Source of the DNA: Candidatus Omnitrophota bacterium | GTDB taxonomy: Bacteria > Omnitrophota > Gorgyraeia > Gygaellales > JAQTUX01 | Length of the DNA stretch: 64,000 nt | Assembly (NCBI GenBank): GCA_028707125.1 | Contig: JAQTUX010000001.1 | Location: forward strand, 977,493 to 1,041,492 | Direction: 5' to 3' | Part shown: positions 1 to 64,000 of the stretch, piece after piece | Layout: the number at the start of each line of letters is the position of its first letter | Numbering within the stretch: position 1 is the first letter of the stretch | Position numbers and translations under genes: made by a program | The notes under the pieces: generated by a model | Database searches by the model: none | Told to the model about the DNA's origin: nothing | The model's input: the letters and a program-made list of their open reading frames with translations, nothing else

Positions 1-752
1 GGTTTAACCGCGCAAAGAAGAAACTGGTTGAGGCAAACCTGCGGCTGGTAGTAAGCATAGCGAAGAAATATACTAACAGGGGGCTCTCCTTTTTGGACCT
101 GATCCAGGAAGGGAATATGGGCCTGATGCGGGCAGTGGAGAAATTTGAATACAAGCGCGGATATAAATTCTCCACTTATGCCACCTGGTGGATACGCCAG
201 GCAATAACCCGTTCCATAGCCGACCAGGCGCGCACCATAAGAATACCCGTGCATATGACGGAGACGATAAATAAGATCATACGCATAACGCGGCTTTTCG
301 TGCAGGAGAACGGCAGGGAGCCGCTGCCGGGAGAAATAGCCAGGGAAATGCGCATGCCTCAGGATAAGGTCAAGGCAATACTGAAGATCGCTCAGGAGCC
401 GATATCGCTGCAGATGCCCATAGGAGACGAGGGGGATACGCATTTTGGGGATTTTATTGAAGATAAGAGGGCGGTTTCTCCCGCGAACGCTACCGTGCGT
501 TCCATGCTGAAGGATGAGATGAACAGCGCGCTGGATACCCTAAGCGACCGCGAAAGAAAGATATTGACCTTGAGGTTCGGCATGACCGACGATTCTCCCC
601 GCACGCTTGAGGAGGTGGGCAATATATTTGACGTCACCAGAGAGCGGGTGCGTCAGATAGAGGCAAAGGCATTAAGGAAACTCAGGCACCCCACCCGCTC
701 GCGCCGGCTGCGTTCTTTTCTGGATATGACTTTGGCGCATGAAAGGGATTAA
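1..752 (+). CDS. rpoD: RNA polymerase sigma-70 factor RpoD, 3' portion (regions 2-4); the 5' end lies outside the window
   Basis: The frame is open from base 3 and translates as ...[54 protein letters not shown]..., the sigma-70 region 2.x signature, with a region 4 HTH at the C-terminus; the stop is at 752. Confidence 0.9.
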
Positions 753-773
753 GCGCGTAGAGTTGGCTTTAAG

Positions 774-814
774 CCCGCTGAGGCCTCCCTTTGAGTTCCC
801 TCAGCGGGTTTTTT
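774..814 (+). terminator. Rho-independent terminator after rpoD
   Basis: CCCGCTGAGG, a 15-nt loop, CCTCAGCGGG, then TTTTTT. Confidence 0.7.
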
Positions 815-832
815 GTCGGTCAATTTTAGTAT

Positions 833-860
833 TGCAAATTCGCGTTCGTGGTTGTATAAT
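833..860 (+). promoter_or_regulatory. Sigma-70-type promoter upstream of the tRNA pair
   Basis: TTGCAA (833-838), a 16-nt spacer, then TATAAT (855-860), about 45 nt upstream of the first tRNA. Confidence 0.5.
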
Positions 861-904
861 ATTTCATCTATCTATACGCTTTTGAGGGGGTTGCAAAATA
901 TATC

Positions 905-978
905 GGGCCCATAGCTCAGTTGGTTAGAGCAGCTGACTCATAATCAGCGGGTCAGAGGTTCAAGTCCTCTTGGGCCCA
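905..978 (+). tRNA. tRNA with a CAU anticodon, most like tRNA-Ile2 (lysidine type); elongator Met is not excluded
   Basis: Cloverleaf GGGCCCA..GCTC AGTTGGTTA GAGC..GCTGA CTCATAA TCAGC..GGTTCAAGTCC..TGGGCCC A. The anticodon loop is CUCAUAA. Acceptor pairs C4-G69 and C5-G68 and the T-arm GGTTCAAGTCC resemble E. coli ileX more than metT. CCA is not encoded. Confidence 0.8.
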
Positions 979-1106
979 CGAAGTTCGCCGAAGGCGAACG
1001 AGTCCCGAGCAGCAGTTGTTAGTGTTGAGGCTGCGAGGGAGTCCCTCGTTGCCTGCGGAATAGGAAGGCAACTCGGGATCAAATTTTTACTTCGTAAAAA
1101 TTTGTC

Positions 1107-1183
1107 GGGCGATTGGCTCAGCTGGTTAGAGCGTTGCGTTCACATCGCAAAGGTCACAGGTTCGAATCCTGTATCGCCCACCA
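1107..1183 (+). tRNA. tRNA-Val (anticodon CAC)
   Basis: GGGCGAT acceptor, D arm GCTCAGCTGGTTAGAGC, anticodon stem-loop TTGCG TTCACAT CGCAA, T arm GGTTCGAATCC, 3' ATCGCCC A with an encoded CCA. Confidence 0.85.
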
Positions 1184-1288
1184 CTACGCTTTAGTTTAGA
1201 TAGTTGGCGTAGTGTTGTCCCGAGCAGCAGTCGTTAGATTTTAGACTGCGAGGGACCACGATTGAGATGCAGACAACCGAAAGAGGAT

Positions 1289-2011
1289 ATGCCTGAAGTA
1301 AGCATACGCGAGCAAATAAAAAAACTCTTAGAACTTCAGAATGTTGATTCTGAGATCTATAGATTGAACCGCGAGAAAGAGGATAAGCCGGCTTTGCTTA
1401 AGCAAATGGAGGCGGCCTTTGAGGAAAAGAAGGCGCTCCTGCAGAGGCTTGAAGATGAACGCAAGGCCCTGCTTCTTAAGCGCAAAGAAAAAGAAGGCCA
1501 GCTTGCCCAGAAAGAAGAACAGGCAAAGAAGCTGGAAGGGCAGTTGTTCCAGATAAAGACGAATAAGGAATATACAGCGATGCGGAAGGAGATAGCCGGC
1601 ATCAAGGCGGACAATTCTTTGATAGAAGACGAGATAATCTCCCTGTTTGAACAGGCAGACAATAAGGATAAGGAAATAGACGCGGAAAAAAAGCGCCTGC
1701 AAGAGGAAGAGGCAAGATTCAACAGCGAGAAGAAGGCGGTTGATGAACGCGTTAAAGAAATAGACGCCCTGATCAATACGCTTAAGGAAAAAAGAGGGCA
1801 GATGGCGCCCTTGATAGAAAAGAGCGTGCTCGCGCAGTACGAACGCATTTTAAAGAACAGAGACGGTTCTGCCATAGTCGCGGTTAAAGATAACTGCTGC
1901 GGGGGCTGCTTCATAAACCTTCGGCCTCAGGTAATAAACGAGATCAAGATGAATGAGCGGCTTGTGTTCTGCGGCAGCTGCTCGCGTATTTTATGCATAG
2001 ATAATGAGTAA
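1289..2011 (+). CDS. COG1579-family zinc-ribbon coiled-coil protein (putative nucleic-acid binding)
   Basis: A long charged coiled-coil (MPEVSIREQIKKLLELQNVDSEIYRL...) ends in CGGCFINLRPQ...FCGSCSRILC, a CxxC...CxxC ribbon. The ATG at 1289 follows AAAGAGG; an upstream TTG at 1262 is possible. It sits directly upstream of rnhA as in many genomes. Confidence 0.7.
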   Translation: MPEVSIREQIKKLLELQNVDSEIYRLNREKEDKPALLKQMEAAFEEKKALLQRLEDERKALLLKRKEKEGQLAQKEEQAKKLEGQLFQIKTNKEYTAMRKEIAGIKADNSLIEDEIISLFEQADNKDKEIDAEKKRLQEEEARFNSEKKAVDERVKEIDALINTLKEKRGQMAPLIEKSVLAQYERILKNRDGSAIVAVKDNCCGGCFINLRPQVINEIKMNERLVFCGSCSRILCIDNE

Positions 2012-2423
2012 TGACGAGGTCTTTGACATATATATAGACGGCGCCTCAAAGAATAACCCCGGGCCGGCGGGTATAGGCGTGATCATCTGCCGCGGGGAAG
2101 AAGTAGTCAAGAATGTGTCGCGCTTTCTTGGCGAGGCGACAAATAATATAGCCGAATACAGCGCGCTTATTTGCGCCCTGGAAGAAGCGGTTTCTTTGGG
2201 CATCAAGCGGGTAAGGGTCAATACCGACAGCCAGCTTGTTTACAGGCAGATCAAGCGGGAATACAGGGTAAAAGACCTCAATATCAAAGTGATGTTTGAG
2301 AAGGCGCTTATGCTGCTTTGCCGTTTTGATCATTTTGATATAAGGCATATACCGCGCGCTGAGAACGAGGGCGCGGATCGGCTGGCAAACATAGCAGTTA
2401 AGAAAGCGATAGAAAAGAAATAA
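2004..2423 (+). CDS. rnhA: Ribonuclease HI family protein (RNase H-like)
   Basis: 139 aa reading DIYIDGASKNNPGPAGIGVII...ATNNIAEYSALICALEEA...RVNTDSQLV...HIPRAENEGADRLAN, an RNase H fold with DEDD-type motifs. Confidence 0.75.
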   Translation: MSNDEVFDIYIDGASKNNPGPAGIGVIICRGEEVVKNVSRFLGEATNNIAEYSALICALEEAVSLGIKRVRVNTDSQLVYRQIKREYRVKDLNIKVMFEKALMLLCRFDHFDIRHIPRAENEGADRLANIAVKKAIEKK

Positions 2424-2425
2424 TG

Positions 2426-2870
2426 CAGGTTGGATAGCCGCCCCCGTACCAACTGGCGCGGGGGAGGAAAGTCCGGGCTCCGGAAGGTTTTGCGTACCCC
2501 GATAATTTCGGGGCTATCCTCCTACGCCCATCGATGAGTAAATCATGGTAGGGCTTCGGAGCGATAAGGATCAGAGCCACAGAGACGAGTAGCGGCTGAA
2601 GATGCGATTATCAAGATCCTTCGCCCCGCTTTGCGGGGCTCAGGATCACATCGCAGCCTTCGGTTGCGATGTGAAACGCGGCAATCTCTACGCGGAGCAA
2701 GGCCAGAAAGGAGACGATGAGCCACGAAACCTGGCTCGCTTGCACCGAGTGTCACCCGCAAGGGAATATGATACGAGGTGCTATCAGTCTTGGGTAGGCC
2801 GCAGGACGCCCTCAGCAATGAAGGCGCTTAGATGAATGGCTATCATAACAGAACCCGGCTTATTAACTTG
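2426..2870 (+). ncRNA. rnpB: RNase P RNA (bacterial type A, M1 RNA)
   Basis: Contains the universal P4 strands GGAGGAAAGTCCGGGCTCC (5') and ACAGAACCCGGCTTAT (3'), plus AGATGAATGGCT and GCAAGGCCAGAAAGG-like blocks matching E. coli M1 RNA. P1 can form between CAGGTTGGATAGCCG (2426-2440) and CGGCTTATTAACTTG (2856-2870). Confidence 0.9.
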
Positions 2871-2902
2871 CATTATTTCATTATCTATAGGGGGATGTAA
2901 AG

Positions 2903-3475
2903 ATGAAAAGGGATTTAAGGGTTGCTTTCGCGGCAGGCGCGCTGTTCCTGATCCTCGGCGGAAGGTCTTTTGCCGTATCGTTTGATCTGACAGATGAGCA
3001 GTTGTCTGAAGCAGTGGAATATGGCCGGCAGGGAGGCAATAATTTATCCCTGGGATCTGAATGGACGGTCACTAAGCCCGGATTAAAGGGCTGGGTTGAG
3101 GTGAAGACGCCTTTTAAGGCGGCGGCTGAATTTGTCAGGAATAATCCTTCAAGGAAGCGGTTCGCGAACAGCGAGCTAAGAGAAGTGATCGAACCGCTTA
3201 AAGGCAACCTTATCTTTACTTACTATCATTACAAACTGGACGATGAGTTTACTCAAAGGCCTTCGCCTACGGGCGAGTATTACGCCTTTTTAATGGCAGG
3301 GGAAAAGTACGTTTATCCCTTACGTTACACAACCGGTACCCGGTTTAAGGAGATAAGCCTGGATTTTGTTTTTCCCGCTGAAGATATTGAAGAGGGCTCG
3401 CAGATAAAGTTCGTTTTCAGGGAACCGTCGGGTTTCCAGCGGGATTTCGTTTTTGATTTAGATAAAATACGATAA
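2903..3475 (+). CDS. Hypothetical secreted protein with an N-terminal signal peptide
   Basis: RBS GGGGGATGTAAAG before the ATG; N-terminus MKRDLRVAFAAGALFLILGGRSFA; no family recognised. Confidence 0.5.
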   Translation: MKRDLRVAFAAGALFLILGGRSFAVSFDLTDEQLSEAVEYGRQGGNNLSLGSEWTVTKPGLKGWVEVKTPFKAAAEFVRNNPSRKRFANSELREVIEPLKGNLIFTYYHYKLDDEFTQRPSPTGEYYAFLMAGEKYVYPLRYTTGTRFKEISLDFVFPAEDIEEGSQIKFVFREPSGFQRDFVFDLDKIR

Positions 3476-3487
3476 GGGAGGGTATTT

Positions 3488-4237
3488 ATGTCAGGTCATT
3501 CAAAGTGGAAGACAAATAAGTCAAGAAAAACAGCGGCAGACGCGAAAAAAGGCGCTGTCTATACAAAGTTGATCAAGGAAATAACTGCCATAGCCAGGGA
3601 TGGCGGCGGCGATCCGGATACTAACGCGCGCCTCAGGGCGGTTATGCAGAAGGCAAAAGAAGCGAACATGCCCTCTGATAACGTCAAGACCGCGATCAAG
3701 CGCGGCACCGGCGAATTACCGGGCGTTTCTTACGAAGAGGTTGTATATGAGGGCTACGGACCGGCCGGCGTCGCTATAATGGTCGAGACCCTCACAGACA
3801 ACAAAAACCGCACCTCTGCTGAGGTGAGGAATATATTCTCCAAAAAAGGCGGAAACCTCGCGGGCGCGGGTTCCGTAAGCTGGATATTCAACACAAAGGG
3901 CTTCATCGTGATAGACACATCAAAGGTGAAGGAGGAACAGCTTCTTGACATAGTGCTTGAGGCAGGCGCTGAGGATATGAAGGTTGAGGGAGACACCTAT
4001 GAAGTCATCACGCAGCCAAAGGACCTGGAAAATGTCAAGGGCGCCCTTTCCAAGCATAATATCGAGTGGCAATCGGCGGAGATAATGAAAATACCCTCTT
4101 CAAGCGTAAAGGTCGCTTCCGAGCAGAACGCGAAGAGCCTCCTTGCTTTAATAGACGCCCTGGAGGAACAAGAGGATGTCCAGAACGTATATTCCAATTT
4201 TGATATACCGGATGAACTGCTGGTTAACACAGAATAG
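3488..4237 (+). CDS. yebC: YebC/PmpR family DNA-binding transcriptional regulator
   Basis: MSGHSKWKTNKSRKTAADAKKGAVYTKLIKEI...GGDPDTNARLRAV is the canonical YebC N-terminus, in the conserved position upstream of ruvC. Confidence 0.9.
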   Translation: MSGHSKWKTNKSRKTAADAKKGAVYTKLIKEITAIARDGGGDPDTNARLRAVMQKAKEANMPSDNVKTAIKRGTGELPGVSYEEVVYEGYGPAGVAIMVETLTDNKNRTSAEVRNIFSKKGGNLAGAGSVSWIFNTKGFIVIDTSKVKEEQLLDIVLEAGAEDMKVEGDTYEVITQPKDLENVKGALSKHNIEWQSAEIMKIPSSSVKVASEQNAKSLLALIDALEEQEDVQNVYSNFDIPDELLVNTE

Positions 4238-4248
4238 CTGATCAACAA

Positions 4249-4731
4249 ATGCGTATCCTGGGCATAGACCCCGGCCTTTATATAACCGGTTACGGCCTCA
4301 TAGACTGTAACAAGTCAAGGTGTTCATTGATAGAAGCGGGGATAATCAAAACAGGGCAGAAAGAAGCCCTGCCTGAACGGCTGGGCAGGATCTTCCGGGG
4401 GCTGTGCGGTTTAATTGAGGAAACGCGTCCGGACGCGATGGTTTTAGAAAAGCTGTATGCTCATTATAAGCACCCTCTTACTTCATGTTTGCTGGGCCAT
4501 GCCAGAGGGGCTGCCTGCCTGGCGGCGGCGAACTCCAAGATCGCCTTTGTTGAGTATCCTTCCACGCGCATCAAGAAGGCGATAGTGGGCAGGGGCAGCG
4601 CTTCAAAGGGGCAGGTAAAAAGAATGGTTGAGAGCATATTGGGCGCCGGCACGCTTGACGGGCCGTATGACGCGACGGACGCGCTGGCAGCCGCCATGAC
4701 GCATTTTCATGTCATCAGGAGCAAGGTATGA
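4249..4731 (+). CDS. ruvC: Holliday junction resolvase RuvC
   Basis: MRILGIDPGLYITGYGLID... is the RuvC fold, in yebC-ruvC-ruvA order. Confidence 0.9.
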   Translation: MRILGIDPGLYITGYGLIDCNKSRCSLIEAGIIKTGQKEALPERLGRIFRGLCGLIEETRPDAMVLEKLYAHYKHPLTSCLLGHARGAACLAAANSKIAFVEYPSTRIKKAIVGRGSASKGQVKRMVESILGAGTLDGPYDATDALAAAMTHFHVIRSKV

Positions 4732-5348
4732 TAGCCAAGCTTTACGGCAAGGTTATTGACAGCGGCGATGACTACCTGCTGCTGGATGTGGGAGGCATAT
4801 GTTACGAGGTCTTTATTCCGGCGGCGATCTTAAAAAAGATCGAACAGGAAGGCATAAACGGCAGCATTGAGTTGATCACTTATCATTATCATCAGGTCGA
4901 GCCGTCAAAGAGCTTTCCCGTGCTTATCGGTTTTATCAATAATATAGAGAAGGAATTCTTCGAGCAGTTCATCACTGTTTCCGGTATCGGGCCGAAGGCG
5001 GCGCTCAAGGCGTTCAGCAAGCCGATATCGCTTATCGCCAAGGCGATCGATGAAGGCGACGTAAGTTTTCTGCGTTCGCTTCCCGGCATAGGCCAGCAGC
5101 GCGCCAGAGAAATAGTCGCCAAGCTCCAGGGGAAGGTCGGCAAGTTCGCCCTGATCCAGGACAACATAGAGGGCGGGGCGGCGGATGGAAAAGGCGACAT
5201 ATCGCGAGAGGCAATGGGCGTGCTCGAGCAATTGCAGTACAAAAAAGGCGAGGCAGAGCGGATGGTGAAAGCGGCATTTGAGCGCGCCCCGCAGATATCT
5301 TCGGTAGAGGAGATCCTGAACGAGGTCTACCGGCAGAGGAGGAAATAA
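4728..5348 (+). CDS. ruvA: Holliday junction branch-migration protein RuvA
   Basis: MIAKLYGKV...LLLDVGGICYEVFIP..., with HhH motifs FITVSGIGPKAALKA and a C-terminal domain III. Confidence 0.85.
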   Translation: MIAKLYGKVIDSGDDYLLLDVGGICYEVFIPAAILKKIEQEGINGSIELITYHYHQVEPSKSFPVLIGFINNIEKEFFEQFITVSGIGPKAALKAFSKPISLIAKAIDEGDVSFLRSLPGIGQQRAREIVAKLQGKVGKFALIQDNIEGGAADGKGDISREAMGVLEQLQYKKGEAERMVKAAFERAPQISSVEEILNEVYRQRRK

Positions 5349-5965
5349 TGGACGAGGGTATCGTGAAGGGCGTTATCGAGGCGTTGTTGTTCATAAGCGA
5401 CAGCCCTCTTTCCATAGAGCGGATGCAGGGCGCTTTCGATGCCATAGAAAGCCCGTATTTGCTTCAGTGCCTTGATTCGTTGAAAAAAGAATACGATGAG
5501 TCCGGCCGCGGCCTGAAGATAGTGGAAGTCGCCGGCGGCTATCAGTTTGTCAGCGCGCCGCAGTACCTGCAGTTCCTTAAGAAATTTTACAGGCAGAAGA
5601 ACACCGACCGCCTCAGGCCCGCGGCCCTGGAGACGCTGGCCATCATTGCCTACAAACAGCCGCTGACCCGCATTGATATAGAGAAGATCAGAGGGGTTAA
5701 CGTTGACGGCGTGATCAAGAGCCTCATGGATAAGGGGATCATACGCGTAGCCGGCAGGAAAAAACATACCCCCGGCAGGCCTTTTTTATACGGGACTACC
5801 AGGGTTTTTCTGGAAAGATTCGGTTTGAATTCTTTGGCTGACCTGCCCGAGATGGAAGAGTTCAAGGCGGGCGCGGCGGCCCTGGTTGATCAGGAAGAGA
5901 ATATAGAGGAGGAAAAAGATGCAGTTGTTGAAAACGCTGCGCAGGCAGATAAACAGGCTGGATAA
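5348..5965 (+). CDS. scpB: Segregation and condensation protein B (ScpB)
   Basis: [19 protein letters not shown]....[11 protein letters not shown]...[29 protein letters not shown] is the ScpB winged-helix tandem. Confidence 0.85.
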   Translation: [205 protein letters not shown]

Positions 5966-6983
5966 AGATATAATAAACCTTTTGAATAAAAGGGCGGAGA
6001 TAATACTCAAGGTAGGGCGCGTTAAGGTAAGGTCCGGCAAGGGGATCTATTCTCCCGACAGGGAAGCGGATGTCCTTAAGAGATGCACGCTTTTAAACAG
6101 GGGGCCTTTGACTAAAGGGGCGGTCCAGGCGATATACAAAGAGATCATGTCCGCGTCGCTTTCTCTGGAGAAGCCGATATCTATCGCTTATTTAGGCCCG
6201 GAGGCGACCTTTACGCACCTGGCAGCGTTGAAGAAATTCGGTTCCCAGGTCAATTATTACCCCTGTAATACCATAAGCGAAATATTCCTGGAAGTGGAGA
6301 GGGGCGTGGCCGACTACGGAGTTGTCCCTATTGAGAATTCTATTGAAGGCGCGGTTACGCATACGCTTGATATGCTTGTTGATTCCGACCTGAAGGTATG
6401 CGCGCAGATCATACTGGACGTGTCTCATAATCTGCTAAGCCGTTACGGCCTGAAGGCGATAAAGTATGTGTATTCCAATCCTCAGGTATTCGGCCAGTGC
6501 AGGTTATGGCTGCAGAAGAATCTGCCTCAGGCAGAGCTGGTAGAGGTTTCTTCTACCACGCGCGCCGCGCAGCTTGCCGGCAAGAACAGATACAGCGCCG
6601 CCATTGCCTCTATACTGGCGGCCAAGGTGTATAAATTAAAGGCCCTCGCGCGGGATATTGAAGACAGCCCGCATAATATAACGCGTTTTCTGGTGATCGG
6701 CAGCCACGAAGTTCCGCCTACCGGATACGACCGCACCTCGGTTGTGTTCTCGGTCAAAGACAAGGTAGGCGCGCTTCATGATATGCTCGCGCCTTTTAAG
6801 AAATACAGGCTCAACCTTACCAAGATCGAATCAAGGCCGTCCAAGAAAAGGGCATGGGATTATTATTTCTTCATTGACTTAAACGGCCACTGCCGCGATA
6901 CAAAGGTGAAGAAGGCATTGGATGAGCTGGAAGAGAAGTGTAAGTTCTTAAAAGTGCTGGGGTCGTATCCTATTATTGAGTGA
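5919..6983 (+). CDS. pheA: Bifunctional chorismate mutase / prephenate dehydratase (P-protein) with a C-terminal ACT domain
   Basis: N-terminal CM helix (LRRQINRLDKDIINLLNKRAEI), a PDT domain (IAYLGPEATFTHLAA...VVPIENSIEGAV) and a C-terminal ACT domain; 47-nt overlap with scpB. Confidence 0.85.
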   Translation: MQLLKTLRRQINRLDKDIINLLNKRAEIILKVGRVKVRSGKGIYSPDREADVLKRCTLLNRGPLTKGAVQAIYKEIMSASLSLEKPISIAYLGPEATFTHLAALKKFGSQVNYYPCNTISEIFLEVERGVADYGVVPIENSIEGAVTHTLDMLVDSDLKVCAQIILDVSHNLLSRYGLKAIKYVYSNPQVFGQCRLWLQKNLPQAELVEVSSTTRAAQLAGKNRYSAAIASILAAKVYKLKALARDIEDSPHNITRFLVIGSHEVPPTGYDRTSVVFSVKDKVGALHDMLAPFKKYRLNLTKIESRPSKKRAWDYYFFIDLNGHCRDTKVKKALDELEEKCKFLKVLGSYPIIE

Positions 6984-8110
6984 TGGAAGATCTTGTAAGA
7001 AAAAATCTATCAGAGATCAAGCCCTATGTCCCGGGCAGGCCCATAGACGAGATAAGGCGCGAGTATAACCTGAAGAAGGTCATTAAGCTTGCTTCTAACG
7101 AGAACCCTCTGCCGCCGCCGCCTTCTGTGCGCCGCGCCATATCCAAAGCGGTTATGGAAGCAAACAGGTATCCTGACGGGGATTGTTATTATTTAAAATC
7201 AGCCGTGTCTGATAAGCTGGGAGTGAAGAATTTCAACCTTATTTTCGGGAACGGCTCGGACGAGATCATTGACATCATCATAAAGGCCTTTATGAACGAC
7301 GGGGAGGAAGTTGTCACCTCCGATACAACCTTCCTGGAGTATGAGATAGTTTCCAGGATCAATTCCAGGCGGGTGGTCCTTGTGCCCCTGAAGGGTCTCA
7401 AATATGATCTGGAGGCGATGCTTAAGGCGATCAATGCCAGGACAAAGCTGGTTTTTATAGCCAACCCTAACAATCCCACAGGCACCTACGTAGACCGCCG
7501 GGAAACAGAGGATTTCCTCGCGCGCGTTCCGGATAACGTAATAGTTATCTTTGATGAGGCATATAGCGAGTTCATTGACGCGGATGATTTTCCCCGATCA
7601 ATGTCTTATCTGGATAAGAACGTTATTTTGCTAAGGACATTTTCCAAGGCCTACGCCCTGGCAGGGCTGCGCCTCGGCTTTGCCGTGGCAGGCGCTGAGT
7701 TTATAAAGGCGATGGAGAAGGTGCGCCAGCCCTTTAACGTAAATTCGCTGGCGCAGGCAGCAGCCATAGCAGCGATCAATGATGAGCGTTTTCTGGCTAA
7801 GACAAAGAGTATTGTCAGCCGGGGCAAGAAGTATCTCTATAAGGCATTGGACAAAACTGGCATTGAATACGTAAGGTCGGAGGCCAACTTCATACTGGTC
7901 GATCTTAAAAGGGATTGTGCCGGCGTGTTTGAGGAAATGCTGCGATACGGATTAATAGTCAGGGATATGAAGCAATATGGGCTAAGCACTTATATACGTG
8001 TTACGATAGGCACGGAAGAGGAGAACAGGAAATTCGTCGGTATTTTAAATAAGGTTATGCGGGCAAAGGAGAATCAGCATGATAATCGTCTTAAGGCCGG
8101 ACGCTACTAA
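6980..8110 (+). CDS. hisC: Histidinol-phosphate / aromatic aminotransferase (class II PLP)
   Basis: KLASNENPLPPPPSV...YPDG...FSKAYALAGLRLGF are HisC family motifs; the gene is embedded in the aromatic amino-acid cluster. Confidence 0.85.
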   Translation: MMEDLVRKNLSEIKPYVPGRPIDEIRREYNLKKVIKLASNENPLPPPPSVRRAISKAVMEANRYPDGDCYYLKSAVSDKLGVKNFNLIFGNGSDEIIDIIIKAFMNDGEEVVTSDTTFLEYEIVSRINSRRVVLVPLKGLKYDLEAMLKAINARTKLVFIANPNNPTGTYVDRRETEDFLARVPDNVIVIFDEAYSEFIDADDFPRSMSYLDKNVILLRTFSKAYALAGLRLGFAVAGAEFIKAMEKVRQPFNVNSLAQAAAIAAINDERFLAKTKSIVSRGKKYLYKALDKTGIEYVRSEANFILVDLKRDCAGVFEEMLRYGLIVRDMKQYGLSTYIRVTIGTEEENRKFVGILNKVMRAKENQHDNRLKAGRY

Positions 8111-9095
8111 AAGACAGACAGACCACATAGTTGAGCGGGTGAAGAAGCTGGGATTGACCCCTCATCTTTCCAAGGGCACAGAGCGCACCATTATCGGTGT
8201 CATAGGCCCGGAGGATATCCTGCGGGTTACGCCGCTTGAAGTATTCCCCGGAGTTGAGAGGGTGATGTCTGTGCTCGCTCCGTATAAGCTGGTTTCGCGC
8301 GAATTCAGGCAGCAGGATTCCGTGCTGGATCTGGGAAAGGGCGTTAAGGTGGGAGGCAAGGAAATAATAATTATGGCCGGGCCTTGCGCGATAGAGAGCT
8401 TGAAGTGCTTGAAAGATACAGCCAGGAAGGTAAAGGCGGCAGGCGCTAAAGTATTAAGAGGCGGCGCGTTCAAGCCGCGGACATCGCCTTACAGCTTCCA
8501 GGGATTGGGAGAGAAGGGGTTGAGATACCTTAAAGAGGTAGGCGATGAGTTCGGCCTTGTTACGGTAACCGAAGTGATGGACCCCAGGGACGTTGGGCTC
8601 GTGGCTGAGTTCTCTGATATGCTGCAGATAGGCGCCCGCAATATGCAGAATTTTAATCTCCTTAAAGAGGTCGGCGGCACACAAAAGCCGATACTGCTTA
8701 AAAGGGGTATGTCTTCTACCATAAAGGAATGGCTTATGTCTGCTGAGTATGTGCTTTCCGGGGGGAATTTTAACGTAGTCCTTTGCGAACGCGGCATACG
8801 CACCTTTGAGGATTTTACGCGCAACACCCTTGATATAAGCGCCATACCCGCGGTAAAACAGCTTTCGCATCTGCCGATAGTGGTTGACCCCAGTCATGCC
8901 GCTGGCAGATGGGGCATGGTCCCCAGTTTGTCAAAGGCAGCCATCGCGGCCGGCGCGGACGGCTTGATCATAGAGGTCCACCCTGATCCCGAAGAGGCCT
9001 TGTCAGACGGAGTGCAGTCCTTGCTTCCGGAAAGATTTAAGCAACTCATACAGGAATTAAAGGCGGTTGCCGCGGCAGTGGGAAGAAAGTTATGA
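8079..9095 (+). CDS. aroF: 3-deoxy-7-phosphoheptulonate (DAHP) synthase, type I-beta with an N-terminal ferredoxin-like regulatory domain
   Basis: [12 protein letters not shown]...[20 protein letters not shown]...DPSH is the KDO8PS/DAHPS I-beta core, preceded by an ~80-aa ACT/FL-like domain as in Thermotoga-type DAHPS. Confidence 0.85.
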
Positions 9096-9928
9096 GATTA
9101 TTCAGGAAAGTAGCGATAGTAGGGGTTGGCTTGATCGGCGGCTCAATAGGCCTTGAAATAAAAAAGAGGTCTTTGGCAGGAGAGGTCATTGGCATGGCGC
9201 GCCATAGGCGCACCCTCAGCATCGCCAGGAAAAGAGGCGCTATTGACAGGGGCGTATCCGGCCTTGAAGAAATTAAGGACGCCGACCTTGTTATTCTCGC
9301 CGCGCCTGTCGGCACTATCATAAATATGGCCCCGCGATTATCCAAGGTCTTGAAGCGGGGTTGTATCGTAAGCGACGTGGGCAGCACCAAGGCATCCATC
9401 GTAGAGAAGATGGAACGGCTCCTGCCGCGGGGCATTGATTTTGTGGGAGCGCATCCTCTGGCGGGAATGGAGAAGCGGGGAATATCCAACGCGCGGCTGG
9501 GGCTTTTTAAGGGCTCTATATGCGTTTTATGCCGGGCAAAGAATACAAGACAAGGGTCGGTTTTGAAAATAGGCAGGTTATGGCGCCTTTTGGGAAGCAG
9601 GGTTTGGGTCACATCGCCGAAAAACCACGACAGGACTCTCGCGTTTGCCAGCCATCTGCCCCATATAGCGGCCTTTAGTCTGGTTAACGCGGTACCTGCC
9701 GCCTGCCTGAGATTTTCCTCCGGCGGATTCAAGGATACCACGCGCATAGCCTTATCTGACGAGGAGATCTGGAAAGACATCTTTATCAGCAATAAGAAAT
9801 ATGTTACGGAATCCATTGAGTCGTATCAGGAAAAGATCGCGCAATTCAAGTCGGCTCTGCGTTCCAGCGATAGATCGCGCTTATCGCGCCTCATAAAGCA
9901 GGCCAGGAGTAAGAGAAGTTTAATATAA
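9092..9928 (+). CDS. tyrA: Prephenate/arogenate dehydrogenase
   Basis: [19 protein letters not shown]... Rossmann N-terminus and GAHPLAG motif. Confidence 0.85.
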
Positions 9929-9932
9929 ACAT

Positions 9933-10050
9933 TAATTACCAATTCACCAATGACCAAATCCCAATAAATGTCCAATTATCCAATTCCCAATTTTTCTCAT
10001 TGGACATTGGTAATTGGTAATTTATTTGTCATTGGTAATTGGTCATTGGA
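9933..10050. repeat. Imperfect ~118-bp palindrome made of 7 CCAAT-containing units followed by 7 ATTGG-containing units
   Basis: Left arm ..taCCAATtcaCCAATgaCCAAAtcCCAATaaatgtCCAATtatCCAATtcCCAAT, a tttttct centre, then the right arm cATTGGacATTGGtaATTGGtaatttatttgtcATTGGtaATTGGtcATTGG. Lies in the tyrA-cmk gap. Confidence 0.8.
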
Positions 10051-10067
10051 AATTTAATTTACTAGGT

Positions 10068-10724
10068 ATGATAATCGCCATAGACGGACCGGCGGGGGCA
10101 GGCAAGAGTACCGTCGCCAAAAAATTAGCCCAGAGATTGGGCTTTATTTATATTGATACCGGAGCGATGTACCGAGCAGTCACTCTGAAGCTGCTGGAGG
10201 GCCGCGTAGACATAAAAGACGAGAAGGCGGTTGTTGAGGCGGCAAGGAGCTGCAAGATCGGACTGAAGAATCCGCCCGGAGGCGGCCTCCAGGTATTTCT
10301 TGATTCAGCGGATGTTTCTCAGCAGATAAGGCAGCCGCGCATAACGGAATTCGTCTCCGATGTGGCCAGGATAAAAGAGGTAAGGTCTGTAATGCTGGGT
10401 TTGCAAAGGAAGGCGGGCGAGGGCAAAGACGCTGTTATTGACGGCAGGGATATCGGGACCGTGGTCTTTCCCGGCGCCGAGAAGAAATTTTATATTGACG
10501 CGGATTTTCAGGAGAGGGTAGAGCGGCGTTTCAAAGAGCTGGCGGCGGCAGGGCAGGATGTGAGCCGCGGCAGCGTGGAGAAAGATCTGCGTAACAGAGA
10601 TAGTATAGATTCAAACCGCGAGGTAGCGCCGTTGAAAAAGGCCGATGACGCGGTTCGTATTGACACGACGAATATGACGATAGAGGAAGTCGTCAATACT
10701 CTATTTAACCAAGTTTTAGCGTAA
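10068..10724 (+). CDS. cmk: Cytidylate kinase
   Basis: MIIAIDGPAGAGKSTVAKKLAQRLGFIYIDTGAMYRA is the canonical Cmk start. The listed ORF start at 10014 falls inside the palindrome, so ATG 10068 is preferred. Confidence 0.85.
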   Translation: MIIAIDGPAGAGKSTVAKKLAQRLGFIYIDTGAMYRAVTLKLLEGRVDIKDEKAVVEAARSCKIGLKNPPGGGLQVFLDSADVSQQIRQPRITEFVSDVARIKEVRSVMLGLQRKAGEGKDAVIDGRDIGTVVFPGAEKKFYIDADFQERVERRFKELAAAGQDVSRGSVEKDLRNRDSIDSNREVAPLKKADDAVRIDTTNMTIEEVVNTLFNQVLA

Positions 10725-10834
10725 AACGTAAAGCGAAAAGCGCAAAACTAAAGTGTAAAACTTAAAACTATATAACAAAAACTTTAAACTTTACGTTTTG
10801 GTTTTACGCTTTGCGCTTTACACTTTTCACTTTC
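10718..10834. repeat. Family-A intergenic palindromic repeat, copy 1 (cmk-lepA gap)
   Basis: agcgtaaaacgtaaagcgaaaagcgcaaaactaaagtgtaaaacttaaaacta...aaaactttaaactttacgttttggttttacgctttgcgctttacacttttc; over 95% identical to the copies at 38421 and 58383. The left end contains the cmk stop codon. Confidence 0.85.
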
Positions 10835-10837
10835 ATT

Positions 10838-12634
10838 ATGGATAAATCACTTATTCGCAACTTCAGCATAATTGCCCACATTGACCACGGTAAATCAACG
10901 CTTGCCGACAGGATCCTTGAGTTTACCGGAGCCGTGGACATGGGGCATACCAACGACCAGCTGTTGGACGATATGGACCTGGAGCGTGAGCGCGGTATCA
11001 CCATTAAGGCGTCTATGGTGAGGATAGATTACCATTCAAAGGGCGGCAGCGATTTTATATTGAATCTTATAGATACGCCCGGGCACGTTGATTTCAGCTA
11101 TGAGGTCTCAAAGTCGCTTGCCGCCTGCGAGGGCACGCTGCTTGTGGTGGATGCCACCCAGGGCATAGAGGCGCAGACAGTGGCGAATTATCTCCTGGCG
11201 AAGGAGAACCGCCTTAAGATAATACCCGTGGTCAACAAGATAGACCTGGGCAGCGCGGATATAGAGCGCACCTGCCTTCAGTTGATGGAGATGTTCCATT
11301 TCAACGAGGAAGAAATAATCCTCGCCTCCGCGAAGACCGGTGAAGGGATAGAAGAGATACTGGAAAGGGTGATCGGTTATTTTCCCGCCCCAAAAGGGAA
11401 TGAGAACGCGCCCCTCAAGGCGCTGGTGTTTGATTCGCGTTACGATACATTCAGGGGCGTCTACGTTTACGTCAAGGTGATAGACGGCAGGATCACGCCG
11501 GACCTTTCCCTGCGGTTGATGCAATCCAATAAGGTATATAAAGTTGAAGAGTTGGGGGTCTTCTATAATCTTAAGTTCGTAAAAGTAGATTCACTTGGCT
11601 GCGGCGAGGTCGGGTATATCCTGGCAAACATCCGCGACCCCGCCGAAATAGTCATAGGCGATACGCTTACCAACGAGGCCCAGCCGGCTGATTCCGTTCT
11701 ACCCGGTTACAAGAAAATGAACCCGCTTGTTTTTTGCGGCATATATCCGGTGAATGCCGGCGACTTTAACGGGCTGCGCGATGCCATAGATAAACTGAAG
11801 CTTTCCGACGCTTCCTTTATTTTTGAACCCGAGTATTCGGCTTCTTTCGGCCACGGCTTCCGCTGCGGATTTCTGGGGCTGCTGCATATGGAGATAGTCC
11901 ACGAGCGCCTGCAGAGGGAATATGACCTGAATTTAATACTCACCCTCCCCAATGTTGTCTACAAGGTGATAAACCGCAAAGGAGAGACAAAAGATGTTGA
12001 CTGCCCGCAGGAGCTGCCTGCCCCTCCCGATATACAGGAGGTCAAGGAACCGTTCGTGTCAATGATGTTCATAGTCCCGGTTGAGTCAATAGACCCTGTA
12101 TGCGAGATCGCCAAATCGCGAAGAGGTGTATATAAATCCACGGAGTTCATAGGGCAGGACAGGGTAAAGCTGATATTTGAAATGCCTTTATCCGAGATAA
12201 TCGTTGACTTTTATGATAAAATAAAGTCCATGACCAAGGGGTATGGCTCCATAGATTATGAATTTACGGATTACCGCCCCACTGAGATCGTGCGGCTTGA
12301 TATCCTGCTTAACGGCGTGATCTGCGACGCGTTTTCTTCTCTGACCCACAAAAGCAAGGCGCAGTCAAAGGGCAGGGGGATCGTTGAAAAACTTAAGGAG
12401 TTGATACCGCGCCAGCTCTTTGAGATCAGCGTCCAGGCGGCGGTGGGCTCTCAGGTGCTGGCGGCCGAGAAGATAAGGTCTGTGGGTAAACACGTGACCG
12501 CGAAGTGCTATGGCGGCGATATCACAAGAAAAAGGAAGCTTTGGGAAAAACAGAAAATGGGCAAGAAGAGGATGAAACAATTCGGCAAGGTAGAGATACC
12601 GCAGGAGGCCTTTTTGGAGGTATTAAAGATATGA
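10838..12634 (+). CDS. lepA: Elongation factor 4 (LepA)
   Basis: MDKSLIRNFSIIAHIDHGKSTLADRILE...; G domain, EF-G-like domains and the LepA C-terminus. ATG 10838 is preferred over the upstream in-repeat start. Confidence 0.9.
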   Translation: MDKSLIRNFSIIAHIDHGKSTLADRILEFTGAVDMGHTNDQLLDDMDLERERGITIKASMVRIDYHSKGGSDFILNLIDTPGHVDFSYEVSKSLAACEGTLLVVDATQGIEAQTVANYLLAKENRLKIIPVVNKIDLGSADIERTCLQLMEMFHFNEEEIILASAKTGEGIEEILERVIGYFPAPKGNENAPLKALVFDSRYDTFRGVYVYVKVIDGRITPDLSLRLMQSNKVYKVEELGVFYNLKFVKVDSLGCGEVGYILANIRDPAEIVIGDTLTNEAQPADSVLPGYKKMNPLVFCGIYPVNAGDFNGLRDAIDKLKLSDASFIFEPEYSASFGHGFRCGFLGLLHMEIVHERLQREYDLNLILTLPNVVYKVINRKGETKDVDCPQELPAPPDIQEVKEPFVSMMFIVPVESIDPVCEIAKSRRGVYKSTEFIGQDRVKLIFEMPLSEIIVDFYDKIKSMTKGYGSIDYEFTDYRPTEIVRLDILLNGVICDAFSSLTHKSKAQSKGRGIVEKLKELIPRQLFEISVQAAVGSQVLAAEKIRSVGKHVTAKCYGGDITRKRKLWEKQKMGKKRMKQFGKVEIPQEAFLEVLKI

Positions 12635-13206
12635 AAAACAGGGCCTGGCCTGTAATAAAAGAGTGGCTTGAGGCGCTGGTGGTAGCGGCAGCGATCGCTT
12701 TTCTTATCAGCACATTCATAGTTCAATTGTTCAAGATACCCACCGGCTCTATGACTCCGACGCTGCAGGCGGGCGACAGGATAGTAGTGAATAAATTCAT
12801 ATACGGGGCGAAACTCCCTTTTGTTTTTAAGAATATCCCCGCGTTGAGGCCGCCCAAGAGAGGCGACATCATGGTGTTTATTTTCCCCGGGGCGGATAAG
12901 AAGGACTATATAAAGCGCGTTATTGCCCTGCCGGGAGAGTCCGTAGAAATAAAGGGCGGTATGGTATATATAAACGGCCGGCCGCTCAAGGATGAGCCGT
13001 TTAACAGAGTGTATTATTATAGCAAAGGAGATTTTTCCAGGGAAGGGCATAAACTTGTGGTGCCGGAGAATTCTTTTTTTGTATTGGGCGATAACAGCGC
13101 CATCTCTTTTGATTCCAGATGGTGGGGGTGCGTGGACAGGAAGTATGTATTAGGCAAGGCCATAGCAATATTCTGGCCGCCGTTCAGGATAAGGATACTC
13201 AAGTGA
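12631..13206 (+). CDS. lepB: Signal peptidase I
   Basis: MKNRAWPVIKEW...TGSMTPTL..GDRIVVNK...GDNSAISFDSRWWG carries the S26 catalytic Ser/Lys motifs. ATGA overlap with the lepA stop. Confidence 0.85.
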   Translation: MKNRAWPVIKEWLEALVVAAAIAFLISTFIVQLFKIPTGSMTPTLQAGDRIVVNKFIYGAKLPFVFKNIPALRPPKRGDIMVFIFPGADKKDYIKRVIALPGESVEIKGGMVYINGRPLKDEPFNRVYYYSKGDFSREGHKLVVPENSFFVLGDNSAISFDSRWWGCVDRKYVLGKAIAIFWPPFRIRILK

Positions 13207-13766
13207 ATATCGCCAATAAGATATCTTTATTCAGGGTATTGAGCGTACCTTTCTTTATCGCCTGCCTGATCTACTATGTCCCTGAAAAGGATTACCTCAG
13301 GTTCTTCGCGCTGGGCATATTTTTCCTCGCCGTTATTTCCGACGCCATTGACGGATACATAGCCAGGAAGGCAAAATTAAAGACAAAGGCCGGCGCTATA
13401 CTTGACCCGCTTGCCGACAAATTGCTTCTTTTGAGCGCGTTTATCTGCCTGTATCTGATTAGGGGTTTCCCCGGGGGCATAAGCTTGCCGGTATGGGTCA
13501 CGCTGATGGTCGTCAGCCGCGATTGCATCATACTTTTAGGGGCGGTGGTGATTTACGTTGTAAAACAGTCCATTGAGATCGTGCCTACAAAATGGGGGAA
13601 GATCACCACCATTTTTCAGATGCTTACCGTTATGGTCGTATTATTGCAATGGAGATACTCTTTTTCTGTATGGTATATCGCTTCCGTATTTACATTGATC
13701 TCCGGGTTTGACTACGTGAGAAGAGGTTTCAAGATATTGTATCCGCCTTCGCCCGTCAATGAGTAA
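13203..13766 (+). CDS. pgsA: CDP-diacylglycerol--glycerol-3-phosphate 3-phosphatidyltransferase (CDP-alcohol phosphatidyltransferase family)
   Basis: NIANKISLFRVL...DAIDGYIARK...LDPLADKLL is the CDP-OH transferase motif D-G-x2-A-R-x8-G-x3-D-x3-D. The start is assigned to the GTG at 13203, overlapping the lepB stop. Confidence 0.75.
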   Translation: MNIANKISLFRVLSVPFFIACLIYYVPEKDYLRFFALGIFFLAVISDAIDGYIARKAKLKTKAGAILDPLADKLLLLSAFICLYLIRGFPGGISLPVWVTLMVVSRDCIILLGAVVIYVVKQSIEIVPTKWGKITTIFQMLTVMVVLLQWRYSFSVWYIASVFTLISGFDYVRRGFKILYPPSPVNE

Positions 13767-14391
13767 AGTATTCCTCGCGGTAATTATCAGTTATCTTATC
13801 GGTTCCATCCCTACCGCTTATATATTCGGCCGTCTGGTCAAAGGCGTAGATATACGCGAATACGGCTCAGGCAATGTGGGCGCCACAAACGCCTTCCGGG
13901 TCCTGGGGAAGCTGCCGGGAGCCATAGTCCTGCTTCTAGATATCTTCAAGGGGTTGTTTGTCGTTGTTTTCCTGGCGGGATATCTTATGCCTTCCGCGGA
14001 TATTTTAAGCGCGAATACGTTCAGGATCGTCACGGGCATCTGCGCTATCAGCGGGCATAACTGGACGATATTCTTGAATTTCAAGGGAGGCAAGGGTGTC
14101 GCGGCCAGCCTTGGTGTTTTGATCGGCATATGCGTAATGAACCCTTCTCTTTGGATAGTTATCGGCTTATCGTTACTAGTATGGCTGACAGTTTTTCTCC
14201 TATCGCGCATAATCTCACTTTCTTCAATAGCCGCCTCCGCGGCGCTTCCTGTATTTACCGCGCTTTTCAAATCGTCCCCGGAACTGCTTATTCTCTCTCT
14301 GTTGTTGTGCGCGCTTTCCCTTTGGCGCCACAAAGCCAATATCAAACGCCTGATTGAAGGCAGCGAGCCCCGCCTGAAAACGCTTTCATAA
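13759..14391 (+). CDS. plsY: Glycerol-3-phosphate acyltransferase PlsY (acyl-phosphate dependent)
   Basis: LIGSIPTAYIFGRL..DIREYGSGNVGATNAFRVLG is the PlsY signature. Confidence 0.85.
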   Translation: MSKVFLAVIISYLIGSIPTAYIFGRLVKGVDIREYGSGNVGATNAFRVLGKLPGAIVLLLDIFKGLFVVVFLAGYLMPSADILSANTFRIVTGICAISGHNWTIFLNFKGGKGVAASLGVLIGICVMNPSLWIVIGLSLLVWLTVFLLSRIISLSSIAASAALPVFTALFKSSPELLILSLLLCALSLWRHKANIKRLIEGSEPRLKTLS

Positions 14392-14524
14392 TCCACCTGA
14401 TATACCCTTGTTTTGCCTCTATATATAGGTATACTTTTAATAGAGATATCTATATATCCCCACCAGCCATAAAGGAGGTTTGACCCTTATGTCCGGGATC
14501 CGGCATAAGGGGATAGGGGATAAC

Positions 14525-14574
14525 GGCCGGGTTACCGCAAATTGCGACTATGCGGTGAGCCCGGCCTTTTTTTT
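14525..14574 (+). terminator. Rho-independent terminator downstream of plsY
   Basis: GGCCGGGTTACCGC...GCGGTGAGCCCGGCC imperfect stem followed by TTTTTTTT. Confidence 0.6.
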
Positions 14575-14585
14575 GAAAAAAATAC

Positions 14586-14612
14586 TTGACAAAATCCCGC
14601 TGATAAATATAA
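14586..14612 (+). promoter_or_regulatory. groESL promoter (sigma-70 type)
   Basis: TTGACA (14586-14591) followed by TGATAAATATAAT containing TATAAT (14607-12), upstream of the CIRCE element. Confidence 0.5.
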
Positions 14613-14660
14613 TAAGGACTTCAAGAGGAACAGAGGTTTCTCTTTTTTTAGGCCGTATAG

Positions 14661-14687
14661 TTAGCACTCGTAACTTTTGACTGCTAA
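14661..14687 (+). promoter_or_regulatory. CIRCE element (HrcA operator) for groESL
   Basis: TTAGCACTC-gtaactttt-GACTGCTAA against the consensus TTAGCACTC-N9-GAGTGCTAA (one mismatch), 38 nt before groES. Confidence 0.85.
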
Positions 14688-14724
14688 AATATCCTAAACA
14701 AAATCAACATAATAGGAGGTGTAC

Positions 14725-15015
14725 ATGAACATACAACCATTGGGCGACAGGGTTGTAATCAAGCCACTTGAGGCAGAGGAAAAGACCAAGGGCGGCATAG
14801 TCCTTCCTGATACCGCGAAGGAAAAACCGCAAGAGGGCAAGGTAGTCGCGGTAGGAAAAGGCAAGGTGCTTGACAGCGGCTCAACTCAGGCGCCTGAAGT
14901 AAAAGTCGGCGATAAGGTGCTCTACGGGAAATATTCCGGCACAGAGGTGACTACGAAAGACGGCGACGAACTGCTTATAATGAAGGAAGAGGATATATTG
15001 GCGATTCTCAAATAG
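14725..15015 (+). CDS. groES: Co-chaperonin GroES
   Basis: [44 protein letters not shown]; RBS AGGAGG 6 nt upstream. Confidence 0.9.
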
Positions 15016-15026
15016 GTACAATTTAA

Positions 15027-16688
<1,662 letters not shown>

Positions 16689-16718
16689 TCCCTGATCAGT
16701 AAAATCGCAGATCAAAAA

Positions 16719-16750
16719 GGGCAGGATTAACCTCCTGCCCTTTTTATTTT
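16719..16750 (+). terminator. Rho-independent terminator after groEL
   Basis: GGGCAGGA ttaacc TCCTGCCC followed by TTTTTATTTT. Confidence 0.75.
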
Positions 16751-16817
16751 TGATCACGAGGGGAGGGGTCCTGTATTATCAGGCAGCAGGGCCCTGCTGC
16801 CTCGCTACGAGATGCTA

Positions 16818-16895
16818 CCCCACACTTACGTGTGGGGAATGGCAATCCTGAGCATCTTCGGATAGCCAGATGATTCTACACACGTAAGTGTGTAG
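16818..16895 (+). repeat. Family-C double-hairpin element, copy 1 (upstream of gatC)
   Basis: CCCCACAC-ttac-GTGTGGGG aatggcaatc...gatt CTACACAC-gtaa-GTGTGTAG agga. Conserved with the copies at 42846-42914 and 46472-46491. Confidence 0.8.
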
Positions 16896-16944
16896 AGGAA
16901 AAATCATTTACTTTTCGGTGGGTGGAGGATATAATTATAGAACC

Positions 16945-17232
16945 ATGATCGATAAGAAGACAGTAGAATATGTTGCCAATTTGGCGCGGATGGAATTGGA
17001 CGCGAAGGAGTTGGATATGCTCGCCAGGCAGCTTGAGGATATCCTGCGCTTTATAGACAAGTTAAAAAAAGTGGATGTAAGCGAAGTCAAACCCTCCAGC
17101 CATATTCTTCCTTTAGCCAACGTTTTTAGAGAGGATACAGTTAAGGAATCCCTCCCTCAGGAAGAGGCGCTCAAAAACACCGTGTTTAAGAAGGGCGGCC
17201 TGTTCGTAGTGCCCAGGATCATTGAGGAGTAA
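16945..17232 (+). CDS. gatC: Asp/Glu-tRNA(Asn/Gln) amidotransferase subunit C
   Basis: MIDKKTVEYVANLARMELDAKELDMLARQLEDIL is typical GatC (95 aa). The upstream extension to 16888 lies within the hairpin element. Confidence 0.8.
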   Translation: MIDKKTVEYVANLARMELDAKELDMLARQLEDILRFIDKLKKVDVSEVKPSSHILPLANVFREDTVKESLPQEEALKNTVFKKGGLFVVPRIIEE

Positions 17233-18671
17233 TGGAACTAAATCGCCTGACGATTCACGAACTCCTGGATAACAAAGAGATTGCCGCGCCTGATATCTTT
17301 GATTCTCTGGCCAGGAGGATAAAGGATGTAGAAGGTAAGGTTAAGGCGTTTGTAAGGGTTGACAGAACAGAGTCCGGCCAGCCGCGGCAAAATCCGCAAG
17401 CCGAGACCCTGTTAAAAGGCATACCGATAGTCATAAAGGATAACATCTGTGTTAAGGGCTCTCTCACAGAATGCTGCTCAAAGATATTGCAAGGATTCTC
17501 TCCGCCTTACGATGCTACAGTCATAACCAAATTGCGCGCGGCAGGGGCCGCGATCTACGGCTTGAGGGCCAATATGGATGAGTTTGCTTTTGGGTCATCC
17601 ACTGAGAATTCTTGTTTCGGCGCCTCGCGCAACCCGCATGACCCGTCCCGAGTTCCGGGCGGCTCATCAGGCGGTTCTGCCGCCTGCGTTGCCGCTGATG
17701 AAGCGATAGCCGCTTTGGGCTCTGACACAGGCGGCTCAATAAGACAGCCGGCTTCTTTTTGCGGGGTGGTGGGGCTTAAGCCGTCTTACGGCAGGGTATC
17801 CAGGTACGGATTGATCGCCTTTGCCTCAAGTTTAGACCAGATCGGCCCGATCACCAAGGATGTGCGCGACGCCGCCATACTGCTTAGCGTGATCGCCGGC
17901 TATGATGAAATGGATTCTACCAGCCAGAGGATCCCCGTGGCGGATTATACCAAGGCGTTGACAGGCGACATAAAGGGCCTTAAGATCGGCGTGCCTAAGG
18001 AGTATTTTGTTGAAGGTGTTGATAAAGAGGTCAAGGACGCGGCGCGGGAAGCGATAGAGGTCTTTAAAAAAAAGGGGGCTGTTGTCAGGGATATCTCGCT
18101 TAAATATACAGAGTACGCGGTGCCTACCTATTATATAATCGCCACTGCCGAGGCAAGCTCAAATCTGGCGAGATTTGACGCGGTGCAATACGGATACAGG
18201 CCAAAGCTTCCGGCTAAGGCGTCGCTTATAGAGATGTATAAGAAGGCGCGCGGTGAAGGTTTTGGCCAGGAGGCCAAGCGAAGGATAATACTCGGCACAT
18301 ACGTACTTTCTCATGGTTATTATGACGCGTATTATCTGCGGGCTCAGAAGGTGAGGACGTTGATAAAAGGCGATTTTGACCGGGCGCTTAATGAGGTTGA
18401 CTGCGTTATCACGCCTACATCTCCTTCCTGCGCGTTCAGGATCGGCGAGAAACTTGAAGACCCTCTTTCTATGTACCTGTCGGACATCTATACGATCTCC
18501 GCTAATCTCGCGGGTATTCCGGCCATATCCATACCCGCGGGAATGAGTAAAAGCGGCCTGCCCATAGGTATCCAGATATTGGGAAAGGCCTTTGATGAAG
18601 CGACGGTTCTAAGGGCCGCGCATAGTTTTGAACAGAACACCGAGTGGCATAAGATAAAGCCCAATCTTTAA
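17232..18671 (+). CDS. gatA: Glu-tRNA(Gln) amidotransferase subunit A
   Basis: Amidase signature GGSSGGSAACVAA and Ser-cisSer-Lys triad region. Confidence 0.9.
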   Translation: MELNRLTIHELLDNKEIAAPDIFDSLARRIKDVEGKVKAFVRVDRTESGQPRQNPQAETLLKGIPIVIKDNICVKGSLTECCSKILQGFSPPYDATVITKLRAAGAAIYGLRANMDEFAFGSSTENSCFGASRNPHDPSRVPGGSSGGSAACVAADEAIAALGSDTGGSIRQPASFCGVVGLKPSYGRVSRYGLIAFASSLDQIGPITKDVRDAAILLSVIAGYDEMDSTSQRIPVADYTKALTGDIKGLKIGVPKEYFVEGVDKEVKDAAREAIEVFKKKGAVVRDISLKYTEYAVPTYYIIATAEASSNLARFDAVQYGYRPKLPAKASLIEMYKKARGEGFGQEAKRRIILGTYVLSHGYYDAYYLRAQKVRTLIKGDFDRALNEVDCVITPTSPSCAFRIGEKLEDPLSMYLSDIYTISANLAGIPAISIPAGMSKSGLPIGIQILGKAFDEATVLRAAHSFEQNTEWHKIKPNL

Positions 18672-18672
18672 G

Positions 18673-20094
18673 ATGGAATACGAAACAGTCATAGGATTAG
18701 AAGTCCACGCGCAGCTAAAGACAAACACCAAGGCGTTCTGCGGCTGCAGGAATGAATTTGGTTTAGAGCCGAATTCTTCCGTGTGCCCTGTGTGCCTGGG
18801 GTTTCCCGGTTCGCTGCCGGTATTGAATAAGCGGGCTTTTGAGCTGGCCATTAAGACCGCGCTTGCCCTGGGCTGCCGGATACAGCCGCTTACAAAATTT
18901 GACAGGAAGAATTATTTTTATCCGGACCTGCCCAAGAATTTCCAGATATCTCAATACGACATGCCGCTTTCGCTGAATGGCTTCCTGCAGATAGAGGAAG
19001 AAGGATATAAGAAGAGGATCGGGATAAAACGCATACACCTGGAAGAGGACGCGGGCAAGCTTATGCACGAGGAAAACAACAGTTTAGTTGATTTTAACCG
19101 CGCGGGCACTCCCCTGATGGAGATCGTGAGCGAGCCGGATATGAGCTCGCCGCAGGAGGCATACGACTATCTGACCGCGCTCAAGCTTATATTGCAATAC
19201 CTGGAAGTGTCTGAGTGCAGCATGGAGAAAGGCACGTTGAGGTGCGACGCCAACATATCTTTACGCGAAAAAGGGGCTAAGGCGTTAGGGGTAAAAGCGG
19301 AATTAAAAAACCTCAACTCATTCAAGGCGGTCAAGGCCGCGCTGGAGTACGAAGAGATACGCCAGAGGGCTGCCCTTGAGGCAGGCGGGAAGATAATCCA
19401 GGAGACGCGCCTTTGGAATGACGCCTCTCTCAAGACGGTGCCGATGCGCAGCAAAGAGGAGGCGCAGGATTACAGGTATTTTCCCGAACCTGATCTGATC
19501 AGTTTTACGATCGGAGAAAAAGAGGTAGAGGGCATAAGGAAAACCATCCCGGAACTGCCGCTCAAGAGGAGGCAGAGATTCAGCGATGATTATGGCTTAA
19601 GCCGCTACGACGCGGGGGTGCTTATATCGGACAGGTTATTGGCGGATTATTTTGAGGGCTGCCTCAAGATAAGGAATGCCCCCAAGCCGATAGCGAACTG
19701 GCTCAACGGCCCGGTCATGTCCTTTATGAACGAGCGCGGCGCCTCTATCGCGGAACTGGGGATAAGGCAGGGCGATCTTATAGACCTGATCGCCCTGGTT
19801 GAAGACGGCACGATAAATAACCTGACCGCCAAGGATGTGCTCAGGGAAATGTTGCAGACAAAAAGCAGCCCCCGTGATATAATAAAACAGAAAGACCTGG
19901 CGCAGATCTCCGACAGCGGCGAATTGTCCGGCCTGATCGAAGAGGCGGTCAGAGAAAACGAGAAGACCGTAGCCGATTATAAGGCGGGGAAGGTATCGGC
20001 GCTTATGTTCCTTGTGGGACAGGTCATGCGCAAAAGCAAAGGCAAGGCCAACCCCAATCTATTGCAGGATATGATCAAAAGGAGATTGTCTTGA
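18673..20094 (+). CDS. gatB: Asp/Glu-tRNA(Asn/Gln) amidotransferase subunit B
   Basis: MEYETVIGLEVHAQLKTNTKAFCGC... is the GatB N-terminus, with a C-terminal YqeY-like domain. Confidence 0.9.
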   Translation: MEYETVIGLEVHAQLKTNTKAFCGCRNEFGLEPNSSVCPVCLGFPGSLPVLNKRAFELAIKTALALGCRIQPLTKFDRKNYFYPDLPKNFQISQYDMPLSLNGFLQIEEEGYKKRIGIKRIHLEEDAGKLMHEENNSLVDFNRAGTPLMEIVSEPDMSSPQEAYDYLTALKLILQYLEVSECSMEKGTLRCDANISLREKGAKALGVKAELKNLNSFKAVKAALEYEEIRQRAALEAGGKIIQETRLWNDASLKTVPMRSKEEAQDYRYFPEPDLISFTIGEKEVEGIRKTIPELPLKRRQRFSDDYGLSRYDAGVLISDRLLADYFEGCLKIRNAPKPIANWLNGPVMSFMNERGASIAELGIRQGDLIDLIALVEDGTINNLTAKDVLREMLQTKSSPRDIIKQKDLAQISDSGELSGLIEEAVRENEKTVADYKAGKVSALMFLVGQVMRKSKGKANPNLLQDMIKRRLS

Positions 20095-21389
20095 GGACCT
20101 CGAAGAAAATAATTATCGCCCTGTCACTAGGCATATTTCTGGCCGCGTTCATCGTGAACATATCTGAATCGGCAGCTAGGAAAAAAGACGAGCAGAAGGA
20201 CGAGCTTTTTAAGCAGGTTGAGATGTTCGCCGAGTCGTTAGGAATAATAAAGAAGGAATACACGGAAGAGCCGGATACAAAGAAACTGATCTACGGCGCG
20301 CTTCAAGGCATGCTGTCTTCCCTTGATACCCATAGCCAATTCCTTACGCCCGAAGATTACGCCGAGCTTAAGGTAGACACAACGGGAAAATTCGGAGGGC
20401 TGGGCATAGAGATAACGATGAAGGACGGCCTGCTTACCGTGGTTACGCCCATAGACGACACCCCCGCCTGGAAGGCGGGGATAAAGGCGGGAGACCGCAT
20501 AGTAAAGATCGACGGAGAGATCACCAAGGACATAACCTTGAGCGACGCGGTAAAGAAGTTAAGGGGCGAGCCGGGGAGCGAAGTAGCGCTTACGGTCTTA
20601 AGGGAAAATACCGCGAACCTGCTGGATTTTAAGATCGTAAGGAGCATTATAAAAGTAGAGGATATTAAAGACGCCTTGATCCTGGAGGATGGTGTTGCCT
20701 ACATACGTCTGGCGGAATTCAGGGAAAATACGCCCGCGGAGCTTGATAAGACGCTGACAAATCTACATAAGGAAGGGATGAAGAGCGTCATACTTGACCT
20801 GCGCAATAATCCCGGAGGCCTGCTTGACGCGGCGGTAAAGGTCGCGGAGCGTTTTCTTCCGGAGGGAAAGACCATCGTCTCCACAAAGGGCAGGGATGAG
20901 GCGCAGAATTCAGAGATGGTTTCAGGTAGCAGGGACTCTTATGGCATTCCCATGATCGTTCTGGTAAACGAGGGGTCGGCTTCCGGCAGCGAGATCGTGG
21001 CAGGCGCGCTTAAGGACCATAAAAGGGCGCTGATCGTAGGCGCCAAGACATTCGGCAAGGGCTCTGTCCAGACAGTCGTCCCGCTTAGCGACGGCTCCGC
21101 GCTAAAGCTTACCACAAGCTTGTATTTTACCCCTTCGGGCGAATCCATCCATAATAAAGGGGTCAGCCCTGATGTGGCTGTGGAGCAAGCAGCGCGGGAG
21201 CAGCCGGCCGCGCTGGAAGAGGAAGGCGTTAAGCCGGGTAAGGCGGAAGATATTTTTGACCAGATAGAGAAAGGGAATAAAGAACAGCAGGATAAAAAGA
21301 CAGTCATTGATTACAAGCTGGATAATCAGCTTATGCGCTCCGTTGATATACTTAAGGCGATCTCTATATATGAAGAAAAAAAATTATAA
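20091..21389 (+). CDS. ctpA: Carboxyl-terminal processing protease (S41 family, PDZ-containing)
   Basis: N-terminal signal anchor, a PDZ (GLGIEITMKDG...GDRIVKIDGE) and an S41 domain (NEGSASGSEIVAGALKD...GSVQ). TTG start with a GGAG RBS. Confidence 0.8.
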   Translation: MRTSKKIIIALSLGIFLAAFIVNISESAARKKDEQKDELFKQVEMFAESLGIIKKEYTEEPDTKKLIYGALQGMLSSLDTHSQFLTPEDYAELKVDTTGKFGGLGIEITMKDGLLTVVTPIDDTPAWKAGIKAGDRIVKIDGEITKDITLSDAVKKLRGEPGSEVALTVLRENTANLLDFKIVRSIIKVEDIKDALILEDGVAYIRLAEFRENTPAELDKTLTNLHKEGMKSVILDLRNNPGGLLDAAVKVAERFLPEGKTIVSTKGRDEAQNSEMVSGSRDSYGIPMIVLVNEGSASGSEIVAGALKDHKRALIVGAKTFGKGSVQTVVPLSDGSALKLTTSLYFTPSGESIHNKGVSPDVAVEQAAREQPAALEEEGVKPGKAEDIFDQIEKGNKEQQDKKTVIDYKLDNQLMRSVDILKAISIYEEKKL

Positions 21390-22185
21390 GCTTATAATAT
21401 TGATCCTTGCCATTGTTACGGCCGGGCAAGGGGTTTTTATCTGGAAGAGGTCGATTCCCAGGACGCCAAGGATGCCGCGTGTCTCCAGGAAAGAGGCCGC
21501 GCCAAAGGCGCTGATCGCCATTGTCATAGATGATTGGGGGTATAATCTTAATAACACGGAATTCATAAAGGAGACAAAAGAGCCCTTCTCTGTTTCTATC
21601 TTGCCCAATCTCCCTTTCTCAAAGACAATTTCGGAGGCCGCGTACAATAACGATAAGGAGATCCTGCTGCATCTGCCGCTTGAACCGCATAACGAGGAGA
21701 CGCTGGGCCTGGAGAAGAATACCATATTGACCACGATGAGCGAAAAGGAGGTCAGGGATATACTACGGGTAGCGCTTGAAGATATTTCTCACGCCAGGGG
21801 CGTATCCAATCATATGGGCTCCAAGGCCACTGAGGACGTGGACCTTATGAAGACGATATTTAACGAGATGAAAAGGAACGGCCTTTATTTTCTGGACAGC
21901 CTGGTCTCTCCCAATTCGGTTTGTTTTGACCTGGCCCATAAGATGGACGTGAAGTTTGCCAAGAGGAGCGTATTCCTGGACAATAAGGAAAACCCGGACT
22001 ATATCATAGGCCAGATAGGCAAACTCGTTAATAAGGCGAAGGTTTTCGGTTACGCCATAGGCATAGGCCATGACAGGCATTCTACCCTGGCCGTGCTTAA
22101 GAAGTACCTGCCGAAACTTACGGAGAGCGGATACAAGCTGGTTACGGTCTCCGAGCTTATAGAATATGCTGACTCTGGGGATTGA
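21370..22185 (+). CDS. Divergent polysaccharide deacetylase family protein (YibQ-like)
   Basis: N-terminal TM, then ALIAIVIDDWGYN...HLPLEP...GVSNHMGSKAT, the PF04748-type motifs. Confidence 0.65.
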   Translation: MKKKNYKLIILILAIVTAGQGVFIWKRSIPRTPRMPRVSRKEAAPKALIAIVIDDWGYNLNNTEFIKETKEPFSVSILPNLPFSKTISEAAYNNDKEILLHLPLEPHNEETLGLEKNTILTTMSEKEVRDILRVALEDISHARGVSNHMGSKATEDVDLMKTIFNEMKRNGLYFLDSLVSPNSVCFDLAHKMDVKFAKRSVFLDNKENPDYIIGQIGKLVNKAKVFGYAIGIGHDRHSTLAVLKKYLPKLTESGYKLVTVSELIEYADSGD

Positions 22186-23137
22186 GACCTCCTGTGACGA
22201 GACCTCCGTTGCCGTCGTAAGGAGCGGTAAGGACGTTCTTTCAAACATAGTTTCTTCCAGTTTACCTCTTCATAAGAGATACGGCGGCGTTGTCCCGGAG
22301 ATAGCCAGCCGCCATCATCTTGAGGCGATCGCCCCGGTTTTCAAGGCGGCTTTGGATACGGCCGGTTGCGATCTGGGCCAAATAGGCGCTGTATGCGCTA
22401 CTTTCGGCCCGGGGCTGGCAGGTTCGCTTTTGGTCGGAACTTCTTTCGCGCGCGCGCTGGCGTTTTGCCGCGGGGTTCCATTAGTAAAGGTAGATCACGT
22501 TCATTCGCATATATATGCCGCCTGTTTAGGCAGGAAATTACCTATGGTTTTTCCTTTTATTGGTTTCGTGGCTTCGGGAGGGCACACGGATATCTTTTTT
22601 GTGCGGGATTTCAATAGAATGGAATTGATGGGTTCCACGCTGGACGACGCCGTGGGAGAATCGTTTGATAAGGTTGGCAGGATCCTGGGGCTGGGTTATC
22701 CCGGCGGGCCGGAGATCGAAAAACTTGCCTCGCGAGGCGATCCCGGTAAAATAAGATTTTCCTGCGCGAATATGAAAGGGACGCTCAACTTCAGCTTCAG
22801 CGGCATAAAAACCGCGGTATTGTATTACACAAAGGGAAGGAAGATCAGCCGGGCGCTTAAAGCGGATATCTGCGCCTCTTTTCAGAAGGCGGTGGCAGGC
22901 GTGCTTATAGATAAGGTGTTATCGGCCTGCAGGGCGAAAAGCGCCGGCCGTTTGTTTGTGGGGGGCGGGGTGATGTCAAACAGTTATTTACGCCATAAAC
23001 TAAGCGGGGCTTGCCATAGTAACGGCATAGAAATGTTCATGCCGGATAAGGAATATTGTCTTGATAACGCGGCAATGGCCGCGGGTCTGGGGTTTCAACT
23101 CTTAAAATCGCGAGGTGGTCATGTTAAGCCAGGGTGA
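22166..23137 (+). CDS. tsaD: tRNA N6-adenosine threonylcarbamoyltransferase TsaD
   Basis: MLTLGIETSCDETSVAVV...HHLEA... is the Kae1/TsaD family. Confidence 0.9.
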   Translation: MLTLGIETSCDETSVAVVRSGKDVLSNIVSSSLPLHKRYGGVVPEIASRHHLEAIAPVFKAALDTAGCDLGQIGAVCATFGPGLAGSLLVGTSFARALAFCRGVPLVKVDHVHSHIYAACLGRKLPMVFPFIGFVASGGHTDIFFVRDFNRMELMGSTLDDAVGESFDKVGRILGLGYPGGPEIEKLASRGDPGKIRFSCANMKGTLNFSFSGIKTAVLYYTKGRKISRALKADICASFQKAVAGVLIDKVLSACRAKSAGRLFVGGGVMSNSYLRHKLSGACHSNGIEMFMPDKEYCLDNAAMAAGLGFQLLKSRGGHVKPG

Positions 23138-23552
23138 TATTATGTTGAGGTTGGTATTGGCCGTGCTGTTCAGCGGGGCCATAGGGTTTGAAAGGCAGAT
23201 ACGGCACAGGGGCGCCGGGCTTCGCACGCATATATTAGTGTGCCTGGGCTCAACCCTGATAATGTTGACATCAATATACGTTTTTGATATATATAGAGGT
23301 GAGGCGGCGATAGATCCCGCGAGGATCGCCGCGGGCGTAGTCACAGGCATAGGTTTTCTCTGCGCCGGAACCATCATAAGATCCGGAGAGGCGATACGGG
23401 GATTGACTACGGCGACGAGCCTGTGGCTGGTTGCCGCGGTCGGCCTGGCCATCGGCATAGGATTTTACAGCGCCGCGTTCATGGCCACTGTTTTGGCTTT
23501 AGCCGTCCTTATGATGCTTCGCCGTTTTGAAGACAGGGTTTTTAGCAGATAA
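23121..23552 (+). CDS. MgtC/SapB family membrane protein
   Basis: LRLVLAVLFSGAIGFERQ...GLRTHILV...GIGFLCAG...GLTTAASLW is the MgtC signature. Confidence 0.7.
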   Translation: MLSQGDIMLRLVLAVLFSGAIGFERQIRHRGAGLRTHILVCLGSTLIMLTSIYVFDIYRGEAAIDPARIAAGVVTGIGFLCAGTIIRSGEAIRGLTTATSLWLVAAVGLAIGIGFYSAAFMATVLALAVLMMLRRFEDRVFSR

Positions 23553-23574
23553 ACCATTGAAGGAGGTGGTAAAG

Positions 23575-24075
23575 ATGCCCCTCAGAAGAAAAGCGTTGGA
23601 GGAAAAGGTTCTTGACGTAGATGCCAGTATGCAGGGCGCGCTGATCTTTAAGGATTCGGTTAACCTGCGCATCAACGGAAAATTTGAAGGCACGCTTGAA
23701 ACCAGAGGCAGCCTTACGTTAGGGCAGACCTCATATGTTAACGCCGCCATAACGGGAGACGAGATCGTCGTTGCCGGCCGCGTTAACGGTAAGATCACCG
23801 CCAGGGTAAAGCTTACCCTGCTTTCCAGCGCGATAGTGCAGGGCGAGATCATGCCTTCCAAGTTGGTGATAAACGACGGGGCGCTGTTTGAGGGCACCTG
23901 CCGTATGCTGCAGGATTATTTTAACGCGGAGGAGCTTGCCCGTTACCTGGAGGTTGACATTAATTCCGTTATGGAATGGGCGGATTCCGGAAAGGTCCCG
24001 GGCAATAAGGAGTCCGAAGGGTGGAAGTTTGAGCGCAAGGCAGTTGATGAGTGGATAGCTTCAGGGAGGATCTAG
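23575..24075 (+). CDS. Bactofilin (DUF583 beta-helix) fused to a C-terminal excisionase-family HTH (HTH_17) domain
   Basis: Strong RBS GAAGGAGGTG. Residues ~20-120 show bactofilin-like repeats (VNLRINGKFEGTLETRGSLTLGQTSYVNAAITGDEIVVAGRVNGKITARVKLTLLSSAIVQGEI). The C-terminus EELARYLEVDINSVMEWADSGKVPGNK...WKFERKAVDEWI resembles excisionase/MerR-type HTH. Confidence 0.6.
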   Translation: MPLRRKALEEKVLDVDASMQGALIFKDSVNLRINGKFEGTLETRGSLTLGQTSYVNAAITGDEIVVAGRVNGKITARVKLTLLSSAIVQGEIMPSKLVINDGALFEGTCRMLQDYFNAEELARYLEVDINSVMEWADSGKVPGNKESEGWKFERKAVDEWIASGRI

Positions 24076-24080
24076 ATCAG

Positions 24081-24383
24081 ATGTCGGAGAAATTGTTGAC
24101 CATCAGGGAGGTGTCGCACCTTCTGGAGATCTCGGAAAAAGAAGTGGTGGACCTGGCTGAGCAGGGCAAGATACCGGCTTACAAAGTCGGCGGTTTGTAC
24201 CTGCGTTTTAAGAAAGATCAGATAGATGAGATCAGGCACAGGTTCGTGCCTGACAGCGCGGCCGCGAGGATGAAGTATACGCCTTTTGAGCGCGCCCGCG
24301 ACTTTCTGGTGTATAACGATTTCTATATTGTCTCAGCCACGGTCATATTGGCCATAGTTTATATTATTTTTAAAGGGATTTAA
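24081..24383 (+). CDS. Excisionase-family HTH (HTH_17) protein with a C-terminal transmembrane helix
   Basis: MSEKLLTIREVSHLLEISEKEVVDLAEQGKIPAYKVGGLYLRFKKDQIDE (TIGR01764-like), then a hydrophobic tail FYIVSATVILAIVYIIF. Confidence 0.6.
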   Translation: MSEKLLTIREVSHLLEISEKEVVDLAEQGKIPAYKVGGLYLRFKKDQIDEIRHRFVPDSAAARMKYTPFERARDFLVYNDFYIVSATVILAIVYIIFKGI

Positions 24384-24388
24384 TTTAA

Positions 24389-25054
24389 GTGAAGTCAGAT
24401 AAGCCGGGCTTCCGCGATATAGGGTTTGCCAAGGTTGACATAGACAGGCACAGGCGAAGAGGTTTTCCGGAGGTGATTTTCTGCCAGGGCAAGACAGCCG
24501 GGCAGATAAAGGCGATAGCCGAAGAGATCCTGCGCGATAAACAGCCGCTGCTGCTTACCAGGATCGCCGAAGATACCTTTGTTTATCTTAAGAGGCAATT
24601 CCCCAAACTCAATTATAACAAAGAAGCAAGGGCCGCTTATTATATAGCTGTAAAAAAGAAGAAGCGCGGGCCTGCCGTAATAGTGACCGCGGGCACATCT
24701 GATATCCCTGTCGCCGAAGAGGCGCGCGTTACGCTTGAACTCAGCGGTGTCAAGGCCAAGAGGATTTATGACTGCGGAGTAGCAGGGCTGCACAGGATAA
24801 GACCCTATATAGGGTCTTTGCGCCGGGCAAAGGTCATAATAGTCGTCGCGGGCATGGAAGGGGCGTTGGCGAGCATAGTTTCAGGGATGGTTTCCTGTCC
24901 GGTCATCGCCGTGCCTACCAGCGTGGGTTATGGTTCAAGTTTTAAAGGGCTCTCCGCGTTGCTTACAATGCTTAACAGCTGCTCTCCCGGAGTCGCGGTG
25001 ATGAATATTGATAACGGTTTCGGCGCCGGATACTTCGCCGGCCTTATAGCATGA
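24389..25054 (+). CDS. larB: LarB-like (PurE-related) nickel-pincer nucleotide cofactor biosynthesis carboxylase
   Basis: GFAKVDIDRHRRRGFPEVIF..GKT...VTAGTSDIPVAEEA...VVAGMEGALASIVSGMVSCPVIAVPTSVGYGSSFKGLSALLTMLNSC...NIDNGFGAG matches LarB family motifs throughout. GTG start. Confidence 0.7.
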   Translation: MKSDKPGFRDIGFAKVDIDRHRRRGFPEVIFCQGKTAGQIKAIAEEILRDKQPLLLTRIAEDTFVYLKRQFPKLNYNKEARAAYYIAVKKKKRGPAVIVTAGTSDIPVAEEARVTLELSGVKAKRIYDCGVAGLHRIRPYIGSLRRAKVIIVVAGMEGALASIVSGMVSCPVIAVPTSVGYGSSFKGLSALLTMLNSCSPGVAVMNIDNGFGAGYFAGLIA

Positions 25055-25458
25055 ATAAAGCCACGCTGAGAGAAGCGGTAAGATTCCACGGCCACCTTGG
25101 GCCGTGGCTTGTTTTGGGGCTTTTGATGGGGCCGTACGCCTTGAAGAAAATACGCGCCGGGAAATATTTCAAATTGCGCGTTAAGGTGTGGGGGGCCGGC
25201 GAAAGACCGAAATCCTGCTTAATTGACGGGCTTCAGCTTTCTACGGGCGCAACTTACGGCAAGGGGAACATAGAGAAGCTGAAAGGGCCCAGGGTCAGGG
25301 TCTTATTCCATAATCTGGAAAACAATAAAAAGGCCCTGATATATCTGAAGAAGGGCCTAGCCGGCGCGCTGGAAGATTTAAAAAGCCACAGGGATTCCGA
25401 AAGATTCGCGATGAAATTATGCGAGATCAAACCATCAATGATTTTTACAGATAATTAA
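25051..25458 (+). CDS. FmdE-domain-like protein (FHGH motif)
   Basis: 135 aa reading TLREAVRFHGHLGPWLVLG... resembles the N-terminal FmdE/FwdE domain (PF02663) but lacks the full CxxC set. Confidence 0.45.
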   Translation: MNKATLREAVRFHGHLGPWLVLGLLMGPYALKKIRAGKYFKLRVKVWGAGERPKSCLIDGLQLSTGATYGKGNIEKLKGPRVRVLFHNLENNKKALIYLKKGLAGALEDLKSHRDSERFAMKLCEIKPSMIFTDN

Positions 25459-25469
25459 GAAGGAGCGTA

Positions 25470-26807
25470 ATGGCATTATCAGGTTTAGACATCTACAAAT
25501 TATTGCCTAAGACGAACTGCAGGAAATGCGGCTTTGCTACCTGCCTTGCCTTTGCCATGCAGTTGGCGAAGAAGGCGGTTACCCTGGATAAATGCCCGGA
25601 CCTTACGCGGGAGGCAAAGGATGCTCTTCAGGCCCAGGCAATGCCGCCTATCCGGCTTATCGCCATAGGAGGAGAGGGTAATAAGCTTGAAGTAGGCAAT
25701 GAAACGGTGATGTTCCGCCATGAGGAGAAATTTCACCGCCCCGCAGGCATCGGTTTTATCATAGACGACGACCTTAGCGAGGCGGCTATTGAAGACAGGA
25801 TCAGGGCAGCGGGAAATTTGCGCTTTGAGCGTATCGGAGAGGCGCTGAATTTGAACATTATCGCCGTAAGGCAGAAGAAAAACAGGAGCGCTTTTGTTAA
25901 TGCCGTAAAAAAGGTGTGCTCTTCTTCGGATCTTCCTTTGGCGCTGATGAGCAATGATGAAGCGGCCCTGCGGGATGCCCTGTCTTTGCTTAAGGATAAG
26001 AGGCCGCTTATATTCAAGGCGGACAAAGAAAACATTGAGCAACTCTCATCGCTTGCCGCGGAATTCAAGGCGCCTCTGGTTGTGAGCGCGCAAAACCCTG
26101 AAGAGTTATCCCTGCTGGCTAAACAGGCCGCTTCCAAGGGCGTCAATGACATCGTGCTGTATCCCGACAGCCGGACAGTAAAGAAAAGATTGTGGGACCT
26201 GACCCAGATAAGGAGGCAGGCGCTGAAAAAGAACAACAGGGCCCTTGGCTATCCCACGCTGACTGTCGTTGATGAGGAGGACGCGTTCCTTGAAGCGATC
26301 ACGGCGTCTGTTTTCATATTAAAGTATTCCAGCATAGTCCTGCTAGGTAATTTTCATTCATGGGAGATACTGGCTCTGCTTACCTTAAGACAGAATATCT
26401 TCACCGACCCCCAGAAGCCGCTGCAGGTGGCGCCCAAACTTTATGAGATCGGACAGGTTGACGCCGATTCTCCGCTCATCGTTACCACGAATTTTTCGCT
26501 GACCTATTATACCGTGCTTACTGAGGTAGAGGCCAGCAAGGTGCCTTCCTATATACTTAGCGTGGATACCGAAGGGATGTCCGTGCTCACTGCCTGGGCA
26601 GCGGAGAAATTTACTTCGGAAAGCATTGCCAAGGCGTTGAATGATGACTCCGTTAAAAGCAAGGCTTCCCGTAAGGAGGTCATACTTCCGGGTTACGTCG
26701 CGGTATTGAGCGGGAAACTGGAAGAGGACTCAGGATGGAAGGTGCGCGTAGGGCCTAAAGAGGCGTCAGGGCTTCCCGCATTTTTGAAGGCGTTAAGGAA
26801 TCCATAA
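25470..26807 (+). CDS. acsC: Corrinoid iron-sulfur protein large subunit (acetyl-CoA decarbonylase/synthase gamma; AcsC/CdhE)
   Basis: N-terminal [4Fe-4S] domain MALSGLDIYKLLPKTNCRKCGFATCLAFAMQLAKKAVTLDKCPDL, a TIM-barrel middle and a C-terminal B12-binding region; 445 aa, as for AcsC. Confidence 0.85.
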   Translation: MALSGLDIYKLLPKTNCRKCGFATCLAFAMQLAKKAVTLDKCPDLTREAKDALQAQAMPPIRLIAIGGEGNKLEVGNETVMFRHEEKFHRPAGIGFIIDDDLSEAAIEDRIRAAGNLRFERIGEALNLNIIAVRQKKNRSAFVNAVKKVCSSSDLPLALMSNDEAALRDALSLLKDKRPLIFKADKENIEQLSSLAAEFKAPLVVSAQNPEELSLLAKQAASKGVNDIVLYPDSRTVKKRLWDLTQIRRQALKKNNRALGYPTLTVVDEEDAFLEAITASVFILKYSSIVLLGNFHSWEILALLTLRQNIFTDPQKPLQVAPKLYEIGQVDADSPLIVTTNFSLTYYTVLTEVEASKVPSYILSVDTEGMSVLTAWAAEKFTSESIAKALNDDSVKSKASRKEVILPGYVAVLSGKLEEDSGWKVRVGPKEASGLPAFLKALRNP

Positions 26808-26809
26808 TA

Positions 26810-28714
26810 ATGAACAAAGATACTTATACGATCACATTTTTTCATCCCGGCGCCACGAAGATAGAGGTGCATAAAGGCAGGGATATTTTATCTGCCGCGC
26901 TGGCAGCGGGCATATACATTAACTCAAGCTGCGCCGGAGACGGCGTATGCGGCCGCTGCAAGGTGATCATTAAAAAAGGCGAAATAACCACGGAGCCGTC
27001 CGGACGCGTCTCCATGGAAGAGAGGCATAAAGGATATGTGCTTGCCTGTCAGACAACCGTGCATAGCGACGTAGAAGTAGAAGTGCCTGCCGGATCAATG
27101 CTGGACCTGGACAGCGTTTCTGAAGAAGACGAAAGATTCTTGCGCCTGAAAGGGCTGTACAGCCAGGCAGAGGATGTGGATAAGGCGGAAGGCGTGATCA
27201 AGGAGAAACTATTCGCGCATAGCCCGCTGGCAACCAAGGTTTATCTTAAGATGCCCGCGCCGACGTTTAATGACACGGCCAGCGATTTAGAGAGATTATA
27301 CAGAGAACTCAGAAAAAAGAAAGACATACCTGTATTACAGAGCGGCCTGACCAACATTAAGCGCCTGGGTATGCTGTTAAGGGAGAGCGGCTTTAAGGTT
27401 ACAGCGCTTTTAGGGGAGAGGAACGGGACCGTAGAGGTCATTTCTCTGGAGTCAGGCGATACGTCCAGGGATAATTACGGCGTTGCCTTTGATATCGGCA
27501 CTACCACTATTACCGGCCAGCTGGTGGATCTTAATACCAGGAAAATATTGGGCACAAAGGGGACCTACAATAAACAGGCCGCTTTCGGCAGCGATGTCAT
27601 TACGCGCATTATTTACGCGGCAGAGGAAGGCGGACTGGAAAAGCTGCATCACGCGGTGATCGATAATATCAATTCCATAATCCAGGAATTGGTAAAAGAA
27701 GGCGGCGTTGAGTTGAGCGATGTAAATGCCGTGATGTGCGCGGGCAATACCACTATGATACATCTGCTCCTGCGGGTCGATCCCGCGTTTATCAGGAAGG
27801 AGCCCTATGTCGCCACTGCCAATTTTATGCCGGTGATCAGGGCGGCAGAGGCAGGGATAAAGATAAATCCCAGGGGCCTGCTTGCCTCTATGCCCGGGGT
27901 AACTACGTATGTGGGCGGCGATATAACAGCCGGCGTGCTGGCAAGCGGGATCAACAGGTCCGACAAACTAAGTATGCTGATAGATATAGGCACAAACGGC
28001 GAGATAGCCCTGGGGAATAAGGACTGGCTGGTTTCTTGCGCCGCTTCCGCCGGCCCGGCCTTTGAGGGCAGCGGAGTCAAGTACGGCATGAGAGCGGCCA
28101 AAGGCGCGATCCAACGAGTGGATATATCGGCATCGGGAAAGGCCAGGGTTGAAACCATAGGGAATGCCAGGCCCAGAGGCATATGCGGTTCGGGTTATAT
28201 TGACTGCCTGGCGGAATTGTTTAAGAAGGGCCTGATAGACAAAAACGGCAAATTCCGCGATGACAGTGAGGAATTTATCCTGGTTCCCCGGAAGGAAGCC
28301 GATACGGAATACGATATCACAATTACGGAAGCGGACATTGAGAATCTCAAGCGTTCCAAAGGGGCGATCTACGCCGCGGCAACGGTATTGCTGAAGAAAA
28401 TGGACCTGGATTTCAACGATATTGAACGCTTTTATATCGCCGGAGGTTTCGGCACATATCTGGATATAGATAAGGCCGTGGCGATCGGCATGCTTCCCGA
28501 TTTAAATAGAAAGAAATTTTCATTCATAGGCAATAGTTCTCTCGTAGGCGCGCGGGAGGGGCTGCTTTCTTACGAAGCTAAAACAGAGGCGGAAGAGATC
28601 GCGAGGAAAATGACCTATATTGAATTAAGCATAGAGCCGGCATATATGGATGAATATGTGGCGGCTTTGTTCTTTCCGCATACGGACTTGAACAGGTTCC
28701 CCAGCGTAAAGTAA
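26810..28714 (+). CDS. Reductive activator of CoFeSP (RACo): [2Fe-2S] ferredoxin plus ASKHA ATPase
   Basis: N-terminal plant-type ferredoxin (SSCAGDGVCGRCKV...LACQT), a linker, and a C-terminal ASKHA domain (FDIGTTTITGQLVD...); about 630 aa, matching RACo architecture. Confidence 0.75.
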   Translation: MNKDTYTITFFHPGATKIEVHKGRDILSAALAAGIYINSSCAGDGVCGRCKVIIKKGEITTEPSGRVSMEERHKGYVLACQTTVHSDVEVEVPAGSMLDLDSVSEEDERFLRLKGLYSQAEDVDKAEGVIKEKLFAHSPLATKVYLKMPAPTFNDTASDLERLYRELRKKKDIPVLQSGLTNIKRLGMLLRESGFKVTALLGERNGTVEVISLESGDTSRDNYGVAFDIGTTTITGQLVDLNTRKILGTKGTYNKQAAFGSDVITRIIYAAEEGGLEKLHHAVIDNINSIIQELVKEGGVELSDVNAVMCAGNTTMIHLLLRVDPAFIRKEPYVATANFMPVIRAAEAGIKINPRGLLASMPGVTTYVGGDITAGVLASGINRSDKLSMLIDIGTNGEIALGNKDWLVSCAASAGPAFEGSGVKYGMRAAKGAIQRVDISASGKARVETIGNARPRGICGSGYIDCLAELFKKGLIDKNGKFRDDSEEFILVPRKEADTEYDITITEADIENLKRSKGAIYAAATVLLKKMDLDFNDIERFYIAGGFGTYLDIDKAVAIGMLPDLNRKKFSFIGNSSLVGAREGLLSYEAKTEAEEIARKMTYIELSIEPAYMDEYVAALFFPHTDLNRFPSVK

Positions 28715-28718
28715 GGAT

Positions 28719-29468
28719 ATGGGTTATATAATCGCAGTTGCGGGCAAGGGCGGAACAGGCAAGACCACGATAGCGTCGCTGCTGGTCCGGCTCCTTAAGG
28801 ACGCGGGCAAAACTTCCATTATCGCTATTGACGCCGACCCGAATTCCAATTTAGGCGATGCCCTGGGCGTTGAAGTAAAGGAGAGTATCGGCAGCATCCT
28901 GGACGATGTGGCAAAAGACCCGCGCCAGATCCCGGCGGGCACTACAAAAGACAGGTTTTTAGAATACAGGATCCAGGATTCCGTTGTTGAGGCGGATGGC
29001 TTTGACCTGCTTAGCATGGGCAGGCCTGAAGGCCCCGGCTGTTACTGTTTCGTGAATAATCTGCTGCGCGCGATGATCGCGCGGCTGGCGTCGGCTTATA
29101 AGTACGTGATCATAGATAATGAGGCGGGGTTTGAGCATTTGTCGCGGCGCACAATGCGCAGCGCCGACGTGCTTCTCATAGTTTCCGACCCATCTTCTGC
29201 CGGATTACGCGCCGCAGCAAGGATAGATAAACTATCGCGGGAATTGGATATCGCCATAAAAAGAAGGGTGCTTGTGATAAACCGCGTTAGCGGCTCAACA
29301 GCGGATACCGGCATTATACAGAAGTCAGGCATTGAGATGCTTGGCAGCATAGCCGATGATAAGGCCGTAAACGACATATCCGTCAGCGGCGGCTCGGCCT
29401 TTTCGTTGAGCGGCGCGTCGCCGGCATACCGGCAATTGAAAAAGATCGGAGAGAAAATATGGGCTTAG
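28719..29468 (+). CDS. cooC: CooC/AcsF-type Ni-insertion ATPase (CO dehydrogenase/ACS maturation factor)
   Basis: MinD/ParA-type Walker A (AVAGKGGTGKTT) plus the CooC-specific GPGCYC (CxC) metal-binding motif. Confidence 0.8.
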   Translation: MGYIIAVAGKGGTGKTTIASLLVRLLKDAGKTSIIAIDADPNSNLGDALGVEVKESIGSILDDVAKDPRQIPAGTTKDRFLEYRIQDSVVEADGFDLLSMGRPEGPGCYCFVNNLLRAMIARLASAYKYVIIDNEAGFEHLSRRTMRSADVLLIVSDPSSAGLRAAARIDKLSRELDIAIKRRVLVINRVSGSTADTGIIQKSGIEMLGSIADDKAVNDISVSGGSAFSLSGASPAYRQLKKIGEKIWA

Positions 29469-30421
29469 AGCTGGTCAAGGAAAAATGGGCGTCCGCGATC
29501 AACGTGGTGCAGATAGGCGCCGCGAAAGAAGACGGCGGTACGCGTACGCATACTGTGAAGGCAGGCGGCGAGAGCACTCTTGCCTTCCTGGAGGAAGAGG
29601 GAGGAATTCCCCACAGGCCGCTGATCGCCTATGAGGTATGGGATATAGAACCAGGTGACTGGCCTGACGAACTGAAAAACGCCTATGGCAAGGTTTTAAA
29701 GAGCCCTCTTGATTGGGCGCTTAAATGCGTAAATGAATTCAAGGCAGGCCTGCTTTGCCTGCGCCTGCAGGGCGCGCATCCGGATTCAGGTGACAGGACT
29801 GCCGATGCCTCGGTAAAGTTAGTCAAGGAATTGCTGAAGGCGACAGGGGTCCCTCTTATAATACTGGGCTGCGGCGATGATGCTAAGGATAATCAAGTGC
29901 TTGTGTCCTGCTCTCAGGCAGCCGCCGGAGAAAGATGCCTCATAGGCGACGCTGTCCAGGAGAATTATAAGACGCTTGCCGCGGCGGTGATCGCTGACGG
30001 CCACTCCATTATCGCCGAGTCGCCCATTGATATCAATATCGCCAAACAGCTCAATATCCTCATATCGGACATGGGTGTCGCGCTTGATAAGATCGTGATA
30101 AATCCCACGATAGGGTCTTTGGGTTATGGCCTTGAATACGCCTATTCTATTATGGAAAGGGCGCGTTTGGCCGCTCTCTCGGGAGATAAAATGATGCAGA
30201 TGCCCTTTATATGTTTTGTGGGTTATGAGGCCTGGCGGGCAAAAGAGGCAAAGTCAACCCTCAAGGAAACGCCTGAATGGGGCGATGAAAAAATGCGCGC
30301 TCCTTTATGGGAGGCGTTGACCGCCAGCGCGCTCCTGCAGGCAGGGGCGGATATCCTGGTGATGCGCCACCCTATGTCTATAAAATATATCGAGCAGCAT
30401 ATAGACGAATTAATGAAATGA
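29459..30421 (+). CDS. acsD: Corrinoid iron-sulfur protein small subunit (acetyl-CoA decarbonylase/synthase delta; AcsD/CdhD)
   Basis: 320-aa TIM-barrel protein (…VPLIILGCGDDAKDNQVL...) with the size and placement of AcsD beside acsC/acsE. Confidence 0.75.
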   Translation: MGLELVKEKWASAINVVQIGAAKEDGGTRTHTVKAGGESTLAFLEEEGGIPHRPLIAYEVWDIEPGDWPDELKNAYGKVLKSPLDWALKCVNEFKAGLLCLRLQGAHPDSGDRTADASVKLVKELLKATGVPLIILGCGDDAKDNQVLVSCSQAAAGERCLIGDAVQENYKTLAAAVIADGHSIIAESPIDINIAKQLNILISDMGVALDKIVINPTIGSLGYGLEYAYSIMERARLAALSGDKMMQMPFICFVGYEAWRAKEAKSTLKETPEWGDEKMRAPLWEALTASALLQAGADILVMRHPMSIKYIEQHIDELMK

Positions 30422-30577
30422 TAAACTCTAAACTCGAAACCCTAAACTCTCAACAAACCCAAAACCCAAAACTCCAAACCCAAAACCTCACTATGATGAT
30501 TGATGTTTTGAGTTTGTGGTTTAGAGTTTGTGATTTGTTTAGTGTTTAGAGTTTAGTGTTTAGGGTTTGATTTGAGG
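30422..30577. repeat. Family-B intergenic imperfect palindrome (~155 bp), acsD-acsE gap
   Basis: Left arm of aaac-containing units (aaactctaaactcgaaaccctaaactctcaacaaacccaaaacccaaaactccaaacccaaaacctca) and a right arm that is its approximate reverse complement (tgttttgagtttgtggtttagagtttgtgatttgtttagtgtttagagtttagtgtttagggtttgatttgagg). Confidence 0.8.
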
Positions 30578-30585
30578 ATTAGAAT

Positions 30586-31374
30586 ATGTTTATCATTGGC
30601 GAACTAATTAACGGGATGTACAAGGATATCGGCGCCGCGATCAGGGCCAAGGATAAGTCCGTTATCCAGAAAAAGGCGCTGGCGCAGATAAACGCGGGGG
30701 CTGACGCGCTTGACGTTAATTGCGGCCCGGCTTCCAGCGATCCGGTAAATGATATCAAATGGCTGGTGAACGCCATACAAGAGGTAACCGACAGGGCATT
30801 GTGTATTGATTCAAGCAAGCCCGAAGTCGTAAAGTCCGGTTTAGAGGCAGCCAAAAACAGCGCTATCATTAACTCAACTACTGCCGATGAAGAAAAGCTT
30901 GGCGTCCTGGTCCCGTTGGCTAAACAATATAAGGCCAAACTGATCGGCCTGACCATCAGTAAAAAGGGCATACCGCAGAATAAAGACCAGCGGTTAGAGT
31001 TGGCCGCGGCCATACTCGCCGCGGCGCAGGAAGGCGGCCTGAATACGGAAGATGTGTTCCTCGATCCCATAGTAATACCGGTAAATGTGGCTCAAGCGCA
31101 AATGAAAGATATCCTTGAGGCGGTAAGGGAGTTTAAGATAATCTCCGACCCGCCGGCAAAGACAGTAGTCGGCTTAAGCAATGTTTCGCAGGGTACTTGT
31201 CAACGCAACATCATAAACAGGGTTTTCCTGGTTATGGCTGTTGCCTGCGGTTTGGACGCGGCAATACTTGACCCCCTGGATAAAGACCTGGTTGACGCCG
31301 CGATCACCTCAGATTTGATCCTGAATAAGCAGATATACTGCGATTCGTTCCTTGAAGCGTATAGAAAAAAATGA
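30586..31374 (+). CDS. acsE: Methyltetrahydrofolate:corrinoid/iron-sulfur protein methyltransferase (MeTr, AcsE)
   Basis: MFIIGELINGMYKDIGAAIRAKD...DVNCGPASSD...INSTTADEEK...GLSNVSQGTCQRNIINRVFLVMAVACGLDAAILDP...IYCDSF aligns closely along its length with Moorella AcsE (262 aa). Confidence 0.85.
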   Translation: MFIIGELINGMYKDIGAAIRAKDKSVIQKKALAQINAGADALDVNCGPASSDPVNDIKWLVNAIQEVTDRALCIDSSKPEVVKSGLEAAKNSAIINSTTADEEKLGVLVPLAKQYKAKLIGLTISKKGIPQNKDQRLELAAAILAAAQEGGLNTEDVFLDPIVIPVNVAQAQMKDILEAVREFKIISDPPAKTVVGLSNVSQGTCQRNIINRVFLVMAVACGLDAAILDPLDKDLVDAAITSDLILNKQIYCDSFLEAYRKK

Positions 31375-31451
31375 GGCGAGGTAGCTCAGTTGGTTAGAGC
31401 ATGCGGCTCATACCCGCAGTGTCGGCGGTTCGAATCCGCCCCTCGCTACCA
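31375..31451 (+). tRNA. tRNA-Met (anticodon CAU), elongator type
   Basis: GGCGAGG..GCTCAGTTGGTTAGAGC..TGCGG CTCATAC CCGCA..GGTTCGAATCC..CCTCGCT A, with an encoded CCA. It starts one base after the acsE stop. Confidence 0.8.
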
Positions 31452-31455
31452 TTAT

Positions 31456-32451
31456 TTGAAAGTGTCCATCCAAAATAAATTCAAACACACAATAACCCAA
31501 CACAATCTCATCTCTAACCACGACCGTATCCTCATCGGCGTATCAGGCGGGCCTGATTCTGTAGCGTTGTTATGCCTGCTTAATTCAATAAAGAAAGAAT
31601 TCAAACTTGACCTCGTGATAGGCCATCTGGACCACGGGCTGCGCAGAGAATCGGTTAAAGATATGGACTTTGTTTTGGGGCTGGGCAGAAAGCTCAAAAT
31701 TCCCGTGGTGTGTGAAAGGATCAAACTTAGCTCAGAAGGAAAGGGCTCTTTGGAGGAGACTGCCAGGTTCGCAAGGCTGGATTTTTTCCGTCGGGTTTGC
31801 AAAGAATTTAACCTGAACAAGGTTGCACTGGGCCACAATATGGACGACCAGGCAGAGACAGTGCTTATGCGCGTCTTAAGGGGGACCGGTTTGTTCGGGC
31901 TTGCCGCTATTAAACCCGGGAGGCGCATAGGGGCATTAGAAGTGATCAGGCCGCTTCTTGATATTGAAAGAAAGGGCATAGAAAAATACCTTAAAGAGAA
32001 ACGCGTCACGCCTGTTATTGACAGGACGAATACCCGGGACATATTCTTTAGAAATAAGATACGCAACCGCCTGCTTCCCGAATTAACAAAATATAACCCC
32101 AACATAAAACAAATCCTTGCCAATACTGCCAGGCAGTCAGGAGACGACTATGATTTTTTGCTTAATGCCGCCAGGAAGGCGCTGAGGTCGGTCAAGGCCT
32201 CTGCCTCAAAGACAAGAGTAAGATTAGAATTAAGGCGTTTAACCAGATGCCATCCCGCGATGTTCAGGATGGTCTTACGCTTCGCTTATCAGCATATAAA
32301 AGGCGATTTGAGGCGCCTGACCTTCCGCCACCTTGAAGAATTGGAGGCGCTTGTATTCACGAGGCCGCTTCGTTCGGTAGTAAACCTGCCCCGGAACATC
32401 GCTGCCAGGAAAGAGAAAAGATTCCTATCCATTTATTCCTCAAAAGGATAG
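31456..32451 (+). CDS. tilS: tRNA(Ile)-lysidine synthetase TilS (short form)
   Basis: PP-loop ILIGVSGGPDSVALL, HLDHGLR, ALGHNMDDQAETVLMR. The start is assigned to the TTG at 31456 just after the tRNA; the longer listed ORF start overlaps the tRNA and is unlikely. Confidence 0.75.
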   Translation: MKVSIQNKFKHTITQHNLISNHDRILIGVSGGPDSVALLCLLNSIKKEFKLDLVIGHLDHGLRRESVKDMDFVLGLGRKLKIPVVCERIKLSSEGKGSLEETARFARLDFFRRVCKEFNLNKVALGHNMDDQAETVLMRVLRGTGLFGLAAIKPGRRIGALEVIRPLLDIERKGIEKYLKEKRVTPVIDRTNTRDIFFRNKIRNRLLPELTKYNPNIKQILANTARQSGDDYDFLLNAARKALRSVKASASKTRVRLELRRLTRCHPAMFRMVLRFAYQHIKGDLRRLTFRHLEELEALVFTRPLRSVVNLPRNIAARKEKRFLSIYSSKG

Positions 32452-32460
32452 GAAAAAACC

Positions 32461-32505
32461 TTGCTAAAATAAACGGCGCGTTATATAATAGATACCTTAT
32501 ATAAT
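32461..32505 (+). promoter_or_regulatory. Candidate promoter for ftsH
   Basis: TTGCTA, a 17-nt spacer, then TATAAT (32484-89), followed by a second TTATATAAT copy at 32497-32505. Confidence 0.4.
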
Positions 32506-32539
32506 GGTTCGCGGGCGATAACTCATAAAGGAGCGATAA

Positions 32540-34429
32540 ATGCAGCAGAAACAGCAGAAAAACAGGAAGATCCAGCCGAAGAAGTTTAACCGGCCGGCTA
32601 TGATATGGCTTATTCTTGTATTGGGTATATTTTATCTTTTCAGCATAGCCAATGTATCGCTTACCGGCATACCAAAAGAGCTTCAATACGGGCAATTCTA
32701 CCATATCCTGAAAGATAATCCGCAGACCAGCACCATAAAGTCGGTTATCAAGACCGGCAGTATCCTGCAGGGCGAGTTCAGCGACGGAAATAAGTTTTTC
32801 GTTAACGTGCCTGATGAGGACGAGGACCTGCTTTCCCTTCTGAAGAATAACGTGGCCGAGTTTGATATCAAGCCGCCGAAGACCCTGCTTGCCAGTTTAT
32901 TTTTCTCTTTCGGCCCGGTAATAGTGATCCTTATAATCTGGTGGCTTATGGCCGCGAAGGGAGAGCAGTTAGGCAACAGGGTAATGTCATTCGGCAAGAT
33001 CCGGCCGAGGATCCACAGCGAAAAAGACGCGCAGGTAACTTTCAATGACGTTGCCGGAGTGGATGAAGCGAAGGAGGAGTTAAAAGAGGTCATAGAATTC
33101 CTTAAGGACCCCAAAAGATTTCAAAGATTGGGCGGCAAGATCCCGAAAGGCGTCCTGCTTGTCGGCCCTCCGGGCTGCGGCAAGACATTAGTCGCCAGGG
33201 CTGTTGCCGGTGAGGCGGGCGTCCCTTTCTTTTCCATCAGCGGATCTGATTTCGTGGAGATGTTTGTAGGCGTAGGCGCCTCAAGGGTGCGCGACTTGTT
33301 TGACCAGGGCAGGCGCGCGGCAAAAGTTTCGGGCAAAGGCGCCATCATATTCATTGATGAAATTGACGCTGTGGGCCGCTTAAGGTTTTCCGGCATAGGG
33401 GGAGGCCACGACGAAAGGGAACAGACATTGAACCAGCTTTTGGTTGAGATGGACGGGTTTGATACTACCTATGGCCTTATACTCATAGCCGCCACCAACA
33501 GGCCTGATACGCTTGATCCCGCTTTACTTCGTCCGGGAAGGTTTGACAGGCGTATAGTCATAAGCTTTCCCGATATCGGGGGCAGGGAGGCGATATTAAA
33601 AATTCACACTAGAAAGATAAAACTGGCTGACAAGGTTGATTTAAGATCCATAGCCAGCCAGACGCCGGGTTTTTCAGGGGCAGACCTGGCAAACCTGTGC
33701 AATGAGGCGGCGCTGCTCGCGGCGCGGCACGACAAAGAATCTGTGGGTATGTCAGAACTTGAACATTCAATTGAACGCGTGCTTATGGGGCCCGAGAAGA
33801 GAAGCCACGTTATGTCCAGGCGCGAAAAGGAGATCACGGCATACCACGAATCAGGCCACGCGCTGCTTTCTTTGTTAATGCCCGACGTAGACGTGGTGAA
33901 GAAGGTCTCGATCATACCCAGAGGCATGGCAGGCGGCTATACCTTTACGCCTCCGTTAGAAGATAAGCATTATCATACCAGAAAAGAATTGCTCGGCAGG
34001 ATATCGGTGATGTTGGGAGGCAGGGCTTCGGAAGAGATCATACTGCAGGATTTTACCACAGGGGCCCAGAACGACCTGGAGGGCGCGACGCATATGGCAA
34101 GGCGTATGGTGACCGAATTCGGCATGTCGGAAAAGTTAGGCCACATTACGCTGGGAAAAAGAGAAGGGTTGATATTCCTCGGCAAGGATATAGTGGAAGA
34201 GAGGAACTACAGCGATGAGACGGCGCACCTTATAGATGAAGAAGTGAAAAAGATAGTGGACGGCTGCTATGCCGCTTCCAGGAAGATGCTTAAGGAGAAC
34301 GAGGACAAACTGCGGATGCTTTCGGCGCGGCTGCTGGAAAAAGAGATCCTTGATGGAGAAGAGGTAAAGGCGCTTCTTGGCTTATCGGGGGCGAAGGATG
34401 GATCACAGGATAAAGTCCGGGACGCATAA
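32540..34429 (+). CDS. ftsH: ATP-dependent zinc metalloprotease FtsH
   Basis: Two N-terminal TM segments, AAA+ motifs ([14 protein letters not shown]), HEAGH zinc site, 629 aa. Confidence 0.95.
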
Positions 34430-34439
34430 TATCAGGGTT

Positions 34440-35633
34440 ATGCCGGAAACGGATGTATGCCTGGCAGAACGCCTGATGAAGGAAGCAGGCGTTGACGGCT
34501 ACGGCATAGGCATCATGGCCCCCAAGGCCGTATCGCTTTTAATTAAGATAAAAGGCCTCTCCAACATATCGGCCAATATTTTAAAACAGGAATTGCTTTC
34601 GTTGGGAGCGGACGCGGCTATCTCCAGAGGCTCGCTTACCGGAAAGGTAAAGAAAACCGATTGTCTTGTTATGGGCAATCTTGCCCAGTACCAGCGCCTC
34701 CGCGGTAAACTGGAGCGCCAGCCCTTCGGATTGGGGTTATTGGCTGAAGAGGTCAACAGGGCGATAATCAATTTCCAGAAGGAAGATTTCATTCTCTCTG
34801 CCGGAAGTTTCAGGATAAAACTGGGCAGGAAAACCGGGATCGCCGCCATAATCAATATTACGCCCGACTCATTCAGCAACGACGGTATATATCGCGGCTC
34901 TATCGCGGATGTCAAGGCGCGCGCCTTAACGCTGGCAGAACGGGCCATACAGGACGGCGCTGATATAATTGATATAGGGGGCGAATCAAGCAGGCCCGGC
35001 GCCGCTAAAATTACGATAAGGGAAGAACTTAAAAGGGTGATACCGGTGATCAGATTCCTGGCGAAAAAGATAAACAAGCCGGTTTCCATAGATACTTATA
35101 AACCGGAAGTGGCGGACGCGGCCGTTGATTGCGGCGCTTCTATAATAAATGACATTACCGCCTTATCCAATATAAAGATGCGCCGGATCGCGGCGCGCGC
35201 GAAAGCGGCGGTTGTGCTCATGCATATGAAGGGCACGCCCCGCACTATGCAGAAGAACCCCGCGTACAGCTCGATCATTGATGAGATATTGGATTTTCTT
35301 AAGGCAGCGGCAGCGAAAGCGGAAGAAGCAGGCGTAAAAAGAGAAAGCATTGTCGTTGACCCGGGTATCGGTTTCGGAAAGACAGCGCGGCATAACCTTG
35401 AAATTATCAGGCATCTCAAGGAATTCAGAGGCCTGGGCTTGCCTATAATGGCAGGCATATCCAGAAAGTCATTTATAGGGCATGTCCTGGGCCTGCCCGT
35501 GAATGAAAGGTCGCTGGGCACGGCCTCTGCCGCGGCCGCCTGCATATTAAACGGCGCTTCAATAATCAGGGTCCATGACGCAGGCCAGGCCCGGCAGGTC
35601 AGGGACATGGTTGACGCGGTAAGAGGGGCGTGA
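34440..35633 (+). CDS. folP: Dihydropteroate synthase with an ~130-aa N-terminal extension of unknown function
   Basis: The C-terminal 270 aa are pterin-binding DHPS (AIINITPDSFSNDG...DIIDIGGESSRPGA...). The N-terminal part (MPETDVCLAERLMKEAGVDGYGIGIMAP...) matches no family I recognise. The start could instead be ATG 34398. Confidence 0.7.
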   Translation: MPETDVCLAERLMKEAGVDGYGIGIMAPKAVSLLIKIKGLSNISANILKQELLSLGADAAISRGSLTGKVKKTDCLVMGNLAQYQRLRGKLERQPFGLGLLAEEVNRAIINFQKEDFILSAGSFRIKLGRKTGIAAIINITPDSFSNDGIYRGSIADVKARALTLAERAIQDGADIIDIGGESSRPGAAKITIREELKRVIPVIRFLAKKINKPVSIDTYKPEVADAAVDCGASIINDITALSNIKMRRIAARAKAAVVLMHMKGTPRTMQKNPAYSSIIDEILDFLKAAAAKAEEAGVKRESIVVDPGIGFGKTARHNLEIIRHLKEFRGLGLPIMAGISRKSFIGHVLGLPVNERSLGTASAAAACILNGASIIRVHDAGQARQVRDMVDAVRGA

Positions 35634-35636
35634 GAT

Positions 35637-36401
35637 ATGAGTGAGATTTTATGGTTATGGAAGCCCCTTATCGAGATCGCGGTATTATGGTTCGTGATCT
35701 ACCATATAATGCTTTTCTTTGAGGGCACAAGGGCGCTGCAGGTGCTTCGCGGCATTGTCATATTGATCGCCAGTTTTTTTATATCACAGCGCCTGGGCCT
35801 GACCACAATAGACTGGCTGCTCGCGAAGTTGTTCGGCATATCCATTATCGCTATCTTTATTATTTTTCAGCCGGAGATAAGGCACGGCCTGGCGCGGCTT
35901 GGCCAGAGGCACCTTTTTGACGTCGTAATGAAGGAGGAAGAGGAGGAGGAGGTGCTGGCTGAGGTTGCCGATGCCGCTACGCTCCTCGCGGAAAAGAAGA
36001 TCGGGGCATTGATCGCCCTGGCCAAGGAAAGCCCTCTGAGGCCTTATATTGAAAGCGGCGTTATATTGGATTCGCGCGTATCATCAGAGTTGCTGCAGGC
36101 AATATTTTCTCCCACGGGCTTGCTTCACGACGGAGGAGTCATTATACAGCAGGGAAGGATAGTCGCAGCCGGCTGCCTTTTCCCCCTGACCGAAAAACCT
36201 GACCTGAGCAGGTCGCTGGGCACCCGCCACAGGGCGGCGCTTGGCCTGTCAGAGGATACCGACGCGGTGGTGATCGTGGTATCGGAAGAGTCGGGCAACA
36301 TAACCATCGCCTATAAAGGCAGATTATTATACTGCAAGGACAGGGACTATCTCCTCTCTGAATTAAAATTCGGTCTTCAAAGGAAAGAGGCGCATGGCTG
36401 A
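35637..36401 (+). CDS. cdaA: Diadenylate cyclase CdaA (c-di-AMP synthase)
   Basis: Three N-terminal TM helices, then a DAC domain with DGGVII (DGA-like) and RHRAALG (RHR) motifs. Confidence 0.85.
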   Translation: MSEILWLWKPLIEIAVLWFVIYHIMLFFEGTRALQVLRGIVILIASFFISQRLGLTTIDWLLAKLFGISIIAIFIIFQPEIRHGLARLGQRHLFDVVMKEEEEEEVLAEVADAATLLAEKKIGALIALAKESPLRPYIESGVILDSRVSSELLQAIFSPTGLLHDGGVIIQQGRIVAAGCLFPLTEKPDLSRSLGTRHRAALGLSEDTDAVVIVVSEESGNITIAYKGRLLYCKDRDYLLSELKFGLQRKEAHG

Positions 36402-36531
36402 TAAGGCGGAATTTAAAGAAAGAATATACGGCTGGTTTACAAACCACCCCTGGCTTAAACTTATCGCTTTGGTCCTGGCAATAATATTGTGGTTTTACGT
36501 GCAGGGCGAGATAAACAAGTTCAATTATTGA
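36394..36531 (+). CDS. 45-aa small membrane ORF resembling the N-terminal anchor of CdaR/YbbR (possible remnant)
   Basis: MADKAEFKERIYGWFTNHPWLKLIALVLAIILWFYVQGEINKFNY; overlaps the cdaA stop and the pdxJ start (TGATG). The position and TM sequence are like the start of the cdaR normally found after cdaA. Confidence 0.35.
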   Translation: MADKAEFKERIYGWFTNHPWLKLIALVLAIILWFYVQGEINKFNY

Positions 36532-37259
36532 TGAAGAGACTGGGTGTAAACATTGACCATATCGCGACCATCAGGAATATAAGAGGCGGCGTGGAGCCCG
36601 AGCCGGCCCTGGCCGCGCTTATCGCGCAGCAGGCAGGCGCGGACAGCATTGTGGCCCACCTCAGGGAAGACAGGCGGCATATCAACGAAAGAGATGTGAA
36701 TATTCTCAAGGATGTTGTTAAGGTAAAATTTAATCTGGAGATGTCTATCGCGCCTGAGATCGTTAAGATCGCCTGTAAATTGAAACCTGGCCAGGCGACA
36801 CTTGTGCCGGAAAAAAGGCGGGAGATAACCACGGAAGGCGGGCTTGACGTTGTAAAACATAAACGGAGGATCTCAAAGGCGCTCAGCCGGCTTTCAAAGG
36901 CAGGCATAGAGGTATCGCTTTTTATAGACCCGGAAAAAATACAGATAAAAGAGGCGGCGGATATCGGAGCGGGCATAGTTGAGCTGCATACGGGAAGATA
37001 TGCCGAGGCGAAAAAAGACAGCGCGCGCGAAAAAGAGCTTTTGAATCTTATCTTTGCCGCTGAGTCCGCGAAGAAATCAGGGCTTAGAGTATGCGCCGGA
37101 CACGGGTTAAATTATTTTAATGTAGGGCCGGTTGCCGGGATCAAAGAGGTGGAAGAATTGAATATCGGTTATTCTATCGTATGCAGGGCAAGCATCGTCG
37201 GTTTTGAAGAGGCGGTTAAGAGCATGAAGAGATTGTGCAAGGGGATTTATGACGCATGA
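36531..37259 (+). CDS. pdxJ: Pyridoxine 5'-phosphate synthase
   Basis: MKRLGVNIDHIATIRNIRGG..EP is the PdxJ TIM barrel. Confidence 0.9.
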   Translation: MKRLGVNIDHIATIRNIRGGVEPEPALAALIAQQAGADSIVAHLREDRRHINERDVNILKDVVKVKFNLEMSIAPEIVKIACKLKPGQATLVPEKRREITTEGGLDVVKHKRRISKALSRLSKAGIEVSLFIDPEKIQIKEAADIGAGIVELHTGRYAEAKKDSAREKELLNLIFAAESAKKSGLRVCAGHGLNYFNVGPVAGIKEVEELNIGYSIVCRASIVGFEEAVKSMKRLCKGIYDA

Positions 37260-37615
37260 TATACGGCAACGGCGTAGATATAATTGAGGTCAACAGGATA
37301 AGACAGGCGGTGGAGAAATGGGGAGAGAGCTTTCTGGGCAAGGTATTCACTCAACAGGAACTGGAGTGCGCGAAAAAGAGGGGCTCGCCCTATGAACATC
37401 TGGCAGGCAGGTTTGCCGCCAAAGAGGCGGTTGCCAAGGCATTTTCCGACAATTCCATTACCTGGCGGGACATTGAGATAATAAACGATGGCAACGGCAA
37501 GCCATCCTGCAACATACTTAACGGCAAGAAAAAATATTTCCAGATACACGTTTCAATTTCTCATATAAAAAAATATGCGGTTGCCAGCGCGGTTGTTACG
37601 AAGGAACCCCAATAG
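37256..37615 (+). CDS. acpS: Holo-[acyl-carrier-protein] synthase
   Basis: MIYGNGVDIIEVNRI...GRFAAKEAVAKA is the AcpS family. Confidence 0.85.
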   Translation: MIYGNGVDIIEVNRIRQAVEKWGESFLGKVFTQQELECAKKRGSPYEHLAGRFAAKEAVAKAFSDNSITWRDIEIINDGNGKPSCNILNGKKKYFQIHVSISHIKKYAVASAVVTKEPQ

Positions 37616-38468
37616 CCATAAAGGCGATTTCGGCCGCGTATTTATTCTCGCGGCATCAAAAGGCATGACCGGAGCCGGTATACTCTGCGCGAAGGCGGCA
37701 ATGCGCGCGGGGGCAGGGCTGGTGACTCTCGGTATACCGAAGACGCAATACCCGATCGTGGCAAAGAGGCTGCTTGAGGCAATGACAGCGCCTCTGGAAG
37801 ATACTGGCGATGGGTGTTTGGCGCTGAAGGCATTAAGCCGCGTAAGGGATTTTTTAAAAAGAACTGATGTGCTGGTAATAGGCCCCGGCCTTTCGCGGCA
37901 TAAACAGACCCAGCAGCTGATACGTAAAGTCATCGCTGAATTTAACGGCAGCATGGTTGTGGATGCCGATGCTATAAATGCTTTGGCAGGGCATCTTGAT
38001 CTATTGTCTGTCCTGAAGAGCCCGCGGTCAGTAATGCTGACGCCTCATCCCGGAGAGTTTTCCCGGCTCGCGCGTATGTCCGCGGCAAAACTGCGGAAAG
38101 ACAGAAAAATATCCGCCCGGTCTTTCGCGAAGAAATATAAGATCGTTCTGGTGCTAAAAGGGCATAACAGCGTGGTCTGCGGCGAAGGCCGCTGCTACAT
38201 AAATAGGACAGGCAACCCGGGGATGGCTACTGCCGGAAGCGGCGATGTGCTTAGCGGTATGGCGGCCGCGTTTCTCGCGCAGGGGCTGGATACGTTTGAG
38301 GCGGCAAAGACAGCCGTGTATCTGCACGGGCTGGCAGGGGATCTGGCAGCCAGGGAGAAAACGCAGATATCCTTGATAGCGTCCGATATTATAGAGAAGA
38401 TCCCGGAAGCGGTTAAACAAAGCGTAAAACGTAAAGCGAAAAGCGCAAAAGTAAAGTGTAAAATTTAA
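37575..38468 (+). CDS. nnrD: ADP-dependent (S)-NAD(P)H-hydrate dehydratase (YjeF C-terminal domain)
   Basis: HKGDFGRVFILAASKGMTGAGILCAKAA...GPGLS...LTPHPGEF...GNPGMATAGSGDVLSG are carbohydrate-kinase-like Nnr2 motifs. The last ~17 aa (KQSVKRKAKSAKVKCKI) are encoded by repeat A2. Confidence 0.8.
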   Translation: MRLPARLLRRNPNSHKGDFGRVFILAASKGMTGAGILCAKAAMRAGAGLVTLGIPKTQYPIVAKRLLEAMTAPLEDTGDGCLALKALSRVRDFLKRTDVLVIGPGLSRHKQTQQLIRKVIAEFNGSMVVDADAINALAGHLDLLSVLKSPRSVMLTPHPGEFSRLARMSAAKLRKDRKISARSFAKKYKIVLVLKGHNSVVCGEGRCYINRTGNPGMATAGSGDVLSGMAAAFLAQGLDTFEAAKTAVYLHGLAGDLAAREKTQISLIASDIIEKIPEAVKQSVKRKAKSAKVKCKI

Positions 38469-38534
38469 AACTATATAACAAAAACTTTAAACTTTACGTT
38501 TTGGTTTTACGCTTTGCGCTTTACACTTTTCGCT
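38421..38534. repeat. Family-A intergenic palindromic repeat, copy 2 (nnr-recX gap; left arm in-frame with the nnr 3' end)
   Basis: agcgtaaaacgtaaagcgaaaagcgcaaaagtaaagtgtaaaatttaaaactatataacaaaaactttaaactttacgttttggttttacgctttgcgctttacacttttcgct. Confidence 0.85.
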
Positions 38535-38536
38535 AT

Positions 38537-39007
38537 TTGACATTGAATATCTCTAAGGATTATAAGTCAGCAATTAACGCTGCGCTAAGGCTGATCAGGT
38601 TCAGGCCAAGGAGCGAGAATGAAATAATATCGCGCCTTGAGGATAAGGGCTATGGAACCGCCGTTATAAAAAAGGCGGTCAAGTACCTGAAAGGCGCCGA
38701 TTATTTAAACGACGCCGAGTTCTGCAGGATATGGATCGGATCGCGAAAGGATAAGCCGTTAGGTTTCAAGAAGATCATTCAGGAGCTCAAAGAAAAGGGA
38801 GTAAAGCGGGATATTATTGAACACGCCGTTAAAGAATCCCAATGTGATTATAACGAGGGGGAAGTGATCGAGCGGCTGGTCAGCAAGAGGTTTGTCCAGG
38901 CGCACGGACCGGATAAAGGCAATATTAAAAGAAGGGTTTATTCGTTTCTCCTGCGCCGGGGATTCAGCCCGGACGCGGTCAATGAAGCGATATCTAAAAT
39001 AGAATGA
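38537..39007 (+). CDS. recX: Recombination regulator RecX
   Basis: Three-helix repeats (ALRLIRFRPRSENEIISRLEDKGY...) of the RecX family. The listed ATG 38501 lies inside repeat A2, so the start is placed at TTG 38537 and is uncertain. Confidence 0.7.
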   Translation: MTLNISKDYKSAINAALRLIRFRPRSENEIISRLEDKGYGTAVIKKAVKYLKGADYLNDAEFCRIWIGSRKDKPLGFKKIIQELKEKGVKRDIIEHAVKESQCDYNEGEVIERLVSKRFVQAHGPDKGNIKRRVYSFLLRRGFSPDAVNEAISKIE

Positions 39008-41619
39008 ATGCCGACGCACTAAGAGAAAAATTTCTGGAATTCTTCAAATCTAAGGGGCACGAGATAGCGCGAAGCGATTCGCTTGTGCCTAAAGACGACC
39101 CTACGGTGTTGTTCACCTCAGCCGGAATGAACCAGTTCAAGAAGAATTTCTTAGGCATAGACAAGCACCTGAAGCGCGCGGTCAGCTCTCAGAGGTGTTT
39201 AAGGACAGGCGATCTGGATAAGGTAGGAAAGACCGCGGGCCACCATACGTTCTTTGAGATGCTGGGTAATTTCTCTTTCGGCGATTATTTCAAGAAAGAG
39301 GCGATAAACTGGGCCTGGGAGTTTCTTACCAGGGAATTGAACATCCCCGATGATAAACTATGGGTGTCGGTATATAACGATGACACGGAGGCATATGAGG
39401 CCTGGTCAAAGGACATAAAGCTGCCTAAGCCGAGGATGATCAAATTGGGCGATAAAGAGAATTTCTGGCCTTCAGAGGCAAAGCAGAAAGGCCCTAACGG
39501 CCCTTGCGGCCCCTGCTCGGAAATATTTTACGACCGGGGAAAAGGCGTTGGCTGCGGTGAGCCGGTATGCGACCCGAGCTGTGACTGTGGAAGGTTCGTA
39601 GAGATATGGAATCTCGTTTTTACTCAGTTCAACAGGAAAGAGGGTGGGGCGCTTGAGCCCCTGCCTCAAAAAAACATAGATACGGGTATGGGGCTGGAAC
39701 GCTTGACCGCGGTAATGCAGGGTAAGGCCAACAATTTTGAGACCGAACTTTTTCAGCCGATCATAAAGGAAATTATAGCTAAAATAGGGGGCAGGCCTAA
39801 GAAGGAACTGCTCTATGCTATAGCCGATCATATAAGGGCAGCCGTATTCGCCATTGCCGACGGAGTTATCCCCTCAAATGAGGAGAGGGGTTATGTTGTC
39901 AGAAAACTTATCAGGAAGGCTGTTTATGATCTGCGGAAACTGGGAACTAATGATAAATTTCTTTATAAGCTTGTTTATCCAGTTATTGAGACAATGAAGA
40001 TCGCTTATCCAGAATTGGGTAAGCGACACGAGAATATTACGCAGATTATTCTTGCTGAAGAGGAAAAATATTTACAGATTCTGGAGTCTGTGGCTGGAAT
40101 ATGTTTTGATAAGTTTGCCGGTATAGATAAAATGGATAACAAAAAAATCGGCAGGGTTAGTTTCGACCTTTATGACACTCACGGCATACCCATAGAACTT
40201 ACAGAGGAGTGGCTTAAAGGACACGGTTATAGCTTCTCCAAGGATGAGTTCGAAAGGAATCTCTCGCGGCAGCGCGAGCAATCGCGCGGCAAAAGCACGA
40301 TGAAAGGCGATGTATTCTCGGTTGCCGGGCTTAAAATAGATACAGCGGCAACTGTGTTTAAAGGTTATGATTCCCTTGAATCAGAGGCAAAGATATTAAA
40401 GATATTTAAAGGCGCGGATGAAATGAAGTCCGCCTCTGAAGGCGATGAGGTTGCTGTCGTATTGGACAAAACGCCGTTTTATCCTGAATCAGGAGGACAG
40501 GTTGCCGATAGGGGAAGCATCCTCAAGAAGGGCTGCCTGTTTGAGGTTAAGGATACGCAAAGGACGGGTTCTGTGATAGTCCATTACGGCGTAGTAGCAA
40601 AGGGCGCCTTCAAAGAAAAGGATAAGGTTTCGGCTAACGTAGATAAACAAAGGCGGCTTGCTATTGCCAGGAACCATACCGCGACTCATATGCTCCAGTC
40701 CGCTCTCAGGCAGGTGCTGGGAGAACATATCCAGCAGCAGGGCTCGTTAGTGGCAGAGGACAGGCTGAGGTTTGATTTTACCCATTTTAAGGCCGTAAGC
40801 CCCGAAGAGATCTCCAGGATAGAGGAGATCGTGAATAAAATGATCATTGATAACGAAGTATTGACGGCCAGGCAGATGCCGCTGTCCGAGGCAAAGAAGA
40901 CAGGGGCGCTGGCATTTTTCGGCGAAAAATATTCAGATAAGGTGCGGGTCGTGGCGATAGGCGGTTTTTCCCGGGAACTCTGCGGCGGCACGCATCTTGG
41001 TTCAACCGGGCAGATCGGCTTATTTAAGATCGTTTCCGAGTCATCCATAGCGCAGGGCGTACGGCGCATAGAGGCGCAGACCGGGGCCGCCGCTTATAAC
41101 AACATCCAACAGGGCGGCGCTGTCCTTAGGGAGCTTTCAGGCATTTTAAAAGTTCCTGCCGAGGAGATAGTAAGCCAGGTGGAAAAGCTGAACAACCGGC
41201 TCAGGGATTTAAACAGCAAGTTGGATTCCTGCCGGTTGGAGGCGTTCAGGTCGGCGATCGGCGATATGATCAAAACGGGCATTAAGATAGGCGGTATCTC
41301 GTTCATATGCCGGCGCGTAGAACAGGCAGATATGGAGTTATTAAGGCCTATGGCGGATATGTTGAGGCAGAAAGCCGATAAAACGGTATTGCTGCTTGCC
41401 TCTGTTCTGGAAGACAGGGCCGCGCTCGTTGTGGCGTTAAGCAATGATATGAAGGATACGCCGCTGGACGCCTCAAAGATAATAAAGGATATTGCCGCGG
41501 TATTGGGCGGCAGCGGCGGCGGCCGTAAGGACTTCGCGCAGGCAGGCTCACGCGATATCAAAGCGCTTGAGGAAGCGATCGCCAGAGCGCCGGAAATAAT
41601 AAAGGGATATTTAAAATGA
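39004..41619 (+). CDS. alaS: Alanine--tRNA ligase
   Basis: 871 aa with a class II core (FTSAGMNQFK), an editing-domain HxxxH/CxxxH region (HTATHML...CGGTH) and a C-terminal DHHA1. Confidence 0.95.
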   Translation: MNADALREKFLEFFKSKGHEIARSDSLVPKDDPTVLFTSAGMNQFKKNFLGIDKHLKRAVSSQRCLRTGDLDKVGKTAGHHTFFEMLGNFSFGDYFKKEAINWAWEFLTRELNIPDDKLWVSVYNDDTEAYEAWSKDIKLPKPRMIKLGDKENFWPSEAKQKGPNGPCGPCSEIFYDRGKGVGCGEPVCDPSCDCGRFVEIWNLVFTQFNRKEGGALEPLPQKNIDTGMGLERLTAVMQGKANNFETELFQPIIKEIIAKIGGRPKKELLYAIADHIRAAVFAIADGVIPSNEERGYVVRKLIRKAVYDLRKLGTNDKFLYKLVYPVIETMKIAYPELGKRHENITQIILAEEEKYLQILESVAGICFDKFAGIDKMDNKKIGRVSFDLYDTHGIPIELTEEWLKGHGYSFSKDEFERNLSRQREQSRGKSTMKGDVFSVAGLKIDTAATVFKGYDSLESEAKILKIFKGADEMKSASEGDEVAVVLDKTPFYPESGGQVADRGSILKKGCLFEVKDTQRTGSVIVHYGVVAKGAFKEKDKVSANVDKQRRLAIARNHTATHMLQSALRQVLGEHIQQQGSLVAEDRLRFDFTHFKAVSPEEISRIEEIVNKMIIDNEVLTARQMPLSEAKKTGALAFFGEKYSDKVRVVAIGGFSRELCGGTHLGSTGQIGLFKIVSESSIAQGVRRIEAQTGAAAYNNIQQGGAVLRELSGILKVPAEEIVSQVEKLNNRLRDLNSKLDSCRLEAFRSAIGDMIKTGIKIGGISFICRRVEQADMELLRPMADMLRQKADKTVLLLASVLEDRAALVVALSNDMKDTPLDASKIIKDIAAVLGGSGGGRKDFAQAGSRDIKALEEAIARAPEIIKGYLK

Positions 41620-42839
41620 AGATAATACGCAGATACAACAGGGAACTTGAGAAGATCTACAGCCGTAATCTGATAAGGCAGAAGTCCATGCAGGAGCGCG
41701 TGCGCAAGATAATAGACGACGTCAGGCTGAACGGGGACGACGCGCTGGCAAAATATACGCGTAAATTTGACAAGGTAAAACTGCTGCCCAGGCAATTCAG
41801 GGTAGGGCCGCTGGAGATAAGCGGCGCTTATCAGAATATAAACCGGGATTTTGTTTCTAATCTCAAACTTATAATAGAGAACATAAACCGGTTCTACAAG
41901 AGGCAGATAAGAAAGAAGTGGAAGATCAAGGATTCCGACGGCGTAGAGTTGGGAGAAAAGATAGAGCCGATAGAACGCGTAGGTATTTACATACCGGCAG
42001 GCACAGCCCCGCTTGTCTCAACGGTCTATATGACAGCCGTGCCAGCGCGCATAGCAGGGGTAAAGGACATAGCGTTATTTACTCCTCCGGATGAGAACGG
42101 GAACGTTAATCCTCACATACTTGTAGTCGCGGACCTGCTTAAGGTCAATGAGATCTACAAGGTCGGGGGGGCGCAGGCGATCGCCGCCGCCAGTTTTGGC
42201 ACAAGGACCATACCGAAGGTGGATAAGATCGTAGGCCCGGGCAATGCTTACGTAACAGAGGCAAAGAGGCAGTTGTTCGGCTATGTGAATATCGATATGC
42301 TGGCAGGGCCGACAGAACTGGTTGTGATCGCCAACAGGTTCAGTAATCCCAAGTTCGTTATTGCCGACCTTAAATCGCAGATAGAGCATTCCGGCGGCAT
42401 GTCAATACTTATTACTACAAGCAGGGATCTGGCGAAGACGGCCGCGGCGCAGTTAGACGCGAAAGGGGCGATAATCCTGACAAAGAACCTGGCTGAGGCG
42501 GCAGAGATATCTAACCGCATAGCGCCGGAACACCTGGAGATCATGGTAAACAATCCCAAAAAGATCCTGAAGCTTATAAAGAACGCCGGGGCGGTATTCC
42601 TGGGGGCATATAGCCCTGTTTCGGTAGGGGATTATGTAGCCGGGCCCAGCCACGTATTGCCGACCGCCGGCTCTGCCCGGTTCTTTTCGGGGTTGTCTTT
42701 AAGCGACTTTACGAAGTCAATACACATAATTTCTTACTCCAGGAAAGCGCTTGAGGCGATAAGGCAGCCGCTTGAGGCGATCGCCGGAATTGAAAAATTG
42801 GAAAAACACATTGAGTCGGTAAAGGCGAGGTTCGAGTAG
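41616..42839 (+). CDS. hisD: Histidinol dehydrogenase
   Basis: 407 aa, HisD family (…IPAGTAPLVSTVYMTAVPARIAGV...). Confidence 0.85.
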   Translation: MKIIRRYNRELEKIYSRNLIRQKSMQERVRKIIDDVRLNGDDALAKYTRKFDKVKLLPRQFRVGPLEISGAYQNINRDFVSNLKLIIENINRFYKRQIRKKWKIKDSDGVELGEKIEPIERVGIYIPAGTAPLVSTVYMTAVPARIAGVKDIALFTPPDENGNVNPHILVVADLLKVNEIYKVGGAQAIAAASFGTRTIPKVDKIVGPGNAYVTEAKRQLFGYVNIDMLAGPTELVVIANRFSNPKFVIADLKSQIEHSGGMSILITTSRDLAKTAAAQLDAKGAIILTKNLAEAAEISNRIAPEHLEIMVNNPKKILKLIKNAGAVFLGAYSPVSVGDYVAGPSHVLPTAGSARFFSGLSLSDFTKSIHIISYSRKALEAIRQPLEAIAGIEKLEKHIESVKARFE

Positions 42840-42845
42840 AAGAGA

Positions 42846-42914
42846 CCCCACACTTACGTGTGGGGAATGACAATCTAAGCATAGCCAAAGGATTCTACAC
42901 ACGTAAGTGTGTAG
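42846..42914 (+). repeat. Family-C double-hairpin element, copy 2 (hisD-hisB gap)
   Basis: CCCCACAC-ttac-GTGTGGGG aatgacaatctaagcatagccaaaggatt CTACACAC-gtaa-GTGTGTAG agga. Confidence 0.8.
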
Positions 42915-42934
42915 AGGACACTGAAGGTGGAAAG

Positions 42935-43546
42935 ATGAAAAAACGTAGCGCAGAAGTAAAAAGAAAAACAAAAGAAACTGATATTACTGTTAAATTAAAT
43001 ATCGACGGTTCTGGCAAATCTAAAATAAATACTGGCATAGGCATATTAGACCACATGCTGGAATTATTCGCTTTCCACGGATTATTTGATTTGGAAATCA
43101 TGGCTAAAGGTGATTTGAACATAGATATACATCATACTAATGAAGACGTTGGCATCGTATTGGGAGATGCTTTTAAAAAGGCATTAGGAAATAAAGAAGG
43201 TATCAAAAGATCTGGTTCCAGTTCATGGCCGATGGAAGATGTAGTCGCCAATGTGGCGGTGGATATCAGCGGGAGAGGATTTTTTGAAAAGATAACCAGG
43301 GCGACGATCGGATATCCAGAACCCAAAGAAGAAGATGGATACTCTTATTCTTACGCTAATCATTTCTTTGAATCGTTTGCAAAAAGAATGGGAATGAATT
43401 TAAATATAAAATTGGATAGCCAGAATCCGGATTTGCATACTAATTTGGAACCTATTTTTAAGGCCTTCGGTGCGGCGCTGGACCAGGCTACTCAGATAGA
43501 CCCGCGCCGGAAGGGAGTACCCTCAACGAAGGGAATTATAGATTGA
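42935..43546 (+). CDS. hisB: Imidazoleglycerol-phosphate dehydratase
   Basis: KRKTKETDITVKLNIDGSG...GIGILDHMLELFAFHG...DIHHTNEDVGIVLG carries the IGPD His motifs. It is conspicuously AT-rich relative to its neighbours. Confidence 0.85.
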   Translation: MKKRSAEVKRKTKETDITVKLNIDGSGKSKINTGIGILDHMLELFAFHGLFDLEIMAKGDLNIDIHHTNEDVGIVLGDAFKKALGNKEGIKRSGSSSWPMEDVVANVAVDISGRGFFEKITRATIGYPEPKEEDGYSYSYANHFFESFAKRMGMNLNIKLDSQNPDLHTNLEPIFKAFGAALDQATQIDPRRKGVPSTKGIID

Positions 43547-43547
43547 G

Positions 43548-44168
43548 ATGGTAGCGTTGATCGATTACGGTTCAGGCAACTTAAGAAGCGTGCAAAAGGC
43601 CTGCGAGCGCGTCGGTATGCGGGTAAAGGTAACGCAGAGCGGCGAGGATATAAAAAGCGCGGATAGGCTTATACTGCCAGGCGTCGGCTCCTTTGACGAT
43701 TCCATGGTAACGCTGGAGAAGTTAAAACTCTTATCCTCTATCCGATCATTCATAAAGTCCGCGAGGCCGTATCTGGGCATATGTTTAGGCATGCAGATAC
43801 TGTTTGAGCGCAGCGAAGAAGGCAGGCAGGTAAAAGGGCTGGGGGTCTTTGAGGGAGTAGTAAAGAAATTCATGCCGGCAGGAGGCATTAAAGTCCCCCA
43901 TATGGGCTGGAACAGGGTCGCGCGCCCCTCTCGTCCGGTCGATACCTCAGAAAGATTGTTCAAAGGCATAGCAGACGGCTCGTTCTTTTACTTCTGCCAC
44001 TCTTATTACCCTGAACCGAAGGATGATTCAATATCCGCGCTTACCTGCAGTTACGGCCTTGATTTCGCGGCGATGGTCTGCCGCGGGAACACCTTCGGCG
44101 TGCAATTCCACCCGGAGAAAAGCCAGGAGTTAGGATTGCAGGTTCTGCGCAATTTTGCTGAATTATGA
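43548..44168 (+). CDS. hisH: Imidazole glycerol phosphate synthase, glutaminase subunit
   Basis: MVALIDYGSGNLRSV...LPGVGSF...GICLGMQ is the class I GATase triad. Confidence 0.9.
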   Translation: MVALIDYGSGNLRSVQKACERVGMRVKVTQSGEDIKSADRLILPGVGSFDDSMVTLEKLKLLSSIRSFIKSARPYLGICLGMQILFERSEEGRQVKGLGVFEGVVKKFMPAGGIKVPHMGWNRVARPSRPVDTSERLFKGIADGSFFYFCHSYYPEPKDDSISALTCSYGLDFAAMVCRGNTFGVQFHPEKSQELGLQVLRNFAEL

Positions 44169-44899
44169 TAATAATCCCCGCGATTGACCTGAGAAGCGGT
44201 AAGGTAGTCCGCCTTAAGCAGGGCAGATTTGAGGACGAGACGGTATATTCCGACGACCCTCTTGGCACAGCCGGGAAATGGATCAAGGAGGGGGCTCAGA
44301 TAATCCACGTTGTCGACCTGGATGCCGCCTTGACCGGAAAGCCGAAAAATATATCCATTATTGAAGAGATAGTCGGCAATGTGAAGGCAAAAATAGAATT
44401 AGGGGGAGGATTAAGAGAGATCCCCTTGATAGAACGGCTTATAAATCTCGGGGTCGAGAGAGTGGTGATCGGTACAAAGGCGGTCGTGGATGAGGCGTTC
44501 CTTGATGAGGCGCTGCGCAGGTTTTCGGATAAAATACTGGTAAGCATAGACGTAAGGAATAAATTTGTCGCCACTTCCGGCTGGAAGGGCGTTTCGGGCC
44601 TGCAGCCCGTAGAGTTCGCCTCTTTACTGGCGAAGAAAGGCGTAAAAAGGGTTATATATACGGATATATCCAGGGACGGGATGCTCGCGGGGCCCAACTT
44701 AGAAGGGCTTCTGGATATACTTAATAAGGTGGATATCTCCGTCATTGTATCAGGCGGAGTATCTTCACTGGATGATATAGAAAAAATAAGGCGGATGAAT
44801 AAAAAGAACATAGAAGGCGTGATCATAGGCAAGGCGCTTTATGAAAATAAGTTCACTCTTAAAGAAGCCATGGAAACGGCGAAGAAAGGAGAGGTGTAG
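44165..44899 (+). CDS. hisA: ProFAR isomerase
   Basis: MIIIPAIDLRSGKVVRLKQG... is the HisA TIM barrel. Confidence 0.9.
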   Translation: MIIIPAIDLRSGKVVRLKQGRFEDETVYSDDPLGTAGKWIKEGAQIIHVVDLDAALTGKPKNISIIEEIVGNVKAKIELGGGLREIPLIERLINLGVERVVIGTKAVVDEAFLDEALRRFSDKILVSIDVRNKFVATSGWKGVSGLQPVEFASLLAKKGVKRVIYTDISRDGMLAGPNLEGLLDILNKVDISVIVSGGVSSLDDIEKIRRMNKKNIEGVIIGKALYENKFTLKEAMETAKKGEV

Positions 44900-44900
44900 T

Positions 44901-45371
44901 ATGCTCAGGACATTCGCGGTAGTTTTGATCGTGTCGGCATTGGCTCTGTCCGGCTGCCAGACCCTTGGCGCGGGGAAGGCAAAGGTTGATTCTCAGATCC
45001 AGGATCTGCAGAATCAGGTCTCTGTCATGGAGATACGCCTGAAAGAAAATGAGGAAGAATTGCTCAAGACAAGGAAGTCCGTGCAGCAGTTGGTATCGGA
45101 GAATGAAGACCTGAGGGCGGGCCTTTCGGACATGAAGAAGAAGGCGTCAAAATCCTCTGTCGCGGAATTCCGCAAACCGTTGTCAAAACAGGTGCAGATC
45201 GCCTTGAGGAACGCCGGCTTTAATCCGGGGCCGATCGACGGAAAGATGGGGGTCCAGACCAGAAATGCCATAAGGGCGTTTCAGAAGGCAAACCGCCTTC
45301 CCGTAAGCGGCGATGTGGATTATAATACCTGGCAGGCCTTAAAGGAATTCCTTTACAAAAAACAGAAATAA
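44901..45371 (+). CDS. Lipoprotein with a coiled-coil and a C-terminal peptidoglycan-binding (PG_binding_1-like) domain
   Basis: RBS AAGGAGAGG. N-terminus [19 protein letters not shown] (lipobox), a coiled-coil, then ...[48 protein letters not shown]. Inserted between hisA and hisF. Confidence 0.65.
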
Positions 45372-45372
45372 T

Positions 45373-46134
45373 ATGCTGGCTAAGCGTATAATACCCTGCC
45401 TGGACGTGAAGGACGGCAGGGTCGTAAAGGGCGTTAAATTCATCGGGCTTAAGGACGCGGGAGACCCTGTTGAGGCGGCGCTTGTTTATGACTCACAACA
45501 GGCAGATGAGCTCGTCTTTCTTGACATTACCGCCAGTTTTGAGAAACGCAAGATCATTCTTGATGTCGTCAAAAAGACCGCGGAATCGGTTTTTATGCCG
45601 CTGACAGTCGGCGGCGGCATAAAGGATATCTACGACATACGCAACCTTCTCAATGCCGGCGCCGATAAGGTCTCCATCAATACTTCGGCCGTAAAAGACC
45701 CCGTCCTCATAAGGGAAGCGGCGGATAAATTCGGCAGTCAATGTATCGTTATAGCCATAGACGCGAAAAGAACGCCGGATAAAAATGGCTGGAAGGTGTT
45801 TATTGACGGTGGAAGGACTGCCACAGACAAGGACGCGTTGAAATGGTCCGAAGAGGCCGCGGCGCTTGGAGCCGGAGAGATCCTGTTGACAAGCATGGAT
45901 AGAGACGGCACCAAAGACGGCTATGACTTAGAATTGACGCGGCGCGTTGCCGAAACAGTGGCTATTCCCGTGATCGCCTCCGGCGGCGCGGGAAAACTTG
46001 AGCACTTCGCGGAAGTACTTACGGAAGGCAGGGCAGACGCGGCCCTTGCCGCCTCGTTGTTCCATTACGGCGAATTCAGCATAAAGCAGGTAAAGGAATA
46101 CCTGAAAACCAAAGGGATAGAGGTAAGAATATGA
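45373..46134 (+). CDS. hisF: Imidazole glycerol phosphate synthase, cyclase subunit
   Basis: [23 protein letters not shown]... is the HisF TIM barrel. Confidence 0.9.
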
Positions 46135-46469
46135 AGTTTAAGTTAAGCGATTTGAAGTTTGATGTTTCGGGATTGATCCCGGTAATAATACAGGACTACA
46201 AAACTAAAGAAGTGCTGATGGTCGCCTATATGAACAGGGAATCACTAAGGCGGACTATCCGGCTGGGAAAGACATGTTTCTGGTCGCGTTCACGCAAGAA
46301 ATACTGGGTAAAGGGAGAGACCTCGGGACATTTTCAATATGTGAAGTCAATCGCTTATGACTGTGATGCCGACGCGTTATTGATAAGGGTGAGACAGGTT
46401 GGCGTTGCCTGCCACACAGGAAATAGAAGTTGTTTTTATAGAAAGATGGGGAATATCAAACCACGATGA
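46131..46469 (+). CDS. hisI: Phosphoribosyl-AMP cyclohydrolase
   Basis: 112 aa with GLIPVIIQD...CDADALLI..V...G.ACHTG, the HisI zinc motifs. Confidence 0.85.
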
Positions 46470-46471
46470 TA

Positions 46472-46491
46472 CTACACACGTAAGTGTGTAG
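46472..46491 (+). repeat. Family-C element, copy 3 (second hairpin only; hisI-trpE gap)
   Basis: CTACACAC-gtaa-GTGTGTAG followed by aggaaactt ATG (trpE). The upstream ggggaat remnant of the first half lies in the hisI 3' end. Confidence 0.7.
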
Positions 46492-46500
46492 AGGAAACTT

Positions 46501-48000
46501 ATGATATATCCTGACAAGAAAACATTTTTAAGGTTGAGTAAGAAGGGTAACCTGATCCCGGTCTATAAGAACATAAACGCTGACCTGGATACGCCGGTTT
46601 CCGCGTATCTTAAGGTGGCGGATGAGCCGTATTCTTTTCTTCTGGAATCGGTTGAAGGCAGAGAGAAGATAGCCAGGTTCTCTTTTCTCGGTCACGGCCC
46701 CGCGCTGGTTATTAAGCTGAAAGACAAGAAATTATGGATTTTAGACAGGCGCGGAGGATACAAGCCGCAAAAAGCCGTCAAGCTTGAGAATTGCGATCCG
46801 CTTAAGGAGATCAAAAAGATAAGCAGCCGGTTTAAATTCGTAAATCTTCCCGGCCTCCCGCGGTATTGCGGCGGATTCGTGGGGTACCTAGGATACGATA
46901 CCATAGGCCTGTTCGAGCCGCGCCTGTATGAAGGCATCAGGAAGAACAGGGACGACCTCAAGCTGCCGGATATGGCATTTATGCTCTGCGATACTGTTAC
47001 GGTATTTGACCACGCCAACCACCAGATGAAAATAGTCGTCAACGCCGACCTTTCCGCGGCAGGCACTAGAAAGGCGAAATTGGAACGCTATGATGACGCC
47101 GTCAAAACGATAAACCGGATAGAGGCCCGCCTTAATAAGCCGCTTAAAGCGGAACGCAAAGCAACAATCAGCCATAAACGCCTTAAAGTAGCGTCTAATT
47201 TCTCCAGGAAAGATTTTAAAGAAATGGTTTTGAAGGGAAAAGAGCGCATAAAGGAAGGGGATATAATACAGGTTGTCCTGTCGCAGAGGCTTAATGCCCG
47301 TGTTTATGAGAAACCGTTACATATATACAGGAAGCTGCGCAGGGTTAATCCCTCTCCCTATATGTATTATCTTAATCTCAAGGATTCTATAATCATAGGC
47401 TCTTCTCCTGAACTACTCGTGCGCTGCGAGAACGGCCTGGTAGAAACGAGGCCTATCGCGGGGACAAGGCCGCGGGGCAGGGACGCTCAAGAGGACAGCC
47501 GGCTGGAAAAAGAGCTGCTTCAGGATAAAAAAGAGCTGGCAGAACATTTAATGCTTGTCGATCTTGGCCGCAATGACCTGGGCAGGGTATGCGGGTACGG
47601 CAAGGTAAAGGTTAAGGAATTTATGCGGGTGGAGAAATATTCTCACGTTATGCACATTGTCAGCAGCGTAGCAGGATTGCTTTCGCCAAATAAGGACATT
47701 TATGATACAATAAGCGCGACTTTCCCCGCGGGTACTGTGTCGGGCAGCCCTAAGATACGGGCGATGGAAATAATCAACGAATTGGAAAACCTCAGGCGCG
47801 GCCCGTACGCGGGGGCGGTGGCTTATTTCAGTTTTTCCGGCAACCTTGACAGCTGCATTATCATAAGGACGATAATAATAAAGAACAAAACGGCCTATAT
47901 ACAGGCAGGCGCGGGCATTGTCGCCGATTCCGTGCCGGAGCGTGAATATCGCGAGACGCTGAATAAGGCCAGGGCGCTTATTGAAGCGATTAACGCGTAA
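46501..48000 (+). CDS. trpE: Anthranilate synthase component I
   Basis: 499 aa chorismate-binding enzyme (LESVEG..., GAVAYF..G, IIRT). Confidence 0.85.
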
Positions 48001-48035
48001 AGCGAAAAGCGCGAAACCAAAAAAAAGGAGAAAAG

Positions 48036-48287
48036 ATGTCGCTAATGATAAGATTGAGAAGGATAGCCGATACTAAGGGCGCGCATTGTTTCAGGGTAGT
48101 TGCCATAGCAAAGGAGCGCTCCAGGGACGGCAGGAACATTGAGGAATTGGGATTTTACGACCCCAGAAGCAATCCTCCCGTTATAAAGATCAACAGGGAG
48201 AGGATAGAGCACTGGATAAAGAACGGAGCCCAGTTAAGCAACACAGTCAAGGACCTTATGAAAAAGACGAAAAAAGGGGGTAAATAA
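48036..48287 (+). CDS. rpsP: 30S ribosomal protein S16
   Basis: MIRLRRIADTKGAHCFRVVAIAKERSRDGRNIEELGFYDP is S16; RBS AAGGAG. Confidence 0.85.
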   Translation: MSLMIRLRRIADTKGAHCFRVVAIAKERSRDGRNIEELGFYDPRSNPPVIKINRERIEHWIKNGAQLSNTVKDLMKKTKKGGK

Positions 48288-48562
48288 TGCAGCCGGCAGC
48301 CCAGTCAGCAGGATTGATCAATTTCATACCTTTAATTTTGATATTTCTGGTTTTCTATTTTCTGCTTATCAAGCCGCAGAAACAAAAGGAAAAGGAACAC
48401 CAGAAGATGATACACGGCCTGGAAAGGAATAACGAGGTGGTCACGACAGGCGGTGTTCACGGGACCATAGTCGGCGTCAAAGAGAAAACATTCATACTCA
48501 GGGTGGATGAAAACGTAAAGATCGAAATAGAAAAATCGGCTGTGGCATCCCTGTTGAAATAA
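48287..48562 (+). CDS. yajC: Preprotein translocase subunit YajC
   Basis: Single TM then ...GGVHGTIVGVKEKTFILRVDENVKIEIEKSAV, the YajC family, in the expected position before secDF. Confidence 0.8.
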   Translation: MQPAAQSAGLINFIPLILIFLVFYFLLIKPQKQKEKEHQKMIHGLERNNEVVTTGGVHGTIVGVKEKTFILRVDENVKIEIEKSAVASLLK

Positions 48563-48579
48563 CATCAAAAGGCGCGGAT

Positions 48580-50787
48580 ATGAAAAATAAACTTTTATTC
48601 AGAAGCGTACTGATAATCGCGGTCCTGATCATCTCGCTGTATTATACATTCCCGCTTGGCAAAAGGATCAATCTCGGCCTTGACTTAAAGGGCGGGATGC
48701 ACCTTGTCCTGCAGGTCGATACGTCAAAGTTAAGCGATAAGGAGAAATATGACGCGGTTGACCGCGCCATTGAGGTAGTCAGGAACAGGATAGACCAATT
48801 CGGCGTGAGCGAACCGGTTATCCAGCGGCAGGGAGAAAACGGCATCGTAGTCCAGCTTCCCGGCGTAACAGACAGGAAAAGAGCCATAGATCTGATCGGT
48901 AAGACGGCCCTGCTTGAGTTTAAGCTCGTATCGCAGGATCCCGAGGCGCTGAAGCAGGCGGTAGAAGGCAATGTAGCTCCGGAATATGAACTGAAATACA
49001 TCAAGGAAGATTCGCGATCAGAACCGCTTTTACTGCATAAGGAGGCGGTCATTATGGGAGATGCCTTGACAACGGCATCGGCGGCATTTGATTCCAGCCG
49101 TTTTGGCGAGCCCATAGTCAGGATCGCCTTTAATCCCGAAGGGGCAAAGAAATTCGCCCAGATCACAAAGGACAACGTAGGCAGGCAGCTGGCAATAGTG
49201 CTTGACGGCAATGTCCAGTCGGCGCCGCGCATAAACGAACCTATCCCCTCCGGCGAGGCGGTCATAAGCGGCAGATTTAACGTTGAAAAGGCGCAGGACC
49301 TGGCAATAGTGCTTCGCGTCGGCGCCTTGCCCGCGCCGATGCGTATAGAGGAAGAGCGCACCATAGGGCCGCTTCTGGGGCAGGATTCCGTCAAGAGCGG
49401 AATAAAGGCGAGCGCGATAGGCGGATCCATTGTGCTCGCGTTTATGATAGTATATTATTTGCTCTCCGGCCTGGTTGCTTCCATTGCCTTGATCTTCAAT
49501 CTTTTTATCATACTCGGCACGCTTGGCCTGCTTCCTGTCATCTTGAGCAATTTCTCAGCCACGCTTACGCTTCCCGGCATAGCCGGTATAGTACTCACCC
49601 TGGGTATGGCGGTAGATGCTAATGTGCTTATAAATGAAAGAATAAGAGAGGAATTGAGGTCGGGCAAATCCCTGAGGTCATCCATATCCTCCGGGTATGG
49701 CAAGGCATTCAGCGCTATTCTTGATTCCAATATAACCACGCTGATAGCGGCATTCTTTCTATTCCAGTTCGGCACAGGCCCTATAAGAGGATTCGCGGTA
49801 ACGCTTACCATAGGCCTTATGGCAAGCATGTTTACCGCTATAGTGGTGACCAGGCACATCTTTGAACTGCTGCTTTTAAGCCCGAAATTCACATCCTTGC
49901 GCATGCTTAACTTCGCCAGAGACACAAAGATCGATTTTATCGCGAAGCGAAAGATTTGCTACGTTGTCTCCGCCATAGTAATAACCGCGGGACTGGTCAG
50001 CTTCGCGATAAAGGGCAAGGACGCCTACGGAATAGATTTTTCAGAGGGCCAGATCCAGGAATACGCCTTCAAAGAGCCGATAGCGATGGAGGACTTGAGG
50101 TCCGCCCTGATATCTTCGGGGCTGCAGGACGCGTCTATCCAGAAATTCAAAGATAACCCCAAAGTGGTTATGATACGCACAAAAACAGACACCTCCGAAG
50201 CCGTATCAGAAATATTCGGCAGGAAATTCCCCGCGAACACTTTTGAGATCATGCGCATTGAAAATGTCGGCCCTTCCGTGGGAAAACAGCTGAGAGGCAG
50301 GGCGATCTGGGCGATACTATGGGCTATGGCCGGCATACTGGTTTATGTAGGCATCAGGTTCAAGCATTTTGACTTTGCGATCGCGGGAGTCATCGCCTTG
50401 CTCCACGATGTCTTTGTCGCCATGGGCGTTCTCCTGCTTACCGGCAGGCAGATAGACCTTTTGATCGTCACGGCCCTGCTTACCATTGCCGGTTATTCCA
50501 TAAATGATACGATAGTGATCTACGACAGGGTCAGGGAAAACGCGCGCATGTTGCGCAAATACACGCTTCGCGATCTGATAAACTTAAGCGTCAACCAGAC
50601 GATGAGCCGTACCATACTTACTTCGCTGCTGACCTTATTCGTTGTCCTGGCGCTGTTTCTCTACGGCGGGGAGGTCCTGCACAGCTTTTCCTTTGTCTTG
50701 ATCGTCGGCTTTATATCGGGGGTATATTCTACGGTTTTTATCGCGTCGGCGCTTGTGCTTGCCTGGAACAGAAGAAAGACCCTTTGA
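48580..50787 (+). CDS. secDF: Fused protein translocase subunit SecDF
   Basis: 735 aa with 12 TM segments, a periplasmic P1 domain, and SecD and SecF RND-like halves in one ORF. Confidence 0.9.
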   Translation: MKNKLLFRSVLIIAVLIISLYYTFPLGKRINLGLDLKGGMHLVLQVDTSKLSDKEKYDAVDRAIEVVRNRIDQFGVSEPVIQRQGENGIVVQLPGVTDRKRAIDLIGKTALLEFKLVSQDPEALKQAVEGNVAPEYELKYIKEDSRSEPLLLHKEAVIMGDALTTASAAFDSSRFGEPIVRIAFNPEGAKKFAQITKDNVGRQLAIVLDGNVQSAPRINEPIPSGEAVISGRFNVEKAQDLAIVLRVGALPAPMRIEEERTIGPLLGQDSVKSGIKASAIGGSIVLAFMIVYYLLSGLVASIALIFNLFIILGTLGLLPVILSNFSATLTLPGIAGIVLTLGMAVDANVLINERIREELRSGKSLRSSISSGYGKAFSAILDSNITTLIAAFFLFQFGTGPIRGFAVTLTIGLMASMFTAIVVTRHIFELLLLSPKFTSLRMLNFARDTKIDFIAKRKICYVVSAIVITAGLVSFAIKGKDAYGIDFSEGQIQEYAFKEPIAMEDLRSALISSGLQDASIQKFKDNPKVVMIRTKTDTSEAVSEIFGRKFPANTFEIMRIENVGPSVGKQLRGRAIWAILWAMAGILVYVGIRFKHFDFAIAGVIALLHDVFVAMGVLLLTGRQIDLLIVTALLTIAGYSINDTIVIYDRVRENARMLRKYTLRDLINLSVNQTMSRTILTSLLTLFVVLALFLYGGEVLHSFSFVLIVGFISGVYSTVFIASALVLAWNRRKTL

Positions 50788-50799
50788 TACCCACCCGTT

Positions 50800-52686
50800 A
50801 TGTTCAAATCTCTCAAGTTCCACAAAGGCCAGGAGATTGAAACTCAGGCGATCTCAGGGCAGCTGGTTGATTTCGGGTATAAGCGCCGGCAGTCCGTAGA
50901 TGAAGAAGGCGACTTCTCCATACGCGGCCACATCATAGACCTGTTCCCCATTACATTTGAACTGCCCGTAAGGATCGAGCTGGAGATAAATACGATCAGC
51001 AAGATCTATACTTACGCCGTATCAACCGGAGAGAATATATATGAACACGATATCATAGTAGTCCTTCCCCGTAAATCAGAACGCAAAGCCAACATAAACA
51101 TATTCAGCGAAGATTTTCCTTCTTCTAATTTCGTAGATCTAAGCGTGGGGGATTACGCCGTCCACGTGAGGCACGGCATCGGTATATTCAAAGGCAAAGA
51201 AAAGATCAAGGCCGCGGAAGGGCGCGAGGAACACCTGGTGATAGAATATGAAAATAAAGAGCGCTTGTTTGTCCCCATGCAGGAAGCGCACCTTGTGCAG
51301 AAATACCTTGCCTTCGGTTCAAGAAGGCCCAGGTTAAACCGGCTCGGCTCAAAGGAATGGCTCAGGATCAAACAAAGGGCCGGCAAAGGCATACAGAAAT
51401 ACGCGCTGGACCTGCTTCATCTTGAGTCCATGAGGCAGCTGCTTAAGGGATTTAAGTTCTCGCGAGATACCGACTGGCAGGAACGGTTTGAGAAGACATT
51501 CCCTTTTGAAGATACGCCTGACCAGATAACCGCGGCTGCCGAGACAAAGAAAGATATGGAGTCGGAGAAGCCGATGGACCGGCTCATATGCGGAGAGGTC
51601 GGCTATGGCAAAACAGAAGTGGCGATGCGCGCCGCCTTCAAGGCGGTTATGGACAATAAGCAGGTGGCGATGCTTGTGCCTACGACCATACTTGCCGAAC
51701 AGCACTATTATAACTTCTGCTCACGCCTCAAAGAATTCCCCATAAGAGTTGAGATGCTCAGCCGCTTTAAGACCGGCTCCCAGCAGCGCGGCATAACAGA
51801 GGGCCTGAAAGACGGCTCTGTTGATATAGTGGTAGGAACGCACCGGCTCCTGGGAGACGATATACATTTCAGGGATTTGGGGCTGGTCATAATTGATGAA
51901 GAACAGCGTTTTGGCGTAAAGGCAAAAGAAAAGCTTAAGACATTGCGCCTTTCGGTAGATGTGTTGACCCTTACGGCAACTCCCATACCGCGCACGCTTT
52001 ATATGAGCCTTATGGGGGCCAAGGATATGTCACAGGTTAATACCCCGCCAAAAAACCGTATCCCTGTGGCGACATATGTGGTAGAATATGATGAAAATCT
52101 GATAAGACAGGCGGTATTGAGGGAGAAAAAACGCAAAGGCCAGGCCTATTTTGTGCATAATCAGGTCTATGACATAGAGCGCACCTTGGAGAGAATAAAG
52201 GCAATACTACCCGGCAGCATAAAGGCTGCTTATGCTCACGGCCAGATGCCCCCGAAAATACTTGAAAAGGTAATGCTTGATTTCATAAAAGGCGGTATAG
52301 ACGTGCTCGTATGCACCTCTATTATTGAATCGGGCATTGATATCCCCAACGTAAACACTATAATTATAGACAATGCCGAGGCGTTCGGACTGGCAGACCT
52401 GCATCAGCTTCGCGGCAGGGTAGGCAGGTTTAACAGGCGCGCCTACGCTTACCTTCTGGTCTCCAGGGCGGCGTCTTTAAGCGGCGAGTCAAAAAAGCGC
52501 CTCGCGGCGATAGAACAATATTCTCATCTCGGTTCAGGGTTCAGCATCGCCATGGAAGACCTTGAGATCAGGGGCGCGGGCAATATCCTGGGCACCGAGC
52601 AGCATGGTTTTATAATGGCGGTCGGCTTTGACCTTTATTGCCGCCTGTTAAGGCAGGCAGTCGCGAATTATAAGCAGATAACGTAA
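50800..52686 (+). CDS. mfd: Mfd-like transcription-repair coupling helicase, short form (D3-D6 only; lacks the UvrB-homology N-terminus and the D7 C-terminus)
   Basis: GDFSIRGHIIDLFP...VRIELEINTI (D3-like); GDYAVHVRHGIGIF (RNAP-interacting D4, cf. E. coli GDYVVHLEHGVGRY); DRLICGEVGYGKTEVA (Walker A); DEEQRFGV; QLRGRVGR. It ends ~20 aa after motif VI, and secDF abuts upstream, leaving no room for D1-D2. Confidence 0.7.
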   Translation: MFKSLKFHKGQEIETQAISGQLVDFGYKRRQSVDEEGDFSIRGHIIDLFPITFELPVRIELEINTISKIYTYAVSTGENIYEHDIIVVLPRKSERKANINIFSEDFPSSNFVDLSVGDYAVHVRHGIGIFKGKEKIKAAEGREEHLVIEYENKERLFVPMQEAHLVQKYLAFGSRRPRLNRLGSKEWLRIKQRAGKGIQKYALDLLHLESMRQLLKGFKFSRDTDWQERFEKTFPFEDTPDQITAAAETKKDMESEKPMDRLICGEVGYGKTEVAMRAAFKAVMDNKQVAMLVPTTILAEQHYYNFCSRLKEFPIRVEMLSRFKTGSQQRGITEGLKDGSVDIVVGTHRLLGDDIHFRDLGLVIIDEEQRFGVKAKEKLKTLRLSVDVLTLTATPIPRTLYMSLMGAKDMSQVNTPPKNRIPVATYVVEYDENLIRQAVLREKKRKGQAYFVHNQVYDIERTLERIKAILPGSIKAAYAHGQMPPKILEKVMLDFIKGGIDVLVCTSIIESGIDIPNVNTIIIDNAEAFGLADLHQLRGRVGRFNRRAYAYLLVSRAASLSGESKKRLAAIEQYSHLGSGFSIAMEDLEIRGAGNILGTEQHGFIMAVGFDLYCRLLRQAVANYKQIT

Positions 52687-52705
52687 AATTAAACACATTG
52701 TCATA

Positions 52706-53602
52706 ATGTATAACAAAACTGTATTTCTAATCTTAAGTTTTATCTTACTGACCTCTCCCGTATTCGCTGAGAGGATAGTGGCTATCGTAAACGATGATAT
52801 CGTGACCGAGTCGGAATTAGAGGGCTTCATTCAATTTACTGAGCTTGAATTGTCCTCGCGCTATGAGGGAAAAGGCCTGGAGGAACAAATGGCGCTTGTG
52901 CGCAAGGACGCGCTCAATACGATAATTGAGAACAAGCTCATACTCCAGCAGGCAAAGAAAGAAGGCGCCCAGGTTACAAAGCGCGCGCTTGACAAACGCG
53001 TGGAAGAGATAAAAAAGAGGTATCCGTCTGAAGAGCTCTTCAGGATGTATCTGATCCAGCGCGGGCTGACGCAGTCGGATATTGAAGAGAGGATAACGGC
53101 TCAGATGCTTATAAAGGGCTTTATGGAAATGAAATTTGAGTCAAACGTGCACGTTTCTCCCGCGGAGATAACGCGTTATTATAAAGAGCACGGCGATGAA
53201 ATAAAGAAGCCGCAAATGAGAAAGGTCTCGGCGCTGGCCATCAAAGACAAAGACGCGCTTTACGGCGCCCTTAACAGGATAAGAACAGGCGGCGGCTTTA
53301 AAGAGGCTGCCGATGGCGAAACGGCAAGCTTTATAGATATGGGTATTGTGAGCGAAAAAACGTTAAGAAAAGAATTCGACGAGCTGGTTTTCAGGCCCGC
53401 CTCACCGGGTATTACCGATCATATTGAAGTCGACGGCGTATATTACGTATTCAAAATAGATGAGATCATGCCTGAAGAGCGGCTGGCCCTGGATGAGGCG
53501 CAGCCGCAGATAAAGGCGATCATTTCGTATAACAAGGTCACCAATAAGATCAAATCCTGGTTGAAAGAAGTCAAGGAAAGATCGTATATCGCGATCAAAT
53601 GA
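52706..53602 (+). CDS. surA: SurA-like periplasmic chaperone (SurA N-domain plus a degenerate parvulin-like domain)
   Basis: Signal peptide MYNKTVFLILSFILLTSPVFA, a SurA_N-type helical domain and a C-terminal rotamase-like region; the classic mfd/surA-pdxA-ksgA neighbourhood. Confidence 0.7.
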   Translation: MYNKTVFLILSFILLTSPVFAERIVAIVNDDIVTESELEGFIQFTELELSSRYEGKGLEEQMALVRKDALNTIIENKLILQQAKKEGAQVTKRALDKRVEEIKKRYPSEELFRMYLIQRGLTQSDIEERITAQMLIKGFMEMKFESNVHVSPAEITRYYKEHGDEIKKPQMRKVSALAIKDKDALYGALNRIRTGGGFKEAADGETASFIDMGIVSEKTLRKEFDELVFRPASPGITDHIEVDGVYYVFKIDEIMPEERLALDEAQPQIKAIISYNKVTNKIKSWLKEVKERSYIAIK

Positions 53603-53614
53603 GGAGGTGAGAGA

Positions 53615-53773
53615 ATGAGCTGGAAATTATTCTGGCAGATAGTGTTGTTGATAGTGATAGCGGCGGTAGTCGCGTCTGCTGCCAAGGTCGGTATGCTGCG
53701 CTGCAAGTATATGGGCGGGTCTATGCAAATGAAGATGATGCAGGGCGGGCGCCATATGATGCCGCCTAAATAG
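53615..53773 (+). CDS. Small 52-aa membrane protein with a Met-rich C-terminus
   Basis: Strong RBS GAGGAGGTGAGAG; MSWKLFWQIVLLIVIAAVVASAAKVGMLRCKYMGGSMQMKMMQGGRHMMPPK; fills the surA-pdxA gap exactly. Confidence 0.4.
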   Translation: MSWKLFWQIVLLIVIAAVVASAAKVGMLRCKYMGGSMQMKMMQGGRHMMPPK

Positions 53774-53775
53774 AC

Positions 53776-54735
53776 ATGAGGATCAAAGTCGGTATCACGA
53801 TCGGTGATCCTTCGGGTATAGGGCCCGAAGTAACGGTAAAGGCGTTGTCATCTTCTTCAATAGATAACTCCGCTGATTTTACGATCATAGGAGACAAACA
53901 CGCCTTTACGCGCGCGGCAGGAAGGTCAACGCTCATAGAGCGCGGCAACGTTGATTTTATTGATTTAAGGAACCTGAACCGGAAAAATTTCGCTTTCGGC
54001 AAGGTGAGCGCGGAATACGGCCGCGCCTCAGTTGAGTATATCAATACCGCCGCGGATCTCATAAAAGCGGGCGCTATTGACTGCCTTGTAACCGCTCCTG
54101 TCAGCAAGGAAACTATTAACAAAGCAGGTTATAGATTCCAGGGCCACACAGAATACCTCGCGGGGCTTTTTGGGGTGAAAAAATTTCTTATGATGCTTAC
54201 CGCGGGGCCTCTACGCATAGGCCTGGTAAGCCGTCATATCCCCCTAAAGCAGGTAGCGCATAAGATCAGCAGGCAAGATGTAATAGATACAATCCTGTTT
54301 ACCCACCGGGCGCTTAAGCAACTGTTCGGTATTAAGAGTCCTGCAATCTTTGTCTGCGGCCTTAACCCGCACGCCTCTGACGCCGGCCTCATCGGCAAAG
54401 AAGAAATTACCGTTATAGAGCCGGCGGTAAAAGCCGCGTCAAAAATGGCAAAAGGCCTGAAAGGCCCGCTTCCGGCTGACAGCGCCGTGCTTCTGGCAAG
54501 CAGGACAAAGGGAAGCGGCCTGGTGGCGATGTATCACGACCAGGCATTGATACCGCTTAAGCTTATAGGCGAGAATAAAGGCGTTAATCTGACCGTGGGC
54601 CTGCCTTTTGTCAGGACGTCTCCGCTTCACGGCACCGGCTTTGATATCGCGGGAAAAAACAGGGCCGATGCCTCCTCAATGATCGAAGCCGTAAAAACCG
54701 CCATCAAATGCGCGCGTATCCTAAAAAGAGGTTAG
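53776..54735 (+). CDS. pdxA: 4-hydroxythreonine-4-phosphate dehydrogenase
   Basis: MRIKVGITIGDPSGIGPEV..., plus HTEYLAG and the HDQAL/H-x-GT metal ligands. Confidence 0.9.
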   Translation: MRIKVGITIGDPSGIGPEVTVKALSSSSIDNSADFTIIGDKHAFTRAAGRSTLIERGNVDFIDLRNLNRKNFAFGKVSAEYGRASVEYINTAADLIKAGAIDCLVTAPVSKETINKAGYRFQGHTEYLAGLFGVKKFLMMLTAGPLRIGLVSRHIPLKQVAHKISRQDVIDTILFTHRALKQLFGIKSPAIFVCGLNPHASDAGLIGKEEITVIEPAVKAASKMAKGLKGPLPADSAVLLASRTKGSGLVAMYHDQALIPLKLIGENKGVNLTVGLPFVRTSPLHGTGFDIAGKNRADASSMIEAVKTAIKCARILKRG

Positions 54736-55520
54736 GCCAGAATTTCCTGGTTGAGAAGAATATCAGGAAAAAGATACTGGATATCTGTTCTTTTAAGCAG
54801 GGCGATACCGTATTGGAGATCGGCGCGGGCAGGGGAGAGATGACCTGTCTGATCGCGCCGCTGGTAAAACGGCTGATCGCCGTAGAGTTTGACAGAGATC
54901 TATGCGAAGGCCTGAAACCACGGCTGAAAGAATTCGGCAATGTTGAATTGATATGCGGCGATATCTTAAAAGTAAATATCGCCGGCCTGGGTAAGGGTAA
55001 ACGCATAAAAGTATTCGGCAACATACCCTATTATCTCACCACCCCCATCATAATCCACCTTGTCAAACACAAGAAGCATATCAGTAATGTCTATTTGACC
55101 GTGCAAAAGGAATTCGCGCGGCGCATAGTCGCAAAACCCGGCTCAAAAGATTACAGCTCATTCAGTATTTACTGCGGTTATTACCTGATGCCGCGTCTTG
55201 ACTTTGTTATCTCCAGGGGGTGTTTCTACCCTGTCCCTAAAGTAGATTCGGCGTTTTTGAATATTGAAGTAAGGAGAAGGCCTCCTTGCATAGCCGGCAA
55301 TGAGGAGTTTTTCTTTAAAATTGTCAGAGCCGCCTTTAACCAGCGCAGGAAAACCCTGAAAAACTCCCTCAAGAAGATCATCGATCCCGTGGAACTATCT
55401 TCAATTCTGGCAAAACGCGGCCTGAGGCCGGATATAAGAGCCGAGAAGTTAAGCATAGACGATTTCGCCTATATAAGCAGGAAATTTTTGACCCAGAAAA
55501 AAGATATACGAATATGTTGA
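54708..55520 (+). CDS. rsmA: 16S rRNA (adenine1518/1519-N6)-dimethyltransferase RsmA/KsgA
   Basis: KKRLGQNFLVEKNI....VLEIGAGRGEMT...NIPY are KsgA motifs. Confidence 0.9.
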   Translation: MRAYPKKRLGQNFLVEKNIRKKILDICSFKQGDTVLEIGAGRGEMTCLIAPLVKRLIAVEFDRDLCEGLKPRLKEFGNVELICGDILKVNIAGLGKGKRIKVFGNIPYYLTTPIIIHLVKHKKHISNVYLTVQKEFARRIVAKPGSKDYSSFSIYCGYYLMPRLDFVISRGCFYPVPKVDSAFLNIEVRRRPPCIAGNEEFFFKIVRAAFNQRRKTLKNSLKKIIDPVELSSILAKRGLRPDIRAEKLSIDDFAYISRKFLTQKKDIRIC

Positions 55521-55545
55521 CAACCTGCCATAAATCGTATATAAT
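55517..55545 (+). promoter_or_regulatory. Candidate sigma-70 promoter for the IMPDH-like/guaA pair
   Basis: TTGACA (overlapping the rsmA stop), a 17-nt spacer, then TATAAT (55540-45). Confidence 0.45.
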
Positions 55546-55605
55546 TTCTCATCGGTAATTCCGGTATTTTTTCACATAAATATCTGCAAACAAAGGGGTT
55601 AACAA

Positions 55606-56766
55606 ATGGGCGAGTGGATTGGCATTAACAAGCGGGCAAGGAAATGTTACGGGTTTGATGATGTGGCGCTGGTGCCGGGCATGGTTACGGTCAACCCGAA
55701 TGAGGTAGACGCGTCTCTTAAGATCGCCGGAAAGACATATAAGATCCCGATCATGGCGGCGGCAATGGACGGCGTGGTTGATGTGAAATTCGCGGTTGAA
55801 ATGTCGCGGCTGGGCGGCCTGGCCGTCCTTAATCTTGACGGCGTGCAGACCCGCTATGAGAAGCCCGATGAGATCTTAAATAAGATCGCCAAGGCCTCCG
55901 TTGAAGAGGCGACGCATCTTGTCCAGAGTTTATATCTTGAGCCGGTAAAAGAAAAACTCATAGGCGAGCGCGTTAAAGACATAAAAAAGCAGAAAGGCAC
56001 GGCCCTGGTAAGCTGCATACCCGCTAACGCGGAGCGTTTCGCGAAGATCGCGCAGGAGGCGGGCGCGGATTTCTTTGTGGTCCAATCCACAGTTACGAGC
56101 ACGCGGCATATGGCCAGGGAATACAAGGCGCTTGACCTGCATAAGTTCTGTAAAGAAACGAAGATCCCCGTCATTATCGGCAACTGCGTAACATACGAGG
56201 TAACATTAGAGCTGCTTGAGACCGGCGCTGCCGGCCTGCTTGTAGGCATAGGGCCGGGCGCTGCCTGCACCACAAGAGGCGTGTTAGGCATAGGCGTGCC
56301 TCAGGTAACTGCCACGTTAGATTGCGCCGCCGCGAGGGATTTCCATTATAAGAGGACAGGCAATTATATACCTGTTATTACTGACGGCGGAATGAGGATA
56401 GGCGGAGAGATCTGCAAGGCGTTTGCCGCCGGAGCCGACGCCGTGATGGTAGGGTCGGCGTTTGCCAAGGCAAAAGAGGCGCCGGGCAGGGGCTTCCACT
56501 GGGGCATGGCAACTTCAAACGTGAACCTGCCGCGCGGTACCCGCGTAAAAGTAGGGACCACCGGAACACTTGAAGAGATACTGTTCGGACCTGCCAAGGT
56601 TGATGACGGCTCACAAAACCTGATGGGAGCGCTTAAGACATCAATGGGTTCGTTAGGGGCCGCCAGCGTAAAACAGATGCACGACGTAGAGATCATAATC
56701 GCGCCTTCCATACAGACGGAAGGAAAGATATTTCAGGTAGGCCAGAGAGTGGGGATGGGCAAATGA
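55606..56766 (+). CDS. IMP dehydrogenase / GMP reductase family protein lacking the CBS subdomain
   Basis: FDDVALVPG..., [11 protein letters not shown], catalytic-loop [18 protein letters not shown], and the flap region MGSLGAASV; 386 aa versus ~490 for canonical GuaB; adjacent to guaA. Confidence 0.7.
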
Positions 56767-58379
56767 AAAAGAAAATAAAATCCAACCGGCTGAAAATGAT
56801 AAAACGTTATGCCAGAAGCAAGCCGTCCATTCCGGTAAAGCAGATGCGGCCGATACTTGTCCTGGATTTCGGCTCTCAATACACACAGTTGATCGCCCGG
56901 CGGATACGCGAGAACAGGGTATTCAGCAGGATAATCCCTTATAATACACCCGCGGAGGAAATCAAAAAGCTTAACCCATACGGCCTGATTCTTTCAGGAG
57001 GCCCCGCTTCGGTCTACGAAAAGGATGTCCCGCTTCCAGATAAAAAGATATTTCAGTTAGGCATACCTGTTCTGGGCATATGCTACGGCATGCAGGCGAT
57101 CGCGCGCATCCTGGGCGGCAAGGTAAAAAGCGCGACCAACAGGGAATACGGCAAGGCGGAGTTGTTCATAGACAGCATGAAGGACCTGTTTTACGAAATG
57201 CCGGGCAATCTCAGCTGCTGGATGAGCCACGGCGACCTGCTCACGAAACTGCCTCCCGGTTTTGTCAGTATCGCGCATACGATGAATTCCCGGGTAGCCG
57301 CCATAGCCAACAGGCAGAGGAAGATCTACGGCGTGCAGTTTCACCCGGAAGTCATGCATACCCAGAAGGGCGCGGAGATCCTGGGGAATTTTGTTTATAA
57401 GATCTGCGGCGGCCGCACAAACTGGATCATCGGCTCGTTTATAAAGCGCGCGGTGGAAGACATAAAAGCGGCCGTGGGAAAGAAAAAGGCGGTGCTGGGC
57501 TTAAGCGGCGGCGTGGATTCTTCGGTTGCCGCGGTGCTTGTGCACCGCGCTATAGGAAAAAATTTGAAGTGTATCTTCATAGACAACGGCCTGCTGCGCA
57601 AGGATGAGCCGCAGCAGGTAAAAAAGACCTTCAAGGAAAACTTCAAGATGAACGTAAGCTTTATAGACGCGTCCAGGCGCTTCCTTGATAAATTAAAGGG
57701 AGTGGTTGACCCGGAAGAAAAACGCAAGATCATAGGCAATGAATTCATAAAGGTATTTGAACATGAGGCGGCAAGGGCCAAACATGTTGAGTTTTTCGCT
57801 CAAGGCACGATCTATCCTGACGTAATAGAATCACGGTCCGCCTTTGGCGGCCCGTCCGCGAGAATAAAGACGCACCACAACGTAGGCGGGCTTCCGGAAC
57901 ACATGAAGCTGAAACTCGTTGAGCCGCTGAAGGACCTGTTCAAGGATGAGGTGCGGCAATTAGGCAGGGAATTAGGCATACCCGACCCCATCCTTCAAAG
58001 ACAGCCGTTCCCGGGGCCCGGGATGGCGGTAAGGGTCATCGGCGAGGTAACCGCGGACAGGATAAGGATCCTGCAGGAGGTAGACCGGCGCCTGCTTGAA
58101 GAAATAAGGGCGGCCGGGCTGTACGAACAAATATGGCAGTCCTTCGCGGTGCTTTTGCCGATAAAGAGCGTCGGCGTCATGGGCGATCAGCGTTCCTATG
58201 AGAACGTGGTCGCCATACGCTGCGTCACAAGCAACGACGGAATGACCGCGGACTGGGTGCCTTTGCCTTACGAGCTGCTCGGAAAGATATCCAACCGCAT
58301 CATCAATGAAGTAAAGGGCGTGAACCGGGTAGTGTACGACATTTCCTCAAAGCCTCCGGCTACGATTGAGTGGGAATAA
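56763..58379 (+). CDS. guaA: GMP synthase (glutamine-hydrolysing)
   Basis: GATase ([20 protein letters not shown]...GICYGMQ), a PP-loop SGGVDSSV, and a C-terminal dimerisation domain ending IEWE. Confidence 0.9.
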
Positions 58380-58382
58380 ATA

Positions 58383-58496
58383 AGCGTAAAACGTAAAGCG
58401 AAAAGCGCAAAACTAAAGTGTAAAACTTAAAACTAACAAACAAAAACTTTAAACTTTACGTTTTGGTTTTACGCTTTGCGCTTTACACTTTTCGCT
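58383..58496. repeat. Family-A intergenic palindromic repeat, copy 3 (guaA-dnaE gap)
   Basis: agcgtaaaacgtaaagcgaaaagcgcaaaactaaagtgtaaaacttaaaactaacaaacaaaaactttaaactttacgttttggttttacgctttgcgctttacacttttcgct. Confidence 0.85.
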
Positions 58497-58504
58497 AATC
58501 AATA

Positions 58505-61500
58505 ATGCCTCATTCCGATTTTGTCCATCTGCACGTCCACACTCAGTATTCTCTCCTTGACGGCGCCTGCCGTATACCCGAACTGATAAATACAGCCGTA
58601 CACCACAAGATGCCTGCCCTGGCAATTACAGACCATGGCAACATGTTCGGGGCCATTGAATTTTATCTTGAATGCCAGAAACAGGGGATAAAACCCATTA
58701 TCGGCTGCGAGGCATACATAGCTCCCGTAAGCCGCCTTAATAAAGAGCCGTCCGGAATACAAGAGGCCGCTAACCATTTTATACTGCTGGCAAAAGACGA
58801 AGAGGGCTACAGGAACCTCTGTAAACTTGTTTCCATCGGATACATTGAAGGCTTCTATTACCGCCCGCGGATAGACAAGGAAGTGCTGGCGCGATACTCA
58901 AAAGGCCTGATAGGGCTTTCCGCCTGCCTTAAAGGGGAAATACCCTGCCTCATACAGGAAAACCGGTATAATGACGCCTTAAAGGCGGCTGACGATTTCC
59001 TCAATATTATGGGTAAGGGCAACTTTTTCCTTGAGATCCAGGAGAACGGCATCCCCGAACAAAAAAAGGTCAATGAGCACCTGTTAAAGATAGCCAGGGA
59101 ATTATCAATAGGCGTAGCCGCCACAAACGACCTGCATTACCTCAAAAGGGAGGACTCCGCGGCGCATGAGGCGCTGCTCTGTATCCAGACCCAGAACACG
59201 CTTGCCGACCCCGGCCATATGAAATTCCAGACAGACGAGTTTTATTTCAAGACCCCTGATGAGATGAAAAAGATGTTCGGGGATACGCCTGAGGCGATAA
59301 AAAATACTCTCCTGATCGCGGAGTTATGCAATCTGGAAATGGACTTTTCCAAGATACACCTTCCATCTTATCATCCTCCCGACGGCAAGAACTGCCAGGA
59401 ATTTTTGAGGCGCCTGTGCGATGAAGGCCTGCGCAGAAGGTTCAAAGAAGTATCCGCGCGTATAAGCCAACGGCTGAAACAGGAACTCACCATAATAGAA
59501 AAGATGGGCTTTGACAGCTACTTTCTTATTGTCTGGGATTTCATAGACTATGCCAGGAAACAAGGCATACCGGTAGGGCCGGGCAGAGGTTCTGCCGCCG
59601 GAAGCCTGGTCAGTTACCTGCTAGGTATTACCGACATAGACCCGCTGCAATACAACCTGATCTTTGAAAGATTCCTTAATCCTGAAAGGATGGGCCTGCC
59701 TGACATAGACATTGATTTCTGTTACGAAAGAAGGCAGGAGGTCATTGATTATGTGGCGCAGAAATACGGCAAGGATAACGTCGCCCAGATCATAACCTTC
59801 GGGACCATGCAGGCGCGCGCCGTGGTCAGGGACGTAGGCAGGGTGATGAGCATACCTTATGCCGATGTTGACAGGATCGCCAAGCTGATACCTTATGACT
59901 CAGTCACTTCTTTAAGGGGCGCGGTGGAACAGGAGCCGGAACTGAATAAGATGTACAAGACCGACCAGCAGATCGAGCAGCTTATGAGCACCGCCTTTTC
60001 TCTGGAGGGCATGACGCGGCATGCCTCCATACATGCCGCCGGCGTAGTGATCACGGATAAACCCCTCACTGATTACCTGCCCTTGTTCAAGACCGGAGAC
60101 GACCAGATCACCACGCAATACAGCATGGGCATATTGGAAAAGATAGGCCTGCTCAAAATGGACTTTCTGGGCCTGCGGACGCTGACGGTAATAGACCAGG
60201 CCGTCAAGATAATCAAGAGGACAAAGGGCGTGGATATAAATATTGAGGAGCTGCCGTTTGACGATAAAAATACCTTCCGGCTGCTGGCCTCCGCCCATAC
60301 AGGCGGCATATTTCAAATAGAAAGTTCGGGCATGCGCGACCTCTTGAAGAAATTGATCCCCGAACGCTTTGAGGACCTGATCGCCCTGCTTGCTTTATAC
60401 AGGCCCGGCCCCATCGGCTCAGGCATGCTTGATGACTTTATCCAGAGGAAGCACGGCAGAGTAGCCATAAGGTATGACCATAAGAGCATGGAGCCGATAC
60501 TGGCTGAGACATACGGGATCATTGTCTATCAGGAACAGGTAATGCAGATAGCCTCTTCACTGGCGGGTTTCACGATGACGCAGGCGGATATGCTGCGCCG
60601 CGCCATAGCGAAGAAGATACCGGAAGTCATGGAAGAGCAGCGCAAGATATTTATCGACGGCTGCCTGAAAAAGAACATCAAGAGGGGGCTGGCGGAAAAG
60701 ATATTTGATCTGATTGAGTACTTTTCGGGGTACGGCTTCAACAAATCACATTCAGCGGCGTACGCGATGATCTCCTATCGCACCGCCTACCTCAAGGCCA
60801 ATTACCCCGTTGAGTTCATGTCCGCGCTTCTTACCTCAGAATGCGATAATACGGATAAGATAGTGGAATACGTGAACGAAGCTGAAAGGATGGGGATAAA
60901 GGTCCTGCCGCCGGACATAAACGAGAGTTTTATGAACTTCGCGGTAATAGACGATAATACCATAAGGTTCGGGCTCAAGGCGGTCAAGAATGTGGGCGCC
61001 GGCGCCATTGAATCCATCGTCAGATCGCGCGGCGAAAAGGGCGCGTTCAAATCTCTGGACGATTTCTGCCAGCGCGTTGACCTGCGCCTGGTGAACAAAA
61101 AGGTGACGGAAAGCTTGATCAAATGCGGGGCGTTTGATTCATTCAAGCTCTACCGCGCGCAGATGATGGCCGCGCTTTCTTACTGTCTTGATTCGGCCTC
61201 AAGACTGCAAAGAGAGCGTTCCAGCGGCCAGTTGTCCTTCTTTGGCGACGGCCCGGGAAATAATCCGGCATTCAACACAAAGGGCACGGACATCCCGGAT
61301 ATAAAGGAGTGGCCTGAGCCGCAGCTGCTCGCCTTTGAAAAAGAGATGCTGGGATTTTATATAAGCGGCCATCCGCTTGCCGGATACGCGAAGACCCTCA
61401 AGCGCTTCGTGTCCTGCCATACGGGAAACATTACATCGCAGTCAGACGGGCAGACGGTAAAACTGCTCGGCCTTATCGCCAAGATCAAACAGACGCTTAC

Positions 61501-61945
61501 ACGGGCCAAACAGGAAAAAATGGCTATATTGAAGTTAGAGGACCTGGAGGGTTCGGTTGAAGTGCTGGTATTTCCTCAGACCTTTCAACAGTACTGGCGC
61601 AACCTTCAGCCGAATAACGTCGTGCTGGTGAAAGGGCGGTTAGTCCTCAAAGAAGAAACGCCCAAGATAATCGCCAGCGAAATACAACCCATTGAACATA
61701 TCTACAATTCAATAAGTTCCGTAAATATAGACCTGACCGGCTTAAAGGAGAATGTCCTTAAGAGCCTCAAAGAACGCCTGGCCTCTTCTCCCGGCAAGGT
61801 ACCGGTCCTGCTTCATTTAAATAACGGAGGCAGGCAGAACGTCCAGATCATGGTAGGACAGGGTTTCTTCATTACTCCCACACCCGAACTTATCCGCGAC
61901 TTTGAAGAGCTTATCGGAGAAAAAAAATTTTCCTTTATAGTCTAG
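58505..61945 (+). CDS. dnaE: DNA polymerase III alpha subunit
   Basis: 1146 aa; PHP domain HLHVHTQYSLLDGA, the pol III core (GRGSAAGSLVSYLLGITDIDP), and an OB-fold C-terminus. Confidence 0.95.
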   Translation: MPHSDFVHLHVHTQYSLLDGACRIPELINTAVHHKMPALAITDHGNMFGAIEFYLECQKQGIKPIIGCEAYIAPVSRLNKEPSGIQEAANHFILLAKDEEGYRNLCKLVSIGYIEGFYYRPRIDKEVLARYSKGLIGLSACLKGEIPCLIQENRYNDALKAADDFLNIMGKGNFFLEIQENGIPEQKKVNEHLLKIARELSIGVAATNDLHYLKREDSAAHEALLCIQTQNTLADPGHMKFQTDEFYFKTPDEMKKMFGDTPEAIKNTLLIAELCNLEMDFSKIHLPSYHPPDGKNCQEFLRRLCDEGLRRRFKEVSARISQRLKQELTIIEKMGFDSYFLIVWDFIDYARKQGIPVGPGRGSAAGSLVSYLLGITDIDPLQYNLIFERFLNPERMGLPDIDIDFCYERRQEVIDYVAQKYGKDNVAQIITFGTMQARAVVRDVGRVMSIPYADVDRIAKLIPYDSVTSLRGAVEQEPELNKMYKTDQQIEQLMSTAFSLEGMTRHASIHAAGVVITDKPLTDYLPLFKTGDDQITTQYSMGILEKIGLLKMDFLGLRTLTVIDQAVKIIKRTKGVDINIEELPFDDKNTFRLLASAHTGGIFQIESSGMRDLLKKLIPERFEDLIALLALYRPGPIGSGMLDDFIQRKHGRVAIRYDHKSMEPILAETYGIIVYQEQVMQIASSLAGFTMTQADMLRRAIAKKIPEVMEEQRKIFIDGCLKKNIKRGLAEKIFDLIEYFSGYGFNKSHSAAYAMISYRTAYLKANYPVEFMSALLTSECDNTDKIVEYVNEAERMGIKVLPPDINESFMNFAVIDDNTIRFGLKAVKNVGAGAIESIVRSRGEKGAFKSLDDFCQRVDLRLVNKKVTESLIKCGAFDSFKLYRAQMMAALSYCLDSASRLQRERSSGQLSFFGDGPGNNPAFNTKGTDIPDIKEWPEPQLLAFEKEMLGFYISGHPLAGYAKTLKRFVSCHTGNITSQSDGQTVKLLGLIAKIKQTLTRAKQEKMAILKLEDLEGSVEVLVFPQTFQQYWRNLQPNNVVLVKGRLVLKEETPKIIASEIQPIEHIYNSISSVNIDLTGLKENVLKSLKERLASSPGKVPVLLHLNNGGRQNVQIMVGQGFFITPTPELIRDFEELIGEKKFSFIV

Positions 61946-61962
61946 CCCCCTGCATTTTTTCC

Positions 61963-61991
61963 TTGATTTCATAAGGTTTTGCTGGTATTAT
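61963..61991 (+). promoter_or_regulatory. Candidate promoter for hup
   Basis: TTGATT, a 17-nt spacer, then TATTAT, followed by a ~135-nt leader containing two stable hairpins (gtagatttc/gaaatctac and gcgcaacaacttacg/cgtaagttgtgcgc). Confidence 0.4.
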
Positions 61992-62127
61992 AGTTACAAA
62001 GTTATCCCTCGCGTAAGCGCTTGTAGATTTCTTCGAAATCTACTGCGCACGCTTCGGGATCAATTCGCGCAACAACTTACGTCACTTCGTTCCGTAAGTT
62101 GTGCGCTCATTGAGGAGGTGTAAGAGT

Positions 62128-62400
62128 ATGACAAAGAAAGATATAGTGCTGAAGGTTGCCGATGAAACCGGCATCAAACAGACCGACGTAAAAAAGGTGG
62201 TGCAAAAGAGTTTTGACTGTATCATTGAAGGCCTGGCACGCGGCGAAAAGATAGAACTGCGCAATTTCGGTGTCTTCAAGATCAAGCAAAGACGGCCGCG
62301 CACAGGCAGAAACCCCAGGACGGGAGAGGCTGTTCCGGTGCCTTCCAGAAAAGTGGCGATTTTTAAGCCGGGTTTGGAGATGAAACAAAAGATCAAATAA
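62128..62400 (+). CDS. hup: DNA-binding protein HU
   Basis: MTKKDIVLKVADETGIKQTDVKKVV...GEKIELRNFGVFKIKQRRPRTGRNPRTGEAV.VP...FKPG; RBS GAGGAGGTG. Confidence 0.9.
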   Translation: MTKKDIVLKVADETGIKQTDVKKVVQKSFDCIIEGLARGEKIELRNFGVFKIKQRRPRTGRNPRTGEAVPVPSRKVAIFKPGLEMKQKIK

Positions 62401-63653
62401 TGTATAAGACAATCAGGGGCACAAAAGATATTCTGCCTGAAGAGGCGCTATTGTGGCAGGAGGCCGAAAGCAGGGCGCGGCGTATCTTTGCTGTTTACGG
62501 ATATAAAGAGATCCGCACGCCGCTATTGGAAGAGGCCGAGCTGTTCAACCGCTCTTTGGGTGAAACCACCGAGATAGTCCAGAAGCAGATGTTCTTGATC
62601 AAAAGGGACAGCGACACGATCGCCCTGAGGCCGGAAGGCACGGCCTCTGTAGTCAGAGCATGGCTGGAAAACCATCTGGACAAACAAGAGCATTTTTCCA
62701 AACTGTATTATCTGGGGCCGATGTTCCGCGCGGAACGCCCGCAAAAGGGGCGCTTGAGGCAGTTTCATCACATCGGATGCGAGGCGATCGGTTCCCTTAG
62801 CGCGGAATTGGACGTTGAGGTCATTTCTCTGTTAAACAGGATCCTCGGCGAAATAGGGGTAAAGGATTTTGAATTAAGGATAAACAGCCTTGGCTGCGCC
62901 GAAGATAAAAAAAGATTATCGGCCGCGCTCAAGAAGTCGCTGAAGGGGCAGTTAAAAGAGCTCTGCGAGGACTGCGTTGAGCGTTACCAGAGAAACGTAC
63001 TGAGGATACTGGACTGTAAAAAAACCGAATGCAAAGAGGCGGTCGGCAAGCTGGACATCCTTGACAGTTACCTGTGTGAGGAATGCGGCAGCCACTTCAA
63101 AAGCGTATTAGAAGGCCTTTCTTCTTCGGGTATACCATATAAAATGTCAAACCAACTGGTCAGAGGGCTTGACTACTACACGAGGACGGTGTTTGAAGCG
63201 ACATCGGATAAACTGGGTTCGCAGGACGCGCTTGCCGCCGGAGGAAGATATGACATGCTGATAAAAGAACTTGGCGGCGATACTGAAGGGGCGGTAGGTT
63301 TCGCGCTGGGCGTGGAAAGGGCGATGCTTTCAATGGATGGCGGGCTTAAAATACCGCAGCATCAACTTCAGGCATACATCATCCCTTTATCACGGAATGC
63401 GCGCCAGGCCTGCCTCAATACTCTCCAGGCGTTGAGAAATAATAATATAATATCGGATATGGATTATGAAAACAGGTCGCTAAAGGCGAATATGCGCAAG
63501 GCAAATGATATCGGCGCGAGGTTTGCCCTGCTTGTGGGCGACGATGAAATAAGCAATAAATCCGTAGCCATAAAAGACATGCTATCGGGAACGCAGGAAT
63601 CGGTCGCCGTAGATAACTTGCAGCGTATTTTAAAGGATAAACTGGGATCATGA
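62400..63653 (+). CDS. hisS: Histidine--tRNA ligase
   Basis: Class II motifs (GTKDILPEE..., RPEGTASVVRA, GGRYD) and a C-terminal anticodon-binding domain. Confidence 0.9.
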   Translation: MYKTIRGTKDILPEEALLWQEAESRARRIFAVYGYKEIRTPLLEEAELFNRSLGETTEIVQKQMFLIKRDSDTIALRPEGTASVVRAWLENHLDKQEHFSKLYYLGPMFRAERPQKGRLRQFHHIGCEAIGSLSAELDVEVISLLNRILGEIGVKDFELRINSLGCAEDKKRLSAALKKSLKGQLKELCEDCVERYQRNVLRILDCKKTECKEAVGKLDILDSYLCEECGSHFKSVLEGLSSSGIPYKMSNQLVRGLDYYTRTVFEATSDKLGSQDALAAGGRYDMLIKELGGDTEGAVGFALGVERAMLSMDGGLKIPQHQLQAYIIPLSRNARQACLNTLQALRNNNIISDMDYENRSLKANMRKANDIGARFALLVGDDEISNKSVAIKDMLSGTQESVAVDNLQRILKDKLGS

Positions 63654-64000
63654 AGAGGACTCATACTTGCGGACAGCTTACCGAGAACAATGTGGGCAAA
63701 GAAGCGGTGCTCTGCGGCTGGGTGCACAGCAGGCGCGATCACGGTAAACTGATCTTTATAGACATAAGGGACAGGGACGGGCTTACACAGGTCGTGTTCA
63801 TCCCTAAGGAAGCGCCTGAGGCCCATAAGATAGCACAGGACCTGAGGCCTGAATTCGTGATCTCCTTGAAAGGCATCGTAAATTTAAGGCCTGAAGGCAC
63901 GCAAAACCCCCGTATTAAAACCGGGATGGTCGAGGTGCTGGCAAAGGAGCTTGAGATATTAAACCAGGCCAAGACGCCTGTTTTTGAAATAGGCGATGCT
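63650..64000 (+). CDS. aspS: Aspartate--tRNA ligase, N-terminal part (continues beyond the window)
   Basis: MKRTHTCGQLTENNVGKEAVLCGWVHSRRDHGKLIFIDIRDRDGLTQVV... is the AspRS anticodon-binding OB fold. ATGA overlap with the hisS stop; the frame is still open at the window end. Confidence 0.8.
   Translation, partial: MKRTHTCGQLTENNVGKEAVLCGWVHSRRDHGKLIFIDIRDRDGLTQVVFIPKEAPEAHKIAQDLRPEFVISLKGIVNLRPEGTQNPRIKTGMVEVLAKELEILNQAKTPVFEIGDA

Follow-up and report, generated by a model that had tools for sequence, protein, structure and literature searches.

A lineage-wide short form of the transcription-repair coupling factor Mfd in Omnitrophota, lacking D1a, D1b, D3 and D7

Introduction

Mfd is generally presented as a highly conserved protein of eight domains, and the usual account of its regulation is a clamp between domains D2 and D7 that conceals the UvrA-binding surface and holds the motor back. 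The DNA analyzed here (the window; 64 kb of a ~1.26-Mb Omnitrophota contig) contains an mfd-like gene of only 628 codons, which raises the questions of which parts of Mfd it encodes, whether it is a gene form in its own right, and what such a protein could do. The original prediction took it for a non-random Mfd variant that had lost the UvrA-recruiting module together with D7, the domain that masks it, and had thereby lost the hand-off to NER.

The mfd locus in the window

The gene and its two neighbors are as follows.

48580..50787, forward strand: fused secDF (Pfam SecD_SecF_C, SecDF_P1_head, SecD_1st)
50800..52686, forward strand: short-form mfd gene, complete, 628 aa plus TAA stop (ORF listing; TIGR00580 mfd equivalog)
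52706..53602, forward strand: surA-like periplasmic chaperone/PPIase gene (Pfam SurA_N, Rotamase_2)

The ORF is intact, at the position and with the close neighbors first described for it, and its product is identical to an NCBI MAG protein (P0001, “Candidatus Omnitrophica bacterium”) named transcription-repair coupling factor. The gap from the secDF stop to mfd is 12 nt (TACCCACCCGTT) and that from the mfd stop to the surA-like start codon is 19 nt, so there is no space for a D1a upstream or a D7 downstream. The gene order mfd-surA-pdxA-rsmA is kept in ~35 Omnitrophota loci, and the genes upstream of mfd vary from locus to locus. A second ORF in the window (58505-61945) has the size of E. coli Mfd (1146 aa) and was considered as a possible full-length mfd; it encodes DnaE.

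The protein is an Mfd by profile and fold comparison

The 628-aa protein scores 860.1 bits against the TIGR00580 mfd model (cutoff 800), its main stretch covering model positions 290-821 of 907; against NF007966 (PRK10689), the enterobacterial-type full-length equivalog, it reaches 620.9 bits, below the cutoff of 1329. Several further Mfd features are present: the RNA-polymerase-interacting domain (RID), an SF2 translocase with motifs I-VI, the TRG motif, the relay, and the hook helices. RecG, too, has a TRG motif and an SF2 dsDNA translocase, but the short Mfd lacks a wedge domain and carries a RID and D2; RecG models align to the motor only (aa about 210-605) and score around half of their family cutoffs (TIGR00643, 367 bits versus 659; the best RecG model, 395 versus 718). 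In a fold search, Mfd structures came first (E 4e-60), before RecG (3e-26). The UvrB model aligns only over UvrB residues about 155-245 and yields 60 bits, where its cutoff is 743, far from a full UvrB helicase. Judged from these scores the protein is Mfd and not RecG, as was first proposed; the NCBIfam cutoffs exclude a RecG-type protein or a RecG-wedge N-terminus, as do the Pfam matches to RID and UvrB_inter and the order of the fold-search results, and the N-terminus is D2.

Domain architecture

The protein consists of D2, a flexible linker, the RID, a relay helix and the translocase domains TD1/TD2, in the following segments.

50800..51075, forward strand: D2, UvrB-homology (putative UvrA-binding) domain, aa 1-92 (PF17757, alignments, dN/dS; pLDDT 70-89)
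51076..51138, forward strand: flexible D2-to-RID linker, aa 93-113, in place of D1b and D3 (pLDDT <50 at 93-112)
51139..51309, forward strand: D4, the RNA-polymerase-interacting domain (RID), aa 114-170 (PF02559 CarD_TRCF_RID, E 1.6e-15)
51310..51441, forward strand: connector and relay helix, aa 171-214 (in the model, a single long helix 185-214)
51442..52029, forward strand: translocase domain TD1 (D5), aa 215-410 (PF00270 DEAD at aa 241-400, E 8e-24)
52030..52479, forward strand: translocase domain TD2 (D6), aa 411-560 (PF00271 Helicase_C at aa 437-545, E 4e-22)
52480..52683, forward strand: TRG motif and hook helices, aa 561-628 (residue alignment; predicted helices)

Pfam thus finds UvrB_inter (5-92), RID (114-170), DEAD (241-400) and Helicase_C (437-545), and no TRCF domain. 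Alignment to canonical E. coli Mfd (1148 aa; PDB 2EYQ, 6X26) falls into two blocks, 127-231 and 444/463-987; identity is 30% in the first, which is D2, and 46% over 444-987, the core. The two proteins share D2, the RID, the relay, TD1/TD2, the TRG motif and the hook helices, and the short form, at 55% of the canonical length, lacks D1a, D1b with D3, and D7. An AF2 model (pLDDT 79) has residues 93-112, the tether between D2 and the RID, disordered; this linker is the least conserved segment of the protein (dN/dS 0.18), and its length in 40 genomes is anywhere between 19 and 44 aa. In alignments the RID corresponds to residues 477-545 of E. coli Mfd and to two crystal chains of this domain, 6yhz_A and 3mlq_E, with I136 as the equivalent of E. 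coli L499; the E. coli relay-helix columns 548-573 have an occupancy of 1.00 in the short forms.

The motor is intact. All five motifs named in the original prediction are there: GDFSIRGHIIDLFP (37-50), GDYAVHVRHGIGIF (117-130), Walker A GYGKTEVA (268-275) and DEEQ (366-369) in TD1, and motif VI QLRGRVGR (536-543) in TD2. K271 of Walker A and E367 of DEEQ are invariant in 40/40 genomes, as are the TRG residues R567, R591, and Q601 (E. coli R929, R953, and Q963). The protein had been described as ending ~20 aa past motif VI; the end is in fact 85 residues past it, which leaves the TRG motif and hook helices in place, with C-terminal helices predicted by the model at 562-573, 580-591, 599-608, and 610-627. 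In the alignment, residue 625 pairs with E. coli Mfd 987 and the protein ends at about E. coli residue 990, placing its stop where D7 would start.

Missing domains

The absent parts correspond to E. coli residues 1-126 (D1a), about 232-443 (D1b and D3), and about 990-1148 (D7). Measured against the E. coli domains, column occupancy in the short forms is 0.00 for D1a, 1.00 for D2, 0.04 for D1b, 0.04 for D3, ~1.00 for D4-D6, and 0.00 for D7; with D1a and D1b at these values there is no complete UvrB-homology module (D1a-D2-D1b). The TRCF domain (PF03461, D7) has no Pfam match in the 628-aa protein, and is missing from the Pfam lists of all its closest 120 relatives (protein clusters). The loss of D1a and D7, as first claimed, is therefore borne out by Pfam, alignment and column occupancy. 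Since D2 is retained and the true C-terminus lies further on, the loss comprises an internal deletion (D1b and D3) plus both ends; what has gone is not the UvrA binder together with its mask, as had been thought, but the scaffold (D1a/D1b/D3) together with the autoinhibitor (D7).

Could D7 or the D1a/D1b scaffold be encoded elsewhere, and reassemble in trans with the core? We searched with tblastn for 48 segments (D1a, D1b with D3, and D7, from 16 full-length Mfds) in the window and in 42 Omnitrophota loci of ~10 kb, each taken around the gene of a relative. No D1a, D1b/D3 or D7 fragment was found in the window and 440 kb of Omnitrophota flanks, where the matches were scattered and inconsistent (best E 0.007); the adjacent frameshifted D1-D2 segment that had been named as a thing to look for is likewise not found there. 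Eight loci have an extra gene between mfd and surA, which we considered as a detached D7; these genes encode PrsA/PpiC-like lipoproteins instead. In addition, the KO table of an Omnitrophota survey, in the part covering two genomes other than this MAG, counts mfd once per genome (PMC10066038). Distant or diverged fragments could evade tblastn in a view of 64 kb plus ~10 kb per relative, but on this evidence a split gene is highly improbable.

Distribution of the short form

Short forms of 620-662 aa, with the same N-terminal offset, are found in 40/40 complete Omnitrophota genome loci, and the closest 120 protein clusters are all 610-648 aa with the same Pfam set; those ORFs from outside Omnitrophota that are complete within their loci are full-length Mfds (1073-1221 aa). 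Among the best 150 representatives at 50% identity only two are short (640 and 642 aa). Two further candidates were rejected: P0181 (769 aa) is a partial sequence on a 2.3-kb contig, and P0253 (975 aa, Verrucomicrobiota) still has a C-terminal extension. In a distance-method tree of the core region the short forms make up one clade (42/42, no intruders; 12/20 bootstraps). The closest Mfd core from a non-Omnitrophota locus (L075) belongs to a high-GC, full-length protein with D7.

Across 40 independent assemblies and the closest 120 clusters, the protein begins alike (MFKSLK...) and ends alike. We conclude that this is a coherent, lineage-wide short form, neither a random truncation nor an assembly artefact, in agreement with the non-random variant originally envisaged. 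That the gene is a truncated, frameshifted or mis-assembled full-length mfd, or a RecG-type helicase, has next to no likelihood: its unusual length is the one thing that speaks for this, and the comparative data already refute it. The neighbors abut the gene at both ends, whole-gene dN/dS is ~0.05, and the protein lies above the Mfd equivalog cutoff, far under every RecG cutoff, and has a RID, which RecG lacks. The papers that we searched do not mention this form, and databases name it plainly “transcription-repair coupling factor.”

D2 and its putative UvrA-contact residues

The ORF starts four residues ahead of D2, with the conserved N-terminus MFKSLK. Residues 5-92 match Pfam UvrB_inter (PF17757, E 5.2e-18), and alignments pair them with residues 127-231 of E. 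coli Mfd, with 4dfc_A (a crystal chain of isolated Mfd D2), and with domain 2 of UvrB (UvrB 162-246); the ORF had been read as starting in D3-equivalent sequence, and these four comparisons place its start in D2 instead. The stretch GDFSIRGHIIDLFP consequently falls in D2, and includes the equivalent of E. coli R165. UvrB domain 2 (PDB 3FPN, 3UWX), to which the N-terminal 92 residues are homologous, is a UvrA-binding module; compared with UvrB, the helicase domains 1a/1b/3 and the beta-hairpin are absent, and D2 is fused here to the Mfd motor.

In E. coli, D2 residues R165, R181, and F185 are required for UvrA binding and TCR (PMC3025350; PMC1874598), and we took the list of UvrA-contact residues from Manelyte 2010. 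The equivalents of R165 (R42), R181 (R58) and D183 (the E60 position) are conserved in 36/40, 39/40, and 38/40 genomes, respectively, with a substitution at one or another of them in 6/40. The F185 equivalent (position 62) is not conserved (D/E/S/V/G and others; F in 2/40 short forms), versus F or W in 14/16 full-length Mfds. D7 being absent, the R165, R181, and D183 equivalents are left without their intramolecular partner. Median dN/dS is 0.07 for D2, versus 0.04-0.06 for the RID and motor (0.06 for the RID). Such ratios indicate that D2 is under purifying selection and, we believe, functional. Architecture, conservation, and selection are established by these comparisons.

The supposed loss of the UvrA-recruiting module is not supported, given that D2, the one UvrA-contacting domain within the UvrB-homology module, is retained; similarly, the claim that there is no NER hand-off is unsupported, considering the constraint on D2 and the conserved R165/R181/D183 equivalents. 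A version of that claim still has to be weighed, namely that the short form is an RNA polymerase-displacing or anti-backtracking translocase uncoupled from NER, in which D2 is a structural or DNA-contacting appendage or serves another partner. The drift at position 62 and the substitutions in six of the 40 genomes are in its favor, as is the loss of D1a and D1b, which with D2 are sufficient in UvrB to regulate UvrA (PMC3025350); many documented roles of Mfd are, moreover, repair-independent (PMC13453472). However, D2, the UvrA-contacting part, is all that survives of the N-terminal 450 residues, its constraint matches that of the RID, and the two arginines that touch both D7 and UvrA in E. coli are nearly invariant despite the loss of D7. 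The two genomes tabulated in the part of the KO table mentioned above also have uvrA, uvrB, and uvrC in one copy each alongside the single mfd (PMC10066038); among the ~10-kb mfd-centred loci, E. coli UvrA and UvrB queries have matches only in those from outside Omnitrophota. We regard an NER-uncoupled translocase as unlikely, though worth keeping in mind.

Proposed mechanism

Our preferred reading is that Omnitrophota probably use a single-copy mfd pared down to D2, a tether, the RID and the translocase, as a TCR factor without the D2:D7 clamp. The surface of D2 would bind UvrA, the disordered tether of 19-44 aa would give way to a RID anchored on the RNA polymerase beta protrusion, and the fourth module would be the RecG-like dsDNA translocase (relay helix, TD1, TD2, TRG motif, and hook helices), three deletions (D1a; D1b with D3; D7) separating this arrangement from canonical Mfd. 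The RID would dock onto a stalled elongation complex; the motor, acting on upstream duplex DNA, would push the polymerase forward and dislodge it; and the tethered D2 would then recruit UvrA2(B) to the exposed lesion. We infer the steps of RNA polymerase displacement and UvrA binding, and the derepression discussed below, from biochemical work on E. coli and Thermus. Among the parts kept is the relay helix, which provides the topological wrap around DNA (PMC7864632).

With D7 and the D1-D3 half of the clamp absent, a D2:D7 autoinhibitory clamp is impossible. By analogy with the systems below, the ATPase and translocase are predicted to be constitutively derepressed, and no part of the protein is predicted to cover the UvrA-binding face of D2 at any time, although DNA could still block that face at the loading stage. 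The drift at position 62 and the six substituted genomes weigh against this TCR reading too. A rather doubtful extension, cued by the absence of D7 and by the F185 drift, is that D2 has ceased to be a regulated docking site uncovered late for UvrA, and either holds a standing Mfd-UvrA complex without kinetic gating or has been re-targeted to a new partner. If the former were true, Mfd and UvrA would patrol DNA and RNA polymerase together; if the latter, the protein would be an RNA polymerase-remodelling motor with a new client; and either would amount to a mechanistically distinct transcription-coupled surveillance throughout a phylum whose members are ultra-small and may depend on hosts.

Comparison with derepressed Mfds

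Returning to the TCR factor without a clamp, the nearest engineered counterpart is E. coli Mfd-deltaD7 (residues 1-997), whose cut point is within about 7-10 residues of the natural C-terminus described here. In that construct the ATPase and translocase are derepressed, UvrA is bound constitutively, and TCR is retained in vitro and in vivo (PMC3025350; PMC1874598); both it and the D7-AAA mutants (Smith 2007; Manelyte 2010) leave D2 unmasked, as the short form is predicted to do, and the mutants are likewise derepressed, bind UvrA constitutively and stay competent for TCR. Unlike Mfd-deltaD7, the natural short form also lacks D1a, D1b, and D3, and its behavior is extrapolated from the construct; the E. 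coli tests deleted or point-mutated the UvrB-homology module as a whole. Most likely, the short form amounts to a naturally occurring Mfd-deltaD7 that has, in addition, lost those parts of the UvrB-homology module that make no contact. A naturally shorter Mfd is also found in Thermus thermophilus (978 aa; PDB 6M6A, 13JQ). It is constitutively derepressed and not autoinhibited, with a mobile UvrB-homology module (PMC13453472), so autoinhibition is not universal; it keeps D1a, D2, D1b, and D7 (PMC13453472), whereas the Omnitrophota form is reduced much further.

A whole phylum with an Mfd made of D2, RID and motor only can be seen as a natural experiment, whose outcome suggests that neither the scaffold domains nor the autoinhibitor are needed in vivo and that the selectable core consists of D2, RID, and translocase; this agrees with the E. 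coli deltaD7 data and with the 2026 finding of non-autoinhibition in Thermus (PMC13453472). As a minimal coupling factor of 628 aa, the protein would be handy for structural and single-molecule work, and could be used to probe what is gained from D7 and D1-D3 gating, for example the avoidance of UvrA sequestration, or a kinetic discrimination between paused and stalled polymerases.

Domain Architecture of the Short-Form Mfd

The protein encoded at 50800-52686 contains four Pfam domains in total, and all five motifs (5/5) quoted in the original prediction were found in it, at the following residues:

aa 5-92: UvrB_inter (PF17757; Pfam, E 5.2e-18)
aa 37-50: motif GDFSIRGHIIDLFP, in D2, containing the equivalent of E. 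coli R165
aa 114-170: CarD_TRCF_RID (Pfam)
aa 117-130: motif GDYAVHVRHGIGIF
aa 241-400: DEAD (Pfam)
aa 268-275: motif GYGKTEVA
aa 366-369: motif DEEQ
aa 437-545: Helicase_C (Pfam)
aa 536-543: motif VI, QLRGRVGR

Comparison with solved structures gave two alignment blocks, with aa 5-103 corresponding to E. coli Mfd 128-228 and aa 100-622 to 463-984 (by BLASTP against E. coli Mfd, aa 4-106 to 127-231 and aa 80-625 to 444-987); aa 5-103 also match 4dfc_A, the isolated Mfd D2 chain, and UvrB residues ~162-246. Given these blocks and the Pfam match, the N-terminus is D2, the part of the UvrB-homology module (D1a/D2/D1b) that binds UvrA, and the ORF does not begin inside D3-equivalent sequence, as had been proposed from the sequence alone. 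Nor does it stop ~20 aa past motif VI: 85 residues follow. In this tail are the hook helices and the TRG motif, whose R567, R591, and Q601 match E. coli R929, R953, and Q963; the protein ends at the counterpart of about E. coli residue 990.

We aligned 40 short forms (the 628-aa type of protein) with 16 full-length Mfds and measured how fully the short forms fill the columns of each E. coli domain.

Short-form occupancy of E. coli Mfd domains
D1a: 0.00
D2: 1.00
D1b: 0.04
D3: 0.04
D4 (RID): 0.99
Relay helix: 1.00
D5: 1.00
D6: 1.00
D7: 0.00

Compared with canonical Mfd, three parts are deleted: N-terminal D1a, internal D1b+D3, and C-terminal D7. The predicted loss of D7 is borne out by its occupancy and by the Pfam scan, which found no TRCF domain in the 628-aa protein; the UvrA-recruiting part, also thought to be missing, is present as D2 (PF17757, full occupancy), and D1a and D1b are what is gone.

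The protein is an Mfd homologue, as predicted: it passes the NCBIfam Mfd equivalog (860 vs. a cutoff of 800), and Foldseek against PDB ranked Mfd structures first (6ac8, E 3.7e-60; 2eyq, E 7e-58), with RecG next (E 3.4e-26). A RecG identity was rejected on this ranking and on a score far under every NCBIfam RecG cutoff. With 60 relatives as input, AlphaFold2 gave a model of mean pLDDT 79.4 in which D2 is folded (pLDDT 70-89) and aa 93-112 form a disordered tether (pLDDT <50). Beyond the tether the model shows the RID, a relay helix of 30 residues (185-214), a pair of RecA-like domains, and helices at the C-terminus. Besides its score above the equivalog cutoff, the protein shares the RID, motor, and D2 with canonical Mfd; the two canonical features absent are a complete UvrB-homology module and D7. 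The short form is most aptly classed as a new architectural variant of Mfd that extends across the phylum, differing from ordinary members yet not founding a family of its own; our paper searches found no mention of it.

Gene Boundaries and Distribution

The gene and its immediate neighbors are arranged as follows:

48580-50787, forward strand: fused secDF, 735 aa (Pfam SecD_SecF_C and SecDF_P1_head), TGA stop
50800-52686, forward strand: short-form mfd, uninterrupted ORF of 628 aa, ATG start, TAA stop
52706-53602, forward strand: SurA-like gene (Pfam SurA_N and Rotamase_2)

The neighbors are tightly packed, at 12 nt from the secDF TGA to the mfd ATG and 19 nt from the mfd stop to the SurA-like start. 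The 12-nt spacer (50788-50799, TACCCACCCGTT) has no recognisable Shine-Dalgarno sequence, and mfd translation may be coupled to that of secDF or use a non-SD mechanism. Ahead of secDF, which joins SecD and SecF in a single polypeptide of 735 aa, lie yajC (48287-48562) and rpsP (48036-48287).

The short form is shared by close relatives. An identical database protein (P0001), from a 1.26-Mb contig of a Candidatus Omnitrophica MAG, carries the name ‘transcription-repair coupling factor’; the best 120 protein clusters (63-76% identity) are all 610-648 aa with the identical Pfam set, PF03461 being found in none, and their source names, wherever given, are Omnitrophica or Omnitrophota. In contigs compared at one genome per species, 40/40 complete Omnitrophota-type mfd ORFs measure 620-662 aa, and non-Omnitrophota ORFs complete within their loci (Bacillota, Chloroflexota, Verrucomicrobiota, Aerophobetes, Nitrospirota, and others) 1073-1221 aa. 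An artefact has a practically negligible chance of being the explanation. A tree of the RID-to-D6 core groups all short forms in one clade (42/42, no intruders; bootstrap modest, 12/20). The nearest full-length relative comes from candidate division NPL-UPA2. A library clustered at 50% identity yielded just two short proteins among its best 150 representatives.

Both ends are uniform. Every short form starts 4-5 residues ahead of one common D2 position, with a nearly invariant N-terminal MFKSLK, and no more than 5-26 residues follow the hook helices. The order mfd-surA-pdxA-rsmA(ksgA) is kept downstream in ~35 Omnitrophota loci (window 50800-55520; loci among L001-L035, L042, L054, L071, and L076); the surA-pdxA-ksgA order is presumably the same in E. 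coli. The gene 5′ of mfd varies between loci, secDF being there only in the window, L001, and L042 (the only fetched relatives with the trpE-rpsP-secDF-mfd order); since this neighbor varies, the 5′ boundary is not an accident of one arrangement.

A split gene, with the missing domains encoded elsewhere, is very unlikely: tblastn of the D1a, D1b+D3, and D7 segments of 16 full-length Mfds against the window and 440 kb of Omnitrophota DNA gave no credible match. Some loci carry an extra gene in the mfd/surA interval:

L004: 7976-8833
L006: 3150-4007
L007: 7967-8812
L010: 7982-8929
L030: 7927-8832
L054: 8314-9231
L076: 8083-8982

L008, whose gap equals that of L007, probably carries it too. As a detached D7 it was rejected, since the products are PrsA/PpiC-like lipoproteins (281-315 aa).

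Eight loci with an Omnitrophota-type short mfd and the same synteny (L007, L011, L014, L026, L031, L032, L042, and L048) are titled ‘uncultured Planctomycetia’ or ‘Planctomycetales’; these titles probably differ from the true phylum. One MAG (JAKLQT01, bin S2.42) has short-form genes of 622 and 620 aa with the same downstream synteny on different contigs (L013 and L027), which may reflect a paralogue, a mixture of strains, or contamination of the bin.

Constraint on D2 and the UvrA-Contact Residues

Median dN/dS values (Nei-Gojobori, up to 20 informative pairs) were as follows:

D2: 0.07
RID: 0.06
TD1: 0.04
TD2+TRG: 0.05
Linker: 0.18

In the 60-sequence family alignment, 15 D2 positions are invariant and 24 nearly invariant. 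E. coli R165, R181, and F185 are needed for UvrA binding and TCR, and R165 and R181 are located in the D2:D7 interface (PMC3025350). Their equivalents R42 and R58 are R in 36/40 and 39/40 short forms, and E60 (E. coli D183) is E in 38/40; substitutions at these three positions affect six genomes, among them L010, L022, and L054 (R42 is L), L076 (R42 is H), and L020 (R58K and E60V). Because D7 is gone, UvrA is the obvious remaining reason for keeping R42 and R58. The original prediction, an RNAP remover with no NER hand-off, is a rather improbable reading. It draws on the absence of D1a and D1b and on the drift of the F185 position (position 62, window 50983-50985), which is D, E, S, V, G, and others, with F in only 2/40 short forms vs. 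F or W in 14/16 full-length Mfds; against it, the UvrA-binding part is not lost, D2 being kept under the low dN/dS given here with R42 and R58 conserved. The short form is probably not an NER-uncoupled enzyme of the predicted kind.

For two genomes, entries in an Omnitrophota survey table give one copy each of uvrA, uvrB, uvrC, and mfd (PMC10066038, supplement 6). Outside the phylum, uvrA lies a few kb downstream of full-length mfd in L045 (7756-10452), L052 (11372-14203), and L075 (3765-6593), as does uvrB in L053 (8056-10032); linkage of either gene to mfd was seen in no Omnitrophota locus among those fetched.

Proposed Mechanism

The domain content is clear, the catalytic, TRG, and RID signatures are intact, every retained module is under purifying selection, and the architecture is fixed lineage-wide. 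By analogy with E. coli and Thermus work, at a stalled elongation complex the RID would dock on the beta protrusion, the motor would grip upstream DNA, with the kept relay and hook helices still permitting wrapping and translocation (PMC7864632), and D2, on its 19-44 aa tether, would recruit UvrA. With neither D7 nor the D1-D3 body, the protein cannot form the inhibitory clamp. E. coli Mfd 1-997 (deltaD7), truncated within ~10 residues of the natural end of the short form, has raised ATPase and needs no RNAP to translocate; its UvrA binding is constitutive, and it retains TCR in vitro and in vivo (PMC1874598; PMC3025350). Thermus Mfd is naturally derepressed (PMC13453472). For these reasons, the short form is most likely a minimal, constitutively derepressed coupling factor. 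As a natural minimal TRCF, it has a direct bearing on whether all Mfds are autoinhibited, a question of current interest.

Other Features of the Window

Around mfd, the 64 kb carries housekeeping genes in one shared orientation (GroEL, LepA, FtsH, AlaRS, his and trp genes, GuaB, GuaA, DnaE, and HisRS). Across 1-64000, all real-looking ORFs >150 aa are on the forward strand and GC skew is >0 in every 2-kb bin, which suggests a long, strictly co-oriented leading-strand segment. Judging from one further gene, the organism may have corrinoid-dependent methyl transfer or metabolism of the Wood-Ljungdahl type:

26810-28714: RACo-type reductive activator of corrinoid proteins (Fer2, RACo linker, middle and C-terminal domains)
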